A stretch of DNA of 64,000 bases, taken from positions 5,444 through 69,443 of the forward strand of contig CAYRMI010000004.1 of assembly GCA_964425625.1 (NCBI GenBank). The letters are read 5' to 3'. The notes under the pieces are model-generated. The model made no database searches, was not told the DNA's origin, and saw nothing but the letters and a program-made list of their open reading frames with translations. Shown here piece by piece: positions 1 to 64,000 of this stretch; within the stretch, counting starts at the first letter, position 1; each line of letters opens with the position of its first letter. This DNA is from an uncultured Candidatus Saccharibacteria bacterium. GTDB taxonomy: Bacteria; Patescibacteriota; Minisyncoccia; Phycocordibacterales; UBA918. A program made the position numbers and the translations under genes.

Positions 1-1107
1 GAGCTGGGACAGAGCAATCACTGGTACTTCCAAATCACGCGCCAGAATTTTTAACGAACGAGAGATTTCGGTGACTTGTTGCACCATGGAATCGCTAGCT
101 TTGGTCGCGGTGGGGGACATCAGCTGAAGGTAGTCGACAATTAGTAAGTTGAGGCCGTGTTCATTCTTAAGGCGACGGGCGGCGGAGCGCATTTTTAAGA
201 TATTATTACCAGCTTGGTCATCAATATGGATTTGGGCATTCGATAGTCTGGCCATGGCTTCTTGGACAGCAGTGAATTCCTGGTCGTTACTGAGGCGTCC
301 GGTGCGAAGCTTCCAAGAGTCCACTCCTGCCTCCGCGGCTAGCATACGATCAACCAACTGCTGGTCACTCATTTCCAAGGAAAAGATACCGACTGAGGCA
401 CCGAACTTGAGAGCGGCGTTGCGGGCGACATCGAGCGCAAAGGTTGTCTTACCCATAGACGGGCGAGCCGCTAGGATGATAAGGTCAGACTTCTGAAAAC
501 CAGCCAACAGGTTATCGAGCGCCGTAAAGCCTGATTGTACTCCGCGCTTTTCATCTTGGTTGGCGTTTAGGTACTCAAAGCGCTCCCAGGCTTCGGTGAG
601 TGAACTACCGATGGTCTTAAACTTCTGCGCACTTGGCGATTGTGTAGCGTGAAAGATTTTTTTCTCCGCTTGATCCAGTGCTTCGTCGACACTTTCTGGA
701 TCAGAGTAACCAATCTCGGCTACCTCTTCGGCGGCGTAGATGAGGTTGCGCAGGGCTGACTTACCGGAGACCAGCTCGGCGTAGTAGTGGGCATTGCCCG
801 CAGCTGGGACAGTCTCAATCAGCTCAGTAACGTAAGTGGCGCCACCGACGCGATCGAGACTATTGTTGCCTCGAAGTTTTGATACTAAAGTGACGACGTC
901 AACCGGATCGCCTTTGGAAAATATCTGGATGATAGATTCGTAGATGAGACGGTGTTTTTCGGCATAAAAACTTTCTGGATAGACAGTCGAAGCGATATCG
1001 TGAAGCACATCAGGCTTTAATATGATGGCTCCGAGCAGAGCCTTCTCAGCATCAATATTACGCGGGGGAGTGCGCAGGGAACGATTGACCGATGGTTGTT
1101 CTGACAT
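1..1107 (-). CDS. dnaB: Replicative DNA helicase DnaB. The start codon is inside the window and the C-terminal end runs off the left edge.
   Basis: Minus-strand translation from the ATG at 1107-1105 reads MSEQPSVNRSLRTPPRNIDAEKALLGAIILKPD. It continues through a RecA-like core with Walker A GKT (...RPSMGKTTFALD) and ...LLIVDYLQLM. The ORF is not in the supplied track because it lacks a stop inside the window. Confidence 0.9.
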   Translation of the reverse strand, partial: MSEQPSVNRSLRTPPRNIDAEKALLGAIILKPDVLHDIASTVYPESFYAEKHRLIYESIIQIFSKGDPVDVVTLVSKLRGNNSLDRVGGATYVTELIETVPAAGNAHYYAELVSGKSALRNLIYAAEEVAEIGYSDPESVDEALDQAEKKIFHATQSPSAQKFKTIGSSLTEAWERFEYLNANQDEKRGVQSGFTALDNLLAGFQKSDLIILAARPSMGKTTFALDVARNAALKFGASVGIFSLEMSDQQLVDRMLAAEAGVDSWKLRTGRLSNDQEFTAVQEAMARLSNAQIHIDDQAGNNILKMRSAARRLKNEHGLNLLIVDYLQLMSPTATKASDSMVQQVTEISRSLKILARDLEVPVIALSQL

Positions 1108-1186
1108 GGTAAAAGGGATTGTATCACGCTTTCGCTATTGACTACTTTTGCACAGAGCTGTGCATTGTGTGTACAACTTAGAGTGG

Positions 1187-2602
1187 TTACTCGACCTTGG
1201 TAATTTTGGGACCGTGAGGGGTGTCTTCTACAGCGTAACCTTTGAGGTTGAGTGCTTGTCTAATATTATCAGCTTCGGGCCAATTGCGCGTAATGCGAGC
1301 TACTTCACGAAGTTCTACTAGTTTTTGAATTTCTTCTGGTATAGCAGATTTTTCTAAGACACCAAGAGTCTTCATGCCTTCAGCTAAGTCAGCTCTGAGG
1401 CCAACATCAAGAATACTGTCCATAACATGAATCGTGGCGCACTTGGTGGGATTGTCTAGGGTGGTGTCTTTGGTCACTTGCCAGAGTAGGGCAATGGCAC
1501 CAGGAGTATCGAGGTCGTTGGCGATGAGGGTACGGAACTGTGCTACGTATTCTTGGTCGGGAGAGCCAGCCTTTTGTTTGTAATCCTCGTACATATAGCG
1601 TCTAAGGCGAAAAAGCGCTTGTTTGGCAGAACTAAGGGCTTCAAAAGTGAAATTGATGGGGGAGCGATAGTGGGCAGTCAAAAGCCAGTAGCGATAGTCT
1701 TCGGCCGAAAAACCACGGTCTATCAAGTGGCGAAGGTTGATAGTGTTGCCTAGAGATTTACTGATTTTGGTGTTATCAATCGTGATGAAGGCGTTATGCA
1801 GCCAATACTTCACAAAAGTCTTACCGGTCGCACATTCGGATTGGGCAATTTCGGCGTTGTGATGCACTGGTATATGATCGATGCCACCAGTATGAATATC
1901 AATTGATTTACCTAAAGTAGCCATCGCCATAGCAGAACATTCAATATGCCAACCTGGAAAACCTTTGCCCCATCGACTATCCCAACCCAAAATACCTTTT
2001 TTCCAAACCGCAAAATCGGCTGGATGATGCTTTTCTTGATTTACTTCCACGCGAGCGCCACTTTTTAGTTTTTCTAGGTCGATATGCCCAAGTCGACCGT
2101 AGGCTGGATATTTTTCGATATCAAAATAAACCCCGTCACTGGTTTCGTAGGTGTAGCCTTTGCCTTCTAGGGTTTCAATCAGGCTAATCTGGGCCTTGAT
2201 GTATTCGCTGGCGCGTGACCAGGTGGTCGGCGGTAGAATATGAAGAGCATCACAGTCATCATAAAAAGCATGAATGTAACGGTTTGATAGATCACGCATG
2301 GCCGAGAGAGTAACCGGTAAGCCTTCGCGCTTTAGTCCCTTCATCATTTTGTCTTCACCAGCATCACCATCATCAGTCAGGTGGCCAAAATCAGTTAGGT
2401 TGATAGTATGTTTAACCTCATAACCGTGAAAGATTAAAGTCCTTTTGACCATATCGGCAAAGACAAATGAGCGCAGATTACCAATATGAGCATAATCATA
2501 AACTGTTGGTCCACAGGTATACATAAGCACCTGGGAAGGGTTTAGGGGTGAGAATTTTTCCAATTTTTCCGACTCAGTATTGTACAAATAAACCGGGTCC
2601 AT
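1187..2602 (-). CDS. cysS: Cysteinyl-tRNA synthetase
   Basis: 494-aa ORF (1187..2671) carries class I aaRS motifs: HIGN (HIGH-type) and KISKS (KMSKS), plus the zinc-site context HIECSAMA. The start is placed at MDPVYLYNTESEKLEKF (M24 of the ORF), which aligns with E. coli CysRS MLKIFNTLTRQKEEF. Starts at 2638 or 2671 remain possible. Confidence 0.9.
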   Translation of the reverse strand: MDPVYLYNTESEKLEKFSPLNPSQVLMYTCGPTVYDYAHIGNLRSFVFADMVKRTLIFHGYEVKHTINLTDFGHLTDDGDAGEDKMMKGLKREGLPVTLSAMRDLSNRYIHAFYDDCDALHILPPTTWSRASEYIKAQISLIETLEGKGYTYETSDGVYFDIEKYPAYGRLGHIDLEKLKSGARVEVNQEKHHPADFAVWKKGILGWDSRWGKGFPGWHIECSAMAMATLGKSIDIHTGGIDHIPVHHNAEIAQSECATGKTFVKYWLHNAFITIDNTKISKSLGNTINLRHLIDRGFSAEDYRYWLLTAHYRSPINFTFEALSSAKQALFRLRRYMYEDYKQKAGSPDQEYVAQFRTLIANDLDTPGAIALLWQVTKDTTLDNPTKCATIHVMDSILDVGLRADLAEGMKTLGVLEKSAIPEEIQKLVELREVARITRNWPEADNIRQALNLKGYAVEDTPHGPKITKVE

Positions 2603-2664
2603 TTCTGGGAGGGTTGATTTGGTTTTAAAAAAGTCCATAAACATTGAAACAGTGTAACAAAACA

Positions 2665-4044
2665 ATGCCAAAACTTACAGTACCCAGAAGGGCTTTGGTC
2701 ATCTTTATGGTTTGTGCGATAATGCAGGGTAATATGGATAATGAACAAATAGAGTCAGTAGAGAATTTAACGGAAGGAGAGCCCAAACGAACAAGTGTGT
2801 TGGGAGTAACTCTGGCTTTATTATTAGCTATTGGAGCTTTTTTTTCTGGTCTACAGGTTAATGCCTTAACCAGCAACCAAGATCATCAGGTAGCCAATAT
2901 TTTTTCTATCTTCGCCAGGGAAGATAATGCGATGACGTTGTCGCCAGCCGATCAGCCGGACCTTAGCGAATTTTGGCATATCTGGCAGCTCCTTGATGAG
3001 CGCTTTATTGCTGCTAGTTCAACTCAAGTAATAACCACTGAAGAAAAAATTTATGGTGCAATTCAGGGACTGGTTGGAGCTTATGGCGATCCTTATACTG
3101 TCTTCTTGCCACCGGCTGAGAGTGAAGCTTTTGCCGAAGATATTTCTGGTAATTTTAGTGGCATTGGAATGGAGGTGGGTAATCGTGATGGGGTAATCAC
3201 CGTAATCGCCCCATTGGTGGATACTCCAGCCGAAAAAGCTGGTTTACTATCTGGTGATTTAATTATCCGCATTGATGATGTGAGTACTGAGGGAATGACT
3301 ATCGATGAAGCGGTTAAGAAAATTAGAGGAGAAAAGGGAACGGTGGTTAATTTATCCATTTTCCGTGAAGGTGAACTAGAGATTAGAGAATTCGCCGTCA
3401 CGCGCGACAACATCACTATCCCGACGGTAAAAACGAAACAAGAAGGAGACGTGTTTATCATTAGTCTTTATAGTTTCAATGCCGTAGCAGAAATAAAGAT
3501 GCAAGAAGCGATGCGTGAGTACGTCAAAAGTGATGCTACCAAGATGATACTAGACTTACGTGGTAACCCCGGAGGCTACCTACAGAGTGCGGTTGCTATT
3601 GCCAGTTTCTTTCTACCCACCGGTAAGGTGGTAGTCAAAGAAAATCATGGTGACGTTATAAACGACAAACTGTATCGTAGCCAGGGTAAGACTTTGGATA
3701 AGAGGGCGCCAGAAAAGATGGTAGTTCTGATAGATGGTGGATCAGCCTCAGCTTCAGAGATTTTGGCTGGAGCACTGAGTGAACATGGCTACGCGACACT
3801 TATCGGTGAGAGTACTTTTGGTAAAGGTTCAGTCCAAGAACTAATCAACAATGACGATGGTTCTGCCTTAAAAGTTACCGTCGCACGTTGGTTGACCCCT
3901 AATGGACTCTCCATTTCTGATGGTGGATTAAAGCCAGATATTAAAATTAAGCGCACCGCCGAAGATAGAATAAGTGAACTCGATCCACAACTGACAGCCG
4001 GACTAGATTTCTTGGCCGGTAAAGAGGTGGTGAGTCAAGAATAA
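2665..4044 (+). CDS. Carboxy-terminal processing peptidase (S41 family, Ctp/Prc-like) with PDZ domain and N-terminal membrane anchor
   Basis: PDZ region GIGMEVGNRDGVITVIAPLVDTPAEKAGLLSGDLIIRIDD. S41 motifs DLRGNPGG and GGSASASEILAGAL. The ORF track starts at TTG 2644; ATG 2665 (MPKLTV) is preferred. Confidence 0.85.
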   Translation: MPKLTVPRRALVIFMVCAIMQGNMDNEQIESVENLTEGEPKRTSVLGVTLALLLAIGAFFSGLQVNALTSNQDHQVANIFSIFAREDNAMTLSPADQPDLSEFWHIWQLLDERFIAASSTQVITTEEKIYGAIQGLVGAYGDPYTVFLPPAESEAFAEDISGNFSGIGMEVGNRDGVITVIAPLVDTPAEKAGLLSGDLIIRIDDVSTEGMTIDEAVKKIRGEKGTVVNLSIFREGELEIREFAVTRDNITIPTVKTKQEGDVFIISLYSFNAVAEIKMQEAMREYVKSDATKMILDLRGNPGGYLQSAVAIASFFLPTGKVVVKENHGDVINDKLYRSQGKTLDKRAPEKMVVLIDGGSASASEILAGALSEHGYATLIGESTFGKGSVQELINNDDGSALKVTVARWLTPNGLSISDGGLKPDIKIKRTAEDRISELDPQLTAGLDFLAGKEVVSQE

Positions 4045-4123
4045 TCCGCGATTGGAAGGGAAGGCAAAATTTTGCTATGATGCTTTGGTTATACAGTTAG
4101 CCGTTATTGTAAGTGCATTAGAT

Positions 4124-4570
4124 ATGAAAGTTATATTACTCCGTGACGTGGCTAAGATTGGTCGCCGGTTTGAGATAAAGGAAGTGCCAGACGGGTTTGC
4201 TTTAAATAAGTTGATTCCGCAAAAGTATGCTGAAGCAGCTACCCCGGCCAATGTAAAACGAATAATGGAGAAAAATAAGAACGATGTTCGTCATACTAGC
4301 CTAAAGAAGGAGACAGCCGAAGCCATTGCGCAGGCCTGCGCCCTTAAGCCACTGATCATCTCGATGGAAGCTAATGACCAGGGGCATTTATTTCAGAGCG
4401 TTCACGCCAGTGATGTTGTGAAGTCAGCTCTGGCAGTTGGGCTTAGTATCGATCCGGTTAGTCTAAAATTTGCCGAACCAATCAAATCTCTTGGAGATCA
4501 TAGTGTCTCACTAGTGGTTGGTGCTGAGAATCACACCCTAGCAATTAGTGTGGTAGCAAAAGATAAGTAA
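4124..4570 (+). CDS. rplI: 50S ribosomal protein L9
   Basis: MKVILLRDVAKIGRRFEIKEVPDGFALNKLIPQ matches the L9 N-terminal consensus MKVILLxDVxxLGKKGDVxxVKDGYARNFLIP. The start is moved to the internal ATG 4124 of ORF 4052..4570. Confidence 0.85.
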   Translation: MKVILLRDVAKIGRRFEIKEVPDGFALNKLIPQKYAEAATPANVKRIMEKNKNDVRHTSLKKETAEAIAQACALKPLIISMEANDQGHLFQSVHASDVVKSALAVGLSIDPVSLKFAEPIKSLGDHSVSLVVGAENHTLAISVVAKDK

Positions 4571-4578
4571 TAATTTAT

Positions 4579-5292
4579 ATGATAAACAAAAGCAATATTA
4601 TAATGGTGGGGGTAGTGGTTGTCTTATCGGGTGCCTTGGTGGCTTTAATGGCTTACTGGCTTGGCCCAGATAATGTTTCTAGCCAAAAGGCAAGTCTCAG
4701 TGATTCCAATAACCAAAACGAAATTACTGCACCATTAAACGCCGAACAATTAGCCGCCTATCAAGTAGATATGACAAATGAAAACAACCCAGTAGCCACT
4801 TTGGTTACTAATCAGGGAACAATCGAACTAGAGCTATTTGCTGATACAATGCCTATCACTGCTGGTAACTTTATCAAACTAGCCAAGGAAGGATTTTATG
4901 ATGGGGTCAAATTTCATCGTGTAATCGATGGGTTTATGATTCAATCCGGTGATCCTATCACCAAGACCGAAGAATACTTGAGGTACGGTACGGGTGGTCC
5001 GGGTTATGCTATTCCTGATGAGCATGTGGCTGGCGAATACCTCACCAACGTACGAGGAACAATTTCCATGGCCAATAGTGGACCAGAGTCTGGTGGGAGT
5101 CAGTTTTTTATAAACTTAGCTGATAATACCAATCTAGATTTTGATAAAGTGCCACTTACCTCTAAGCATCCAGTTTTTGGTCGGGTAGTTAAAGGTATGG
5201 AAGTGGTAGACGCAATCGCAAAAGTAGAGACTAATGACCGCGATATGCCACTTAATGCAGTAGTGATAGAAAAAGTCTCAATTAACGAATAG
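4579..5292 (+). CDS. Cyclophilin-type peptidyl-prolyl cis-trans isomerase with N-terminal transmembrane anchor
   Basis: Cyclophilin core FHRVIDGFMIQSGDP ... GTISMANSGPESGGSQFFINL. The N-terminus is hydrophobic (MVGVVVVLSGALVALMAYWL). Confidence 0.85.
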   Translation: MINKSNIIMVGVVVVLSGALVALMAYWLGPDNVSSQKASLSDSNNQNEITAPLNAEQLAAYQVDMTNENNPVATLVTNQGTIELELFADTMPITAGNFIKLAKEGFYDGVKFHRVIDGFMIQSGDPITKTEEYLRYGTGGPGYAIPDEHVAGEYLTNVRGTISMANSGPESGGSQFFINLADNTNLDFDKVPLTSKHPVFGRVVKGMEVVDAIAKVETNDRDMPLNAVVIEKVSINE

Positions 5293-5313
5293 GTACAGCT
5301 GTAAATCACAAAA

Positions 5314-5352
5314 GACGACGCCGGCCCTAGGGCCGGCGTCGTCTTTTCTTTT
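5314..5352. terminator. Bidirectional rho-independent terminator between the PPIase gene (+) and rpmA (-)
   Basis: GACGACGCCGGCCC-TAG-GGCCGGCGTCGTC is a perfect 14-bp GC-rich stem. It is followed by TTTTCTTTT on the + strand and preceded by an A-run, which gives a U-run on the minus strand. Confidence 0.8.
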
Positions 5353-5363
5353 GAATAGCTTAC

Positions 5364-5645
5364 TTATACAGTCGCTACTACATCTACTGCTTTTTTGACA
5401 ACGGTATTGCCATTGAAGCGCTTCTTGCGCATGTTGCGAAAAGCAACTACTCCGCTAGTAGCTGCAAAAAGAGTGTGGTCGCTACCAATACTGACACCTT
5501 TTCCGGCTTCAATCTTGGTACCTCGCTGTCGAACAATAATGTCGCCAGTTTGGACTTTTTCACCGGCAGTCTTCTTGATGCCGAGATATTTTGGTTGTGA
5601 GTCGCGCAGGTTTTTAGCTGTTCCTGCGGCCTTTTTGGTTGCCAT
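5364..5645 (-). CDS. rpmA: 50S ribosomal protein L27
   Basis: [51 protein letters not shown] matches the L27 consensus [51 protein letters not shown]. Confidence 0.9.
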
Positions 5646-5691
5646 ACGATATAATAATTACTATGAATCTAACTGGGCGAGTATACGTCAT

Positions 5692-6078
5692 ATGAAGGAA
5701 AAACTCAAGTCTTTAGTTTTAAATGATCAGTATTTCTATGGCGTTTTAGTGCTATTGGTGGGTATTTGCTCATTCTTTTTGGGACAAAATTCAGTAACTA
5801 ATTCCATGATTGGGCAGTCTTCAGAAGCTTCTGTCGTCAACTATACGACCTCAATCGTAGAGGTAAAAGAAAACGAGACCCAAGTAGCAACCTCAACTGG
5901 GGAGGATAAACTGGGTACTATAGAGCTTGTTGCCTCCAAAAGTGGCACCAAATATCATCTACCGACTTGCCCAGGAGCTGGCCAAATAAAACCAGAAAAT
6001 AGAATTACCTTTAGTTCCTATAGTAAAGCTAGAGCGGCTGGTTATACCCCAGCTGCTAATTGTCCTGGTCTTGAGTAA
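5692..6078 (+). CDS. Small membrane-anchored hypothetical protein with a C-terminal Ada-N-like (YH..P.C...ENR..F.S...AAGY.P..C) putative metal-binding motif
   Basis: MKEKLKSLVLNDQYFYGVLVLLVGICSFFLG (TM helix) ... KYHLPTCPGAGQIKPENRITFSSYSKARAAGYTPAANCPG. The upstream part of track ORF 5395..6078 is antisense to rpmA, so the start was moved to ATG 5692. Confidence 0.35.
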   Translation: MKEKLKSLVLNDQYFYGVLVLLVGICSFFLGQNSVTNSMIGQSSEASVVNYTTSIVEVKENETQVATSTGEDKLGTIELVASKSGTKYHLPTCPGAGQIKPENRITFSSYSKARAAGYTPAANCPGLE

Positions 6079-6095
6079 GGTAGAATGTTATAGAC

Positions 6096-6890
6096 ATGAG
6101 GTATCTTTGGCTTTTTTATCATTCAGCTAACCAATGGTTGGCAAAAGACATGAGTTATTATGCAGCCGCTTTTTCTTATTATGCGCCACTGGCTTTAATA
6201 CCACTTATTTTGTTGTCATTAGTTGTTTCTGGCTTTTTTTATGGTAGTGAGTTTGTGATGAATATTTTCCTTGGTTGGGGGACAGCGCTTGGGCCAGATT
6301 TACTAGCCCTCATCAATGTGGCCGTACAAAACCTAGATATCGAGACAAAAACCTACCGAATACCACTCTTGGCCGTCTTGTTTTTCTCCAGCGTTAGTAT
6401 TTTTTCCTTCAACGTCCTGGGTACTGCTTTCAAGCATATTTGGAATACTCATCAGTTTGGCTTTATCCCTTGGTCGCAACAAACCATCCGGTCCATCGTT
6501 TTCGTACTGATTCTGCAGATTTATTTAATATTTTTAATTGGAGTTGAAGGGTTTTTAACTTTTTTTGGAGTTCGTTCAATAATTCTCTTACCGGAGATAA
6601 TCTGGCTTTTAAGTATTTCATCAATTTTTATCTTTATGTTTAGGTACTTAGCCAAAGCTACACCAAGTTGGCGAGCTTGTATCTTTGGTGGTTTTGTTTC
6701 GGGTCTGCTGGTTGTCTCAACTAGCAATATTGTGACTGTCTATTTAGGTACACAGCCAGTCCTTAGTATTTTTGGTGCGGCTGGGTTGATTCTAATATTA
6801 TTGATTTGGGTGTATGTTTTGGCTTCGATCATTCTCTACGGGGCCACCCTGGCTCATCTCTATGATCGGATGATTAATACTAATATGTAA
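6096..6890 (+). CDS. YihY/BrkB family inner-membrane protein (formerly annotated RNase BN)
   Basis: N-terminal signature LAKDMSYYAAAFSYYAPLALIPLILLSLVVSGFF, followed by multiple TM helices. Confidence 0.7.
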   Translation: MRYLWLFYHSANQWLAKDMSYYAAAFSYYAPLALIPLILLSLVVSGFFYGSEFVMNIFLGWGTALGPDLLALINVAVQNLDIETKTYRIPLLAVLFFSSVSIFSFNVLGTAFKHIWNTHQFGFIPWSQQTIRSIVFVLILQIYLIFLIGVEGFLTFFGVRSIILLPEIIWLLSISSIFIFMFRYLAKATPSWRACIFGGFVSGLLVVSTSNIVTVYLGTQPVLSIFGAAGLILILLIWVYVLASIILYGATLAHLYDRMINTNM

Positions 6891-6895
6891 CTTTT

Positions 6896-7492
6896 ATGAT
6901 TGTTATTGATGTTGAAGCAACTGGTGTGATTTATCAAAAGCACTCAATTCTTTCGATTGGCGCCATTGAGTATGAAAATCCCACCAACCGCTTCTATGGC
7001 GAGTGTCGCATCTGGGAAGGAGCTCATATTATGGAAGAGGCTACGGCTGTTCATGGAATGAGTCAAGAAGAGATGACAGACCCAAGTAAGTCGACCGAGG
7101 CTGAGTTGGTACAGTCTTTTATGGAGTGGTCGCAACATATGGCTGATCGAACCCTGGTCGGGCAAAACGTGTCTTTTGACCGCGACATGGTCAAAGCGGC
7201 CTGCGAGCGAGCTGGTATTCCCTGGGATTTAGCTCATCGCACTATCGACACCCATACTTTGTGCTGGATGCATATGGTAAAAAGGGGACTAACTCCACCC
7301 CTAGATGAACAACATCGTCGCAGTGCTCTTAACTTGGACGTTGTTTTAAACTACTGTGGTATCCCGAGTGAGCCAGAACCACACAATGCATTGACCGGAG
7401 CCATGTGTCACGCAGAAGTTACTTCACGGTTGCTACACGACCGGATGCTTCTCCCCGAGTTTTCACAATTTTCTATACCTTGGCAGGTCTAG
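6896..7492 (+). CDS. DEDDh 3'-5' exonuclease (DnaQ/RNase T-like)
   Basis: Exo I motif MIVIDVEATG, Exo II region VGQNVSFDRDMV, Exo III region HNALTGAMCHAEV. Confidence 0.7.
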   Translation: MIVIDVEATGVIYQKHSILSIGAIEYENPTNRFYGECRIWEGAHIMEEATAVHGMSQEEMTDPSKSTEAELVQSFMEWSQHMADRTLVGQNVSFDRDMVKAACERAGIPWDLAHRTIDTHTLCWMHMVKRGLTPPLDEQHRRSALNLDVVLNYCGIPSEPEPHNALTGAMCHAEVTSRLLHDRMLLPEFSQFSIPWQV

Positions 7493-7512
7493 AATGTTAC
7501 AATGAGTAAAGT

Positions 7513-8250
7513 ATGGTAAAGAAAATATTTGGACTGAGTAAGAATAAGATTAAAGAAGACCCACATTGTCGAGTGGTGACCGAATTACTAGACCCCGGTG
7601 GTCAGGACGGAGCCATTCAATCGTGGCGAGTTTTTCGCATTATGTCGGAGTTTGTGCAAGGCTTTGAGCTTTTGCGCAACTATGGCTTGGCTGCTACTTT
7701 TTGGGGTAGCGCTCGTCTACAACCAAACGACCCATATTATAAAGCAGCTGAGGAACTAGCAGCTAAGCTGGCCAAGAAGGGTTATGCCATTATTTCCGGT
7801 GGTGGCCCAGGTATTATGGAAGCCTCAAATGTCGGCGCCTTTAAGGTTGGCGGTAAGTCGATTGGGCTAAATATAGAACTACCATTTGAACAGAAATTAA
7901 ATCCTTACACTACCGAATCTCTAACTTTCAAGTATTTTTTCTCGCGTAAAGTAATGTTGACCTTCTCCTCAGAAGTTTACATTTATTTCCCTGGTGGCTA
8001 TGGCACTTTAGATGAATTCTTTGAAATTATTACTTTAATTCAGACCAAAAAAATTGAACGAGTACCAATTGTGCTTTATGGTTCTGATTTTTGGGAACCA
8101 TTATTGCGTTGGTTTGAAAAGGATTTGCTAAAGAAATTCAAGACAATAAACAAAGAAGATTTAGATCTTTTTGTGGTGGTGGATAGTGTAGACGATGCTT
8201 ACAAGTACATTCTTAAGAATGTTGATGGTAAAAACGTAAGACAGGTATAA
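7513..8250 (+). CDS. LOG family protein (TIGR00730 Rossmann-fold nucleotide-binding; cytokinin riboside 5'-monophosphate phosphoribohydrolase-like)
   Basis: ISGGGPGIMEASNVGAFKVGGKSIGLNIELPFEQKLNPY and PGGYGTLDEFFE are LOG hallmark motifs. Confidence 0.8.
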   Translation: MVKKIFGLSKNKIKEDPHCRVVTELLDPGGQDGAIQSWRVFRIMSEFVQGFELLRNYGLAATFWGSARLQPNDPYYKAAEELAAKLAKKGYAIISGGGPGIMEASNVGAFKVGGKSIGLNIELPFEQKLNPYTTESLTFKYFFSRKVMLTFSSEVYIYFPGGYGTLDEFFEIITLIQTKKIERVPIVLYGSDFWEPLLRWFEKDLLKKFKTINKEDLDLFVVVDSVDDAYKYILKNVDGKNVRQV

Positions 8251-8251
8251 C

Positions 8252-9508
8252 ATGAATATTTCCTATTTTGATGACGCCCGGGTGACAGACAATCTACTTA
8301 TCAAAAAGCAGAAGCAATTAGACGTGTATCGACAAACTATTTCGCAAGCTGAAGCTGAAAACAACATAACAGTACCTGAAGCTTCGCTTTACTACCCCAA
8401 AGATATTGCTTTACATGAACAGCTGGCAGAAATGCAAAAGAAAGCTAAGTTGATAAAGCATGTAGTACTAATTGGTATTGGCGGATCAAGTCTTGGTACT
8501 GAAGCTGTCCATGCTGTGCTTGATACGGGTCGGGTGGAGCTATCAGTACTTGATACTGTCTCGGTTAGTAAGCTTCATGAAGTCAAGACCACGCTGGCCA
8601 AGTACAAAAAAGCATCACAACTAGCCATTTGTATAGTCAGCAAATCAGGCAGTACCACCGAGACCCTCACTAATGCCTCAGTTTTACTGGCTGATCTAGA
8701 AGCAAAGTTTGGGTCAGCTATCTACGGACAAGTTTATTTTATCGGCAATCCTGGTACAGATTTTATGCGTCTAGGAAAGAAGCTAGGAGCCACCTGTGTA
8801 ACGATGCCGGAGATAATTGGTGGACGTTTTTCAGTGGCTACCGCCGTTGGTCTAGTGCCACTAACACTGCTTGGTCATGATGTTGATGAGTTTATCTCTG
8901 GCTACCTCGATGTGCTCACTTCTACTCTCGAAACAGTAGTCAGCGAAAGCTCGGCGCGTTTGGCTACCTATCACCAACTTAAATTCTCACACTATAACTT
9001 CTTTGCGTTTGAAACTCGCTTAGAGAAGCTGGGCCAATGGTACAGGCAGTTGTTTGCTGAGAGTTTAGGTAAAGAAACGACTATCTCCGGTCTGGCAGTC
9101 AAGAATGTGATGGTGCCAGCGATTATGACACCAGTTGAGCTTCACTCGGTTGGACAGCTCTATATGAGTGGTGTCCCTGATGTCTATACTGACTTTGTTA
9201 GCTTCGATGATGAAACGCTTGATGTCATGATACCTAAGCAGACAAAAATCGCCAAACAACTGAAGGGCTACTCACTGCAAGAAGTTGCGACCGCTCTTTA
9301 TGGTGGAGTAATTGCTGCTTACCAAGAAAGACAATTACCATACCGAGCCACTGTATTTGAAGATAATCTAGCCTACTCTATTGGTCAGTTTATGGCCATG
9401 CGTCTGCGAGAAGTCATGTATACCGCTAAGTTGCTCGACGTCAATGCCTTCGATCAACCAAACGTTGAACTGTATAAACAGAAAACTCGCGAGATTCTCT
9501 TTTTATGA
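8252..9508 (+). CDS. pgi: Glucose-6-phosphate isomerase (short bacterial/archaeal type)
   Basis: PGI signature LIGIGGSSLGTEAVHAVL. Stop codon overlaps the start of the downstream ROK kinase (ATGA). Confidence 0.85.
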   Translation: MNISYFDDARVTDNLLIKKQKQLDVYRQTISQAEAENNITVPEASLYYPKDIALHEQLAEMQKKAKLIKHVVLIGIGGSSLGTEAVHAVLDTGRVELSVLDTVSVSKLHEVKTTLAKYKKASQLAICIVSKSGSTTETLTNASVLLADLEAKFGSAIYGQVYFIGNPGTDFMRLGKKLGATCVTMPEIIGGRFSVATAVGLVPLTLLGHDVDEFISGYLDVLTSTLETVVSESSARLATYHQLKFSHYNFFAFETRLEKLGQWYRQLFAESLGKETTISGLAVKNVMVPAIMTPVELHSVGQLYMSGVPDVYTDFVSFDDETLDVMIPKQTKIAKQLKGYSLQEVATALYGGVIAAYQERQLPYRATVFEDNLAYSIGQFMAMRLREVMYTAKLLDVNAFDQPNVELYKQKTREILFL

Positions 9509-10356
9509 CCTACATCCTCTTTGATATTGGTGGGACAAAGACACGAGTCGCTGTCACTGATGATCTACAAACTTTACGATCTAGTGTCGATTTTAAAACC
9601 AAATCAAATTTTAAGGAAGAAGTAGATCTAATCTGCAAATCAATCGACGGTCTGGTTAAAAAGCAAGACATCAAAGCCATGGCTGGAGGAGTTCGGGGAC
9701 TATTAAACGAAGAAAAGACTGGCATTCATAACGATACTGTCCTAAAAGGTTGGGCTGGTAAATCTCTGGTCGGTGCTTTGTCTGATCGCTACCAGGTTCC
9801 TGTCTATCTAGAAAACGACACCGCTTTAGCTGGTCTCGGGGAAGCAGTGTATGGCGCTGGGCAGGGACTGGATATTATTGCTTATCATTCGATTAGTACT
9901 GGAGTAGGAGGTGTCAAGATAGAAAAGGGAAAGCTCGATGAAGCCACTAGCGGTTTTGAGCCAGGACATCAGGTGCTTGATATTGACCGCACAATTTTGG
10001 GCGAAGATATATCGCCGACTTTAGAAAACTTGGTATCGGGCGCCGGTGTAGAAGCACGAGTGGGTAGTAAGCCATTTGAAATTCCCCAAGAGGATACGAT
10101 TTGGGATGAGTTGGCCGAATATCTGGCTCAGGGTTTGCGAAATACGATTTTGTATTGGTCGCCAGAGGTGATTGTACTTGGAGGGTCAATGATGGTGGGC
10201 GAGCCGAAGATTCCGGTGGAGGCCGTGCGCAAGTACACGGTGGAAGTGCTAGATGGTTTTGTGGATTGTCCGTTCATCACTCTTTCTGCACTTAAGGATG
10301 AAGCCGGCCTCTATGGGGCGATGGCCTATCTCAAAGAAAAAATGGTAAAGTCATAG
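9505..10356 (+). CDS. ROK family sugar kinase (putative glucokinase)
   Basis: MTYILFDIGGTKTRVAV (ATP-binding N-terminus) and ENDTALAGLGE (ROK motif). Translationally coupled to pgi. Confidence 0.75.
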   Translation: MTYILFDIGGTKTRVAVTDDLQTLRSSVDFKTKSNFKEEVDLICKSIDGLVKKQDIKAMAGGVRGLLNEEKTGIHNDTVLKGWAGKSLVGALSDRYQVPVYLENDTALAGLGEAVYGAGQGLDIIAYHSISTGVGGVKIEKGKLDEATSGFEPGHQVLDIDRTILGEDISPTLENLVSGAGVEARVGSKPFEIPQEDTIWDELAEYLAQGLRNTILYWSPEVIVLGGSMMVGEPKIPVEAVRKYTVEVLDGFVDCPFITLSALKDEAGLYGAMAYLKEKMVKS

Positions 10357-10406
10357 CTATTTACATTTAAGCTAATCAATGTTTTAATCTAGCCAGTCCG
10401 CACTAT

Positions 10407-10435
10407 GTTATGTGCGCGTTTTTCGATAGAAAGGA
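10407..10435 (+). terminator. Putative intrinsic terminator after the ROK kinase gene
   Basis: CGCAC-TATGTTAT-GTGCG hairpin followed by CGTTTTT. Confidence 0.4.
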
Positions 10436-10441
10436 AATATC

Positions 10442-10900
10442 ATGAGAAAAAGCTCAGAGAAATTTGTGATGTTCAAATTGGGCGCGAATACCGTCGCCTT
10501 ACGGGCGGAAGATGTAAGGTATCGGATAGATTGGCAGCTACCCATTACCACAATCGAGAATACTCCCCCCTACGTCCTTGGACGGACGATACTTTGTGCT
10601 GAGAAGGAAGTTGTCGTGCAAGATTTAGAGCGTCGCTTCTTTCCCTGTGCTTGCCTACCTACTCGGACGCTTACGCTTCTGGTTTGCTTGCCAGATCAAA
10701 GTCTGGCCGGCTTTATGGTCGATTATGACTGGGTGAGTGTAATCGAAATAGAGAAGCCTATGCGATATGGACCACTACCAGGCAACAATCCGCTCGATTC
10801 CTTTGTTGAAAGCATGGTTGTCTGGCGCGATAAGTTGCTGGGGGACAGCAACAAGTGTCTTTGGCTCTTAGATCCGCAAAAGCTAGCCCATATCAACTGA
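10442..10900 (+). CDS. CheW-like domain protein
   Basis: KFVMFKLGANTVALRAEDVRYRIDWQLPITTIENTPPYVLGRTILCAEKEVVVQDLERRF aligns with E. coli CheW [71 protein letters not shown] lies upstream. Confidence 0.45.
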   Translation: MRKSSEKFVMFKLGANTVALRAEDVRYRIDWQLPITTIENTPPYVLGRTILCAEKEVVVQDLERRFFPCACLPTRTLTLLVCLPDQSLAGFMVDYDWVSVIEIEKPMRYGPLPGNNPLDSFVESMVVWRDKLLGDSNKCLWLLDPQKLAHIN

Positions 10901-10918
10901 GACGGTCTTAGCAACAGA

Positions 10919-10970
10919 CGGCCACCACCAATCAAAATAAGCTTATTTTGATTGGTGGTGGCCGTTTTTT
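10919..10970 (+). terminator. Strong rho-independent terminator
   Basis: GGCCACCACCAATCAAAATA-AGC-TTATTTTGATTGGTGGTGGCC is a roughly 20-bp stem, followed by GTTTTTT. Confidence 0.85.
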
Positions 10971-11206
10971 ATATAAGCCAAAGACAGGAAATAGAATCTA
11001 AAAGATTGACTAAACAGCCAAATCATGCTTTAATAATAAAAATCCGCGGTTTGTGCTATGATTTTGCGGTTACCGACCTCTGGTTGGTATTTATTAAATA
11101 AGACCATTGGCTTATTTTATCCACTGTCATACTTGCGGTTCTAGCTGCTACTTCCTTTTCTTCAGCTATTCCTCAAAGTGCAGAGTACGGTTACATTGCT
11201 ACCACC

Positions 11207-11554
11207 GTGGTAGCAGAAGAAGTAACGAGTACGACAGCTCTCAATACTGAGAAAATCGTCCGTTCTTACTTCCGTGACCTGCCAGTTATGGTACAAATTG
11301 CCCGTTGCGAGTCTACTTTTCAGCATACATTAGCTGATGGGACCATCCTCAAAGGAAGGGTCGATCCAGCTGATACCGGTGTGATGCAAATCAACAAGCG
11401 GTACCATGAGAAGACTGCAACCGCGATGAACCTTAACCTCGATGATATTTATCACAATATGGCCTATGCCCGCTATCTCTATGAGACACAGGGTACACAG
11501 CCATGGAGTGCTTCGGCTCCTTGTTGGAGTCCGACTCTTGCGATGAATATCTAA
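11207..11554 (+). CDS. Lytic transglycosylase-like (GH23/SLT-type) protein
   Basis: ARCESTFQH...DGTILKGRVDPADTGVMQINKRYH fits the SLT catalytic pattern (E-S ... G.MQI). The track ORF starts at GTG 11207. An in-frame hydrophobic segment upstream (LILSTVILAVLAATSFSSAIPQS) has no canonical start codon. Confidence 0.5.
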   Translation: MVAEEVTSTTALNTEKIVRSYFRDLPVMVQIARCESTFQHTLADGTILKGRVDPADTGVMQINKRYHEKTATAMNLNLDDIYHNMAYARYLYETQGTQPWSASAPCWSPTLAMNI

Positions 11555-11562
11555 AATAAACA

Positions 11563-11590
11563 CAAAAAGCGCCTCTGGGCGCTTTTTGTG
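11563..11590 (+). terminator. Intrinsic terminator after the SLT-like gene
   Basis: AAAAGCGCC-TCTG-GGCGCTTTT followed by TGTG/T-rich sequence. Confidence 0.6.
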
Positions 11591-11609
11591 TATACTAGTT
11601 AGAATAATT

Positions 11610-12086
11610 ATGGCAAAAAAATACTGGATAATGAAGAGCGAGCCTAGTGAGTTTGGGATTGATGACTTGGCTAGAAAGGGGAGTGCACTCTGGGACGGGG
11701 TGAGAAATTACCAAGTGCGCAATATGTTTCGGGATGATATGAAGGTCGGAGATTTAGCTTTGTTCTATCATTCTAACTGTAAAGAGATTGGGGTGGTGGG
11801 GGAGATGAAAATATTGGAGACAGCGAAGCCTGATCCGACGCAGTTTATAGCCGTGCACAAGTATTTTGATCCTAAGTCTTCGCCTGAAAATCCACGTTGG
11901 CTCGGACCGGTAGTGGGGTATATGAGAAAGTTTCCTCGTACTGTGTCGCTTGATGAACTTAAAGCGGATGCGGTGTTTTCTGACTTACCATTTATACAGA
12001 AGGGGAATCGACTGTCGGTGATTGAGATTTCAAAAAACCAGTATCAGACTATTTGCCGTCTGGCGAAGATTAAAAAGATAATATGA
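11610..12086 (+). CDS. EVE (PUA-like) domain protein
   Basis: MAKKYWIMKSEPSEFGIDDLARKGSALWDGVRNYQVRNMFRDDMKVGDLALFYHS matches the EVE/thymocyte-nuclear-protein-1 N-terminal consensus. Start moved to ATG 11610. Confidence 0.7.
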   Translation: MAKKYWIMKSEPSEFGIDDLARKGSALWDGVRNYQVRNMFRDDMKVGDLALFYHSNCKEIGVVGEMKILETAKPDPTQFIAVHKYFDPKSSPENPRWLGPVVGYMRKFPRTVSLDELKADAVFSDLPFIQKGNRLSVIEISKNQYQTICRLAKIKKII

Positions 12087-12865
12087 AGATAGGTTTTTTT
12101 GATTCTGGTTTAGGCGGACTAATAATACTAAAGGCAGTAGCCAAGCATCTGCCAGAGTATGACTATGAATACTATGGTGATACAGCCAATGTGCCCTATG
12201 GTGATAAAACCGAGGAAGAAATTTTTGCTTTGACTAAGGCTGGAGTAGAACACCTTTTTTCGCGAGACTGCGCCTTGGTAATTATTGCCTGCAACACCGC
12301 TTCGGCTGAGACACTGCGAAAACTACAGGACTCAATCCTGGTTGGTGATTATGAAGACAGGAGAATACTGGGAGTGATTATTCCGACCGTAGAGACGGTT
12401 ATCGATAGTGAAGTAAAAGACGTGATGTTGTTTGCTACCAAACGAACAGTAGAATCACAGAAATATACCAAGGAGTTTAGTAAGCTAGATAGTACCTTAA
12501 ACCTCTCGGCCAAAGCCCTGCCGGCACTAGTCCCACTGATTGAGAACGGGGACTGGGAAAAAGCTGAGGAGATGCTGTGTGCTGAGACAAGACAGGCGAT
12601 TGATGGAGGCACTAAAAATATTATTCTGGGGTGTACTCATTACAGCTTATTAAAAGATAAGGTGAGAGCTGTGTCTGGCGTAGGGGAAGTATATTCTCAA
12701 GATGAAATTATCCCTCATAAAATCGCCGAATATCTACAGCGACACCCAGAGATTACACAAAGACTTTCTAAGACAGGAAAACGGGAAATAATCATCACCA
12801 AGCACAACCCACACTATGACCGCTTGACTGCCGAATTTCTCGGTGGGGTGTACCTACCAGAGTAG
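12083..12865 (+). CDS. murI: Glutamate racemase
   Basis: MKIGFFDSGLGGL, VIIACNTASAETL and ILGCTHYSLL are the two catalytic Cys regions of MurI. Overlaps the EVE gene stop (ATGA). Confidence 0.85.
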   Translation: MKIGFFDSGLGGLIILKAVAKHLPEYDYEYYGDTANVPYGDKTEEEIFALTKAGVEHLFSRDCALVIIACNTASAETLRKLQDSILVGDYEDRRILGVIIPTVETVIDSEVKDVMLFATKRTVESQKYTKEFSKLDSTLNLSAKALPALVPLIENGDWEKAEEMLCAETRQAIDGGTKNIILGCTHYSLLKDKVRAVSGVGEVYSQDEIIPHKIAEYLQRHPEITQRLSKTGKREIIITKHNPHYDRLTAEFLGGVYLPE

Positions 12866-12943
12866 GATAGGTGATATTTTTTCTGTACTGCTCCGCTCCG
12901 TGAAGGATGTTCTAACCACTCAATTCCATGCTAGGAAAGGTCT

Positions 12944-13966
12944 TTATTTTTGTAAGGGGTGGAATTTGTGATGAGTGTCTTCGGCGTAGCGGTCTGAGGC
13001 ATGGACGTAGCGGGTGGTTGTCTCTAATGATTCGTGACCAAGGAGAATTTGGATAGCTGCGGGGTTGGCGCCTTGCTCAGCTAGGTAGGTAGCGTAACCA
13101 TGGCGGAGGGAGTGAGCACTGGTGGGGACGATAATACCAAGTAGTTCGCGGTAGCGTTTAATTTTTGACTGGAGGTAATTAGGGGAGATGTGCTTTTTCT
13201 TGTCGGTGGCATTAGCCCCTCTCTTCGCTACGAATAAGTAGGGAAGCTCATCATCACGCAGTTTTAGGTATTCACCGATGTGATTTTGGGCTCGCTCAGT
13301 TAAATAAATGAAACGTTGTTTTTTACCTTTACCCTCGATGAAGATCTTTCCGGTTTGATCAATCTGATTGCGACGGAGGTTGATGAGTTCGGAGATACGC
13401 ATACCACTGGCAAACAGTGTCTCGAGCATGGCGCGATTACGCAGGGCGACAAATTTATTTCTTTCATACTGCATAGGGGACTCAATCAACTTTACTAATT
13501 CTTCCATCTCAGAAATCTGCGGGTGGCGCTTCTCGCGTCGTAGGAGTTTGATGACACTGGGATCGACGGGTACGTCGTAGTCCATGTCGATGAGGTAGGT
13601 TAGGTAACGACGTAGTGAGGTGAGGTGGCGATTGATAGTACCGCTGGTCAGTTTTTGGTTGGATTCTTGGTTGGCAGCGGTTTTCCGGTCAGAGGAATTT
13701 AGGTACGCCTTGTATTGTTCGATGGTTCTTTTGGTTACCTTACTAAAGAGTAGGGAAGAGAGGTCGTTCTTAAGAAAATTGGCAAAGGTCTCCAAGTCGC
13801 GTTCGTAGTTGTATAAAGTTTCCCCGGAATAATTGTTGGCTTGGATATGTAATAAAAAATCATCGAGCGCCGGTAGGAGATCGGTGGAATCATTTTTATT
13901 TTTAGTAGTGGAATTATTTTTTCGCATATGACTACGGTGGGGAGTAGCTTCCCACATACTTAACAT
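12944..13966 (-). CDS. Tyrosine recombinase (XerC/XerD-like, phage-integrase family)
   Basis: Catalytic C-terminus LRHGYATYLAEQGANPAAIQILLGHESLETTTRYVH (HxxR ... Y). The N-terminal core-binding region LDDFLLHIQANNYSGETLYNYERDLETF is Xer-like. The true start may be the internal M at 13927. Confidence 0.8.
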   Translation of the reverse strand: MLSMWEATPHRSHMRKNNSTTKNKNDSTDLLPALDDFLLHIQANNYSGETLYNYERDLETFANFLKNDLSSLLFSKVTKRTIEQYKAYLNSSDRKTAANQESNQKLTSGTINRHLTSLRRYLTYLIDMDYDVPVDPSVIKLLRREKRHPQISEMEELVKLIESPMQYERNKFVALRNRAMLETLFASGMRISELINLRRNQIDQTGKIFIEGKGKKQRFIYLTERAQNHIGEYLKLRDDELPYLFVAKRGANATDKKKHISPNYLQSKIKRYRELLGIIVPTSAHSLRHGYATYLAEQGANPAAIQILLGHESLETTTRYVHASDRYAEDTHHKFHPLQK

Positions 13967-14007
13967 AATACAACAAGAGTCGGGAATAGAGCCTATTTAC
14001 TATGTTG

Positions 14008-14041
14008 ATAACTGAGTATAATTACTCTAATACTCAGTTAT
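14008..14041. promoter_or_regulatory. Perfect inverted repeat (12-bp arms, 10-bp spacer) immediately upstream of the Xer-like recombinase gene; candidate dif-like recombination site or autoregulatory operator
   Basis: ATAACTGAGTAT-AATTACTCTA-ATACTCAGTTAT lies 42 bp upstream of the recombinase start codon. Confidence 0.45.
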
Positions 14042-14771
14042 GTATATAAAATAACGCTGTATTCTACTATCGGTGTCTCCCCCGGCATTTTTGCTTTTTT
14101 GGTCTTAGATCTGGTTATGTGTACTTATATTATTCTCATTAATAATCTTAATCGCATGAAGAATCTCTTAGCTCTTTGTATATTTCCTTAAGTTTTTATT
14201 TTAAATTTATTTAATTAGTTTTATGTGTAGTATATTTTGACAAAATTTGTCACTTTTTAAATTAAAGCAAAATCACTCAGTTATCTGACTACTGACTACA
14301 ATCCTACCAATTTTGACGCTCTACAATCGATTTTAAGGCTCGCGAGCAATTATGAGACGTAGGTAGTATCCTCTAAGAAGACTCGCCAAGCGGATGAGTT
14401 TTTTACGATAATAAATTTCACCCAAAATCAGTCGTCTGATGATAAATATTTATAATAATATTAAAAATTTAATTTTTAAAAAAATATTTCAAACTCTAAA
14501 CTCTAATAACTTTAATAAATAAATTTTAAGAAAAAATTCATTTATAAAAATTTATTTTTCTATTGAACCCATAGTGACGCTACGTTCTAGTGAAGAATCG
14601 TAATACCGGTACCTTATAAAAGGTCCAAATTAAAATTTCTCATTCCATCAGATGCCCCTACTTCCCTACCAAAATTGAATTTTTTGCGACTTTAATTCAA
14701 TATATGGCTTATAATAAGGATTTTTGTATTAAAATTGATTTTATTAAGGATATTGGTATAAAAATTTTATT

Positions 14772-15638
14772 CTACCACCGTCCACTCGCTCCGCCACCAC
14801 CAGATCTACCGCCACCAAAACCACCAAATCCTCCACTGCTTCTACCTCCGCTACTAAACATTCCTCCACTTCGCCCGCTACCGCCGGGCCCCCCACCTCT
14901 TCTGGAGACAATCAAATCAAAAATTAAACCTAAAATACCAAAGATTAAACCAGCTGCAATGGCAGTTTGTGTAGTGCCAAATATCAACCCTGCTATCGAA
15001 CCAAATAACAGCCCTATAACCCCTCCGAGCCAAAAGGATTTTGTACTACCCAAAAACACCGCTAAGGCAACGATTATCATGCCTATAAAAGGAGAGATAT
15101 CAAAATCTACTTCTCCTTGACCTGTTTGATTTTCCACCGCACTGGGTAATACAGTAGATTCTGTAATCGCCTCGGTGACTTTATCAATCGCGCCCGAGAT
15201 ACCGGTGAAGTAGTCTTCGTTTTTGAAGGCGGGGGTGATAATGTCTCTTATTATCCAAAATGCTTGGGCGTCAGTAATTGTTCCCTCCAAACCATAGCCA
15301 ACTTCAATCCGCATCGCTCGCTCCTCCATGGCTATTAGTAGTAACAAACCATTATCCTTGTCCTTCTTCCCAATCCCCCACTCTGCAAATAACTGCACTG
15401 CATAATTTTCTACCGTCTCACCATCGAGGCTTTTTACTGTTACTACCGCCACTTCACTACCTTCGCTTGACGCTAGGTTTCTCAGTTTAGTTTCTAAGAC
15501 AACTTCCTGCTCTTCTGTGAGAATCTCGGCGTAGTCATTGACATAACCAGTCGGTTGACCGGGAGCTTTAAATGCCAGTACAGGAGAGAAACTTATTATT
15601 AATAGTACTGGTAGTAATATCCAGCTTTTCTTTGACAT
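14772..15638 (-). CDS. TPM domain protein (YgcG-like) with signal peptide, C-terminal TM helix and Gly-rich tail
   Basis: KAPGQPTGYVNDYAEILTEEQEVVLETKLRNLASSEGSEVAVVTVKSLDGETVENYAVQLFAEWGIGKKDKDNGLLLLIAMEERAMRIEVGYGLEG is a TPM/DUF477 core. The GGGxGGSGRSGG tail is typical of YgcG. Start overlaps the lemA stop. Confidence 0.75.
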   Translation of the reverse strand: MSKKSWILLPVLLIISFSPVLAFKAPGQPTGYVNDYAEILTEEQEVVLETKLRNLASSEGSEVAVVTVKSLDGETVENYAVQLFAEWGIGKKDKDNGLLLLIAMEERAMRIEVGYGLEGTITDAQAFWIIRDIITPAFKNEDYFTGISGAIDKVTEAITESTVLPSAVENQTGQGEVDFDISPFIGMIIVALAVFLGSTKSFWLGGVIGLLFGSIAGLIFGTTQTAIAAGLIFGILGLIFDLIVSRRGGGPGGSGRSGGMFSSGGRSSGGFGGFGGGRSGGGGASGRW

Positions 15639-16198
15639 TAGTTGGTAAATTTAACGGCTGGTGCTGTCTCCGCTCCTTCTACACTCTCAAAATATGGACG
15701 TTCTTCATAACCTAGTGAAGAAGCTATCCATTTAGTTGGTATTTGTTTGATACGAACGTTAAAGCTTTTTACCAAGTCATTAAACCGCATACGCTCAACG
15801 CTAATCCGATTTTCAGCACCCTCTAGTTGCGCCATGAGCGTTTGCATATTATCAGAAGACTTTAGTTGCGGATAATTTTCCATTATTACCAAGAGTCGAG
15901 CCAGCGCACCCTCTACTTCATTAGCTGCTGCTACCTTATCATCAACACTAGAAGCTCCGGCGTAGCGAGTGCGCGCTTCAGCAATAGCGGTAAAGATAGC
16001 TTGTTCTTGGGACATTATTCCCTTAACTGACTCAACTAAATTGGGAATCAAATCAAATCGACGTTGGTACTGAGTCTCCACCTGGGCCCATTGTCCATCG
16101 ACACTTTCGTTCAAAGCGACTAAAGAATTGTAAGTTGTCCAATAATATAAACCGCCCAGCATCACGATTGCCAACAAAACACCTAATATAGTTTTCAT
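15638..16198 (-). CDS. lemA: LemA family protein
   Basis: MKTILGVLLAIVMLGGLYYWTTYNSLVALNESVDGQWAQVETQYQRRFDLIPNLVESVKG is a conserved LemA N-terminus. The LemA-TPM gene pair is a well-known conserved dyad. Confidence 0.8.
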   Translation of the reverse strand: MKTILGVLLAIVMLGGLYYWTTYNSLVALNESVDGQWAQVETQYQRRFDLIPNLVESVKGIMSQEQAIFTAIAEARTRYAGASSVDDKVAAANEVEGALARLLVIMENYPQLKSSDNMQTLMAQLEGAENRISVERMRFNDLVKSFNVRIKQIPTKWIASSLGYEERPYFESVEGAETAPAVKFTN

Positions 16199-16299
16199 AA
16201 TTTAAATTATAAAACTAAATCTAGTGAGTATCAATGAATTACTGTTTAATATTATCGTTAATAAATAAGATTAAACTTGGTACAATAATAGAAATAGAT

Positions 16300-16815
16300 A
16301 TGAAATTAAAAAATTTGTTGCTGGGACAAATAACGGTACTGTCTGCCGGTACGTTTTTTGCTTGGTATACTGTATACACTGATTTCGTCGCTTTCTTGGC
16401 TGTCTACGATACTATTTTACGTTTTAGTGATTGTACTCCGCCTAATCCATTTACGCAGGCCTGCTTCTACGGCGCCTTCGTGTTTATTATCGCTCTGGTT
16501 TGGTCGGTGCGCCTATATAATACTGATGTCACTAGTCAGGTAAATAGCCAGCGTAAACTAACCTATCTCTTAGTTTTGGGTACCCTATTTGGCTGGAGCA
16601 ACTTTACCTATATGCTCTACAGTGCCAATACCCCATCTCCAAGTAGTTTTACTTGTGTCATCACCCCTGATACTAACCCCTTCACTACCGCCTGCTTTAT
16701 TGGCTCCGTCTTTTTTACTTTAGGTCTTTTAATTGCAGTCTATATCTATCGATCACTTAAAAGTGATAAATTAGGTGACAAAACAAACCCACACACTATC
16801 AGCCTAGACAACTAA
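16300..16815 (+). CDS. Hypothetical integral membrane protein with an internal duplicated Cys-containing motif
   Basis: Four predicted TM helices. The motif C-x2-P-x-NPFT-x-AC-F occurs twice (CTPPNPFTQACF and CVITPDTNPFTTACF), each between TM helices. Start moved to ATG 16300 (MKLKNLL). Confidence 0.4.
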   Translation: MKLKNLLLGQITVLSAGTFFAWYTVYTDFVAFLAVYDTILRFSDCTPPNPFTQACFYGAFVFIIALVWSVRLYNTDVTSQVNSQRKLTYLLVLGTLFGWSNFTYMLYSANTPSPSSFTCVITPDTNPFTTACFIGSVFFTLGLLIAVYIYRSLKSDKLGDKTNPHTISLDN

Positions 16816-16929
16816 ATTTTAGAGGAGTAGCATATAGGTATTAGTAGCTAAAATTTAATTATTTGCGGTTTTATTCATAAGACACCAATAATACACATAT
16901 TACATTTATTGGCGCTCAGTCGTCATATC

Positions 16930-18993
16930 ATGAACACAAATATTCGAGGTTACAATCCTCTACAGAGGGTAATGTTAGCCGCAGCAGCGACCTTGGTCTT
17001 TGCTGGGATTTTTATTTTCGGATTCTTATTAAGCGTGAATTTTGTGCATGCTGTTACCACGGAAGATCTGCTCGATGCCGTACCATCAGGTAGCTTAGCG
17101 GAGTGGACAGTCAGCGATACCGGTGGTAATCCAATCTTCACTTACGAGGAGATTACCTCACCTTACGATAATTCTACCGCTATCAAAACCAGCGTGGATG
17201 GTAACACGATTATGAACTGTCCGACCAGATTTATCGCTCGTACTTATGAGTGGGGTGGAAACACTTCCTACACAGACCTCAAGGCATATCTTGCTTTCAC
17301 TTCCTCACTGAGTTACTACAATTTTCCCTATGTCGTAGTGGAAATATTTGATGAAGCTGATAATAAACTTGGCTACGAGGTCTATTATGGTAAAGATATT
17401 ATCGGTACTTATTACGAAGGTATTATAGCTGGAGACCCTACTAATTATACCGAGCTACCTGTTGCCGAGGGTGACGTAACAATCGACCTCTCGGCCATCG
17501 GATCTGATATAAATTTCAAGTATTTTAAACTTACTATCTCAAACTATACTTGTGAAGGTACAAACTCGCTTGTCTTCGACCATCTAAGAATTGTAAATGG
17601 CAGTTTTACTGGTGATACAGAAAACACTATTCCGGTAGCCAACCCCGATTCATTTACCGTGGAAGCTGGTGAGTTGTACGCCGGACAAGTGGCCGGATCA
17701 GATACTGATGGTGACCCGCTCACCTTTGAATCTACTACTCCTCCCATGTATGGCACACTCCACTTCAATTCTAATGGCAGTTTCACCTACGAAGCTGACT
17801 CAGATTATGCCGGAGATGATTCATTTGCCTTCAGACTATATGATGGAGAGGATTATTCTGCTCCAGCAACTATTAGTATCACCGTGACAGAACCTCCACC
17901 AGCAAAAGTGATAAAGCTGTTGATCTATAACCCAAATGTGTACGGTCCCGACGATGAAGAATGTAAAGGAGACTACGGCGCTCTACCCTATGAGTACTTA
18001 GAAGCCAATGATGTTGAGGTAACATTTTGGTGCAATGACACCATCGTTGATGCCGGTGTGTTAGCAAACTATGATGTACTCTATGTCGGACGAGCCCGCG
18101 CTAGTTATTATGGGGCAACCTACATTAATTCAACCGACCTAAAAAACTGGGTTTCTACTGGTGGTGGAGCCATACTAGAAAGCACCGGTGATAGTTTTGA
18201 ACCAGGAACCACAAACATGATTTGGCCAGGGATTTACGAGCTATTTGGCTATAACAATTGCCCCGTTATTGGTTCTTCCGATAATAGTGGCGGTGGCCCC
18301 TTGACTAAACTAATTGATCATCCAATCTGGGACGGAGTAGATGGACCGGTTGGAGACAGTAACACTGGACTCTATGATGATGAATTAGATGATTCATGTA
18401 TCGGAACAGGCGTTAAAATTGGAACATCAGGCTCATCCAAACAGAGCCCGATGGTAAACGAATTTGGTGCTGGACGTACCTATTCAGGAGTACTCGTTGA
18501 CTACACAATAAACGATGATTCACAAAGATACTTCCTAAATGTTGTCGACTGGGTGGCTCAAGGTGGTCGTGAGCGTGACATTAATCCACCGGTTATAACT
18601 CTGAATGGTAAATCAGTTATAAAAATTGAAGTCGGCGACAGTTATATTGATGAAGGTGCCACAGCAGAGGATGACATTGATGGTGTGGTCGAAGTTGTTA
18701 CTACGGGGACAGTAGATACCAATACTCCCGGCACTTATGAAATCACCTACACTGCTCAGGACTATAGTGGAAACATTGCCACTCTGACAAGGTCTGTTAA
18801 GGTCGCTGAAATTGACAAAGGCTCTGGTGGCAGTGCTACTCGTGTAGGAGAGCGAAAACAAACCAGAGAAACTGCGCAAGGTCTGGTTCTTGGAGCCCAG
18901 ACTTCCGCTACGCCTTTGGAGCAAATGAGACAGATTAGATTACAACTTATCAAGATTCTTAAACTTTACGTTGAACTACTAAAGAAAGGTTAA
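16930..18993 (+). CDS. Large secreted/surface protein with signal-anchor, VCBS/cadherin-like Ig domain and DUF5011-like Ig domain
   Basis: N-terminal MNTNIRGYNPLQRVMLAAAATLVFAGIFIFGFLLSVNFVHA. The VCBS/cadherin-like Ig-domain pattern is ANPDSFTVEAGELYAGQVAGSDTDGDPLTFE...YGTLHFNSNGSFTYEADSDYAGDDSFAFRLYDGEDYSAPATISITV. The DUF5011-like pattern is PPVITLNGKSVIKIEVGDSYIDEGATAEDDIDGVVEVVTTGTVDTNTPGTYEITYTAQDYSGNIATLTRSVKV. Confidence 0.55.
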   Translation: MNTNIRGYNPLQRVMLAAAATLVFAGIFIFGFLLSVNFVHAVTTEDLLDAVPSGSLAEWTVSDTGGNPIFTYEEITSPYDNSTAIKTSVDGNTIMNCPTRFIARTYEWGGNTSYTDLKAYLAFTSSLSYYNFPYVVVEIFDEADNKLGYEVYYGKDIIGTYYEGIIAGDPTNYTELPVAEGDVTIDLSAIGSDINFKYFKLTISNYTCEGTNSLVFDHLRIVNGSFTGDTENTIPVANPDSFTVEAGELYAGQVAGSDTDGDPLTFESTTPPMYGTLHFNSNGSFTYEADSDYAGDDSFAFRLYDGEDYSAPATISITVTEPPPAKVIKLLIYNPNVYGPDDEECKGDYGALPYEYLEANDVEVTFWCNDTIVDAGVLANYDVLYVGRARASYYGATYINSTDLKNWVSTGGGAILESTGDSFEPGTTNMIWPGIYELFGYNNCPVIGSSDNSGGGPLTKLIDHPIWDGVDGPVGDSNTGLYDDELDDSCIGTGVKIGTSGSSKQSPMVNEFGAGRTYSGVLVDYTINDDSQRYFLNVVDWVAQGGRERDINPPVITLNGKSVIKIEVGDSYIDEGATAEDDIDGVVEVVTTGTVDTNTPGTYEITYTAQDYSGNIATLTRSVKVAEIDKGSGGSATRVGERKQTRETAQGLVLGAQTSATPLEQMRQIRLQLIKILKLYVELLKKG

Positions 18994-19128
18994 CACTAGA
19001 AATAGTTAAATAACAACGACCATCAGCTTCTGTAAACTGATGGCCGTTGCTTTATTTAACCTTGACTTAAGGTACTTATTGGTACATTATTTCCGCCAGA
19101 AGCCACACGCCGTGTGGTAATAACGGAG

Positions 19129-19401
19129 ATGATGATGCTCGAGACTAGTATTGTAATTCAAGCTGAAATCGAAGGATTCACAGGCTTGACTCAGGTCCGG
19201 ACGGTCAACCGTCTGCGTTACCTTGGTATCGACCCTAAGCTCATCGATGCGGCGATGGTGGCCGTTGCCGATTCGCCAGCCTACCGTCAAGCCGAGGCCG
19301 ACATCATTCTCTTTGCCATGGAGCTCTGGTCGGTAGAAGACGATATCGCTCTGGAAATCCTCAATGGCCAAAGGCCGTGCCCAGTATCAAATCATCACTA
19401 G
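19129..19401 (+). CDS. Small GC-rich hypothetical protein (about 90 aa)
   Basis: RBS ACGGAG precedes the ATG triplet run (MMMLETSIVIQAEIEGFTGL...). The ORF ends 3 nt before a long hairpin plus T-tract. Third-codon positions are GC-rich, unlike neighbouring genes. An overlapping antisense ORF (19087..19371) looks less protein-like. Confidence 0.3.
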   Translation: MMMLETSIVIQAEIEGFTGLTQVRTVNRLRYLGIDPKLIDAAMVAVADSPAYRQAEADIILFAMELWSVEDDIALEILNGQRPCPVSNHH

Positions 19402-19404
19402 ACC

Positions 19405-19474
19405 CCGCCACACCCCGGGTAAGAAAGAACAATCGTTCCGACTTCCCCATCACGGTGTGGCGGTTCTTTCGTTT
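19405..19474 (+). terminator. Long GC-rich hairpin (10-bp stem enclosing a 39-nt structured loop) plus T-tract: terminator of the small ORF, or attenuator upstream of the YhhQ-family gene
   Basis: CCGCCACACC ... GGTGTGGCGG followed by TTCTTTCGTTT. The inner part contains GAAC-AATC-GTTC. Confidence 0.5.
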
Positions 19475-19592
19475 AAAATCACCAAGTTTCGCTTTAACTT
19501 TTTTCTCAAACTGTTTGTATTTTCATTTCTCCGCTATTATTACCGTTTGACCTCACTTTGCAGTCCGGGAAAACAATGATAGGCTCCCCTAT

Positions 19593-20204
19593 ATGCAAAG
19601 TAAGAATTATATCCATGCAATGATGCTCGCTATGGCGGGCGTGATTGTGGTTTCAAATGTACTGGTGCAGTATCCACTCGGACCGTGGCTCACCTATGGT
19701 GCCCTTACCTATCCCCTAGCCTTCTTGATTACCGATTTGGTGACGAGAAACCATGGTCTAAAAGTCGCCAAGCAAGTGATACTCGTCGGCCTTATTGTCG
19801 GTATACTGGCTTCACTTTTAGCTAGTTTTTTTGATGTCACCACCTTGAGGATTGCCATTGCTTCAGCGACGGCATTCTTGGTCGCCCAAATTCTAGACGT
19901 AAAGGTATATCTGCGTCTCCAACACCTTGCTTGGTGGAAGACTCCGGTCCTCTCTTCGGTTATTGGTTCGATAGTAGATACCTTTATTTTCTTTAGTATT
20001 GCCTTTTCGGCTACTACTTACGCCCTTCTCTTGGATGGTAATGTTTGGGCCCAAGAAATTGCCCCGCTGTTAGGAATTGGTCGCCAATTCCCTCTCTGGG
20101 TCTCTCTAGCCGTAGCTGACCTTGGTATAAAGCTTCTCATGGTACTGGTCCTTCTCCTTCCCTATCGACTGCTGATCCAAAACAAGCCCCATATAATTAG
20201 ATAG
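19593..20204 (+). CDS. YhhQ/VUT family (DUF165) putative queuosine-precursor transporter
   Basis: FLITDLVTRNHGLKVAKQVILVGLIVGILAS and AFLVAQILDVKVYLRLQHLAWWKTPVLSSVIGSIVDTFIFFSIAFS align with E. coli YhhQ FLATDLTVRIFGAPLARRIIFAVMIPALLIS ... ALGQILDVHVFNRLRQSRRWWLAPTASTLFGNVSDTLAFFFIAF. Confidence 0.75.
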   Translation: MQSKNYIHAMMLAMAGVIVVSNVLVQYPLGPWLTYGALTYPLAFLITDLVTRNHGLKVAKQVILVGLIVGILASLLASFFDVTTLRIAIASATAFLVAQILDVKVYLRLQHLAWWKTPVLSSVIGSIVDTFIFFSIAFSATTYALLLDGNVWAQEIAPLLGIGRQFPLWVSLAVADLGIKLLMVLVLLLPYRLLIQNKPHIIR

Positions 20205-20435
20205 AAAAATATTAAGGTTTTAGGGTCTCCATTGCCCCTAAACACTCATCGCCATGTTGCCTTCTCTTCTGAAGTAAATTTTTGCATAAATCAAGCAGTA
20301 GTTCTGCTGGTGCAATTGTACCATCCACCAGTTTTTACAACGTACGACAGAAAATTTTTTCAATGGACAATCGTTAATAATCATGTAATAATACTAAAGC
20401 AGGCAAATTTACCTGTTTTTTTGGGTGAGGAAAAA

Positions 20436-21122
20436 ATGCACTTGATCAAAAAGGCGCTCGTCGCCATTTCTTTGTTCTTCGCGGTCTTCGGCCTCGCTCA
20501 TGCGGCGCCATCGTACTGCAACAATAGAGTGCCTGGCGACAATCCACTGAAGAACGACAGTTCACCGGTGCTGTCGACCAGTGACATGACCTACAACAAC
20601 AAGTCGGCCAATGACTGCTACGGTCATGTCGCCAATGACAACGACACCGTCAGTGACATCAACGCTCTGGCTTGGGGAAACGGCTGGCTCTTTGCTGCTC
20701 GAGATAACATCGGTAGCAGGGACAGAAGCAACACCGTCCTCGGCATTGCCTGGAACATCATTGCCTCTGAAGGCGATGAAGGGAGCTGGACCCTCACCGG
20801 CGTCGATAGGAATGGGACAAACCCAGCCAACCTCGGCGACACTTTCGACTTCGTCGGCGTGCTCAAAGGAGGCAACGGTTGGGCGGCCTACCTGTTTGAT
20901 AATGTCGTGTTCGATGGCAGCGACGGCGGCACTTACGCCATCGAGTTCTTCAACAAGGGTGGAAAGATACCAGACCTCTCACACCTCTCGATCTACGCTC
21001 GTGAAGGGGGCAAACCAACCAACGACGTGCCCGAGCCGGGCACGCTCGCTCTCGCTGGCTTCGCTCTTCTCGGCCTTGCGCTGACGGGTCGTCGTCAACG
21101 CCAACAGCCGCGCCTCGGCTAA
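20436..21122 (+). CDS. PEP-CTERM sorting-signal secreted protein (GC-rich gene)
   Basis: RBS GAGGAAAAAATG. Signal peptide MHLIKKALVAISLFFAVFGLAHA. The C-terminus VPEPGTLALAGFALLGLALTGRRQRQQPRLG is a PEP motif plus TM helix plus Arg-rich tail. The larger track ORF 20232..21122 is trimmed to ATG 20436. Confidence 0.6.
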   Translation: MHLIKKALVAISLFFAVFGLAHAAPSYCNNRVPGDNPLKNDSSPVLSTSDMTYNNKSANDCYGHVANDNDTVSDINALAWGNGWLFAARDNIGSRDRSNTVLGIAWNIIASEGDEGSWTLTGVDRNGTNPANLGDTFDFVGVLKGGNGWAAYLFDNVVFDGSDGGTYAIEFFNKGGKIPDLSHLSIYAREGGKPTNDVPEPGTLALAGFALLGLALTGRRQRQQPRLG

Positions 21123-21147
21123 AGGTCGCCACAAGCGCGACCACTGA

Positions 21148-21178
21148 TGCCTCCCTACCCAGGGAGGTATTTCTTTTT
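21148..21178 (+). terminator. Intrinsic terminator after the PEP-CTERM gene
   Basis: CCTCCCT-ACCCA-GGGAGG followed by TATTTCTTTTT. Confidence 0.6.
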
Positions 21179-21310
21179 AAAAGTATGATAATCATACTCT
21201 ATTTTCTTAATCACCACCCTACATTTGTAGTCTCTACTATCTTGCAAATTCTGCGCTATTTACACACATTTGTTTATAAAGTATAGTCTCAAATCGAAAG
21301 GAGGTGATGT

Positions 21311-21442
21311 ATGACCAAATCACCAAAAAAGTCGCCCGTGAAGGCACCCCGCCTACCACGGTCGCCAGCAAACTTGCGAAGTCTTTCGCGCTCGCTCAAA
21401 GCAGTTCTTCTTGCTCTCCGTCGCCGGAGAACGGCCAAATGA
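21311..21442 (+). CDS. 43-aa highly basic SPKK-motif peptide (histone-H1-like/nucleoid-associated candidate)
   Basis: Promoter TTTACA-17 nt-TATAGT (21259-21287), strong RBS AAAGGAGG 6 nt before ATG 21311, and a hairpin terminator directly after the stop. Translation: MTKSPKKSPVKAPRLPRSPANLRSLSRSLKAVLLALRRRRTAK. This replaces the overlapping 124-aa track ORF 21304..21678, which reads through the terminator. Confidence 0.4.
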   Translation: MTKSPKKSPVKAPRLPRSPANLRSLSRSLKAVLLALRRRRTAK

Positions 21443-21448
21443 AACACG

Positions 21449-21490
21449 TACCAGACCCGAGCATTTGCTCGGGTCTTCCTATTTTTGCTT
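21449..21490. terminator. Bidirectional intrinsic terminator
   Basis: AGACCCGAGC-ATTT-GCTCGGGTCT is a perfect 10-bp stem followed by TCCTATTTTTGCTTTATT. It sits between convergent genes 21311..21442 (+) and 21525..22001 (-). Confidence 0.75.
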
Positions 21491-21524
21491 TATTATTTTC
21501 AGTGGTTACTCACTTTGTTATTGC

Positions 21525-22001
21525 TTATTCATTATTTTTCAATTCTCGCATTTTATTTCTGCGTTTTTCAATTTCATCAAGCAAAGTGTCAACAAAAAAA
21601 CCTTCTTTATGGGCATCCATCGCTCGGCGAATTACTAATTCAGCTTCGACTTCAGTAGCATTTGGGAACTCATCTTGAAGCAGATCTTTAACAAACTTGG
21701 TAAGAGGTCCTAGTAGGCTTTCAAGTGTTTCATTTATACTAATTCCATTTGCTAGCGAAGTATCAATCTCATAGCCTACAACCACCAGTTCTCTTGCTTT
21801 ATCAATATTTTGTAAGTTCTGTGATTCCATTATGCGGTCTAGTTGGGGTACTAGATGATCATCCAGCTCGTCGTTTGGAGCTTTTAATTTTTCTTCGATC
21901 AATCGTGCGCCAATACTACTCAGTTTTTCTAGTCGATTAATTTCATTCTCGACATCTTTACGTTTCCTCATCTGTTCCTCTGATAGAAAAAATTCATTCA
22001 T
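21525..22001 (-). CDS. Hypothetical coiled-coil protein
   Basis: 158-aa ORF rich in E/K/L heptads (MNEFFLSEEQMRKRKDVENEINRLEKL...). No recognisable motif. Confidence 0.4.
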   Translation of the reverse strand: MNEFFLSEEQMRKRKDVENEINRLEKLSSIGARLIEEKLKAPNDELDDHLVPQLDRIMESQNLQNIDKARELVVVGYEIDTSLANGISINETLESLLGPLTKFVKDLLQDEFPNATEVEAELVIRRAMDAHKEGFFVDTLLDEIEKRRNKMRELKNNE

Positions 22002-22164
22002 ATAGCTGACAGTATAACAAAATTTTGACTGATTGTTGATGAATTACAACACTCTCTAAATAATATTTATATTTTTCTTCCCCTTTTCTCTATTAATTTT
22101 TAACCACAGTCCTCTACTTCATAGATTCCCTTTGGTCTATACAAATACTGATATAATTTAGAAC

Positions 22165-23283
22165 ATGAAAAGAAATCAAACTTCTGGTGGTGGAGGAATA
22201 AAACTAATCGGATTAATAATCATCCTAGCTGGGCTTTTAATTCTCCTAGATCCAGAATCAGTCATAAGTAATGGTGAGAGGGGTGTCGTAAAAGAAAGCG
22301 AAGGGTGGATATTTATCCTAGTAGGTTCAGTTTTACTAATATTGCAATTTGGCTGGCAAAGTTTAATGAAAAAACTAAATGAAGACAAAAATATACCCAA
22401 TTTACTGCAGATAAAAACACATAATTCAAAAAGGAACTACTTTTATACCCTCTGGGTAAATCTTCCGGTAATTATTCTTATTTTTCTATTTACAGTATTT
22501 GGTCCCAGCGACACACCTTGGACAGGTTTTTTTAAAGTCATGTCCGGGTACTTACTTTTTGTCCTAAGTGGAATATGGCTTTTCCAATTAATAAGGTTAG
22601 TATTGAAACGGTCTCAGGAGAGAGACGTCGAACAGATTTTAAATTGGGGAAAGTCTCTATCTTATGAAGAAATGACAGATGGAAGTTTTCATTTCCCTAC
22701 CAAGATATTTGACTATGGCACAAACGGCAAAGTAGAGTACTTATTAAAAAAAAGTATAGCTGGAATGAGTGTCGGAATATTCAAGTATAGCCACACACAA
22801 AAAACTGGAAACAATAGTGTGGCTGTAAGTTACTCAGTAGTTAATATTGAGACCTTGGACGAGCTACCTTCATTTAATTTGGCTTTGAAAATTACACCAA
22901 AGGAAAATGAACTTGATATTTCGGTAGGAGAAACAGAGAAAAGAATAAATGAAGAAATTAGTAATGCTTCTAAAATTAACTTTACTACAGCCACTAATGA
23001 TGTTTTTTGCTTAAATGTGTCACAAAAGTTTGAAATTGAAGCATTGCAAATATTTCAACAAGATATTATTGAAGAGTTTGGAAAAAATTGGCCACACTTC
23101 ATTATAATCGGTGAGGGTAAAAATCTAATTGCCATAACTACGGAAGTAAATAATACGGAAGAAAATTTCAAAGTAATGGCAAATCTGGCCGATTTTCTGG
23201 TAGAAAACATTGCTACTAAGATAAGTCTTATCGGAAAATCTGTCGAAGAGATGAAGGAGGTTATGAAGAAACAACAATATTAA
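22165..23283 (+). CDS. Hypothetical membrane protein (4 TM segments plus cytoplasmic domain)
   Basis: 372-aa ORF with hydrophobic segments LIGLIIILAGLLILL, WIFILVGSVLLILQF, LPVIILIFLFTVF and YLLFVLSGIWLFQLI. No recognisable catalytic motifs. Confidence 0.45.
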   Translation: MKRNQTSGGGGIKLIGLIIILAGLLILLDPESVISNGERGVVKESEGWIFILVGSVLLILQFGWQSLMKKLNEDKNIPNLLQIKTHNSKRNYFYTLWVNLPVIILIFLFTVFGPSDTPWTGFFKVMSGYLLFVLSGIWLFQLIRLVLKRSQERDVEQILNWGKSLSYEEMTDGSFHFPTKIFDYGTNGKVEYLLKKSIAGMSVGIFKYSHTQKTGNNSVAVSYSVVNIETLDELPSFNLALKITPKENELDISVGETEKRINEEISNASKINFTTATNDVFCLNVSQKFEIEALQIFQQDIIEEFGKNWPHFIIIGEGKNLIAITTEVNNTEENFKVMANLADFLVENIATKISLIGKSVEEMKEVMKKQQY

Positions 23284-23385
23284 TGAGTCCGTCACACGAC
23301 TTGTCCACCACATTCATTGGTGAAAATGCACCAGGTATTATTTTCAAATTTTTTCTAAAGGTTTATTGTCGTCATTTCATCGTGT

Positions 23386-23460
23386 GGAAAAGGAGCCAGT
23401 GTGAAAAGGGATACACTAGAGAAAAGGAGTCAGTGAGAAAAGGGGTCAGGAGCCTTTTAC
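23386..23460. repeat. Four degenerate tandem copies of a roughly 17-nt GAAAAGGRGYCAG unit. The last copy forms the hairpin motif GAAAAGGGGTCAGGAGCCTTTTA, which recurs at 25181-25203.
   Basis: GGAAAAGGAGCCAGTGT / GAAAAGGGATACACTAGA / GAAAAGGAGTCAGTGA / GAAAAGGGGTCAGGAGCCTTTTAC. The second locus, 25181-25216, reads GAAAAGGGGTCAGGAGCCTTTTATCAGGAGCCCTTTACC. Confidence 0.6.
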
Positions 23461-23579
23461 CATAGCCGTTGCTTCAGGCGGGTTTTTTTACACTAGAAAT
23501 TTCACTACAGATTTGTAACTTATATTGGACTTATCTCAATTCTCAGAATCATTGCTATCACTTCACTAAGTTTTGCGTA

Positions 23580-23849
23580 CTACTCAACTTTCACATCAAG
23601 CGCAATTGAAGCGAGAATCTTAGCCACCCCAATACACGCTTCACGACTACCATAGAACACCGTCACCAAGCCAAACTGCTCTGCTACATCGGCGTACATA
23701 ACTGCCTGCATTTCCGTACAGTCGGTCGCTTTCATGAGTTGATCAACGACCGTATCAAACGAATGACAATCACAATTGTAGAGAATCACCTCATGATTCA
23801 TGTTCTGTACCGATACGGCTTTTAATTCCTGCTTTTTCTCTGGGTTCAT
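23580..23849 (-). CDS. clpS: ClpS-like ATP-dependent Clp protease adaptor
   Basis: HEVILYNCDCHSFDTVVDQLMKATDCTEMQAVMYADVAEQFGLVTVFYGSREACIGVA aligns with E. coli ClpS [58 protein letters not shown]. Confidence 0.6.
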   Translation of the reverse strand: MNPEKKQELKAVSVQNMNHEVILYNCDCHSFDTVVDQLMKATDCTEMQAVMYADVAEQFGLVTVFYGSREACIGVAKILASIALDVKVE

Positions 23850-24075
23850 GTTAATTTAATATCAGCTATTTACCAGCAATTTCTATTGAATCAAAATTCA
23901 TATTCAAATATTCCTGAAGTCTGGTCAGAGAGATACGCTCTGTCCTGCCTATCTTAAACACCGGCAAAGCGCCAGAGGCGATGGCTTTTTTGTTGTTAGT
24001 TGCTACTTTTTGCTTTACCACACAGTTTTCTATTTCATTGTCCCTGTCCTCTTTTATTCCTTAAGTTTAGAATTA

Positions 24076-25050
24076 TTATAACCGATACCAACCACCAGCT
24101 AAATCAAGAGACTCGGCTGCACCGGTACGAAGATCTATTCTTATTAGGGGCGTACTGGGTGTCGAAGTAGGATCACCTGGACAATTTGGTCCAAATTGTT
24201 TTTCAACGGTAATGTGTCTATAGTAACCAAAATCTTCTGGACTGATAACTAAACAGTCCTCAGGATAGGTGGTTAATTTTCGTATGGCCTCCCACGTCTT
24301 GTTTAATACTTCAGTATCAGGTAAAAACTCGCCGACCTCATCAATGGTGGATTTTTGTGAATAAATAAAGGCGGCTTTTATTGTTTGAACTAAATCGTTC
24401 TGAAGCTCAGATCCCTCTTCACTATCCGCGCAACTTGCTTGTGGTCCAACATATAAAATAAAGTAATCCCCAAATTCGAAAACTCCGGAATTATCCTCTA
24501 AGGATAACCTTTTTAGTTCTAAAGGGTTGGACATCCAGTGCACCATTTCTGATGATTGATTTTCTTTTTCATATGACTCAACCAACAACTCTTTGTTGAT
24601 TTTAATAACACGACCCAATGGCCCGTGTTTAGGTTGACAATACTCTAATGTGCCACCAAATGGTATAAGTTCTTCGGTTGAAAATAACACTGAGCTACTT
24701 TCATTTGTTGGATTTCTGTTTACTGTATACAGTAAGTTACCAAGACCAGATGTAACCAATTCAAGATTAATTTCTGGAATTAGACACGTATCTCCATTAC
24801 CACAGACAATATAATTGGATTCTTCAATTTTTTCTGGGTTGACTACCGGAATTGATTCAAAACTAATATTACTAGAATCGTAATTTTGAGGCATTACCGA
24901 TATCCTGCCCAAATAAAATCCCACGAAAGGTAAAAGTGTAAATAGCACCAATGCTAAATATTTAGAAAGCGGTGTAACCGTCGTAAACTGCTTTTTCAAA
25001 TTAAAGTCTTGCGAACTGAGCCCCTCTTCTACTATTGGTTGGTTTTCCAT
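24076..25050 (-). CDS. Hypothetical membrane-anchored extracytoplasmic protein
   Basis: Single N-proximal TM helix (LALVLFTLLPFVGFYL) followed by a roughly 270-aa domain with several Cys. Start taken as MENQPIVEEG (M13 of track ORF 24076..25086). Confidence 0.45.
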   Translation of the reverse strand: MENQPIVEEGLSSQDFNLKKQFTTVTPLSKYLALVLFTLLPFVGFYLGRISVMPQNYDSSNISFESIPVVNPEKIEESNYIVCGNGDTCLIPEINLELVTSGLGNLLYTVNRNPTNESSSVLFSTEELIPFGGTLEYCQPKHGPLGRVIKINKELLVESYEKENQSSEMVHWMSNPLELKRLSLEDNSGVFEFGDYFILYVGPQASCADSEEGSELQNDLVQTIKAAFIYSQKSTIDEVGEFLPDTEVLNKTWEAIRKLTTYPEDCLVISPEDFGYYRHITVEKQFGPNCPGDPTSTPSTPLIRIDLRTGAAESLDLAGGWYRL

Positions 25051-25180
25051 TCTAAAAGAATACCATAGTAACTTATTACAAAACACACTCCTACTTCTCC
25101 CAAGGAGCCTTAAATTGCAAAATTTACCTCACTAATTCTTCAGTGATACAATGATGATAGTAAACCGCCCGATCATCTAG

Positions 25181-25216
25181 GAAAAGGGGTCAGGAGCCTT
25201 TTATCAGGAGCCCTTT
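25181..25216. repeat. Second copy of the GAAAAGGGGTCAGGAGCCTTTTA stem-loop motif, with a partial reiteration
   Basis: The 23 nt at 25181-25203 are identical to 23437-23459. Lies in the promoter region of gene 24076..25050. Confidence 0.6.
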
Positions 25217-25345
25217 ACCTTTAGTGAGAATAATAATGACAGTCCACTTCCCTTTCCTTCTTTCAGTAGCTATAGGGTTGAAAATTATTAATAATCGATT
25301 GAAAATAGCCGGCGCTTGCGCACCGGCCATTCGTGGACATGCAGT

Positions 25346-25753
25346 TCACATCCATGTTCTCATGAATTTGACCAGTTCATCCAAACTGGTTTGCTTTGGC
25401 TCGGACGATGCGCCAATTCCACGTGCTTCGAATTTTCCAATCTCAGCAAATGGAAAGAAGAAAACATGGGCGTCGCACAACGGGTACTCTCTTTGTAGAG
25501 CAGGTAGACCAGACATCTCGTGCCGGGAAACCCAATCGGGGAAGGCCTTTGTTGAGTTGATGCCGAGGTTTATAGAAACCCCCTCGAATGCAATCGTTAA
25601 CAGCTCTCCCTGCTTCAAGTACACAGTGCCGGCTGCAATAGGGTTGGTCAACTTGTTTTCCCGGCTATATACCCGGAATTCATCGTGAGGAACCATTTCC
25701 GGAAAAAAACCCACACCTTCAGGGAACATTACAAACTTCATGACTTTCTCCAT
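25346..25753 (-). CDS. Hypothetical protein (possible cupin-like beta-barrel)
   Basis: MEKVMKFVMFPEGVGFFPEMVPHDEFRVYSRENKLTNPIAAGTVYLKQGELLTIAFEGVSINLG. Preferred over the overlapping + strand ORF 25224..25688, whose product is low-complexity. Confidence 0.35.
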   Translation of the reverse strand: MEKVMKFVMFPEGVGFFPEMVPHDEFRVYSRENKLTNPIAAGTVYLKQGELLTIAFEGVSINLGINSTKAFPDWVSRHEMSGLPALQREYPLCDAHVFFFPFAEIGKFEARGIGASSEPKQTSLDELVKFMRTWM

Positions 25754-26035
25754 TTTGGAACGGGTTGAGCAAATCAAATTTAATCACATAGCACAATAAT
25801 GCGCAATATATTTTGAGTAACTCTATTATTTCATCTGATTGTAAAAGAAAGTTGTTACAAAAAATAATAAAAATATTAATAGTTAAAATATAAATAGATA
25901 CATGGGTAAGATCTTAGAAAAAGCGTGTTGTAAGTTTAAACCTGCTTTTTGCTACATCCCACAATATGTAGCTTTATTGTCCCCGTCCCCTTTTTACGCT
26001 ATTTAATTAGACTGCAAATGAGAAAATCGAAAGCC

Positions 26036-27118
26036 TTAGATTTTCATCTCCTCAAGTCCTTTGTGGCAATTAGCTAAGTCTGAAGCAAGTGGGTTTTCTG
26101 CCCAAGCGCCAAGAATCGTTTGAATCACCAGCTGCGCATGTTCTATAAGCTGTTCCTTGGGAGCGTTGAAGCGTTCAAACGTGACACTACCATCACGCTT
26201 GTAGTCGCTAATAAGTTCGCTGATGTTACTTATCACATCACCCGACTTCAGCATCAATGATTCAGGCGAGAACTGACGTATTTCCTCTAGCGCCGCCTCC
26301 TTGCGTTCAAGCCATGATAACCCTCTATCTTTCTCAGTGACGCTATCTACCAGCCCTGCCACTATGTCGCCAAAACGCTCCGAGAGCATTTTTTTAGTTA
26401 CTTTGTGGTCAACTACACTATCTTCAATAGTGTCATGAAGAATCCCAGCCACTACAAGATCTTCACTTGCCCCTGCTTGTGAGAGAATGAGTCCGACAGT
26501 AAGCGGATGGGTGACATACGGAACCGCCTTCCCTTTCCTAAACTGAGGCTCACCAGTAAGTTGATGCACTTCAATTGAGAAATGAATCGCGTCTTGAATT
26601 TTGTTTGTGTAGATCATATTAATTTCATTATTGGCAATAATTTGTTCTCGTTTAGAATTCACTTCATCAGCCAGTTGGTTACACAATTTCGAGATTTGTT
26701 CTGCTGTTCCATTTTTCAGTACATCACTTACATCCCAAACACCCAGGAACTCTTTATTAGATTCTACTCTATCTCCGCTATTCCACCACACCTTTGGTGA
26801 TTCCTGTCCGGCAGGCCAATCGTACTGCAATCTTGGATATCCTGAATAAGTAACACTCTTTGATCCTTTCTTCGGTGACACTGGGGTATAAACTCGGTAA
26901 ATTAGATCATTACCACCTTCCCAATCAGTTGATTCATGCATTGAGTAGTGATAAAGCTGACTACATTCCTTGCACTGTAGTAGCATTTCCCTGTCATGAT
27001 CTTCATCAATATAGGTATCGATAATATCGAACATTTGCATACCGACTTGCTTCATATACTCCGGGTCGTTCCAAAGACGACATTGTGTGGGAGCTGTCTG
27101 TTTAGTTTGTTTTTCCAT
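26036..27118 (-). CDS. Fusion protein: unknown Cys-containing N-terminal domain plus C-terminal RelA/SpoT-type HD domain (small-alarmone-hydrolase/Mesh1-like)
   Basis: C-terminal half has YVTHPLTVGLILSQAGASEDLVVAGILHDTIEDS, matching the (p)ppGpp-hydrolase HD motif HPLxVAxILxxLxxDxxTxxAALLHDxxEDT. The first roughly 190 aa (CRLW ... CKECSQLYHY ...) has no recognisable family. Confidence 0.6.
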   Translation of the reverse strand: MEKQTKQTAPTQCRLWNDPEYMKQVGMQMFDIIDTYIDEDHDREMLLQCKECSQLYHYSMHESTDWEGGNDLIYRVYTPVSPKKGSKSVTYSGYPRLQYDWPAGQESPKVWWNSGDRVESNKEFLGVWDVSDVLKNGTAEQISKLCNQLADEVNSKREQIIANNEINMIYTNKIQDAIHFSIEVHQLTGEPQFRKGKAVPYVTHPLTVGLILSQAGASEDLVVAGILHDTIEDSVVDHKVTKKMLSERFGDIVAGLVDSVTEKDRGLSWLERKEAALEEIRQFSPESLMLKSGDVISNISELISDYKRDGSVTFERFNAPKEQLIEHAQLVIQTILGAWAENPLASDLANCHKGLEEMKI

Positions 27119-27335
27119 AATATTTATCTTAATTGTATAAAAGTTTTACGAGGAAACAAAAAACGGCTAGGAGATTTGATCCAGTCGTAAAACTGAATGA
27201 AATCTCCCAACCGTCTTAATGAGGTTAGTGATGAATGACTTGTGGCTTCCCGCAGATTTCCCAGGTTACCTACCAAGCCAAAGCTCGGAGACAGACATCA
27301 TAGTCATCCCTGACTACTCTTTTATTATAACACGT

Positions 27336-27800
27336 TTAATACCGATACGAAAGGCCGACCGCATCACTCCAGTAAGCAATGTTGCGTGGTTCAACTGGAT
27401 CGCCTGCTTCCCTCACCCGTTCCATCATTAAGTTATAAAATTCTTCCGCTACCTCTAGCGAATGTAGAAGTCTAGTACTTTTCAGTATTCGAGTAATCCG
27501 GAGGTGATTGTGGTCCATAACCGTCAGCCAGTGATAGTTCTCCAGGTAAAACCTAATCATCCGCTTTAAGGCTAGAGTTTGGTTAGCTAGAGCGATAGGA
27601 TCAGCTTTGATTAATTCTACCTCAGCCATATTCAAGACCGGTGCATCATGGACATTTTGACTTTCTTCAAGGAGCGGAAAGAGCCATTGGATGTAGTCAT
27701 GTTCGACTTCCAGCCACTCGTCATTTTGTTGCAATACTTCAGCAAAAGTTCTGCCGTTGTTATCGACTCCAGTTCCATTCAAGAAATCTGCTACTGACAT
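27336..27800 (-). CDS. OGFr_N-like domain protein (opioid growth factor receptor conserved region homologue)
   Basis: HDYIQWLFPLLEESQNVHDAPVLNMAEVELIKADP and DHNHLRITRILKSTRLLHSLE match OGFr_N blocks (HQYIQWLFPLREPGVNWHAKPLTLREVE ... HNNLRITRILKSLGELGLE). Confidence 0.6.
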   Translation of the reverse strand: MSVADFLNGTGVDNNGRTFAEVLQQNDEWLEVEHDYIQWLFPLLEESQNVHDAPVLNMAEVELIKADPIALANQTLALKRMIRFYLENYHWLTVMDHNHLRITRILKSTRLLHSLEVAEEFYNLMMERVREAGDPVEPRNIAYWSDAVGLSYRY

Positions 27801-27802
27801 AC

Positions 27803-28132
27803 TTATTGATTTACCACCCGTTCCGGCTCACCTCGATATGGAGCAATCACACCCTCGGCTTCCAAAGCATCAAGTAACGTAAAAGCTCTCTGATAACTGA
27901 TTTTAAAATGTTTCTGAAGTAATGATACTGAACAGCGTCCAGTCTCTTTTACATACGCTGTAGCAGCCTGTAGTAAACCATCAGGACCATACTCATCTAC
28001 TTCAGGCGCTATAGGCTCTATAGTCTCCTCAGCAATCAGTACTCGCTCCACCCGATGTACTTTCTCATACAGCTCACTCACCATCGCCACTAATGATTCG
28101 ATATCCTTTTCTAGTTCATGATTGTCGCTCAT
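27803..28132 (-). CDS. Small protein with C-terminal FtsK-gamma winged-helix DNA-binding domain
   Basis: LLQAATAYVKETGRCSVSLLQKHFKISYQRAFTLLDALEAEGVIAPYRGEPERVV aligns with FtsK gamma [56 protein letters not shown]. The N-terminus is coiled-coil. The stop is 2 nt from the OGFr-like start. Confidence 0.6.
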   Translation of the reverse strand: MSDNHELEKDIESLVAMVSELYEKVHRVERVLIAEETIEPIAPEVDEYGPDGLLQAATAYVKETGRCSVSLLQKHFKISYQRAFTLLDALEAEGVIAPYRGEPERVVNQ

Positions 28133-28325
28133 AAGTTTTTGTATAATAATCTATCACTTTCTTTTTGGTAACATTTTCTTAACTTTAAAGTTATCCGCAC
28201 TTACTAAAATTTCAGTACGTCAAGGGTATGGACAATTTGTACCCACCCTTGACCAAGTTCCATATCCCGTTGCTTCATTTTTTGAATATACTGCTTGGCA
28301 TCCAACGAATCAATTAAAACACGTA

Positions 28326-29054
28326 CTACTTTTTAACATCAACGTACAAAATTGGATTTTGACTCCCTTGGCTCATGAAATGCGTAACTGATTTATATCG
28401 GTAACGGTCGCATATCTCTTTGGGCGCTACTTTACCGTTAAACTCCCAGCGTCCAGGAGCTTCCTTAGATTGGTACCATTCCGACACTAGGTATACCTCG
28501 CGAATAATTCCCAAATACACGGCACAAGCATACTGGTACTTATGAACTTTCGCACTCACCTTCCAATGCTTTCTGGTAACTTCGTAAAGTGCTGGGCCAC
28601 TCATGCCATATTTATAGGCTTTGTTTATCCGGATTAGTACCAGTGGGTCTGCAATGACCGCTGGTTTAGCCTCATACTGAATTTCAATGTCTTCAATTTT
28701 TCTGATACCGGCTTCAGAGGTATAGTGACCTGACATGATATTTGTCAGAGCTATTTTTTGCACTGATTCGATGTAGTCAATCAATGATGCTTCAACAGCA
28801 AAGGCCTGATCTTCAGTAAGACCGTGCCTAATAATCATGTGTTGGACTTCTCTTCCTGCTGCCCGAATGGCTTTAATGGTGGCAATTTTCTCCACTTCTT
28901 TTATGTCCACTATTTCTGACGCTTCAACATGAGCGTAAATTCTATTTCCCTTTCCTTTTCCAACGTAAAATACCTTCTTGGTTCGTGGGTCAATTAAGGC
29001 ATATACGTAGAATTTTATTTTCTCGATGGTTGATTGTGATAGACGGGTTTTCAT
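28326..29054 (-). CDS. GIY-YIG nuclease domain protein with uncharacterised C-terminal domain
   Basis: N-terminus FYVYALIDPRTKKVFYVGKGKGNRIYAHV is a canonical GIY-YIG motif (YxYxL ... YVGKG ... R ... H). The roughly 150-aa C-terminal domain has no recognised motif. Confidence 0.65.
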   Translation of the reverse strand: MKTRLSQSTIEKIKFYVYALIDPRTKKVFYVGKGKGNRIYAHVEASEIVDIKEVEKIATIKAIRAAGREVQHMIIRHGLTEDQAFAVEASLIDYIESVQKIALTNIMSGHYTSEAGIRKIEDIEIQYEAKPAVIADPLVLIRINKAYKYGMSGPALYEVTRKHWKVSAKVHKYQYACAVYLGIIREVYLVSEWYQSKEAPGRWEFNGKVAPKEICDRYRYKSVTHFMSQGSQNPILYVDVKK

Positions 29055-29085
29055 AATGTATATTGTGTTCTTGATTATTAAATAA

Positions 29086-30606
29086 TTATATCTTCTTAAC
29101 TATACTCTCTAGCACCTCCCATATCTTCACCATCGCCAAAGTATCTAGTCTGCAATACTCCAACAAAGCATTTGTCTTCCTTTGCTTTTCTTCTTCATCA
29201 TACTCCCCCAGAGCAATCCGATTCCAAGTATCAGAAGCTGTCCCCCCTTCTTGAATCTCTAGATCCTTGTATGAAAGCTCTGGCACAAGAGTTGGCAATA
29301 CCAGCTTGATGGTTGTCCTGCCTAGAAATCCAGGATGAACATACACCGCTGTCTTTCCACCAAATGGCTCAATTAAGTCTACAATTCTATCCTGCACACC
29401 AGCAATAAATTCCTGGTATCGAGGAACCCGTTCCGCCAGCTGTTTATTAACCATCATTTCAAAAGTCTTATTCCAGACCAAAACACTCCCAGAGGCCGGT
29501 AATTGCGCTTGCATGGCGGCTAAAAAGCCTTCATCAGGATTTGTATCTCCGGTATGAATAAAGTCCGTATGGACCACTTCTGCCCCTGGCGAATCAATCA
29601 CATGAAGCGAGAACTGAAAAGGAATTTGTTGGTATGGTCTGTAGCCAAAGAAGCGCGGTATAGCTGACGGGTACGACTCATAATCAATAAAAGCCAGTGG
29701 GTACTCCAACCTAGCCAAAAACTCCCCGACCCCAGCTTCGTCTATATACGTTCGCCCAGACTGGGCCACATCGACCTGCCTGCGTTGGTTATCAGTCAGT
29801 TCAAAATCCACTGGAACATCATGAATATCGATAATTTCATCTTCAATCAGAGCCTCTAGTTTCTTTTTGCTGTTTCCAATTCGCGATATCTGATGCACTG
29901 AGTACTCGGGTAACTCAGGATTAGAATAGGCAAAAGTAGTGCAGTGATTATTTTTAGACTTACTCCAGCAGTCACAGTGCCCCGCCGGTTCACTTTCTTT
30001 AAGCAGGTACTCTCGCACCCCTGCCATTTGACCTTCAATGTCTAAAATGAGTGCATTTACTTCATCAGTAAAATTTAGTTTTAGAAAAAGCTCAGGCACG
30101 AACAACTCTCCCGAACGCACATACTGCTTATTCAATCTCACAAGATTTAGAGTTCCCAGGGGAATATTCACAGCGTCCATTACAACTTTCTGAAAAGCCA
30201 AGTCAATCAAATACTCCTGCTCCCGACGTCCCCCTTCCCCATCACCTTCTCGACTGGCAGATGAAGATTTTACCTCATACAGATCATAGACCTCCGTCCT
30301 TTCATTCCAAACAATAATATCCGCGACCGCCAAGTATTCACCTGTACTAAACACCGGCTGATAAATTATCGGAGTACGTTTAGCAATGAGCTCATTTGTG
30401 TATGCGGTATCATTTCTATCCTCCACCAATACTCCTCCGGGAAACAAATCCCGAGCCAATTCATCAATAACGTTACCAGTTTCAATAATATTCAACTCAA
30501 ACCCAGAAAGCGGGTTCGCCTTATACACCTCCGGCCGATGCACCTTAAGCCACGCATTTTTATTACACTCCCGAGCGATGAGAAAATCTGTTTTTGAAAG
30601 GGTCAT
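29086..30606 (-). CDS. Cas4/RecB-like PD-(D/E)XK nuclease plus DUF2779 (RNase-H-like/DEDD-like) domain protein
   Basis: N-terminus MTLSKTDFLIARECNKNAWL resembles the DUF2779-family start LSKSxFxxGxQCPKxLWL. PD-(D/E)XK residues: VADIIVWNE ... YEVKSS. C-terminal region FIDYESYP ... YCRLDTLAMVKIWEVL has acidic motifs like 3'-5' exonuclease Exo I/III. Confidence 0.55.
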   Translation of the reverse strand: MTLSKTDFLIARECNKNAWLKVHRPEVYKANPLSGFELNIIETGNVIDELARDLFPGGVLVEDRNDTAYTNELIAKRTPIIYQPVFSTGEYLAVADIIVWNERTEVYDLYEVKSSSASREGDGEGGRREQEYLIDLAFQKVVMDAVNIPLGTLNLVRLNKQYVRSGELFVPELFLKLNFTDEVNALILDIEGQMAGVREYLLKESEPAGHCDCWSKSKNNHCTTFAYSNPELPEYSVHQISRIGNSKKKLEALIEDEIIDIHDVPVDFELTDNQRRQVDVAQSGRTYIDEAGVGEFLARLEYPLAFIDYESYPSAIPRFFGYRPYQQIPFQFSLHVIDSPGAEVVHTDFIHTGDTNPDEGFLAAMQAQLPASGSVLVWNKTFEMMVNKQLAERVPRYQEFIAGVQDRIVDLIEPFGGKTAVYVHPGFLGRTTIKLVLPTLVPELSYKDLEIQEGGTASDTWNRIALGEYDEEEKQRKTNALLEYCRLDTLAMVKIWEVLESIVKKI

Positions 30607-30680
30607 TTTATTTTAAATTACAACACAAATTTAAGAGTTTTATTGTCCTTGACCCATTTCCACCCATTTCCATTATTTTA

Positions 30681-31355
30681 CTACAATGACTTAGTATACT
30701 CACACTCTGGGTAGGCAGAACAACCTAAGAATTTGCCATGTCTACCACTCCTTTCTATCAGAGGGCTACTACACTTTGGGCATAATTTTACGGAAATATC
30801 AGAAACTTCAGGTTCAACATCTTGTACCATCTTTATATATTTAAGAAGACCGAAACTATCGACAAGTTCAATTGGTTTATCTTCAGCGAACTTTTTCGCC
30901 TCTAGGGTGAATTTATTGGTAGTAATGAAGTATGCCTGCCCATTAAGTAGCCTATCGGCCAAAGCGCCGTAAAAATCTCTAACCTCGCTTACACCTACAG
31001 TAGAAGTAATGTATTTTTTACACTGGATATAACCTCTAACACCATCCTTTTCAATTTCTACATCTACTCCACCATCGTGTGACCTACCTACCGCTTCGGA
31101 TTTATAACCAAGCTTTTTAAATAACTCAGCTATATATGCTTCAAACTCGTAGGGCTTCATCTCTCTTAGCCATTGGATTAACTCTCTATCTGAGCGCCAA
31201 GTAGCTCCTTTATCAAATTTTTTGGCTAGAGACCAACCATTAAATCTTGAGATTAAAAAAGCTTTTAAAATTAAAAATAACGCAAAGGCAAAAATAAAGG
31301 CAAATAACGGCCAAAGTGTTGTCCAATATAAGTTTATAATAGCTTCAGCACTCAT
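30681..31355 (-). CDS. Membrane-anchored Mrr-cat restriction endonuclease-like protein with C-terminal topoisomerase-type C4 zinc ribbon
   Basis: N-terminal TM LWPLFAFIFAFALFLIL. Mrr-type core PYEFEAYIAELFKKLGYKSEAVGRSHDGGVDVEIEKDGVRGYIQCKKY ... VGVSEVRDFYGA. C-terminal CPKCSSPLIERSGRHGKFLGCSAYPECEY is a zf-C4_Topoisom motif. Confidence 0.7.
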   Translation of the reverse strand: MSAEAIINLYWTTLWPLFAFIFAFALFLILKAFLISRFNGWSLAKKFDKGATWRSDRELIQWLREMKPYEFEAYIAELFKKLGYKSEAVGRSHDGGVDVEIEKDGVRGYIQCKKYITSTVGVSEVRDFYGALADRLLNGQAYFITTNKFTLEAKKFAEDKPIELVDSFGLLKYIKMVQDVEPEVSDISVKLCPKCSSPLIERSGRHGKFLGCSAYPECEYTKSL

Positions 31356-31418
31356 GTGAAAATTATGACACAGTTTCCCAGTTTATATTGTACCTGTCCA
31401 CTTTTCCTTTATTATACT

Positions 31419-31889
31419 TTATAGATTTATTTGATACTGTACTCTCTTATTTATAACCTTGTCTTCTAATTCAACTGCCGTTACTAGAGAGTAACCTAAA
31501 GATTCGGGATGAAGACTGACGAAACAAAATTTATACTGCTCTCCAAGCTGTTCCGTAAGATCAAATTCATTTTGGGTTGCTCCGAAGAAAAATCCTTTAG
31601 GATTGTTTGGTAGGTACTTTTGAGTTGTCTTAAGTTCAATCAGAGTAACCTTTTTAACATCTTTAAATGTAATTTCTTGTTCATCACTGGTGTGTCCGGG
31701 TAATATAAATAAATCAAAGGTACGTGAATATTTCTTGTCTAAATCGAGAATATCTAGAAGTTGTTTCCTGCCCTCTTTTGTTGGAAGCAAAAAACGTTTA
31801 TCGATTGATAATAAATAATCAATCGCTTGCTTCTCAGTCTTGTTATTGGAAAGGGTTATTTTGTAAGAATGAATCGACGCCATTCCCAC
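31419..31889 (-). CDS. Small hypothetical protein, possible PD-(D/E)XK-fold nuclease
   Basis: FDLFILPGH ... KVTLIELKTT gives a D ... E-x-K arrangement. No other recognisable features. Confidence 0.3.
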   Translation of the reverse strand: MGMASIHSYKITLSNNKTEKQAIDYLLSIDKRFLLPTKEGRKQLLDILDLDKKYSRTFDLFILPGHTSDEQEITFKDVKKVTLIELKTTQKYLPNNPKGFFFGATQNEFDLTEQLGEQYKFCFVSLHPESLGYSLVTAVELEDKVINKRVQYQINL

Positions 31890-31927
31890 AACTTAACCAG
31901 ATCAAACACAATAGATCAATAGGTGTC

Positions 31928-34231
31928 TCACACATCAATCTTACAAACAAACAGTCCCAGAATCTTGAACTCGTCGTCTGCGGTCAATATTCTAATTTTA
32001 TGCTCCGGATTGGTCGACTTTGGAATAAGAATTAAGCCGTCTTTTTCTACTTTTATCTGCTTAAGGGTTGCGTCATCCCCTATTAGCACCACCGCGTTTC
32101 CACTAGTTGCGTTTAAGTTCTTCTGACACAAAATTATATCCCCATCATTTATACCAAGTTGATTCATTGAATCCCCTCGAGTATGGAGTGCAAAGTACTT
32201 AGCACCAGGCTTTATTAGCCACCTCGGTACTTTGATAGTTTCGTCACTAGTCGAGTCCGCGAGCATTAATTCACCACAACCAACAGAGTCGTACAGTGGT
32301 AGCTCAACCATATCCTCTTGATATGGTGAAATGATTTCATCAGGTTCACTGGTACTTTTGTTCGTCTTGAATGAGTCGTTACCCAGCATTCCTCTAAAAT
32401 AATTTTCAGTCTCCTTATCACAGAAATATACATAACAGCCTTTCTGACCTCTGGTCATGAGAGTCCGGTATGTATTCTTGATGATTAAATCTAACTGCTT
32501 TCGTACAGCTTCTTCATTTCCTTCTTTTGCCATCTTCTTCCAACCATGGATGGATTTATCTGTACTCGCTCTAGCTTCCGGCACTGATATAATCTTACCT
32601 TCTCGAACAACTAGATCAGGACCGATAATTACACCAACGTAATCTACTTCTAGCCCTTGGCTAGTATGGATGCAACCGACTTCAGACACTGACTCTGGTT
32701 GAACAATCCAAGCTTGGCCATCCTCATCTAGATTCCAAGTGGCTCGATAGTTATCAATAACAATATCTTTAAGAATTGGTTTCTTTTTACTTATCCATTT
32801 CCAACAATAGCCTGCCAACATGCGAGCTTTATTCTTCTCTTTATTTTTCTCCTTTATTGTGTCGTGCAATCTCTGTGGGTTATCAAAAATTTGAAAATCA
32901 TAATTAATTCCCTCCAGGGTATCGTTAGCTGTGTCGCGTATTTGTAGTACTTCATCCAACCACGCCAAGTAACCATTTGATCCATTGCAGCGAAATTGTG
33001 ATTCGAGTTGCATGAGCGTTATTTCTGTGCCTTGCGCTTTTGCGTGAGCGGTAATTTCCTCCACGCTACCAATATCTTTGAGTGTTACTTTTTGGTCTTC
33101 ATCGACAAAGAAAATACTAAACTTTGAAGCATTGATTATTTCTTTCACTTGATTCTCGCCAAGATGACTGAACATACCTGACTTAGCATTGAGCCTATGT
33201 GCTTCATCAACAATTAGCGCATCGTACATATCCTCTTCAGCATTATGAAAAGAGCCTGAGCCACTAAACATGTTTGAAATGTGGGATTTTTTGAAGGTTC
33301 CAGTTAGCTTGATTTCATATACTTCACGAGGAGCTGAATTTCGAGTAACATATTGCGCAACAAGCGACTCCTTGGTTAGATTAACTAATAGATTAATAGC
33401 TAAGACTGATTTACCAGTACCTGGACCGCCTTGTACAATAAGCACGTTTTTGTTTGTAATTGATGACTTGCGAGCAAGTTGTAGCGCGGTTTCGTAGACC
33501 ACCTTTTGATCATCAATCATAACAAACTCTTCATTACCTTTGAGCATGGAAGAGAGTTGGTCTGCAAGACCTTTAGAAGGTCTTATCTTTCCGTGATCAA
33601 TGCGATACATGATTTGGTTTTTGTCACCATGTCTAACATGTTGCTTAATAAAATCACGTAACTTAATTGCGTCAGGTTTAAGAAAGATTGGAGCCTTTTC
33701 AATATATTCACTATAAAAATCGTGACTGATCACTGAATCAGGTTCGTAATTGTGTAAATAGGCACATGGATAAAGCTGGATACACTCCTCTTCTACCGTC
33801 GCATTAAAATCTTCTAAAAGTCTTTTATATGACCAAGCTTGATACGAAGGATGAGACGTCTCTTGTTCACCGTGCTTGAAACGAGTAACCACTACAGCGT
33901 CTTTGTCCGTAAGTTCGGCTTGTGTCCATTGTTTTAATTCAATCAAAATAGCAGTATCTTGATTCTGATTATCGCGTCCAGTAATAATAAAATCAACGCG
34001 CTTAGAAGATTGTGGTATATGATACTCAATAGCTACACCAGCATCAGCTGGTATCTCTGTATCTGAAAGCACTCGATCCATGTATTGTAGCGAGTTAGTC
34101 CATGACATGACCTCAGAGTGCCCGGTACTTCGACCAGTGACTTCTTTGTATGTCTCAAGAATAATATTTCCTATGTCATTGGACATGACGTCGTTCTGAA
34201 ATTGTTCTTTCGAGGCCGAGTAGACAATCAT
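31928..34231 (-). CDS. Multidomain protein: N-terminal PD-(D/E)XK nuclease, DUF2075-type SF1 ATPase/helicase (Nhi/Schlafen-like), C-terminal LexA/UmuD-type S24 autopeptidase domain
   Basis: Nuclease region: VDFIITGRDNQNQDTAILIELKQW. ATPase: VLIVQGGPGTGKSVLAINLL (Walker A) and ALIVDEAHRL (Walker B). DUF2075-like core follows. S24 region: LPLYDSVGCGELMLADS aligns with the LexA cleavage region LPLVGRVAAGEPLLAQQ and the UmuD Cys-Gly site. GDSM (Ser nucleophile) and GINDGDIIL ... ATLKQIKV (catalytic Lys) are also present. Confidence 0.7.
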   Translation of the reverse strand: MIVYSASKEQFQNDVMSNDIGNIILETYKEVTGRSTGHSEVMSWTNSLQYMDRVLSDTEIPADAGVAIEYHIPQSSKRVDFIITGRDNQNQDTAILIELKQWTQAELTDKDAVVVTRFKHGEQETSHPSYQAWSYKRLLEDFNATVEEECIQLYPCAYLHNYEPDSVISHDFYSEYIEKAPIFLKPDAIKLRDFIKQHVRHGDKNQIMYRIDHGKIRPSKGLADQLSSMLKGNEEFVMIDDQKVVYETALQLARKSSITNKNVLIVQGGPGTGKSVLAINLLVNLTKESLVAQYVTRNSAPREVYEIKLTGTFKKSHISNMFSGSGSFHNAEEDMYDALIVDEAHRLNAKSGMFSHLGENQVKEIINASKFSIFFVDEDQKVTLKDIGSVEEITAHAKAQGTEITLMQLESQFRCNGSNGYLAWLDEVLQIRDTANDTLEGINYDFQIFDNPQRLHDTIKEKNKEKNKARMLAGYCWKWISKKKPILKDIVIDNYRATWNLDEDGQAWIVQPESVSEVGCIHTSQGLEVDYVGVIIGPDLVVREGKIISVPEARASTDKSIHGWKKMAKEGNEEAVRKQLDLIIKNTYRTLMTRGQKGCYVYFCDKETENYFRGMLGNDSFKTNKSTSEPDEIISPYQEDMVELPLYDSVGCGELMLADSTSDETIKVPRWLIKPGAKYFALHTRGDSMNQLGINDGDIILCQKNLNATSGNAVVLIGDDATLKQIKVEKDGLILIPKSTNPEHKIRILTADDEFKILGLFVCKIDV

Positions 34232-34233
34232 AA

Positions 34234-34578
34234 CTACAGCTCGTTATATTTTGTAGCTACGCCTTTTGCCTTTTCGACTGGGTACTTCTGTTCATTCTTA
34301 TCCATCTTCCGACCAAGAGCATCTATTAAGTCAATGTCGTAGTGGTTTGCTAGCATTATGATCCAGTACAAAACGTCTGCCAGCTCATCGCGAACGTTAT
34401 CCTCTTTACCTTTTGCTACCTGATTATCTTTTGTCCATTGAAATAGCTCAAGCACTTCTGATGCTTCTAGTTGGAGTGAAAGTGCTAGATTTTTTGGGTC
34501 ATGGAATTGCGCCCAGTCTCGTTCAAGATTAAACTTCTTAATACGTGCAGTTACTCTATTTAAGTCAGTTTGATTCAT
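34234..34578 (-). CDS. MazG-like nucleoside triphosphate pyrophosphohydrolase (all-alpha NTP-PPase)
   Basis: ERDWAQFHDPKNLALSLQLEASEVLELFQW ... NVRDELADVLYWIIMLANHYDIDL carries the EExxE/ExxD metal-binding helices of the MazG/YpjD family. Stop overlaps the start of 31928..34231 (ATGA), consistent with translational coupling. Confidence 0.65.
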   Translation of the reverse strand: MNQTDLNRVTARIKKFNLERDWAQFHDPKNLALSLQLEASEVLELFQWTKDNQVAKGKEDNVRDELADVLYWIIMLANHYDIDLIDALGRKMDKNEQKYPVEKAKGVATKYNEL

Positions 34579-34619
34579 GGTTTATACTAAAATGTAACAT
34601 TTTAAAGCTTAATCCTCAA

Positions 34620-34766
34620 TTGATCATAAGGAATTCCCTAATCAGATACAGCGTAGCGAGGTTTTTCAGGATAAGGAGCGGGATGCCGAGCTGGAAGTAC
34701 CAGCGCTTTGTTTTGTGCCAGAAGATAAGCATGTGACATAGACGCCGACACTGCCGGAGATGGTAG
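34620..34766 (-). pseudogene. Degraded duplicate of the 3' end of the DUF1294 gene. First copy of a roughly 145-bp direct repeat; second copy at 35369-35505.
   Basis: About 85% nucleotide identity to 35369-35505. A 1-nt deletion (ATGTCACATGC versus ACGCCGGGATGC) breaks the DUF1294 reading frame. Confidence 0.55.
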
Positions 34767-34771
34767 TCAAA

Positions 34772-35203
34772 CTAATACAGAAAATCCCAGACAGAAACAA
34801 CTAGAATCGCGATAAGGACAATAAGGAAAATATATCCTGTCCACCAAAGTCCCTGATGAATACTTTGTTTAATTGTAAGTGGTTCGGTTTCTACTGGTTC
34901 TTTGATTATAGAGAAGTCGTCAACTTCACTTTGAAAGATGACTTCTGGTTCGGCTGGTTCTTTGTGTCGGCTTTTGTAATAAATCAAATAAGTAATTAGA
35001 CAAAATGAACTAAAGATAATGCCAAAGACAGGCCAAGCATAAAAGAATGTTTCGTTGTCTACAAAAAAGACCGGAATGAGGGAAAAGGCAATGAGAAATA
35101 ATCCAAAGGTAATGTATACCAACAATGGACGAAGCCACTCATGCCAAATTGCCTGGTTGGTATCGTAGAGAGCTTGATTGAGATGACGGAGAAAGTTTTT
35201 CAC
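34772..35203 (-). CDS. Hypothetical membrane protein (3 TM)
   Basis: 143-aa ORF with LLVYITFGLFLIAFSLIPVFFV, WPVFGIIFSSFCLITYLIYY and GYIFLIVLIAILVVSVW. Lies between the two direct-repeat copies. Confidence 0.4.
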   Translation of the reverse strand: MKNFLRHLNQALYDTNQAIWHEWLRPLLVYITFGLFLIAFSLIPVFFVDNETFFYAWPVFGIIFSSFCLITYLIYYKSRHKEPAEPEVIFQSEVDDFSIIKEPVETEPLTIKQSIHQGLWWTGYIFLIVLIAILVVSVWDFLY

Positions 35204-35359
35204 TTGTATAGATAATAGAAGCTTAATTATATAATAAACAATTAACTGAAACTATTTCTTCACTTATTGAATAGAGACTTAAGAGCAATTCCATTCCATT
35301 TACTTACTGGCTCACTACTTAGAGCCCTTTTACCCAAGAATATAAGTACTATCTGGTAC

Positions 35360-35644
35360 TCATAGTAGTAATTCCCTGAGCAGATACAGCGTAGCAAGGT
35401 TTTGCAAGATAAGGAGCGGGATACCGAGCTGGAAGTACCAGCTCTTTGTCTTATGCCGGAAGATAAGCATCCCGGCGTACACGCCGACACTCCCCCCGAT
35501 GGTAGCGATGAAGAAGATCAGTCCTTCGGGGATACGGTGACTGTGTTCGCTGCGGGTAGACCGCCGTTTGTCATTGGCCATGACTAGAAAGGTAATGATG
35601 TTTATCACTGCCAGAGCGCCGATGATAATATGTTCGGTGGTCAT
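35360..35644 (-). CDS. DUF1294 family small membrane protein
   Basis: ANDKRRSTRSEHSHRIPEGLIFFIATIGGSVGVYAGMLIFRHKTKSWYF matches the DUF1294 consensus DKRxAxRxxxRIPExxLxxLxLLGGWxGAxxAMxxFRHKTxKxxF. Confidence 0.55.
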   Translation of the reverse strand: MTTEHIIIGALAVINIITFLVMANDKRRSTRSEHSHRIPEGLIFFIATIGGSVGVYAGMLIFRHKTKSWYFQLGIPLLILQNLATLYLLRELLL

Positions 35645-35662
35645 GTTAAGTTTGCATCGATT

Positions 35663-36565
35663 TTATTCATTACCAAGCTTTTGTAATGACTGTAGTCTAC
35701 TGTACCAGTCAACTGGAAATCCCATATTAGATACATCAATACTGTGTTCGACTATAAGTTGATTTAACTTTTCCAGCCATGAAGAAGTTGGATTGACTTC
35801 ATTTAAGATTATTTGAAGCACAATCAGATGGTTATAAAGATGATTATTTTTTGTAAAAAACTTAATAAATTTCCGGTGATCCATGCGCGGAGTAAATACT
35901 AGTTCGCGATTCCATAGTCGGCTATGATGGGCACAATTATTTCGTAACACAGATAGAGCATGCATCCAACTCATAACGAATTGCTCGTCAGAGGAAAAGG
36001 TTCGCGCTATAAGGTTTTTGTACTCGCGCTTCAATGATTTCGAAAACTTTACCGTCTGCCCGAATGATAGTATCTCAACCATAGCCCAGATGGGTGGCAA
36101 TGTAGGGTCACTGTATTTTTGCGCATAATGCAGGATACTAATTTCTCTACTATGATTAACTTCATCCATAAACATCTGCTGTATTTCACTATAAAGAAAT
36201 TTATCCTTGAATAACTCTATTGCTTGGTGGGGATGAGATTTATTAGTCTCAACTGAAAGCATATACGTGACCCTTGCCTTGAAAGATTTTTCCACTCTCT
36301 CTAATAAATCTAGCAGCAGAAAGCGGAGCTTATTATCAAAAGTATAAATCTTAATAACATCAGAAAAAGTTGTCCCCGCTCGGAATACGTCGTCTACCTG
36401 AAAAAATTTAAAGTAGATTGAAAGATGATAGTAATTTACATTTTTTAGCCAATATCGCAATTCAGCTTCGTCATCAATTACCAATCCTCGCTCACGAAGA
36501 CGATTCACTTGCTCGTCAATTGATAGTGGAGGTTTAGTATATGTTAACGGTATGTTCTCACTCAT
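35663..36565 (-). CDS. Abi_2 family abortive-infection protein (AbiD/AbiF-like)
   Basis: LSIDEQVNRLRERGLVIDDEAELRYWLKNVNYYHLSIY, FDNKLRFLLLDLLERVEKSFKARVTYML and WMHALSVLRNNCAHHSRLWNR are characteristic Abi_2 blocks. Start taken at MSENIPLTYTKPP (M8 of track ORF 35663..36586). Confidence 0.8.
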   Translation of the reverse strand: MSENIPLTYTKPPLSIDEQVNRLRERGLVIDDEAELRYWLKNVNYYHLSIYFKFFQVDDVFRAGTTFSDVIKIYTFDNKLRFLLLDLLERVEKSFKARVTYMLSVETNKSHPHQAIELFKDKFLYSEIQQMFMDEVNHSREISILHYAQKYSDPTLPPIWAMVEILSFGQTVKFSKSLKREYKNLIARTFSSDEQFVMSWMHALSVLRNNCAHHSRLWNRELVFTPRMDHRKFIKFFTKNNHLYNHLIVLQIILNEVNPTSSWLEKLNQLIVEHSIDVSNMGFPVDWYSRLQSLQKLGNE

Positions 36566-36835
36566 AAACTTATGATATTTTACCATCTTTATTCTGTTGA
36601 CTACATAGGTTGCAATTTACAATTTTGGTAGTAAAGTGTATATATCAACACCCGCCGCGCCTCTGCTTGCAAGCGAACCCGGCGGGTTTGTGTATCTACT
36701 ACTTTGCATGACAATATTAAAGTCAAATATATATTGTTTGATTAAGAAAAAAGGGTTATCGAATGTCTAATCGATAACCTCTTTTTTGATTTTATATTTC
36801 CTAAATTTAGTGAATTATTATTAGGTAAAATTTAT

Positions 36836-37828
36836 TTACTTATCCCAGGTAAAGTCGTTGCCGAAGTGGCCGTAGCGGGCGGTCTCTCCGAATTGCGGTT
36901 CTCTGAGGTTTAGTTGCTCGATGATGGCGCGGGGGCTGAGGTCGTAGCCCTGCACTACTTCTTCCCTACCATCTAGGCTGACGGTCGCCATGAGTGGCTC
37001 CGCTAAGCCAATGGCGTAGGCTAGGTGGACGTACACTTCGTGAGCGCCACTTTTATTGAGGTAGTCTACTGCGATTTTGCGTGCCATGTAGGCGGCACTA
37101 CGATCGACCTTGGTGGCGTCTTTCCCAGAAAAGCAGCCACCACCAAGGGGAATGTGTGGCCCGTAGTTGTCGACTGCTAGTTTGCGGCCAGTAAGGCCGG
37201 TGTCGGCTTCAAAGCCACCGATGGTCCAAGAACCGTTCGGGTTTTGGAGCCAGATGTCATTGATGTCGCTAATGGTCGGGTGCAGGTAGGGAGAGAGCTC
37301 GCTTTCTATCGCTTCCTTGAGATGGACGTCGCTCATGTCGCCACTTTGACAGAGTGAAGTGAGGATTTGTACCACCTGGCCGTCTTTGAGGGTTACCTGG
37401 GCCTTCCCGTCGTGCTTACCCATAGCTTTAGTGAGCGTCCGGGCCAGGACTACTTCTAATGGTAGGAGTTCTTTGGTGGCGCTGGTGGCGTAGCCGACCA
37501 TGATGCCTTGGTCCCCGGCTCCGTCTTGGTCTACCCCACTGCCGATCTCCGGGCTTTGCTCGACGACGTTAAGGGTAATACCAATCGGGGCGTTGTAGCC
37601 TAAGCTGGCATAGACTTCCTTGGCAATCTGCCGGAGGTTTACCTGGGCGCGCGTGGTGAGCTCGCCGGTAATGGTGATAAGGCCGTGTCCGCCCATGGTC
37701 TCGATAGCGGCGCGGGTCTTCGGATCTTCTCTTAGACAAGCATCGAGGATAGCGTCGCTGATTTGGTCACATACTTTATCTGGGTGTGAAGGGGTAACGG
37801 ATTCGGCGGTTCGATATTGCGTCTTCAT
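36836..37828 (-). CDS. metK: S-adenosylmethionine synthetase (compact 330-aa form)
   Basis: SHPDKVCDQISDA, GAGDQGIMVGYA and GGGCFSGKDATKVDRSAAY are MetK signature motifs. The gene is markedly GC-richer than its neighbours. Confidence 0.9.
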   Translation of the reverse strand: MKTQYRTAESVTPSHPDKVCDQISDAILDACLREDPKTRAAIETMGGHGLITITGELTTRAQVNLRQIAKEVYASLGYNAPIGITLNVVEQSPEIGSGVDQDGAGDQGIMVGYATSATKELLPLEVVLARTLTKAMGKHDGKAQVTLKDGQVVQILTSLCQSGDMSDVHLKEAIESELSPYLHPTISDINDIWLQNPNGSWTIGGFEADTGLTGRKLAVDNYGPHIPLGGGCFSGKDATKVDRSAAYMARKIAVDYLNKSGAHEVYVHLAYAIGLAEPLMATVSLDGREEVVQGYDLSPRAIIEQLNLREPQFGETARYGHFGNDFTWDK

Positions 37829-37850
37829 AGGTTAAAGGTTGGTTTAGTTA

Positions 37851-38000
37851 AATAAAAACAATCTCAGACGGAAAGAGATTGTTTTTACACAGTGAATCTT
37901 TCCCTTGCGGGCTGGATGAAGCACTTTGCCATTGGCAAGTTGCTGGACGACTTAGTGGGCCAGGACCCTATTCGTCTCTCTTGATTCGTATGAGATTGTC
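37851..38000 (-). ncRNA. SAM-I (S-box) riboswitch with intrinsic terminator in the metK leader
   Basis: Minus-strand leader reads CAUACGAAUCAAGAGAGACGAAUAGGGUCCUGGCCCACUAAGUCGUCCAGCAACUUGCCAAUGGCAAAGUGCUUCAUCCAGCCCGCAAGGGAAAGAUUCAC. This matches S-box blocks AUCNAGAGNGG..GAGGGANNGGCCC..UGA..CC..GCAACC, GGUGCNAANNCC and GAANGAU. It is followed by terminator AACAAUCUC-UUUCCGUCU-GAGAUUGUU plus UUUUAUUU, 40 nt before the metK ATG. An upstream GACAAUCUCA can pair with the terminator 3' strand as an alternative structure. Confidence 0.7.
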
Positions 38001-38050
38001 AAAGGATATAACTGTGTGGTTTGGGTTTTGGTTACCAGCTTTTATTCTGT

Positions 38051-38110
38051 TCACGATTATAGCAAGTATAATCGTGAAAAATGTCAAAAAATCGTGCTTT
38101 TTCACGATTA
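38051..38110. promoter_or_regulatory. Pair of inverted repeats sharing the half-site AATCGTGA around the metK promoter -10 (TATAAT), and the rhodanese-gene terminator
   Basis: + strand TCACGATTATA-GCAAG-TATAATCGTGA has 11-bp perfect arms. AAATCGTG-CTTTTT-CACGATTT is an 8-bp stem followed, on the minus strand, by a T-run, so it is the terminator of the rhodanese gene 38206..38478. Minus-strand TTGACA and TATAAT hexamers overlap the first palindrome. Confidence 0.45.
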
Positions 38111-38205
38111 TGATGGGCTTTTAGAGAAGATCCTGGGTGTTTTCATTTAATTGGTTGAGTTTTTTAAATTTATTTCAAATACCGGTTGGCCTTCGTCGAC
38201 CATAG

Positions 38206-38478
38206 TTAGCCAATCATTCCACCCTCGAGCAAATCAACCTGATAACCTAAGTCCTTAAGGATATGATTTACTGGGTAGCAACGCCCGCCACTATAACAAA
38301 CCGTCACAATCAGCTTATCCTTTGGTAACTGCTCAACTTCAGCCAAGAGTAGTAACTGTTGCAGGGGTATATGAATGGCACCGGGTAAGGACGGTAATTG
38401 AATCAGTTCAAAATCTTCTCGTATATCGACAAGCATATAATCGTCTTTGTCGATAGCTTTGAGCTCTTCTCTGGTCAT
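38206..38478 (-). CDS. Single-domain rhodanese-like sulfurtransferase
   Basis: 90-aa protein with rhodanese fold features and active-site loop VCYSGGRC. Confidence 0.65.
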   Translation of the reverse strand: MTREELKAIDKDDYMLVDIREDFELIQLPSLPGAIHIPLQQLLLLAEVEQLPKDKLIVTVCYSGGRCYPVNHILKDLGYQVDLLEGGMIG

Positions 38479-38592
38479 ACCAGTATTCTAGACTACCGGT
38501 GGGTTATTACAAGAAACTATCAGATAGTCTCATAAAATCTCTATAGTATCTCTATAGCCTCGAAGTTTACGGCTGTAACTTATGTAATCAAA

Positions 38593-39114
38593 CTAATCAC
38601 TAGAAGATATCGTGGCCTGATGATGGGCAGTTTTTTGTGCTTCTGATTCTGTTTGGTTGTCAACTTTAGAAAACTCTCGTAATTCATCCTTGTGTTTGAA
38701 GTGTGGAATGCGAGGGATGAAAATAGAGGCCAAACTGGCAATGATAGCTATCTGATAGTACCCAAAGCCGATAGCCATACCCAAAGCGCCGGAAAACCAA
38801 ATACTAGCAGCTGTGGTGAGGTTTCGGATTGATGCTCCTTCCTTGATAATTAAGCCAGCTCCAAGAAAGCCGATACCCGTCACTACCTGAGCGGCGATGC
38901 GAGATTGTGAAGCTGGGTCAACTGTCATAGACATAAAGGTAAAGAGCATGGCGCCACAAATAACAAAAGAGTTCGTACTAATACCGGCGTCCTTACCGCG
39001 AGACTCTCGTTCAATACCAATAATCGTACCCAGAGCAATCGCAATCAATAGATCAACAATAAATGTTATTGTCGTAGGTTGAATGGCTATAAACGAAGTT
39101 AATATTTCAGACAT
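38593..39114 (-). CDS. mgtC: MgtC/SapB family membrane protein
   Basis: LLIAIALGTIIGIERESRGKDAGISTNSFVICGAMLFTF ... VVTGIGFLGAGLIIKEG ... IWFSGALGMAIGFGYY is an MgtC signature. Start at MSEILTSF (M16 of track ORF). Confidence 0.75.
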   Translation of the reverse strand: MSEILTSFIAIQPTTITFIVDLLIAIALGTIIGIERESRGKDAGISTNSFVICGAMLFTFMSMTVDPASQSRIAAQVVTGIGFLGAGLIIKEGASIRNLTTAASIWFSGALGMAIGFGYYQIAIIASLASIFIPRIPHFKHKDELREFSKVDNQTESEAQKTAHHQATISSSD

Positions 39115-39176
39115 ATTTAAATAATAGTACCTAAAGATACTTAGGTTGCAAGAAATCAAAGTGCTAATTAACCTAA

Positions 39177-40106
39177 CTAGAGCGTCTGACCACTTTCTCT
39201 CGCTTGTAGCTTGGTTAGGGCCTCATTGAAGGCATTGGTGGTGAGGCTTGAGCCACCGACACGGCTGAGTGGTACGAGAGTAGCAAACGGTTGATTGGCG
39301 ACAATGGCATTTACATTGGTGACGAACTCAGCGATTTTGCCTTGGTTGTTGGGGTCAATATCGGCGGCGTGGACTGATGAAATATTACCGGCCTGATCGA
39401 GTTTGAAGGTAAATTGCATGTTATGGGTGCCTCCCGGATATTCGAAGCCAACAGTTTCTTGGAGTTCCCGATACTGCGCTACTGGGACAGTAGCTTGTTC
39501 TTGTTGGCGGGTCTCACGTGCCATCCGTTCATTTCTAATCAGTCCGTAGACGGTAAGAAGGAGCAAAATAAGAATTGCGCCAATAAATATGATTTTACGA
39601 CGTCCATTTAAATAGCCCATAGTTGATGCTTGGTGGATTAATTTGATAATTCCGGCCACCGCAAATATAGCGATGATGTAGCCGATTAAATAGGTACTAA
39701 ATGAGTATGATAACTCTCCGGCCACGCCTAGTACCGTTGCTCCCCACCAAGAAGTAAAAGAGATACTAGAACCTAACCATAAAGGCACCCAGCGCTTTTG
39801 TAGAGCTAGGGCGTTAATAAAAATAGTGACAAACATTAATTCCTTAATCCAGAGCTTTTCACTAGTAAAAAGAATATTGCTACCTTGCATTTCAAAGTAC
39901 CAGTACATACCAAGGACTGATACTAGTAAAATTGCCATACCAATCCGAATCATGCCGTAGTTGACGTGCATCATGACCCTTTCCTCTTCACTAATTTTTT
40001 TATCTTTTAGAGCGCGATAAATTTGTAGTTCAGCTAAAGTGGCTCCGCCGGTACCAATTACAGTACCAACTACATGGAGGAGGACAAGAAAACTATATAT
40101 TTCCAT
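39177..40106 (-). CDS. Hypothetical membrane protein with C-terminal extracytoplasmic domain
   Basis: Roughly 6 TM helices, then a soluble C-terminal region. The track ORF begins at a TTG. ATG 40106 (MEIYSFLV) is preferred, with a TATAAT hexamer just upstream. Confidence 0.4.
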   Translation of the reverse strand: MEIYSFLVLLHVVGTVIGTGGATLAELQIYRALKDKKISEEERVMMHVNYGMIRIGMAILLVSVLGMYWYFEMQGSNILFTSEKLWIKELMFVTIFINALALQKRWVPLWLGSSISFTSWWGATVLGVAGELSYSFSTYLIGYIIAIFAVAGIIKLIHQASTMGYLNGRRKIIFIGAILILLLLTVYGLIRNERMARETRQQEQATVPVAQYRELQETVGFEYPGGTHNMQFTFKLDQAGNISSVHAADIDPNNQGKIAEFVTNVNAIVANQPFATLVPLSRVGGSSLTTNAFNEALTKLQARESGQTL

Positions 40107-40273
40107 TCTATTATTATACGCCTTAGATATTTGCTTATCACCCGTAATTATCAACAAACTAGGTACATAGGTTGCAAAAATGCACTACCATAAGTGTGCT
40201 GGTCGGAGATTGCTATCGTAGCTGAGCTGGGCTATTGTATGAAGATTATACTTCACAATAAATCTGATAATTC

Positions 40274-40879
40274 ATGCAAAAATACATACTTTTAGCTCTT
40301 TCCGTTGGCTTTGTCCTCGGCGCAACTGGTACTTACCTGCTGACTCGTGAACCAGTAAAAGATAAAAATGACTTAATTAGTGAGTTTTATGCCATTGAGA
40401 ATGCAGTACATGTTAGTCCGCATGGTTTACGTTCTTACATGTCCAAAGGTGAAACTAGCAAGTTTGTCTTAGTGGACTTGCGTAGCCAAGAGGAGTATGA
40501 GACAGCTCATATCGTCACTGCTCTCAATGTACCAGCCTACAAAGATCCTAATACATCTGCTTATGATGAAGTCGAAAGAATTGTCGGTGGATTTAGAGAA
40601 ATCCTAGCTGAAAATCCAAACAAAGATATTATTGTATATTGTTACAGTACCCCTTGCATGACCGGCCGGAAGATTGGTCAGATGTTGGCTGAAAATGGTA
40701 TCTATGTAAAACATCTAGGTATTGGTTGGAATGAGTGGCGTTATGCTTGGAACATGTGGAATCATGATGGTGAGGCCAAGACAGTAGTTGATGATTATAT
40801 TGCTACTGGAACCGAACCAGGTGTGCCACCCAAGCCAGACTTTCTGCCGACTTGCGCTGATGGGGTGTTTGGTTGCTAA
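40274..40879 (+). CDS. Membrane-anchored rhodanese-like domain protein
   Basis: N-terminal TM LLALSVGFVLGATGTYLL. Rhodanese fold with active-site region IIVYCYSTPCMTGRK. Confidence 0.6.
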   Translation: MQKYILLALSVGFVLGATGTYLLTREPVKDKNDLISEFYAIENAVHVSPHGLRSYMSKGETSKFVLVDLRSQEEYETAHIVTALNVPAYKDPNTSAYDEVERIVGGFREILAENPNKDIIVYCYSTPCMTGRKIGQMLAENGIYVKHLGIGWNEWRYAWNMWNHDGEAKTVVDDYIATGTEPGVPPKPDFLPTCADGVFGC

Positions 40880-40994
40880 TAATTAAGTCGATATTCACTA
40901 TAAAACTGCCATGGCTTTGCCATGGTTTTATAAGATATTCGTCGCACCGATTGAATTTAATGGAAGAATATTCGTAGGACCCAGAAGCCCGCTT

Positions 40995-41030
40995 TATTTA
41001 TAGAAGCGGGCTTCCATGTGGGTAAGTTCC
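40995..41030. terminator. Hairpin between convergent genes (putative bidirectional terminator or structured element)
   Basis: GAAGCCCGC-TTTATTTATAGAA-GCGGGCTTC is a 9-bp stem nested inside an outer TCGTAGGA ... TCCTACGA pairing. No strong U-tract on either strand. Confidence 0.35.
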
Positions 41031-41135
41031 TACGATGCAGAGCATCGCATAATCATATTAACACCCCTTCCCCACTCTATCCACAGTCAAATCGACACTT
41101 TTCCACAGCTTTGTTAACAGTTATCATAAATACGA

Positions 41136-42449
41136 TTATAAAGCTGGTAGATACAGCATTGGATCGACATAGGCGTCAGTAGCGGCTACTGGTGTCGAAG
41201 CTGGACCACAACTGGTAACCGTTTTGATTTCGTTGAACTGGCGGACGCTAACTCCAGCCTTTACGTAGACGGTAAAGTGCAGATGGGGGCCGGTGGAGTA
41301 ACCAGTGTTGCCGGTATAGCCGATTATCTCTCCGGTGGTGACTTTTTGACCTGGGGTGACGCTTATCACGTCCTGGTGGGCGTAGAGAGTTGAAAGACCA
41401 TTGGCATGATCGACTAGGGTCCACTTACCCCAAGAATAACACCCAGGCACTAAGTCAGTATTGCCGGTCGCTCGTACTGTGCCCGAGAGAGGAGCGTGAA
41501 TAGCAGTACCACGCGGTGTGCCAAGGTCTACGCCAGGGTGGTAGGCGCGACCGGCATAGACACTGGCATTTCGTTTGGCAAATTCCGTTCCACCAAAGTA
41601 CTGAGTTACTACAATATTTTTTAGGGGCCAATCAAAAACTCGAGTCCCCGGGGCAGGAATGGTATTGGGGTCTAGGATAAATTGGAGTTTAGCTTCAAAG
41701 TCACGTAGGTCTTTGATGATTTGCTCTTTAGCTTCAACTTTTTCAGCTAGGATTTGCTGGTATTTTTTCTCTTCGCTTTTTGTAACTTCAAGTAGCTTTG
41801 CTCTTTCGGTTTGATTGTTGGTGAGGACAGAGTTTTGGTCTGAGTATTGAGTTTTTAATGATATAAGATTTGAACGTTTTTCCGTACTGAGTTCTCGCTT
41901 CTCGTCTAACAACTTTTTAAGTTCATTTAGATTTAGTACTTTTTCGGTAAGACTGCGACGAACCGTTTCTTGTGCTTCCAGCGTACTCCAGAAGTCAGAT
42001 AGTTTTTGGTTTTGTAATAGGAGCTCGATCATTGATTCTCTGTCGGATTGATACTCACTGCGAATTATCTGTGCAATCGCGCTAGAATTTTCGGCTATCT
42101 CGTTTTCAGTGCGGGAAATTTCGAGAATAAGTTTATTTATTTCTAAGTCAGTTGAGCTAATTTGGTTTTCAGTTTTGGAAATTTCGGCCTGAACTTTCTT
42201 TCGTTCTAGAGTTAGTTGGTTAATAGCACTTTGGAGAGTCTTTTTTTCCGAACCCACGACTTTTAAATCGGCTTCATATTTGGCAATTTCCTTTTCAATC
42301 TCAGCTAGTCTCGAGCCACGGTCTTGGATGTCTTTTTGGAGGCGGTCTAGTTCTGAAGATTGAGCGGATACTACAAAAGTGCCACTAGCTAGAAGTGGAA
42401 TAATTGCGAGGCCACAGACAAAGGCAATGAAAGATGAATGTACTTTCAC
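41136..42449 (-). CDS. M23 family metallopeptidase with long N-terminal coiled coil (EnvC/NlpD-like murein hydrolase activator)
   Basis: LytM motifs HPGVDLGTPRGTAIHAPLSGTV and GNTGYSTGPHLHFTVY. About 230 aa of N-terminal heptad-repeat sequence with signal anchor. Confidence 0.8.
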   Translation of the reverse strand: MKVHSSFIAFVCGLAIIPLLASGTFVVSAQSSELDRLQKDIQDRGSRLAEIEKEIAKYEADLKVVGSEKKTLQSAINQLTLERKKVQAEISKTENQISSTDLEINKLILEISRTENEIAENSSAIAQIIRSEYQSDRESMIELLLQNQKLSDFWSTLEAQETVRRSLTEKVLNLNELKKLLDEKRELSTEKRSNLISLKTQYSDQNSVLTNNQTERAKLLEVTKSEEKKYQQILAEKVEAKEQIIKDLRDFEAKLQFILDPNTIPAPGTRVFDWPLKNIVVTQYFGGTEFAKRNASVYAGRAYHPGVDLGTPRGTAIHAPLSGTVRATGNTDLVPGCYSWGKWTLVDHANGLSTLYAHQDVISVTPGQKVTTGEIIGYTGNTGYSTGPHLHFTVYVKAGVSVRQFNEIKTVTSCGPASTPVAATDAYVDPMLYLPAL

Positions 42450-43912
42450 CCCTTTATTTTATCACAAGCAAGTTTAATTCGAGCTATAGTTTCCTCCTCG
42501 CCGATGATATAGGCAATTGTAAAGGGATCGGGTGACTGCTTTTTGCCCGAAAGGGCGACACGTAGTGGCCATAGAACCTCCCCTTTCCCGGTGGTTTCGG
42601 CATAGTCCCAGACCGCAGTTTTTATAGTATCAGAACTACTCCAATCTGCGTCCTTAAAGAGTTTGGCCACTGTTTCTAAACGTGGTAGAGAGTCCTGTAA
42701 TGATGTGTCATTTTTCCATAACAACAGAGAAGCGTCATATAAAGGAGTAGAAAAAGCAAAATCATACTCCCCTGCCTCTGCCTGAGTAACTACATCTTTG
42801 GCCACTTGAATGCGGTCGATTAGAGTTGGAACAAGTTTTTCGAGACGCTTGGTAGCATATTGGGGTTGTGATTTTAGACTCTCAGGCAAGGCTTTGGCTA
42901 CATAGTCTACTTGCTCACTTTGCGAAAGTAGAGAGAGATGTTGCTTATTCATCCAGAGTAGTTTGTCTTCATTGAAAGCTCCTCCGGCCCGTTGAATTTT
43001 GTCGATAGCAAAAACTTGAATCAATTCATCTTTTGTAAAGATTTCTTGATCAGTGCCGGGGTTCCAGCCAATCATCGCCAAGTAGTTAACCATGGCTGAA
43101 GATAGGTAACCCTCGGTACGGTAGTCCAAAATGTCTTTTGCCCCATCACGCTTACCGAGTTTCTTGGTACGGTCATCACGTAGGATGGGCGGTAAAGTAG
43201 CAAACACTGGATAAGTAAAACCAAGGGCATCATAGATGCTGAGAAATTTTGGTGTACTGGCAATAAATTCGTCGCCTCGCATGATGTGGGTTACTCCCAT
43301 GGCATGATCATCTATAATGTGAGCAAAGTTGTAAGTCGGATAACCATCTGATTTGATGAGAATGATATCATCCACCATTTCTTCACCGGCCGTGAGTTCA
43401 CCGCGGGCCGCATCAGTCCAAGTGTAGCGCTTTATTTCCGGTACTTTTAGGCGCAGTGGCTTGGTGCCATCCCAGACGTCAAATTTCTCTGGGCGGTAGT
43501 TGCGGTATAGAAATGGTCTTTTCTCGGTCTTGGCTTGCTGGCGGAACTGCTCTAATTCGGCTTCCGTATAGGGGTCGGGGTAGGCTAATCCCTTAGCAAT
43601 CAGATCTTGTGCATATTTTAGGTAGGAAGGAAGACGCTCGGATTGGATACAAGAGCCGAAAGGTCCGGGTTTGTCTGGACCAAAGTCCCAATCGATACCA
43701 AGCCAGGTAAGGGATTCTTGAATATGTTCGATAGAACCAGCTACTTCTCGACTTTTGTCAGTGTCTTCGATTCGCAGAATAAAGGTACCGGCATATTTGC
43801 GAGCAAAAAGGTAAGCAAAAAGAGCGGTGCGTACACCGCCAATGTGCATATAACCAGTCGGTGACGGGGCAAACCTTGTTACGACTTTTTGATTGTTTTG
43901 TTTAGGATCCAT
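42446..43912 (-). CDS. gltX: Glutamyl-tRNA synthetase
   Basis: VVTRFAPSPTGYMHIGGVRTALFAYLFARKYAGTFILRIEDTD has the HIGH-class motif and GluRS N-terminal consensus. KLGKRDG is the KMSKS-like motif. Start at MDPKQNNQKV (track ORF extends to 43990, overlapping murG). Confidence 0.9.
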   Translation of the reverse strand: MDPKQNNQKVVTRFAPSPTGYMHIGGVRTALFAYLFARKYAGTFILRIEDTDKSREVAGSIEHIQESLTWLGIDWDFGPDKPGPFGSCIQSERLPSYLKYAQDLIAKGLAYPDPYTEAELEQFRQQAKTEKRPFLYRNYRPEKFDVWDGTKPLRLKVPEIKRYTWTDAARGELTAGEEMVDDIILIKSDGYPTYNFAHIIDDHAMGVTHIMRGDEFIASTPKFLSIYDALGFTYPVFATLPPILRDDRTKKLGKRDGAKDILDYRTEGYLSSAMVNYLAMIGWNPGTDQEIFTKDELIQVFAIDKIQRAGGAFNEDKLLWMNKQHLSLLSQSEQVDYVAKALPESLKSQPQYATKRLEKLVPTLIDRIQVAKDVVTQAEAGEYDFAFSTPLYDASLLLWKNDTSLQDSLPRLETVAKLFKDADWSSSDTIKTAVWDYAETTGKGEVLWPLRVALSGKKQSPDPFTIAYIIGEEETIARIKLACDKIKG

Positions 43913-45014
43913 GCTCTTTCCCGATTTGAATGAGACTAGCAGCAATTTTTTGTGCAGCATCGGTTGGCACAAATTGCTTGGCAGAAGCACTCATAGTGCG
44001 CCAGTGCTCCGGGTTGCCAATAATAGACTTTATTTCGGCTATGAGCAAGGCTTCGCTTAGGTTGCGCTCCTCTATCACTGTGGCTCCCCCGCCCCGGGCA
44101 AAAGCGTAGGCATTGGAACGTTGGTCGCGACTTATATCTTCCGGAATGGGAATAATAATACTTGGTGTGCCATGAATACCTATTTCAAATAGAGTAGTAC
44201 TGCCAGCCCGGGTAATTACTACCGAAGAAGCTGAGAGTAAGGCATTTACTTTCTTGGCCGGAATTAGTCCTTCAATATAGTAATGACTTTGTAAATTAGG
44301 ATCTGAAATAAGTGTTTTGGCAATTAAGGCTAATTCATCACGCTTAGCCACACCAGTCTGGTGATAGATGCGACAGATTGGAAGTAGTTCATCAAGACAG
44401 CGTAGAACGATGTTGTTTAGTCGTTCGGCTCCGAGTGAGCCACCAGTAATATAAATCAGTGGCAGGTCGTTGGGGATACCAAGTGTGGTGTAGGGGTCAG
44501 GGTCATTTGTGAGTAATTCTTGACGGATTGGTATACCGGTAAGGGCTACTTTGTCTTTAGGGAAGAAGCTGGCTGCTTCAGGGTACGAAATAGCAATGTA
44601 GCGAGCAAATTTTTTGGCCAATAGATTGGCTCGGCCGGGGACAGCGTCAGACTCATGTATCACTACTGGTATACGCAGTAAACGAGCAGCGATGAGGATT
44701 GGTACACTGGTGTACCCGCCTTTACTGAAAATCACATCAGGATAAATAATATAGAGTTTTATTATAGCTATAAACAATCCAAAAAAGTTTCTAAAAATAT
44801 CAAAGAAATTTTGGATAGAAAAATACAGACGCAACTTACCGGCCGGGCAATAAATAAAGGTAACGCGGTGAGTTTTTAATAAATCTTCATTATAGGGTTC
44901 TGGTCCAAAATAGTAGAGATCAGGCTGATCCGGATGGGTACTAAGAACTTCTGCCACCGCAATGAGTGGATAGAAATGACCGCCTGTACCTCCCCCGACA
45001 AAACCTATACGCAT
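43902..45014 (-). CDS. murG: UDP-N-acetylglucosamine--N-acetylmuramyl-(pentapeptide) pyrophosphoryl-undecaprenol N-acetylglucosamine transferase
   Basis: MRIGFVGGGTGGHFYPLIAVAEVL is the MurG G-loop. The GT-B C-terminal domain has ITGGSLGAERLN. Confidence 0.9.
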   Translation of the reverse strand: MRIGFVGGGTGGHFYPLIAVAEVLSTHPDQPDLYYFGPEPYNEDLLKTHRVTFIYCPAGKLRLYFSIQNFFDIFRNFFGLFIAIIKLYIIYPDVIFSKGGYTSVPILIAARLLRIPVVIHESDAVPGRANLLAKKFARYIAISYPEAASFFPKDKVALTGIPIRQELLTNDPDPYTTLGIPNDLPLIYITGGSLGAERLNNIVLRCLDELLPICRIYHQTGVAKRDELALIAKTLISDPNLQSHYYIEGLIPAKKVNALLSASSVVITRAGSTTLFEIGIHGTPSIIIPIPEDISRDQRSNAYAFARGGGATVIEERNLSEALLIAEIKSIIGNPEHWRTMSASAKQFVPTDAAQKIAASLIQIGKEHGS

Positions 45015-45026
45015 AACCTAAGTCTA

Positions 45027-46142
45027 TCACGAACGCTTATCGCGGATGCGGTATTTGGACACATTTAACACAATCCCTAACGAAGCTAGAGTGGCCATCA
45101 TGGCCGTGCCACCGTGACTAATAAAAGGCAGTGGTAGCCCAGAAAGAGGGGCGATGCCAAGCATTGAGGCAATATTTAGAAAAGCTTGAGTGACGATAAG
45201 GGTCATGAAGCCAACAACTAAAAGCATACCAAAAAGATCATCGGCTTGAGTAGCAATCTTGAAACCACGAAAAGTGAAAAATGATAACAAGCAAACAAGG
45301 ATAACAGAACCAACAAAGCCAAACTCTTCAGCGTACACAGCAAAGACTGAGTCTCCTATTGGTTCTGGTAAGTATTCAAACTTTTGAATACTTTGTCCGT
45401 AACCTCGGCCGAGGAAACCACCGGAACCAACAGCGATAAGTGATTGCTTAATTTGGTAACCACTCCCCTGATCATCTTGTCCAGGATTTAAGAAGATAGT
45501 GAAGCGATCCATCACGTATGGACGAGCGTGAGCGACAATTAGAAGAAGAACAGCTGCGGCCACCAGAAGAAATGCTATGTGACGCCATTTTGCTCCGGTT
45601 GTAATAAACATCGCTATACCGGCGAAAGCCATAATCATAAAGGTGTCGGTGTCAGGCAGTATGAGCATGACTGCGCCGACGACTCCTAGCGCACCAACAA
45701 AAGGTAAAAATCCATAGCGCCAGGAATCGATCTGTTTATGTGTGCCAGAAAGTAATGAAGCGGTATAGATAATAAAAGCAATTTTTAGAAATTCTGAGGG
45801 TTGAAAAGTAATAAATCCAATATCTACCCAACGGGTAGCCCCGGCGTATGTCATACCCAGAGGAGTAAATACTAGTAACGTGAGAAATATACCCAGTAAA
45901 AATATATATAATGAGTATTGTCGCCAATTACGATAGTAGATGTTGCTAGTGATAAATAGGGCTATACTTCCACCCACTAGACCAAAGAAGAATTGGTTAA
46001 AGGCAACGGAACTAAAACTCGCTCCATCGCGGGCCAAAAGTCCCAGTGAAGCTGAGGAGAAAATAAAAAAACCAATAACGACTAAGATAGAGATTAGAAC
46101 GAGGAGAATAATATCAACTGACTTGGGAGCTCGTATCCTCAT
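45027..46142 (-). CDS. ftsW: SEDS family peptidoglycan glycosyltransferase FtsW/RodA
   Basis: 10-TM protein with conserved SEDS C-terminal block PLPFISHGGTAMMATLASLGIVLNV. Start at MRIRAPKS overlaps the mraY stop. Confidence 0.85.
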   Translation of the reverse strand: MRIRAPKSVDIILLVLISILVVIGFFIFSSASLGLLARDGASFSSVAFNQFFFGLVGGSIALFITSNIYYRNWRQYSLYIFLLGIFLTLLVFTPLGMTYAGATRWVDIGFITFQPSEFLKIAFIIYTASLLSGTHKQIDSWRYGFLPFVGALGVVGAVMLILPDTDTFMIMAFAGIAMFITTGAKWRHIAFLLVAAAVLLLIVAHARPYVMDRFTIFLNPGQDDQGSGYQIKQSLIAVGSGGFLGRGYGQSIQKFEYLPEPIGDSVFAVYAEEFGFVGSVILVCLLSFFTFRGFKIATQADDLFGMLLVVGFMTLIVTQAFLNIASMLGIAPLSGLPLPFISHGGTAMMATLASLGIVLNVSKYRIRDKRS

Positions 46143-47197
46143 AATATGGCTGCTATAATAAGACCAGTAACAGCGCAAAGCATACTAATAATCCAATAAC
46201 GCATGGTCACTTTGTAAGAAGGCCAACCAAGGGCTTCAAAATGATGATGGAGAGGAGCTATTCTAAAGAATTTACGACCAGTCAGCTTTCGGTAAGCAAC
46301 TTGAATAATGTTGGAGACGACAGTAGCTAAGAGAACAAAGCCAATAATCAAAAATAATACAATGCCATAACCATCTACTAACTGATCGGTCATTAACAAA
46401 ATAACGGCCAGAGTAAGTGTTAGTGGCATCGAACCGGTTTCAGTCATCCAGAAACGGGCGGGCGGAATGTTGAACCATAAAAAGGCTAATATCGCACCAA
46501 CCAACATGACGCAAAAGGCAGCGAGATCGTATTGGGATTGGATTATGGCCACACCAGCGTAGGCGGCAAATACAGTAGCAAAAACACCACCTGATAGACC
46601 ATCAATGCCATCGATTACACCACTAGCGTAGACGACGTTAGTCAGCAAAATAAAAACGGGTATGAGAAAAACACCAACATAGAGTGGTTCTGCAAAAGGT
46701 ACACCGATAGTTTCTACGCCCAGTTTGGCGTAAAACCACCAACCAATAAATCCGGCTAAAAAACTAATAAGAGTAAGTCGGATAGGCAGTCGCACTCCCT
46801 TACCCCCATGCTGGACATCGTAGAAGTCATTGAGTAGCCCGAATATAGCGCCGACACAAAAAGTGAAGAATGGTATCCAGGTTTGGGAACGGCTGAGGAA
46901 AAAGACATCACTGAAGAAGACTATGTCAGTAGTAACGGTAAGTAAGAAGATTAGACCAATACCAATAATCACACTTCCCCAAATAACTATACCGCCCATC
47001 CGTGGAGTTTGGGTCTCTCTTTCAGCTTTAAGACGATTAAATTCAGTGGCTTCATGACCTAAAATGGTGGTTTTTCCACCTTGTTTTTTCCAGACCTGAT
47101 ATTTAAAAAGATAGTGAGTAACAAAGGGTGTAATGATAATGCCGACAATGAAGGTAATCACAGCTGGCATAAGGATTTTTAAAATGATTATCTCCAT
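46139..47197 (-). CDS. mraY: Phospho-N-acetylmuramoyl-pentapeptide transferase
   Basis: MraY motifs TPRMGGIVIWGSVII, VYASGVIDGIDGLSGG and LHHHFEALGW. Confidence 0.9.
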   Translation of the reverse strand: MEIIILKILMPAVITFIVGIIITPFVTHYLFKYQVWKKQGGKTTILGHEATEFNRLKAERETQTPRMGGIVIWGSVIIGIGLIFLLTVTTDIVFFSDVFFLSRSQTWIPFFTFCVGAIFGLLNDFYDVQHGGKGVRLPIRLTLISFLAGFIGWWFYAKLGVETIGVPFAEPLYVGVFLIPVFILLTNVVYASGVIDGIDGLSGGVFATVFAAYAGVAIIQSQYDLAAFCVMLVGAILAFLWFNIPPARFWMTETGSMPLTLTLAVILLMTDQLVDGYGIVLFLIIGFVLLATVVSNIIQVAYRKLTGRKFFRIAPLHHHFEALGWPSYKVTMRYWIISMLCAVTGLIIAAIL

Positions 47198-47200
47198 ATT

Positions 47201-48238
47201 TTATTTAAGGGTTAGGCTGGCGGTGGTAGCTTCAACTAACTTTTTTACATCGGCAAATCTTTCACTATGGGTTGAACCAAGTACGGTTATAATTATGGGG
47301 TGATTATAACCAGCATCAAAGGCGATAGTCAGATTGCCACCAGCCAGATCAGTGTAACCGGTTTTTGACCCTAAAATGTTTGGTATATCAGTGATAATAT
47401 CGTTGGTGTTGTCGGCTTCATGGAAGGCACCACTTTGGTTGTATAGACGGGTGTGAGTTTTAGTGGTGGGTAGCAAAATTTCTGGGTAATTATACAAAAT
47501 ATAAGCAACTAAATGACCTACATCAGAGGCACTACCATAAGCACCAGCTTGCGAGGAAGAGATATCCAAACCTGTAGGATTTTTAAAACGAAAACTAGTA
47601 AAACCAAGTTCTTCTGCCCGAATATTCATGGCACTGACAAATAGAGTGACTGGTTCGCCTTTGCCGAGTAATGATCCGACTGAGTCAGCTAAGGTGTAGG
47701 CCGCGCTATTGTAAGAGGAAATTAAAGCAAAGTCAGCTAAGTCTTTGGCTAGAAAAGTTTCGCCGGTAGATAGAGTTCCTCCGCTTTGTTGGTTGGCAGA
47801 AGCTGGAGATATACTAACAACGGTCTCGTCAGCCATGAGCTCGTAAGAGAGTAAAGCGGTCATTAATTTAGTGATTGATGCCAAGGGTAGTGGTTCATCA
47901 CTATTCTCCTCATAGAGTACTTTTTGGTTAGCAACATCGTACACATGGACAGCCTTTGCTTGTAATTTGATATTTTGAAAAGGACTGACTGCCTCGGCGA
48001 CAGTAGCAATAGGAGGTAAATGAACTGTTTCGACGATTGGTTTTTCTTCTAGTTGTAAAAAGGAAAGAGTTTGTGGAATAACAATAGTACTAAAAAGTCC
48101 TAAAAGAATAAAACCAATTATAACTAGATTGGGAATGATTGGAAAACGATTAGGATTCTCGTCCGCTACTTCATCAAATGACTCTTCTTTAGTTGAGTTT
48201 TCTAAAATGAATTCGGTTGTATCGGTGTTTTCACTCAT
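47201..48238 (-). CDS. D-alanyl-D-alanine carboxypeptidase (S11, PBP5/6-like)
   Basis: SxxK active site LASITKLMTALL, SGN-like motif and KTG motif (LGSKTGYT). N-terminal signal anchor. Confidence 0.8.
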   Translation of the reverse strand: MSENTDTTEFILENSTKEESFDEVADENPNRFPIIPNLVIIGFILLGLFSTIVIPQTLSFLQLEEKPIVETVHLPPIATVAEAVSPFQNIKLQAKAVHVYDVANQKVLYEENSDEPLPLASITKLMTALLSYELMADETVVSISPASANQQSGGTLSTGETFLAKDLADFALISSYNSAAYTLADSVGSLLGKGEPVTLFVSAMNIRAEELGFTSFRFKNPTGLDISSSQAGAYGSASDVGHLVAYILYNYPEILLPTTKTHTRLYNQSGAFHEADNTNDIITDIPNILGSKTGYTDLAGGNLTIAFDAGYNHPIIITVLGSTHSERFADVKKLVEATTASLTLK

Positions 48239-48780
48239 ATTGTGTCTTTTACGAATTGGGCTTGCTCGGTAAACTTATCTAGCTCATCGGCTATACGGGC
48301 AAAGTCAGGCAGGTCGTGCTTTTTGGTTACACCAAGTTGCGCGAGTAGAGCTGGGCTGACAGTATAACGATAACCACTTCCTTCCTGGTTTGAAATACGT
48401 TCGACTAGACCGCGGATTTGTAAGTTTCGTAGAATGAATGAAGAATTAACGCCGCGAATTTTGTCTATCTCAGCCCGAGAGACTGGTTCCCGGTAAAGAA
48501 TGATGGCGAGTGTTTCTGCACCAGCTTTGCCAATATCAGCTTTTAGTTCGTTTTTACGCATAGCTTCAATAATTGGAGCCATTTCGGGGGCCGTGACAAG
48601 TTGGATTTCATCAGTCGTCTCTACTAGTCTAGTGGCACCAGTCTTTAAACGATCGCTTAAAATAGCTATTGCACTGGTTAGGTCACTTTCAGTAATATCA
48701 AAAAGCTTCAGTACCACTTTTTTCTTTTGTGGCGCTGACTTATAAAACAACAACCCTTCTATAAGGATGTCGATAGGCAT
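48235..48780 (-). CDS. scpB: Segregation and condensation protein B
   Basis: LEGLLF ... LAIILYREPVSRAEIDKIRGVNSSFILRNLQIRGLVERI are the tandem winged-helix signature of ScpB. Confidence 0.8.
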   Translation of the reverse strand: MPIDILIEGLLFYKSAPQKKKVVLKLFDITESDLTSAIAILSDRLKTGATRLVETTDEIQLVTAPEMAPIIEAMRKNELKADIGKAGAETLAIILYREPVSRAEIDKIRGVNSSFILRNLQIRGLVERISNQEGSGYRYTVSPALLAQLGVTKKHDLPDFARIADELDKFTEQAQFVKDTI

Positions 48781-48834
48781 GTCTTGATTGTATCACATAC
48801 CATTATTTTAAAGGCCGATAATGAACACTTTTAT

Positions 48835-49575
48835 CTAGTAGTATTTTGGGGTTTCGCCTTGATCTAGCTCAATATCAATGTCGGAGTAGCGCGCCGTTTG
48901 ATTAATAATAAGGTTTCCTTGTTTAAATAGTTCGAGAATAGCGAGAAATCCAACAATCACAACTTTTTTCTCCACCTCGCCATCATGTAATTGAGAAAAG
49001 CGGGTTTTTATATCTTTGCGAATGCGCTCGGCTAGTTTGGTCATCATGTCTTCTAGCGAAATGGTGACTTTTACACTCGCCCGGCTCGGTTCTTCCTTTT
49101 TAGGTAGGTCTCGTAAGACTTCGTAGATGGAAGAATGTAAGCTGGCTAGAGTGCAGTATTGATCGGGCATATATACTATCGTGCTCGGTGGAGTAAAGAC
49201 TGGGCAATAGAGGATTTGTCTACCAAATCCGGCTTGCAGAAGTAGTGAGGCGTCACGAACAATTTGGTATTGTTTGAGACGTTCTTCGAGCTCTTCGATA
49301 CTTTGTTCCTCCTCTTCGGTTAGATCAAGCACCGGCAGAAGAGATTTGGATTTGACGAGGAGCAGAGTGGCGGCCAAAGTAATGAACTGGGCGGTGTTGG
49401 GTAGGGATAGCTCCTGCATGAGACTGACTTGTCGCATGTACTCATCGGTTACGCCAGCTAATGAGATATCGTTAATGAGGAGCTTGCGTTTCTCGACTAG
49501 ATCCAAGAGCAACTCCAAAGGTCCCTCAAAGACTGAGGTTTTAACTGAAAATCCAGGTACACTGGTCGGAGGCAT
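48835..49575 (-). CDS. scpA: Segregation and condensation protein A
   Basis: FEGPLELLLDLVEKRKLLINDISLAGVTDEYMRQV is the ScpA N-terminal consensus. Adjacent to scpB. Confidence 0.8.
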   Translation of the reverse strand: MPPTSVPGFSVKTSVFEGPLELLLDLVEKRKLLINDISLAGVTDEYMRQVSLMQELSLPNTAQFITLAATLLLVKSKSLLPVLDLTEEEEQSIEELEERLKQYQIVRDASLLLQAGFGRQILYCPVFTPPSTIVYMPDQYCTLASLHSSIYEVLRDLPKKEEPSRASVKVTISLEDMMTKLAERIRKDIKTRFSQLHDGEVEKKVVIVGFLAILELFKQGNLIINQTARYSDIDIELDQGETPKYY

Positions 49576-49615
49576 GATGTTTAAATAATATCATGCCGAC
49601 AGCTGATGTTTCGGC

Positions 49616-50230
49616 CTAGGTGTGGTTGAAATAACCCTCTTCAATCATGGCTCTTTGAATAGTATGGTTAAAAACTGACATTATTTTAAATGGTTCAATA
49701 TATGAGTCTTTGATTCTCCTGGATTGCTCGGGAGTAGTTTTATTTTTGTTGATAACAAATTTACCAAATTCATTATAAACTTGAATAAGTGGCTCAAACC
49801 GATCAATGGCTTTTACAAATTTTGCTTCGATTGACTCCTGATTTTCATATTCGTTAATATGCTTTTCAAAGCTTGTTTTTAAATGATGTGGTGAATTTGC
49901 TAGTACTTTTAACTTGGCTATCTTTTCCCCGTCTCTAATAGTATCGGTTTTTAGATAACCAATTGTGTCACCGGTTTCAATCTCATCTATATCATGTAAG
50001 GTGATCATTTCGTAAATGCTTACTCGATCCCAGTCACCCAACGGATTTTCCAAAGGCAAGAAGTACTGCGCACAGATATGCATGCCATAGATATGCTCCG
50101 CGACAGATTCGGTTAGATCATTATCTGGTCTGGTTTGGCCGTAGCGAATTTCCTGTTTTAGACCATAAAGGTACTGCAGTTTTTTGACCTCACTCAGGAT
50201 GAATTCGGTGGTGAAGTTTTCGGGATTCAT
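49616..50230 (-). CDS. HD domain phosphohydrolase (YfbR-like 5'-deoxynucleotidase family)
   Basis: ESVAEHIYGMHICAQYF ... ITLHDIDEIETGD carries the H ... HD ... D metal-binding motif. Confidence 0.6.
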   Translation of the reverse strand: MNPENFTTEFILSEVKKLQYLYGLKQEIRYGQTRPDNDLTESVAEHIYGMHICAQYFLPLENPLGDWDRVSIYEMITLHDIDEIETGDTIGYLKTDTIRDGEKIAKLKVLANSPHHLKTSFEKHINEYENQESIEAKFVKAIDRFEPLIQVYNEFGKFVINKNKTTPEQSRRIKDSYIEPFKIMSVFNHTIQRAMIEEGYFNHT

Positions 50231-50239
50231 ATTGATATC

Positions 50240-51652
50240 TTAGTATTTTTCGAGGAAACTGACCAGTAAACGGATGGGTTCACCCGTGGCTCCTTTGGCT
50301 AGTTTGTCGCTGGCGATGCTGTCCATACGCGGGGCAATATCGATATGTGCCCAGGGAGTACTTTTGGGGGCAAAGAAGGAAAGAAAAGTTCCACCTTCGA
50401 TACAGCCACCAAAACGGGAGAAATTGGTCGCAATGTTGCTAATATCGGCGCGATGGCTTTTGAGACTGCTTTTGTATTCGTCCCAGAGCGGTAGTGGCCA
50501 AACTAGATCGCCACTGCTCTCCCCTAATTCGCGTAGGGTCGCTTCCAAAGCCGTATCTTCGGTCATAATTGCACTGGCGTGCTGGCCTAGGGCCACAAGA
50601 GCGGCTCCAGTGAGTGTAGCGACGTCTAAAATCACTCTTGGTGAATAACGTTCACTGTAGGTGTAGGCGTCGACTAAGACCATTCTACCTTCAGCGTCAG
50701 TATGCAAGACTTCGATAGTTTTGCCGTTCATAGCGGTGACAATATCCCCCGCCCGCATAGCATCGTCAGAAATAGCGTTTTCAGCCGTCGGGACTAGAGC
50801 GATGATATTTTTCTTTAGCCCGAGTTTGGCAGCGATAGCGATAGAAGCTAGGACAGATGAACCGCCCGACATATCCATGTGCATGTCATGCATAAAACCA
50901 GACGGTTTGACATTGAGCCCACCGGTGTCATAAGTAATTCCTTTACCAATGAGAACAATCGGTTTTACTTTGCTAGTTTTACCGGCTCCCCAGTACTCAG
51001 CAATAATAAATCTAGTCTCGCTTTTGGTTCCCTGCCCCACTGCTAGTAGAGCGCCCATTTTTAGTTTTTTGATCTCACTTTCCTTTAGTACTTTTACCTC
51101 TACCTTGGTACCGGTCATCAGTTTTTTAGCCTCTTCACCAAAGGCAGATGGAGATAAATCACAGCCTGGAGTATTGGCGATTTTGCGGGCCTGATTGGTA
51201 TATTCACCCACAATCAGTCCACGCTTAAATCCCATCAAGGCTTCTTTGGAACTGAGCCCACAGATTAATATTTCCTTTAGGCTTTTTGGTGAAGGCTTTT
51301 TGGTTTTATAGGTTGTAAATTCATAATCGGCCAGTAGTAAGTTCTCAACTAGCGTCGAAGCCAGCCAAGCTTCATCATATTGTGCAAGCTCGGCATATTT
51401 TCCGGCCGGAAACTCAATGGCCAAGTGTTCGATTTGGTGGCCTTTGGCTGTCTGGACAAAGCTTCGCACTAGTGTGCGAAAACTCCGCGCGTCTACTTTG
51501 CTCCACTTCCCTATCCCAAGCCGGTAACTGAGTGAGCCATCGGCGGCCTCAACAAAACGGTGGGCCGAAGCCGGTTCCTCGGTCAGGATTAATTTGCAGT
51601 ATTTACTGGCTACTTCGGCAAATGATTTTGGTGTTGTGGTGATTTTAAGCAT
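50240..51652 (-). CDS. pepA: Leucyl aminopeptidase (M17)
   Basis: LIGKGITYDTGGLNVKP, the NTDAEGR signature and MDMSGG metal-binding region. Confidence 0.85.
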   Translation of the reverse strand: MLKITTTPKSFAEVASKYCKLILTEEPASAHRFVEAADGSLSYRLGIGKWSKVDARSFRTLVRSFVQTAKGHQIEHLAIEFPAGKYAELAQYDEAWLASTLVENLLLADYEFTTYKTKKPSPKSLKEILICGLSSKEALMGFKRGLIVGEYTNQARKIANTPGCDLSPSAFGEEAKKLMTGTKVEVKVLKESEIKKLKMGALLAVGQGTKSETRFIIAEYWGAGKTSKVKPIVLIGKGITYDTGGLNVKPSGFMHDMHMDMSGGSSVLASIAIAAKLGLKKNIIALVPTAENAISDDAMRAGDIVTAMNGKTIEVLHTDAEGRMVLVDAYTYSERYSPRVILDVATLTGAALVALGQHASAIMTEDTALEATLRELGESSGDLVWPLPLWDEYKSSLKSHRADISNIATNFSRFGGCIEGGTFLSFFAPKSTPWAHIDIAPRMDSIASDKLAKGATGEPIRLLVSFLEKY

Positions 51653-51742
51653 ATGGGCAGTAGTATAGCATTTCAGCCATTAAGCGACGATACAGCGCCG
51701 ACTGGCGTCCGCGCTTTGTTTAATCATTAGTCTAGTAAGTAA

Positions 51743-53140
51743 CTACGCTTTAGGTTTAATAGAGATACCTAGTTCAATCAGTTGCTCGGTAGTGACTTCA
51801 GACGGGGAGTCCATCAGTAAGTCTCTCCCCTCACCGGTTTTAGCAAAGGCGATGATTTCACGGATGTTAGGCTCGTTCTGGAGTAACATAATTAAGCGGT
51901 CAAAACCAAAAGCCAAGCCACCATGGGGTGGTGTGCCAGAAGCAAAAGCCTTTAGCATATGACCAAAGTTATTTTGAATTCGTTCGGCCTCGTAACCCAT
52001 TATTTCAAACACTTTTACTAGGGCTTCAGGGGTGTGATTTCGAATACCTCCGCCACCGATTTCGTAGCCGTTTAGAACCATGTCATACTGCGCCGCCACA
52101 ATGTCTTCAATATCTTTCTTTTCTAGTAAATGCTGATTGTACTCAGGTTTGGGGGCAGAAAAGGGATTGTGAGTAAAGGTCCAGCCTCCAGTCTCGGTCT
52201 TTTCAAAGAAAGGAAAATCAACTACCCAGCAGAAGGCTAGGAGGTTTGGATCAGTTTTATCCTCGCGCAAATCCGGCTTATCACAACCATACTTTTCCAT
52301 CGCTTCTTGATAAGACAGTCGAGGGAATGGCACTTGCTGAATTTTTTTCTCGGGATAAAGAGTCTTCACCAATTCCGTAATCATTCTTTCATTCATAGCC
52401 ATAACATCCTCTTGTTCAACGAAACTCATCTCGATATCAATCTGCGTAAATTCTGGTTGACGATCGCCACGCGTATCTTCATCTCTAAAGCAACGCGCGA
52501 TTTGAAAATACTTTTCAAAGCCAGCGGTCATGAGCAGTTGCTTATATTGTTGGGGTGACTGGGGCAAGGCATAGAATTTTCCTTGGTATAAGCGTGATGG
52601 CACAATATAGTCTCGTGATCCTTCTGGAGTAGATTTGGTCATGTTTGGGGTCTCTACCTCAGTAAATCCCTCATTGGAGTAGAAACTACGGACAAATTGA
52701 ATGGCTTTATGTCGATTGCGAATATTTCGTTGCATGCGTTCACGACGGAGGTCGATATAACGATAACGAAGACGTACTTCTTCATTAATTTCTTTGCCGT
52801 CGCCACTGATATCAAAAGGTGGCGTCTCAGCTTCATTGAGGACAGTTATTTCGAGTATTTCGAGTTCGATATCACCGTTTTGCTTGTTTGCCTGAATCGC
52901 TCGCTCCGGTCGCTCATTTACTTTAGCCTTTACAGCTACTACCCACTCGGGGCGTAGCTTGGAACCCACCTCGTGTGTCTCTACGGCATTGGGGAGGATT
53001 ACACCTTGAACCTTGCCGGTCATATCGCGAAAATCAAAAAAGATAAGCTTGCCTTGGTCGCGCCTGGTATCTACCCAGCCTTTGATCGTCACTTCATTTC
53101 CCACTTCACTTTTGAGTGCACTGATGAGAGTTCGAGTCAT
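51743..53140 (-). CDS. aspS: Aspartyl-tRNA synthetase (short form without GAD insertion; possibly non-discriminating)
   Basis: N-terminal OB fold (VTIKGWVDTRRDQGKLIFFDFRDMTGKVQ). Class II motifs FRDE (motif 2), GGGIRNH and GLAFGFDRLIM (motif 3). Start at MTRTLISAL (track ORF starts at upstream TTG 53170). Confidence 0.9.
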   Translation of the reverse strand: MTRTLISALKSEVGNEVTIKGWVDTRRDQGKLIFFDFRDMTGKVQGVILPNAVETHEVGSKLRPEWVVAVKAKVNERPERAIQANKQNGDIELEILEITVLNEAETPPFDISGDGKEINEEVRLRYRYIDLRRERMQRNIRNRHKAIQFVRSFYSNEGFTEVETPNMTKSTPEGSRDYIVPSRLYQGKFYALPQSPQQYKQLLMTAGFEKYFQIARCFRDEDTRGDRQPEFTQIDIEMSFVEQEDVMAMNERMITELVKTLYPEKKIQQVPFPRLSYQEAMEKYGCDKPDLREDKTDPNLLAFCWVVDFPFFEKTETGGWTFTHNPFSAPKPEYNQHLLEKKDIEDIVAAQYDMVLNGYEIGGGGIRNHTPEALVKVFEIMGYEAERIQNNFGHMLKAFASGTPPHGGLAFGFDRLIMLLQNEPNIREIIAFAKTGEGRDLLMDSPSEVTTEQLIELGISIKPKA

Positions 53141-53149
53141 ATTGTTTGT

Positions 53150-53405
53150 TTGGTTAAATCTGAGAAACAAAAATTGCCTCTACAGATTTTTCTTATTTCC
53201 CCCTAGGGGGAATATTTGATAAATCTGTAGGGGCGGTCTCGATAAGGAGTTATCCGCGGTGCCACCCTACTTCCCTACTCGTATGCGAGTGTGGGCTCTT
53301 TTTGGTGGCGTGTCGTGCCAGACGGAGGTATTTACTGAGCCAATTATAGATAATATGACCGTTCCCACCTCACCTCAGCAGTAGTCAGCTGCGTCAGCGG
53401 TATGG
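53150..53405 (-). ncRNA. T-box riboswitch leader upstream of aspS
   Basis: Minus-strand AGUAGGGUGGCACCGCGG (+ strand 53254-53271) matches the T-box sequence AAUUAGGGUGGNACCGCG. The antiterminator has GUAGGG/CCCUAC and GCGG/CCGC helices flanking the 7-nt bulge UGGCACC. A competing terminator GCCCCUACAGAUUU ... AAAUCUGUAGAGGC is followed by AAUUUUUGUUU, ending about 20 nt before the aspS ATG. Bulge UGGC predicts pairing with a G73 discriminator, consistent with tRNA-Asp. Confidence 0.8.
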
Positions 53406-53407
53406 AG

Positions 53408-53440
53408 TTGATTATACAATTATTAACTGAAAAATCAAAC
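53408..53440 (-). promoter_or_regulatory. Sigma-70-like promoter for the T-box/aspS transcript
   Basis: Minus strand: TTGATT-16 nt-TATAAT (+ strand AATCAA at 53433-53438, ATTATA at 53411-53416). Confidence 0.5.
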
Positions 53441-53478
53441 CAAACACAGTCTAGTTTTTGCTTGATAAGCTTGCTTTA

Positions 53479-54063
53479 TTATACTGATCGTTTTAATCTC
53501 TTCACCTCCTTATAACGAAAGCAATCAGTAGTGTGGTCGTTGACTAGGCCAACCGCTTGCATGTGGGCGTACCAGATGGTGGGGCCGAGGAACTTGAAGC
53601 CACGCTTCTTGAGATCTTTGGCCATAGCTGTCGCTAGTGATGTGACGGCAGGTAGGTCTTTGAGGGTAAGACGCTTCTCTACAATTGGCTTGTTCTCTAC
53701 CCATGCCCACATGTAATTACTAAAACTACCGAATTCTTTTTGAATTTTTAAAAAAGCTTGGGCATTGGTGATAGTCGACGATATCTTAAGTTGGTTGCGG
53801 ACGATACTGGGGTCAACTAGTAATTTTGATTCTTCAGCCGTAGTCATTTTTGCTACCTTCTTGGGGTCAAAGTTTTTAAAAGCTTTACGGTAGCCTTCGC
53901 GTTTATTCAAAATGGTCTGCCACGAGAGCCCAGCTTGAGCACTTTCTAAGACGATAAACTCAAAGAGCTTTTGGTCGTCATAGACTGGGACAGACCATTC
54001 CTTATCGTGATAGCGCTCGTATAATTCACCTTTTCCTTCAGCCCAGGCACAACGCTTTTTCAT
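53479..54063 (-). CDS. tag: DNA-3-methyladenine glycosylase I
   Basis: CAWAEGKGELYERYHDKEWSVPVYDDQKLFEFIVLESAQAGLSWQTILNKRE matches the Tag consensus CxW ... YHDxEWGxPxxDDxxLFExLxLExxQAGLSW. Confidence 0.8.
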   Translation of the reverse strand: MKKRCAWAEGKGELYERYHDKEWSVPVYDDQKLFEFIVLESAQAGLSWQTILNKREGYRKAFKNFDPKKVAKMTTAEESKLLVDPSIVRNQLKISSTITNAQAFLKIQKEFGSFSNYMWAWVENKPIVEKRLTLKDLPAVTSLATAMAKDLKKRGFKFLGPTIWYAHMQAVGLVNDHTTDCFRYKEVKRLKRSV

Positions 54064-54539
54064 AGTGTATTAGAACCGAATAACACATACATTACCTTGT
54101 CTGATAGCTCTCGATATTCATCTAAGGTTACTTGCTCTTGATTTAACAACCTTTGTATTTCATTAGTAAGATGTGCTCCAGTGTAGTTTCCCATCATTGA
54201 TAATCGATAGGCTCGGTTTAGCTGTCGCAGGTTTGCTTTTAGGAATATTGATGCGTCTGATTCAGTTATGAGTTCATTATTTTTAGCTAATTCGATTGAG
54301 CGACTATTGTCCAAAGGGTTTGGATTGGGGAAAGACTCTTGTAGCCATACTTCGTATGCTTTGTCGGGGTCAACTTTGCCGCTCTTTACTAATTGGTCAA
54401 ATATAAACCGCTTTATTTCTTCGGCCACTGCTTGTAAATCAGTATTATCTTGCGCGTCTATCCCAGCAAAGAGTTCACGGAATTTGGCCAGTAGTCTGGC
54501 TGATGGGCTCTCGGTGTTGGTGGTCAGGGCTTCGCTCAT
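54060..54539 (-). CDS. Hypothetical protein
   Basis: 159-aa ORF overlapping the tag start by 4 nt. No recognised motifs. Confidence 0.35.
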   Translation of the reverse strand: MSEALTTNTESPSARLLAKFRELFAGIDAQDNTDLQAVAEEIKRFIFDQLVKSGKVDPDKAYEVWLQESFPNPNPLDNSRSIELAKNNELITESDASIFLKANLRQLNRAYRLSMMGNYTGAHLTNEIQRLLNQEQVTLDEYRELSDKVMYVLFGSNTL

Positions 54540-54543
54540 AAAT

Positions 54544-55482
54544 TTAGATAGTTAAACCAATTAGACGGCGAACTTCAGCCATCTTGGCGCTGGCAATGGC
54601 ACGGGCTCTAGCTGTTCCTTCCTCGAGAATAGCTTTGACGTCACTGTCTGTTATATTACTGCGAATATCGCGCATTGGGGAGATAAATGTATCTAAATCT
54701 TCAATCAAAGCATCTTTAAGGTTTTTGTATTTACCTTTGTTTTCTTCGTAGAGGGCTGTTAGTTCAGACTCGCCCTTGAGGAGTTTGTGGATAGCGTAGA
54801 CGTTTTCCGGTCTTTCGCCACTAGAATCAGTAACGATACTCATTACGGCTTTTTGTATCTCCTCACGACTACCAAATAGTGGAATGGTGTTTTTGTAACT
54901 CTTGCTCATCTTTTGTCCGTCGGTACCGGGCACAATTCCGACACCTTTTAAAATCATCTCTTGTGGTGGGGTAAAAGTTTCCCCGTAGGCATTATTGAAT
55001 TTGGTGACGGCTTCACGAGCATACTCAATATGTTGGCGTTGGTCTTCACCTACGGGTACCACCTCAGCGTCATAAAGCAGAATGTCTGAGGCCATAAGCA
55101 TGGGATAGTTGAACAGACCAGCCGTGGCTTCGATGCCCTTGGCGACTTTATCTTTGTAGGCGTGGGCCTGCATAAGAAACGGTACAGTGACCAGGCATTC
55201 AAATATCCAGGCTAGTTCAGTATGCTCTGGCACATCTGACTGTTTGAAGATGGTGGCTTGTTTTGGGTCCACTCCAACTGCGAGATAGTCCTTTACTACA
55301 TCGATGATGTTTTGTCGTAAGCCAGCGGCATCGCGCACGCTAGTGAGAGCATGAAGATCGGCTACCATCAAGTGACTTTCATAGTCTTGGTAAATATCAG
55401 CAAAGGGTTTTAGGGCTCCAAAGTAATTACCAATATGCAAATTTCCGGAAGACTGTAATCCAGTTAATAGTCTTTTTTTCAT
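54544..55482 (-). CDS. trpS: Tryptophanyl-tRNA synthetase
   Basis: LTGLQSSGNLHIGNYFGAL (HIGH-class motif) and KMSKS motif. Confidence 0.9.
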   Translation of the reverse strand: MKKRLLTGLQSSGNLHIGNYFGALKPFADIYQDYESHLMVADLHALTSVRDAAGLRQNIIDVVKDYLAVGVDPKQATIFKQSDVPEHTELAWIFECLVTVPFLMQAHAYKDKVAKGIEATAGLFNYPMLMASDILLYDAEVVPVGEDQRQHIEYAREAVTKFNNAYGETFTPPQEMILKGVGIVPGTDGQKMSKSYKNTIPLFGSREEIQKAVMSIVTDSSGERPENVYAIHKLLKGESELTALYEENKGKYKNLKDALIEDLDTFISPMRDIRSNITDSDVKAILEEGTARARAIASAKMAEVRRLIGLTI

Positions 55483-55520
55483 AAGGTCATACTACCAGAA
55501 AAGTGGTTTTGAAGAAACGG

Positions 55521-57200
55521 CTACATTTGGAGTGGCAGTTCAAAGGTAAACCGAGAACCTTTACCTTCTCCTTCGGAGTGAGCGGTGATGTTTCCGCCCA
55601 TGGCCTCGGCCATTTTTAGTGCTACATAGAGTCCAAGTCCGGTTCCCTTTACGTTTACCGTGTTGGCTTTGTTGCCTCGTTCAAATTTTTGGAAAATGCT
55701 GTCTAGCGTTTCTTGGTCCATACCGATACCAGTATCGACAATATCGACATAAATTCTTTTTGCTTTTATATCATCTCGCACGACCACGTTTAGAGTTCCT
55801 TTCGGAGTATATTTAAGTGAATTATTGATGAGGTTATGAAGAATTTGCTGGACCTTACCCAAGTCGGCGTTTACTATCCCTTTACCGGTGAGGCTAGTAC
55901 GGAAGAGTAATACGAGTCCTTTACGGAGAGCTTCAGCTCGTATATCGTCGCAGATTAACTCTGTTTCGTTGCGTAAGTTGAAGTCCGTCAGATGGTATTT
56001 CATATTACCAGACTCTATACGTGAGACGTTGAGATAGTCTTCGATTGACTCCGCCATGAAGCGAGCTGAGTGCTCGATACGGTCTAGTGGTTCAACCATT
56101 TTACTTGGTACAACACCATAATTCCCTTCTCGGAGCATAGAGGCATAACCAGCAATCGAGGTAAGAGGACTACGGAGTTGATGTGAGGCAATCGAAACAA
56201 ATTCTGACTTCTGCTTGTCTAATTGCTTAAGTCGATTATTTGCGTGTTCAAGTCTGGTGGCTAGTCTTTCGATTTCTTCACGTTGTTTAATTTCGGCTTT
56301 AATACTACGTACCAATAAAAATCCTAATACTGAAAAAAGGATAAGGGTGGTAATAGCAATTAGATGAGCGTTGTCTATGGTGCGAACAAATAGAATAGAT
56401 AAGAGGAGTACAAAAGAACCAGAGAACAATGCTTCAGCAGCAAAGATTTTTGCCCGAAAAGCTTCATAGCGAACTACAACATAACTGACAAAGATCATTA
56501 GCATGGGCATACCAAAAAGACCGATTTGACCAATTTCCCAATCAGACTCAATGCTACCGACAATATTTCCAATGGAAAAGAGAAACAAGAAGAGCAGAAT
56601 TCCAGTAGAAATAATTAATATCTCTTGCCTTTTTTCTTTTCTCTTTTCAGAAATTAAATATTTTGCAACGTATACAAAAATCCATAAAGCAACTAAAATT
56701 TCAACATAGTATATGTAATTTTGCCATAGGGGACCTTCGATAGCTTCTCGCCAGCAATTAGTTAAATCAAAACCCAAAAGATTAAGCGATGTATGGCCAA
56801 ACAGAAATAGTGGAATGAAAAATGAAAAAATCAGTAGTTCCTTTCTAAAAGACGGAAACTTTCCTGAAATATAGGCATAAATAAAATACAAACTACCAAT
56901 GTAAACAAAGAGTTCAAAGTACGCCATTGCACTCCAAGTAAACATTATTAAGCTAATGCTATCAGAAGCCCAAAGAAAAAGATCCATCATTGTCCAGATG
57001 GTAAAGCTTAAGCCTATAAAGAGTAAGGCTTGGGCTGCCTTATTTTGCTTGGCATTTAGAAAAAGGAAAAGTGATATAAGGATTGATGATAAAGCTGGCA
57101 GGAGGTGAGAGTAATAAATAAAGTCACCCCAAATATTTTCCGAGAAGAATAGGAATGATGTTTCACTCCAGGCACAGATAGCGATATCTTGAAAGGGCAT
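55521..57200 (-). CDS. Membrane sensor histidine kinase (orphan; no response regulator in window)
   Basis: About 7 TM helices, then HisKA H-box VSIASHQLRSPLTSIAGYASMLREG and HATPase N/G boxes (LINNSLKYT, DTGIGMD, GTGLGLY). Confidence 0.8.
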   Translation of the reverse strand: MPFQDIAICAWSETSFLFFSENIWGDFIYYSHLLPALSSILISLFLFLNAKQNKAAQALLFIGLSFTIWTMMDLFLWASDSISLIMFTWSAMAYFELFVYIGSLYFIYAYISGKFPSFRKELLIFSFFIPLFLFGHTSLNLLGFDLTNCWREAIEGPLWQNYIYYVEILVALWIFVYVAKYLISEKRKEKRQEILIISTGILLFLFLFSIGNIVGSIESDWEIGQIGLFGMPMLMIFVSYVVVRYEAFRAKIFAAEALFSGSFVLLLSILFVRTIDNAHLIAITTLILFSVLGFLLVRSIKAEIKQREEIERLATRLEHANNRLKQLDKQKSEFVSIASHQLRSPLTSIAGYASMLREGNYGVVPSKMVEPLDRIEHSARFMAESIEDYLNVSRIESGNMKYHLTDFNLRNETELICDDIRAEALRKGLVLLFRTSLTGKGIVNADLGKVQQILHNLINNSLKYTPKGTLNVVVRDDIKAKRIYVDIVDTGIGMDQETLDSIFQKFERGNKANTVNVKGTGLGLYVALKMAEAMGGNITAHSEGEGKGSRFTFELPLQM

Positions 57201-57209
57201 AATTAAATA

Positions 57210-57374
57210 TTATTCCTCTAATTCTTCTTCCGCAAAGTAGTCGCTTGTATCGGGACCTTCTGGATTAGTAAAAACATTAAAGTCTTCTAATACTACTACT
57301 GTGTAGTAAATGATAAAAATCCCTATTATTATCATTGTAGAGAAAATAATTCTGACTACGGTTTGCTTACTCAT
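57210..57374 (-). CDS. Possible 54-aa small membrane protein upstream of the histidine kinase gene
   Basis: MSKQTVVRIIFSTMIIIGIFIIYYTVVVLEDFNVFTNPEGPDTSDYFAEEELEE: one TM helix plus acidic tail. 10-nt gap to the kinase start. Below the ORF-track size cut-off. Confidence 0.25.
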   Translation of the reverse strand: MSKQTVVRIIFSTMIIIGIFIIYYTVVVLEDFNVFTNPEGPDTSDYFAEEELEE

Positions 57375-57415
57375 AGATTTAAGGTGCACAATTAGTATAC
57401 CTTAAACAAAATGTT

Positions 57416-57916
57416 TTATTTGTGTGAGGTGTGATTTCTTTTCGCTTCGACATTATAAATTTTTTGAAAAGGTGGAGTGATTAGAGGTTTAGCCTTTTGG
57501 AATTGTTCTTGTGTAAGTGAAAATATTGGGCCGATTTCGTGACGGCAGTTTTTGCTTTTACATCGACATCCACCGGGGACAAGGTAATCTGGATCGGCCT
57601 CGGTTAAAGAATAATCCATGGTAATTTCACTACCAGCTTCAATATTCTTTAAGGCCACAACAATTCGCTTACCTATTATGTAAGCGTTCGGCTCGCAGGA
57701 ATGATTTATAAAGCGAAAGGGTGATTCATTTGTGTTGATCCAAGAATATCGTCCAATACCAATCCAGTTAAGGCTATTTTTAATTAACTTTCCAGTAAAC
57801 TTATGGACTATTTCTACTGGACCATGGATAACACCAATTCTTTTACCTTTTATAATTTTGCTATCAGTGTGTAAACCGCTTCCAATAATTTGGCTTTTTT
57901 TAATATATAGTGACAC
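57416..57916 (-). CDS. SET domain protein (putative protein-lysine methyltransferase) with post-SET Cys cluster
   Basis: GSGLHT (GxG motif), RFINHSCEPNAYI (NHSCxPN), EITMDYS (ELxFDY-type) and CRCKSKNCRH (post-SET). Confidence 0.7.
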   Translation of the reverse strand: MSLYIKKSQIIGSGLHTDSKIIKGKRIGVIHGPVEIVHKFTGKLIKNSLNWIGIGRYSWINTNESPFRFINHSCEPNAYIIGKRIVVALKNIEAGSEITMDYSLTEADPDYLVPGGCRCKSKNCRHEIGPIFSLTQEQFQKAKPLITPPFQKIYNVEAKRNHTSHK

Positions 57917-57978
57917 AATGTCTAATACTTTAAATTACCTTATGATTAAAGTAAACGATTAAGTTGTTAACTGGCTAG

Positions 57979-58641
57979 TTATCGACGTGCTGCCAGTACA
58001 CCTACCAAGGCGTGCAGAAAGGCATTGGAAATTGGATAAAACATTAATATATGCCAGAAATCACCTTGCGTTGAGTAGGTAACCAGTCCAAGTGTTAGGT
58101 AAGCTAAAGACCAGATAAACCAGGGAAGAGCTGCTTCACGCTCAGGGTTTTGGAAGGTGGTTTTTAGGATTGGGTAAAATGATGGGAATGTAGACAAATT
58201 TGACAAGAATAAGAACATAAACACTGCCAACTCCTTATGATTAGTGCTTATAAAAGCAGACACGGCAAGCGCCCAGGCAAATATGTAGGCAATGGTAATA
58301 ATGATGTCACTAGTAAATGACCAACGTTCCCATTTTTCCTCTGGCCACCAATCCCTTGGCCACCATTGGCTAGGGTTTCCTTTTCTTACTTTTATCCAAC
58401 AAATGGCTGAAACATAAATCGCTAGAACCGAACATACCAAAGGTAAAATTAGTTCAGCAAAAGTAGCATCTTTGTCCCATTCGAGGATAGTTAGTAGAGC
58501 TGTTCCATAAGCAAACATGAACCAAGTAACGGGGTTGGGGTCTATGTCTTCGTCAAAAATGTAAAATATATAGCCGAGAAGTTGTAATCCTCCGGCAATT
58601 AGACCGAAGATCAGTAAATTGTTAGTAATGATTTCAATCAT
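57979..58641 (-). CDS. Hypothetical integral membrane protein (Trp-rich)
   Basis: 220-aa ORF with 6 or more hydrophobic helices. No recognised motif. Confidence 0.4.
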   Translation of the reverse strand: MIEIITNNLLIFGLIAGGLQLLGYIFYIFDEDIDPNPVTWFMFAYGTALLTILEWDKDATFAELILPLVCSVLAIYVSAICWIKVRKGNPSQWWPRDWWPEEKWERWSFTSDIIITIAYIFAWALAVSAFISTNHKELAVFMFLFLSNLSTFPSFYPILKTTFQNPEREAALPWFIWSLAYLTLGLVTYSTQGDFWHILMFYPISNAFLHALVGVLAARR

Positions 58642-58668
58642 TTAAAAATACTAACATAATAAATAAAG

Positions 58669-59151
58669 TCAGTTCATTGCCAATAGGCATAGTGGTGCTA
58701 GGAGCCACCAGAAAGTTAGCGCCGGTCTAGTAAATAGATCTAACACTTCAATTGGAGTTGATAGTATAAAACTAGCCGGTAAGATAGAAAAGCTTACTAT
58801 CAAGACTAGAATTGTAAGAGCTGTCGCCAATAATATTTTTTTTGGAAAAGATTCAAGTTTATTTTCCCGATACTCTGCTGGCGATATTCTTTTGGCTAAA
58901 AAAAATCCCCCAACAGTAAAAGTGATAAATATCAATACAGAAGGCAGATCAGAAAACTCTGAGGCAATTTTAGCTGTTATTGAATCAAGATAAGGAAAGA
59001 ACAAAAATAGTGCTATCGCCAGGTATATTCCTAGTATCAAATTTATAACACTTTGCCTGCCAATCAATATGGCCCAGGTTAATGAAATAAAAAATGTAGA
59101 AAGTATAAATGAAAATTCTATTAGATAGGTAACAATTAAATTTGTGTCCAT
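58669..59151 (-). CDS. Hypothetical integral membrane protein
   Basis: 160-aa ORF with 5 hydrophobic helices. Confidence 0.4.
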   Translation of the reverse strand: MDTNLIVTYLIEFSFILSTFFISLTWAILIGRQSVINLILGIYLAIALFLFFPYLDSITAKIASEFSDLPSVLIFITFTVGGFFLAKRISPAEYRENKLESFPKKILLATALTILVLIVSFSILPASFILSTPIEVLDLFTRPALTFWWLLAPLCLLAMN

Positions 59152-59196
59152 TTAGATATTATAAATTAATCAGTGCTTTATGTAGACTTATATATG

Positions 59197-60615
59197 TTAT
59201 GAACTAGTGCGAAAGTTGGAAAATTGCCAGGGATCTTCGTCTGCTATTTGAGGAGGTTTCCAGTCGGTGTAATGGTGAGAGATTGTTCCTAGATATGGTG
59301 TTTGTGTTTCAAGGCATTCTTCGTGATTAACTTCGTCGGTTTCAATTAATCCTTCGTTAGGATGTTCTAGTATATAGAATAAACCAGCTAATATGGCAGA
59401 GGAAACCTGCAAACCTGTCGCATTTTGGTGTGGAGCGAGTGATCGTGTTTCGTCTATAGTAAGGGTCGAACCATACCATAGAGCTCCCTTTTCGTGACCA
59501 TATAGCAAAACTCCAAGTTGATCTTGGCCTGCTATAATTTCACTTTCATCTAATAAAGAGATTTTATCTTGAAGTTCGCAATTTCTTTCCAAGAATAATT
59601 CTCTGACTGACTCGACGGTTGCATCGCTAGGATGATAGGCATAACAACAAGTCGGACGATATAATACTTCATCTCCAGAAGAGACTGTATAATAGTCGGC
59701 AATAGAAATTGCTTCGTTGTGAGTAATTAGTAAACCTATATGTTCACCTTGATCTGGAGTCCAAGTTCTTACCTGGACCATTCCTCCTGATGTCGTCAAA
59801 TAAATTGAAGGACTATCTGAAGTTTGATGTTTGTGTGCATCATAAGGCAGAATCTTCTCATGCGTTCCCCAACCCAGCTCAGCTGGTTGTAGTCCTTCAG
59901 CTACAAAACCTTCGATCGACCAGGTGTTAATAAATTCATTTGTTTGCTTTGGCATTGCGCGACGTTGAGTATCCCGTTCTGCAATGTGTATGCCTTTTAC
60001 ACCGAGCGTTTGCATAAGTCTAGCCCAACCATCTTTATTATTTGGTTTTTCTACTGGGTAATTTAAATCTGTTGCTAGTTGTATTAAAGCAGCTTTTACA
60101 AACCAAGAAACCATTCCTGGATTTGCGCCACAACACGATATTGCTGTCGGGGTTTTCGATAAAATCGGCTTTAAGTCGTGTAGTGATTTGCGAAGTGCAA
60201 AATTTGATTTGCTGGCATGATCTAAACCGTCATTAAAGTAAAAGCCTGGCCATGGTTCTACTACGGTGTCTATGTAGTGGGTATTATTTGTCGCTGCAAA
60301 CGCAATCAAGTCTTTGGAACAGACTTCATTAGCGACGTTTATAATGCATCCCCGAGGCTTACCGTTACCTATGTATTTTCCTAGGATTAATTGATGATTT
60401 TCTTTCGTAAGAGTTAAGGTAATAAATTTTACGCCATATTTCTCAGCGATGTGGCGATTCTTTTCATCAGGACAAATAATCGTAATTTGTTTGTTGTCCT
60501 GTAAATTTATATGCTTGTAAAGCAGTGGAAGAACCGCTTTACCAATTGAGCCAAAACCCACAATAATAATTTGCCCGTTAAAATTCTTTTTATTCAAAGG
60601 GTATGCTTGGACCAT
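59197..60615 (-). CDS. hss: Homospermidine synthase (bacterial HSS, saccharopine-dehydrogenase fold)
   Basis: IIIVGFGSIGKAVLPLL (NAD Rossmann), YIDTVVEPWPGFYF and AISCCGANPGMVSWFVKAAL match bacterial HSS blocks (VMIGFGSIGRGTLPLI, YIDTVVEPWLGFYF, CCGANPGMVSWFVKQAL). Confidence 0.75.
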   Translation of the reverse strand: MVQAYPLNKKNFNGQIIIVGFGSIGKAVLPLLYKHINLQDNKQITIICPDEKNRHIAEKYGVKFITLTLTKENHQLILGKYIGNGKPRGCIINVANEVCSKDLIAFAATNNTHYIDTVVEPWPGFYFNDGLDHASKSNFALRKSLHDLKPILSKTPTAISCCGANPGMVSWFVKAALIQLATDLNYPVEKPNNKDGWARLMQTLGVKGIHIAERDTQRRAMPKQTNEFINTWSIEGFVAEGLQPAELGWGTHEKILPYDAHKHQTSDSPSIYLTTSGGMVQVRTWTPDQGEHIGLLITHNEAISIADYYTVSSGDEVLYRPTCCYAYHPSDATVESVRELFLERNCELQDKISLLDESEIIAGQDQLGVLLYGHEKGALWYGSTLTIDETRSLAPHQNATGLQVSSAILAGLFYILEHPNEGLIETDEVNHEECLETQTPYLGTISHHYTDWKPPQIADEDPWQFSNFRTSS

Positions 60616-60695
60616 TTTTTAGTTTAGCTAACAGAGCAATTTTTTAATAAATAATAAAACACCCAGAATTGTATAATTCTAACATAGTAGTATTT

Positions 60696-61772
60696 CTAAA
60701 CCCCCTCTTGGCGCAGGTCCGCGACGAGTTTCTCAGCCTTCTTGGACAACTTCTTGGGCATGGCGATAGTGACTTTGATCATGAAGTCTCCGCGACCTCT
60801 TTCGGTCGGTACACCTTTTTCTTTAACGCGGAGCATTTCACCATGAGTTATGCCAGCTGGTATCTTCACTTCGATATTTCCGTCTAGAGTTTCTACGCTA
60901 TAGGTACTACCCAAGAGCGCGTCAGTTAGCTTTACTGGTAGGGTGGTCAAGAGGGTTGAACCTTCGCGTTTGATATGCGGATGTCCTTCTACTCCGACTT
61001 TGATGTAGAGGTCGCCTGGTTGACCATGAGGCATGGCCTCACCCCGGCCTGGCATGCGTATCACTTCCCCATTTTCTATACCGGCTGGTATTTTGAATCC
61101 AATCTCCTCTTGTTTGCGTTCAATACCCGCTCCGGCACATCTTCCACAGCGCTCTTTTGGCACTTGGCCCTTACCGTGACAGATATTACATTCACGGACG
61201 GTGGTAAAACTACCCATGATGCTTTGTCTCGTTTCGCGAATTTTTCCATTACCGGCGCAGGTATCACAGGTGGTTGTTCCGGCTCCGGTTTTGGCCCCAC
61301 TACCCTGACACTCTGAGCAAAGTGAATTTTTAGTAATCAGGACACTGCGAGAAGTACCAAAAATTGATTCTTTGAAGTTGAGATTTATTTCAATAGAGAT
61401 ATCACGACCTCTAGATTGCTTGGTTTGTCGTCCACCACCAAAGCCGAAGTTTTCGAAGATATCGTTTATATCGAATTCAAAACCTTGACCGTTGAAACCA
61501 CCTTGTGAAGCGAAATCTGTCCAATTGAAACCACCCCCAAAACCAGCCCCCGGTGCTTGGCCACCAGAAAAAGCATGCCCGTAGCTATCATATTCGGCTT
61601 TTTTCTTATCATCACCCAAGACAGCGTAAGCTTCGGTTATCTCTTTGTATTTAGCCTCATCACCGGTTTTCTTATCTGGGTGATACTGGGCGGCTAGTTT
61701 ACGGAAGGCTTTTTTGACTTCGTCTTTGGCGGCGCCCTTCTTGAGTCCGAGGACTTCGTAGTAGTCTTTCAT
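60696..61772 (-). CDS. dnaJ: Molecular chaperone DnaJ
   Basis: J-domain [36 protein letters not shown]-rich linker and four CxxCxGxG zinc-finger repeats. Confidence 0.9.
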
Positions 61773-61843
61773 GATAGTGACAGAGTTGGACTAATCTTTA
61801 ATAATAGGTCGATTATGACAGGTTTTTATGTCCTGGCAAGCCT

Positions 61844-63742
61844 TTATTTGTTATCGGATTTTTCGTCATTAGTTACTTCCGCGTCTCTGACTATATCTTC
61901 CTTGGGTCCATCTTCTTTTTGTTCTTTAGCCTCTTCGGCAGCAGCCTTTTGCATGATTTCACCAATTTTCTGAAGAGAAGTTGAAAGCAGTTCAGTCTTC
62001 ACTTCAATTTCAGCTTTGTCACCTTTCTCCATAGTTGATTTTAACTCAGACATCTTAGTTTCAATTTCTGTTTTGGTTTCGACGGGAATCTTACCACCAT
62101 GTTCCTTGAGAGCTTTTTCAGCGGTGTAGATAAGTTGTTCGGCTTGGTTTTTGGCTTCAATTACTGCTTTCTTCTGCTCGTCTTCAGTAGCATGATCCTC
62201 AGCCTCCTTCTTCATACGATCGATATCAGCCTCAGTTAGTCCGGAGCTAGCTTCAATCCGGATAGATTGCTCTTTGCCAGTAGCTTTGTCTTTGGCGGTC
62301 ACTTTGAGTACCCCGTTACTATCGACATCAAACACTACTTCGACTTGTGGTACGCCACGTGGAGCTGGTGGAATACCATCGAGTACGAACTTTCCCAGTG
62401 ACTTATTGTCATTGGCCATTGGTCTTTCCCCTTGAACAATATGTATCTCAGTTGAGGTTTGGTTGTCAGCGGCGGTTGAGAAGATTTGTTGCTTCTTGGT
62501 CGGAATATGAGTGTTCTTTTCAATCAACTTGGTGTTTACACCACCCATAGTCTCAATCCCAAGAGAAAGCGGAATAACATCTACCAAAGTAATATCTTGA
62601 ACATCGCCTTGGAAAATACCAGCTTGAATAGCGGCTCCAAGAGCTACCACTTCGTCTGGATTAATTGTCTTGTTTGGCTCTTTACCAAATAATTCTTTCA
62701 CCGCTTGTACAATCGCCGGCATGCGAGTCTGGCCACCAACCATAATCACTTCATCAATGTCTTCCTTCTTTAGACCAGAAGCCTCTAAAGCCCGCTTGGT
62801 GATTTCGATCGATTTATCAATAAACTCATGAGCAAGCTCTTCTAGTTTGGCGCGTGAAAGTTTAATTAGAAGGTGTTTAGGGCCATTTGCATCGTTGGTG
62901 ATAAAGGGAATATTGACCTCGGTCTCGGTCGTTGAAGAGAGTTCTAGCTTAGCTTTTTCGGCGGCTTCATCTAGGCGACCTAAAGCTAGCTTATCGTGAG
63001 ATAGATCAATTCCTTCAGCTTTCTTAAATTCTGCAATTAGATGACGGATAATCGTTTGATCAATATCTCGTCCACCCATATGAGCATCTCCGTCAGTTGA
63101 TTGCACTTCAATCACATCATCACCCACCTCTAGGACTGAAACGTCAAAGGTTCCACCACCAAAGTCGTAGACAACAATCTTCTCATCTTTCTTTTTGTTG
63201 AAACCGTAAGCTAAAGCAGCAGCGGTTGGCTCGTTGATAATACGTTTTACTTCTAGGCCAGCAATTTTTCCAGCATCTTGTGTGGCTTTGCGTTGGGTAT
63301 CATTGAAGTAGGCAGGCACAGTAATAACTGCCTCAGTGATTTTTTCACCAAGCTTGGCTTCGGCATCGGCCTTAAGTTTAGAAAGAATCATAGCCGATAC
63401 TTCTTCTGGTCGGTAATCTTTTCCTCCCATAACAACAATGGCTCCACCATCACTTCCCTTCTTTACTTCATAGGGGACGATTTTCTTATCTTTCTGCACG
63501 GCTTCTTCTTCGTAGGTGTGACCCATGAAGCGCTTGATGCCGTAAATAGTATTGCTGGAATTAGTGACGGCTTGTCGTTTAGCGATTTGTCCGACTAGTC
63601 TTTCATTAGTCTTTGAGATAGCCACAATTGAGGGAGTAGTTCTGGTGCCTTCACTGTTTTCAATAATAGTCGGCTCACCGGCTTCAATGATAGCCATTGC
63701 TGAGTTGGTGGTGCCTAGATCAATACCAAGTATTTTTGCCAT
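61844..63742 (-). CDS. dnaK: Molecular chaperone DnaK (Hsp70)
   Basis: [26 protein letters not shown] and [15 protein letters not shown]-type motifs (here [15 protein letters not shown]). Confidence 0.95.
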
Positions 63743-63766
63743 AATTTTTACAATATAATTTTATAA

Positions 63767-64000
63767 TTATTTATCTTCATACACGCCAATTAATACTCTA
63801 GCTGGACGAATTAGCTCAGTGGTTCCGTTTAAGTGAGTAATTTGATAACCGTTTTGTATCACTGAGATAACTTTGTCGTGCTCCTTTTCCTCTTTAACTT
63901 TTGTCGTGCTTAGGGCTTCGTGCTGATGCGGATTAAATTGCTCACCTAGTGGATTAATTAATTCAACCTGATACTTAGTTAGTAGTTTTTCTAACTGAGA
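63767..64000 (-). CDS. grpE: Nucleotide exchange factor GrpE (C-terminal part; gene continues beyond the right edge)
   Basis: Minus-strand translation ends ...GYQITHLNGTTELIRPARVLIGVYEDK*, matching the GrpE C-terminal beta-domain consensus (KGYKLxDRVLRPAMVxV). Classic grpE-dnaK-dnaJ order. Confidence 0.7.
   Translation of the reverse strand, partial: SQLEKLLTKYQVELINPLGEQFNPHQHEALSTTKVKEEKEHDKVISVIQNGYQITHLNGTTELIRPARVLIGVYEDK

Follow-up and report, generated by a model that had tools for sequence, protein, structure and literature searches.

The region upstream of an aspS gene on the minus strand of this DNA raises the question of whether the gene is controlled by a T-box riboswitch and, if so, by one of which kind and in which organism. 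We refer to the whole stretch of DNA that was analysed (64,000 nucleotides) as the window, and all coordinates are given in its numbering. The gene itself (51743–53140, minus strand) encodes a 465-residue bacterial-type aspartate–tRNA ligase as judged by both Pfam and NCBIfam. Pfam assigned the tRNA-synt_2 domain (class II Asp/Lys/Asn-type) together with the OB anticodon-binding domain, and NCBIfam NF001750, with 635 bits, cleared its cut-off of 443. The NF001750 match falls into two stretches, from which it follows that the GAD insertion domain is missing from this AspRS. Neither AsnRS nor LysRS, its class IIb paralogues, was found elsewhere in the 64-kb window. An earlier reading made from the letters alone (hereafter the sequence-only reading) had proposed a T-box in front of aspS and had taken this as a hint at the lineage, T-box control of such genes being characteristic of Firmicutes and a few other phyla. 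A comparison with 185,579 species genomes placed the 80 nearest AspRS loci (56–81% identity to the window) almost entirely in MAGs labelled Patescibacteria, Paceibacterota, Parcubacteria or Saccharibacteria, a few carrying other pipeline labels; the window is therefore assigned to the CPR and not to the Firmicutes, and that hint has to be abandoned. Taken together, the evidence presented here makes it very likely that aspS is controlled, in this member of the Patescibacteria (CPR), by a T-box that attenuates transcription and is predicted to sense uncharged tRNA-Asp.

The leader of aspS is promoter-proximal and occupies approximately 53406–53165 on the minus strand. A −35-like hexamer TTGATT (53433–53438) and a −10 hexamer TATAAT (53411–53416) are separated by a 16-nt spacer and together give 10/12 matches. 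The promoter named in the sequence-only reading is thus present (53438–53411, minus strand), but such a match is not above chance, as the promoter scan returned 1 site per kb vs 1.5 expected in shuffles. Transcription would presumably start at ~53404, a few nt 5′ of Stem I. The stretch AGUAGGGUGGCACCGCGG (53271–53254, minus strand), located 140 nt past the −10 element and hence downstream of the promoter as had been claimed, includes the T-box sequence AGGGUGGCACCGCG (53255–53268), an exact match to the 14-nt consensus. This consensus (AGGGTGGNACCGCG / AGGGUGGNACCGCG) has a single exact occurrence in the 64 kb, with 0.01 expected by chance, and across the family of related leaders described below the T-box sequence is invariant save for the N position, which is mostly C and in some members U. 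The bulge UGGCACC corresponds to 53264–53258, and its first four nucleotides, UGGC (53264–53261), would bind a tRNA ending in GCCA if the leader acts like other T-boxes, the variable C being the predicted partner of G73, the discriminator base that tRNA-Asp generally carries. No tRNA genes were found within the 64-kb window, and no tRNA-Asp gene was found in the 102 related loci scanned. The unconstrained minimum free energy of the 245-nt leader is −78.7 kcal/mol (z = −3.5), and the corresponding fold includes Stem I, Stem II, IIA, Stem III and the terminator.

Comparison of the whole 64-kb window with 4227 Rfam families at their gathering thresholds gave no match. Below threshold, the full RF00230 model (positions 1–219) aligned to 53406–53226 on the minus strand with 32.9 bits vs a gathering score of 93 (E-value 1.3e-5 for the region and 0.0015 for the whole window), and no other Rfam family matched the window at E ≤ 0.5. 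Three nt replace 72 model positions in the alignment, which amount to the distal two-thirds of Stem I; otherwise the K-turn, Stem II with its AGUA, IIA/B, Stem III, the T-box and the antiterminator are all aligned. The score is low because the distal Stem I is missing, while the T-box itself is present. A search with RF00230 had been suggested as the check on the sequence-only reading: formally, the lack of any match at the gathering score speaks against it, whereas the end-to-end sub-threshold alignment speaks in its favour. The window is not exceptional in this respect. When RF00230 was applied to 16 members of the family, 14 were detected at 26–53 bits, all below the gathering score, and two went undetected at E ≤ 0.1. 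Annotation by the Rfam threshold consequently misses the entire class of short-stem leaders.

Approximately 39 related leaders, all located upstream of AspRS genes, were assembled from Patescibacteria genomes and from metagenomes. A leader of the same type lies directly upstream of aspS in 10 of the 80 related CPR loci, and a covariance model of the discriminator and terminator region placed it in 11 of 81 loci including the window. Run over 600 kb of related loci, the same model gave no further match except for a weak possible remnant in one locus, L032 (21 bits). The gap upstream of aspS measures 238–428 nt (978 nt in one case) where a leader is present vs a median of 51 nt where it is not; these short gaps in the leader-less loci indicate that the patchy distribution is real and not a failure of detection. 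Metagenome contigs were scanned with a pattern that demanded appropriately spaced CYRAC, GAGG and T-box elements. The scan also picked up unrelated T-box types and, in GC-rich coding sequence, many chance matches; loci were retained only if they carried the K-turn, hairpin and terminator signature, which added ~28 unique members. CYRAC, GAGG and the T-box are therefore ascertained in the metagenome subset, with the helices used for covariation lying outside the search pattern; the genome-derived subset carried no constraint on the loop and is hence unbiased for the specifier codon. An AspRS-like ORF follows the leader in 37 of 37 members tested, and AspRS identities across the family loci span 25–83%.

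Six helices of the predicted leader structure are backed by covariation in this family. Condensing 29 members into one alignment gave 90.9% pairing over the base helix, Stem I, the lower part of Stem II and IIA, with 65 cells changed on both sides, vs 23.2 ± 4.3 in shuffles (0/500 reached the observed value); when the partner columns were slid, pairing fell to 40–51%. The antiterminator and terminator were assessed in an alignment of 34 sequences of the discriminator and terminator region, with the results given below. These observations bear on the simplest alternative, namely that a T-box-like stretch happens to lie beside an ordinary terminator and promoter and that no tRNA is sensed. Such a coincidence could account for an RF00230 score below the gathering score and for a promoter match no better than chance, yet we find it scarcely credible, given the expected count of 0.01 for the T-box 14-mer, the RF00230 alignment from end to end, and the ~39 homologous leaders that covary in six helices and all precede AspRS genes. 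The AspRS identities of 25–83% show moreover that the related loci are not assembly duplicates of one sequence. The core of the sequence-only reading, a T-box leader with a UGGC bulge and an antiterminator/terminator switch acting on aspS, is thus borne out by the RF00230 alignment, the covarying family and the Pfam and NCBIfam assignments.

Where the sequence-only reading went wrong is in assuming a canonical architecture. Stem I (53373–53400, minus strand; RF00230 and family alignments) is ultrashort and lacks a distal platform for the tRNA elbow. It begins with a CC/GG helix at its base, followed by a K-turn (bulge GCU) whose tandem G-A/A-G pairs are formed, going by the sequence pattern only, by GA at 53395–53394 and GA at 53376–53375. 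Above the K-turn there is a 4-bp helix, GCAG/CUGC, closed by a 7-nt apical loop CUGACUA (53388–53382). Across the 29 aligned members, the GA/GA and CC/GG positions, among them G8, A9, A28, G29 and G30 of the K-turn, show little or no variation. Pairing in the 4-bp helix reaches 96.6% in the family, and two of its four pairs show double changes. The long Stem I of canonical class I T-boxes, with its internal specifier loop, AG bulge and distal elbow platform, is absent from this leader. The −10-like hexamer ends 7–10 nt 5′ of the K-turn in most family members, which means that the transcript would start at the K-turn and have no room for a longer Stem I.

The sequence-only reading had noted two GAC triplets in Stem I without choosing between them, and its proposed check of Stem I, now carried out, locates both the GA motif of the K-turn and the specifier loop. 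The second triplet (53384–53386, minus strand), at loop positions 3–5 and in agreement with the family loop consensus YYRACA(A), is the specifier codon for Asp. The first (53395–53393) was rejected in this role: its GA is the invariant GA of the K-turn, and its third base varies in the family (GAC, GAA, GAU, GAG). The 11 genome-derived leaders, in which the loop was unconstrained, carry GAC in eight cases and AAC in three (L014, L019 and L048) and no other codon. Over all ~39 leaders AAC occurs in six (the same three plus L104, L149 and L166) and GAC in the rest. A GAC codon pairs with the tRNA-Asp anticodon GUC, and tRNA-Asp and tRNA-Asn are the two tRNA substrates of a non-discriminating AspRS. 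Since the loop codon is restricted to GAC and AAC, it behaves as a specifier. The base 3′ of the specifier is a conserved purine in this family (CUGACA), as it is in T-boxes generally, whereas the window has U at this position (CUGACUA); the window copy may work less well as a result.

Stem II (53325–53371, minus strand) is supported by the RF00230 alignment, the minimum free energy fold and family covariation. It consists of a lower helix GAGGU/ACCUC, an S-turn-like internal loop GGGAAC/CAGUAAAU and a variable upper hairpin. In the lower helix all five pairs are changed on both sides within the family, with 92.4% pairing, and the AGUAGA motif of Stem II is kept across the family. The apical part of Stem II was also considered as a substitute elbow-binding element and was rejected, its length and sequence being unconserved across the family. 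The IIA/B pseudoknot follows at 53306–53324: IIA is formed by CGU/ACG with the loop CUGGC, and IIB by UGGC of that loop (53320–53317) with GCCA (53309–53306). IIA is only 74% paired in the family alignment because the variable linker shifts the alignment register. IIB was evaluated with a permutation of own vs cross-sequence pairings rather than with column counts, because the linker is 2–6 nt long and MAFFT loses the register of the IIB 3′ strand. The longest complementary run averaged 4.68 nt with a member's own linker vs 3.44 nt with the linkers of other sequences, and none of 2000 permutations reached the observed value. Stem III (CCC-ACA-CUCG-CAUA-CGAG-UA-GGG; 53273–53295, minus strand) is present in the RF00230 alignment and the minimum free energy fold and was found in only part of the family.

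The switch itself conforms closely to what the sequence-only reading had described. The antiterminator (53227–53270, minus strand) comprises two helices, A1 (GUAGGG/CCCUAC) and A2 (GCGG/CCGC, with a 17-nt loop), separated by the 7-nt bulge UGGCACC. In the family 94.7% of its cells are paired, with 17 both-side changes vs 5.3 in shuffles (0/500). The intrinsic terminator (53165–53234, minus strand), identified likewise by folding and family covariation, has a 14-bp outer stem in which GCCCCUACAGAUUU (53234–53221) pairs with AAAUCUGUAGAGGC (53189–53176) with one C-A mismatch. Directly 3′ of the stem lies the U-tract AAUUUUUGUUU (53175–53165), which is interrupted and offset by 2 nt in the window and ends 24 nt before the ATG at 53140. 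The terminator loop is long and holds a palindrome, UUCCCCCUAGGGGGAA (53212–53197), carried by an insertion of ~30 nt that is unique to the window within the family. The 5′ strand of the terminator (53234–53221) overlaps the 3′ strands of A2 and A1 (53236–53227). The segment CCGCCCCUAC is common to terminator and antiterminator, and the two structures are therefore mutually exclusive. Folding energies favour the terminator (−29.3 vs −14.8 kcal/mol), as they do in 35 of 36 members (mean −24.2 vs −13.1 kcal/mol). Across the family the terminator is 89.0% paired, and 7 of its 14 pairs are changed on both sides (0/500).

An ultrashort Stem I with an apical-loop specifier, followed by Stem II and IIA/B, is the architecture of translational T-boxes (PMC7583486, PMC11297988), and the hairpin could by analogy with actinobacterial ileS leaders be a sequestrator, masking the ribosome-binding site and so acting on translation. 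We regard this as very unlikely. A U-tract follows the hairpin in nearly all family members, and the distance to the ATG, 24 nt in the window, varies widely elsewhere, the ORF match beginning 6–190 nt after the terminator. There is no Shine-Dalgarno sequence in or near the hairpin or before the ATG in the window (where the sequence reads AACCAAACAAACAAU-AUG), no start codon lies in the hairpin, and no part of it complements the initiation region. The only partner with which its 3′ strand covaries is the 5′ strand that overlaps the antiterminator. The U-tract, the variable distance to the start and the lack of a Shine-Dalgarno sequence therefore favour transcription attenuation over translational control.

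For a transcription attenuator the established T-box mechanism suggests how tRNA binding, the sensing of charging and termination would take place. RNA polymerase would start a few nt 5′ of the K-turn, and the nascent RNA would fold the ultrashort Stem I, whose 7-nt apical loop would present GAC. Stem II, including the S-turn, would form next along with the IIA/B pseudoknot, and the tRNA elbow would meet no distal platform on Stem I. An uncharged tRNA-Asp would pair through its anticodon GUC with GAC and through its free 3′ GCCA with the UGGC of the T-box bulge. This pairing would stabilise the weaker antiterminator and allow read-through into aspS. With a charged tRNA, or with none, the stronger terminator would prevail and, together with the U-tract, stop transcription 24 nt before the ATG. 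In transcriptional T-boxes, fast co-transcriptional capture of the tRNA is generally held to depend on an elbow-binding platform carried by a long Stem I (PMC7583486), so that a terminator-coupled short Stem I is mechanistically unexpected.

The copy in the window might also be a decaying or weakened relic within an otherwise functional family and no longer respond to tRNA. The U that replaces the conserved purine 3′ of the specifier, the palindrome-bearing insertion in the terminator loop found nowhere else in the family, the patchy occurrence of the leader (11/81 related loci), which implies frequent loss, and the remnant-like sequence in L032 would all suit such a scenario. We consider it very unlikely, however, in that the helices, K-turn, S-turn region, pseudoknot, exact T-box, bulge and terminator are all intact in the window, and the closest relative (L001, 81% AspRS identity) retains the same architecture.

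Most parts of this leader have counterparts in class I transcriptional T-boxes (RF00230; for example Bacillus subtilis tyrS and glyQS). The shared features are the K-turn, a specifier matched to the aminoacyl-tRNA synthetase, the 14-nt T-box, the Stem II S-turn, the IIA/B pseudoknot, Stem III, an antiterminator with a 7-nt bulge UGGN that reads NCCA, and an exclusive terminator with a U-tract. Unlike them, the window has a Stem I reduced to a 4-bp hairpin without internal specifier loop or AG bulge, no distal interdigitated T-loop platform for the tRNA elbow, and a Patescibacteria bacterium as host; its RF00230 score of only 32.9 bits (vs 93) sets it apart as well. The second point of reference is the translational (class II) ileS T-boxes of Mycobacterium and other Actinobacteria, whose Stem I has been termed "ultrashort" (Sherwood et al. 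2015 as cited in PMC7583486). The window shares with them a short Stem I, the specifier in the apical loop, the K-turn, the absence of an elbow platform and the presumed reliance on Stem II and IIA/B for tRNA binding (PMC7583486). It differs in its expression platform, a terminator hairpin with U-tract in place of a Shine-Dalgarno sequestrator, and in gene, specifier and host (aspS, GAC or AAC across the family, and CPR vs ileS, AUC and Actinobacteria), the ileS class having been compared via reviews. Those reviews divide T-boxes into transcriptional ones, with a long Stem I and an elbow platform held to be a kinetic necessity, and translational ones with a short Stem I (PMC7583486, PMC7778990, PMC11297988). 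Judged by its predicted structure, the present leader joins a decoding module of the translational class to an expression platform of the transcriptional class.

No report of a T-box in Patescibacteria/CPR was found in a full-text literature search, whose coverage left most subscription journals outside. The case is evenly balanced for a wider proposal, that the Patescibacteria have a T-box class of their own that would terminate transcription without a Stem I elbow platform and would read tRNA-Asp or tRNA-Asn through the apical hairpin together with Stem II and IIA/B. If this is true, either fast co-transcriptional tRNA capture is possible without elbow contact, or transcription in the CPR is slow or paused enough to do without such speed, and a whole class of T-boxes stands unannotated at 26–53 bits vs the Rfam threshold of 93. 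T-boxes are a classic case of an RNA that senses another RNA, and the combination of a short decoding module with an intrinsic terminator would offer a natural test of whether elbow contact is required in co-transcriptional sensing. It would also extend T-box regulation to the Patescibacteria, which have very small genomes and few known regulators. Compared with the sequence-only reading, the gains, all of them computational, are an identified specifier, the pairing of an ultrashort Stem I with a terminator, the CPR origin, and a covarying family that lies below the Rfam thresholds.

The AAC members point to a further aspect of the family. The AAC leaders of L104, L166, L019 and L048 precede proteins that are 63–78% identical to the window AspRS, and from these leaders we infer that the AspRS clade of the window is probably non-discriminating and also serves tRNA-Asn. 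The alternation of GAC and AAC before orthologous aspS genes could accordingly be a regulatory read-out of whichever tRNA is limiting for such an enzyme. A 2012 study by Saad et al. in J Biol Chem (cited in PMC4206432) reportedly describes, in Clostridium acetobutylicum, a T-box specific for Asn that controls the tRNA-dependent route to asparagine; it would provide a precedent for an Asn specifier in the indirect Asn-tRNA pathway and a parallel to the AAC members upstream of aspS, a comparison that concerns these relatives and not the window, whose specifier is GAC. In three members (L099, L129 and L149), the ORF downstream of the leader is an archaeal-type aspartate–tRNA(Asn) ligase (NF003483).

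The AspRS encoded downstream of the leader in the window (51743–53140, minus strand) is just 465 amino acids long and of the bacterial type (NF001750); the match to this model is split into two segments, with the GAD insertion domain left out between them. AspRS has this same short form across the related CPR loci. Three members of the leader family (L099, L129 and L149) carry the short-stem leader in front of an archaeal-type aspartate–tRNA(Asn) ligase (NF003483) instead of the bacterial-type enzyme. The leader is thus shared by two AspRS types that are not orthologous, having either been retained or relocated.

Variation was also found in the specifier itself. In six family members the GAC of the Stem I apical loop is replaced by AAC (Asn), within the loop sequences CCAACA, CUAACA, and AAAACA. 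These leaders lie upstream of aspS in L014 (at about position 2664), L019 (at about position 62), L048, L104, L149 (identical to L173), and L166, and the genes that follow encode AspRS enzymes orthologous to that of the window (63–78% identity), except in L149, where the archaeal-type ligase takes this place. The occurrence of Asn specifiers in front of orthologous AspRS genes suggests that these enzymes are non-discriminating and that aspS is tuned to the charging of tRNA-Asn in some lineages.

The leader at L025:2831–2960 has neither Stem II, the IIA/B pseudoknot, nor Stem III; its antiterminator and terminator are intact and score 71 bits with R1, the covariance model built from the discriminator and terminator region of the family. 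Such a leader would be a T-box pared down to an extreme minimum, or one in decay. Another reduced form is seen in L048, with Stem II kept and IIA/B missing. A weak match to the discriminator and terminator model (21 bits, E = 0.22) lies directly upstream of aspS at L032:2897–2983, where the gap preceding the gene measures 649 nt; the leader may survive there as a degenerate remnant.

In the window, the sequence GCCACC (53304–53309, minus strand), made up of the 3′ strand of IIB plus its flank, includes the GCCA found at the 3′ end of a G73 tRNA, and the minimum free energy structure pairs this segment with GGUGGC of the T-box (53261–53266, minus strand). As the family does not conserve this self-mimicry of the acceptor end of the tRNA, it is probably coincidental. 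The terminator loop contains a perfect palindrome, UUCCCCCUAGGGGGAA (53197–53212), which was flagged by the terminator scan on the plus strand and belongs to an insertion of ~30 nt absent from every other family member.

A gene for a class I tRNA synthetase of the Trp/Tyr type (54544–55482, minus strand) is located 1.4 kb upstream of aspS on the same strand. No T-box-like leader precedes it: the gap to the histidine kinase gene before it spans just 39 nt, and Rfam gives no match. In this genome segment, T-boxes thus do not generally accompany aaRS genes.

Another T-box-like leader (…GGGCCGUAUCUGACAAAGUGAGGCUGGCC…GGGUGGYACCGCG…) recurs in L089, L112, L115, L120, L133, L140, L159, L177, and L198, which were picked up by the metagenome scan, a pattern search for leaders like that of the window. 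It forms a family distinct from the short-stem aspS leaders. Its 5′ region is apparently short as well, and the downstream ORF starts with M(K/N)…LTGDRPTGPLHLGHY, which resembles the HIGH motif of class I aaRS enzymes.
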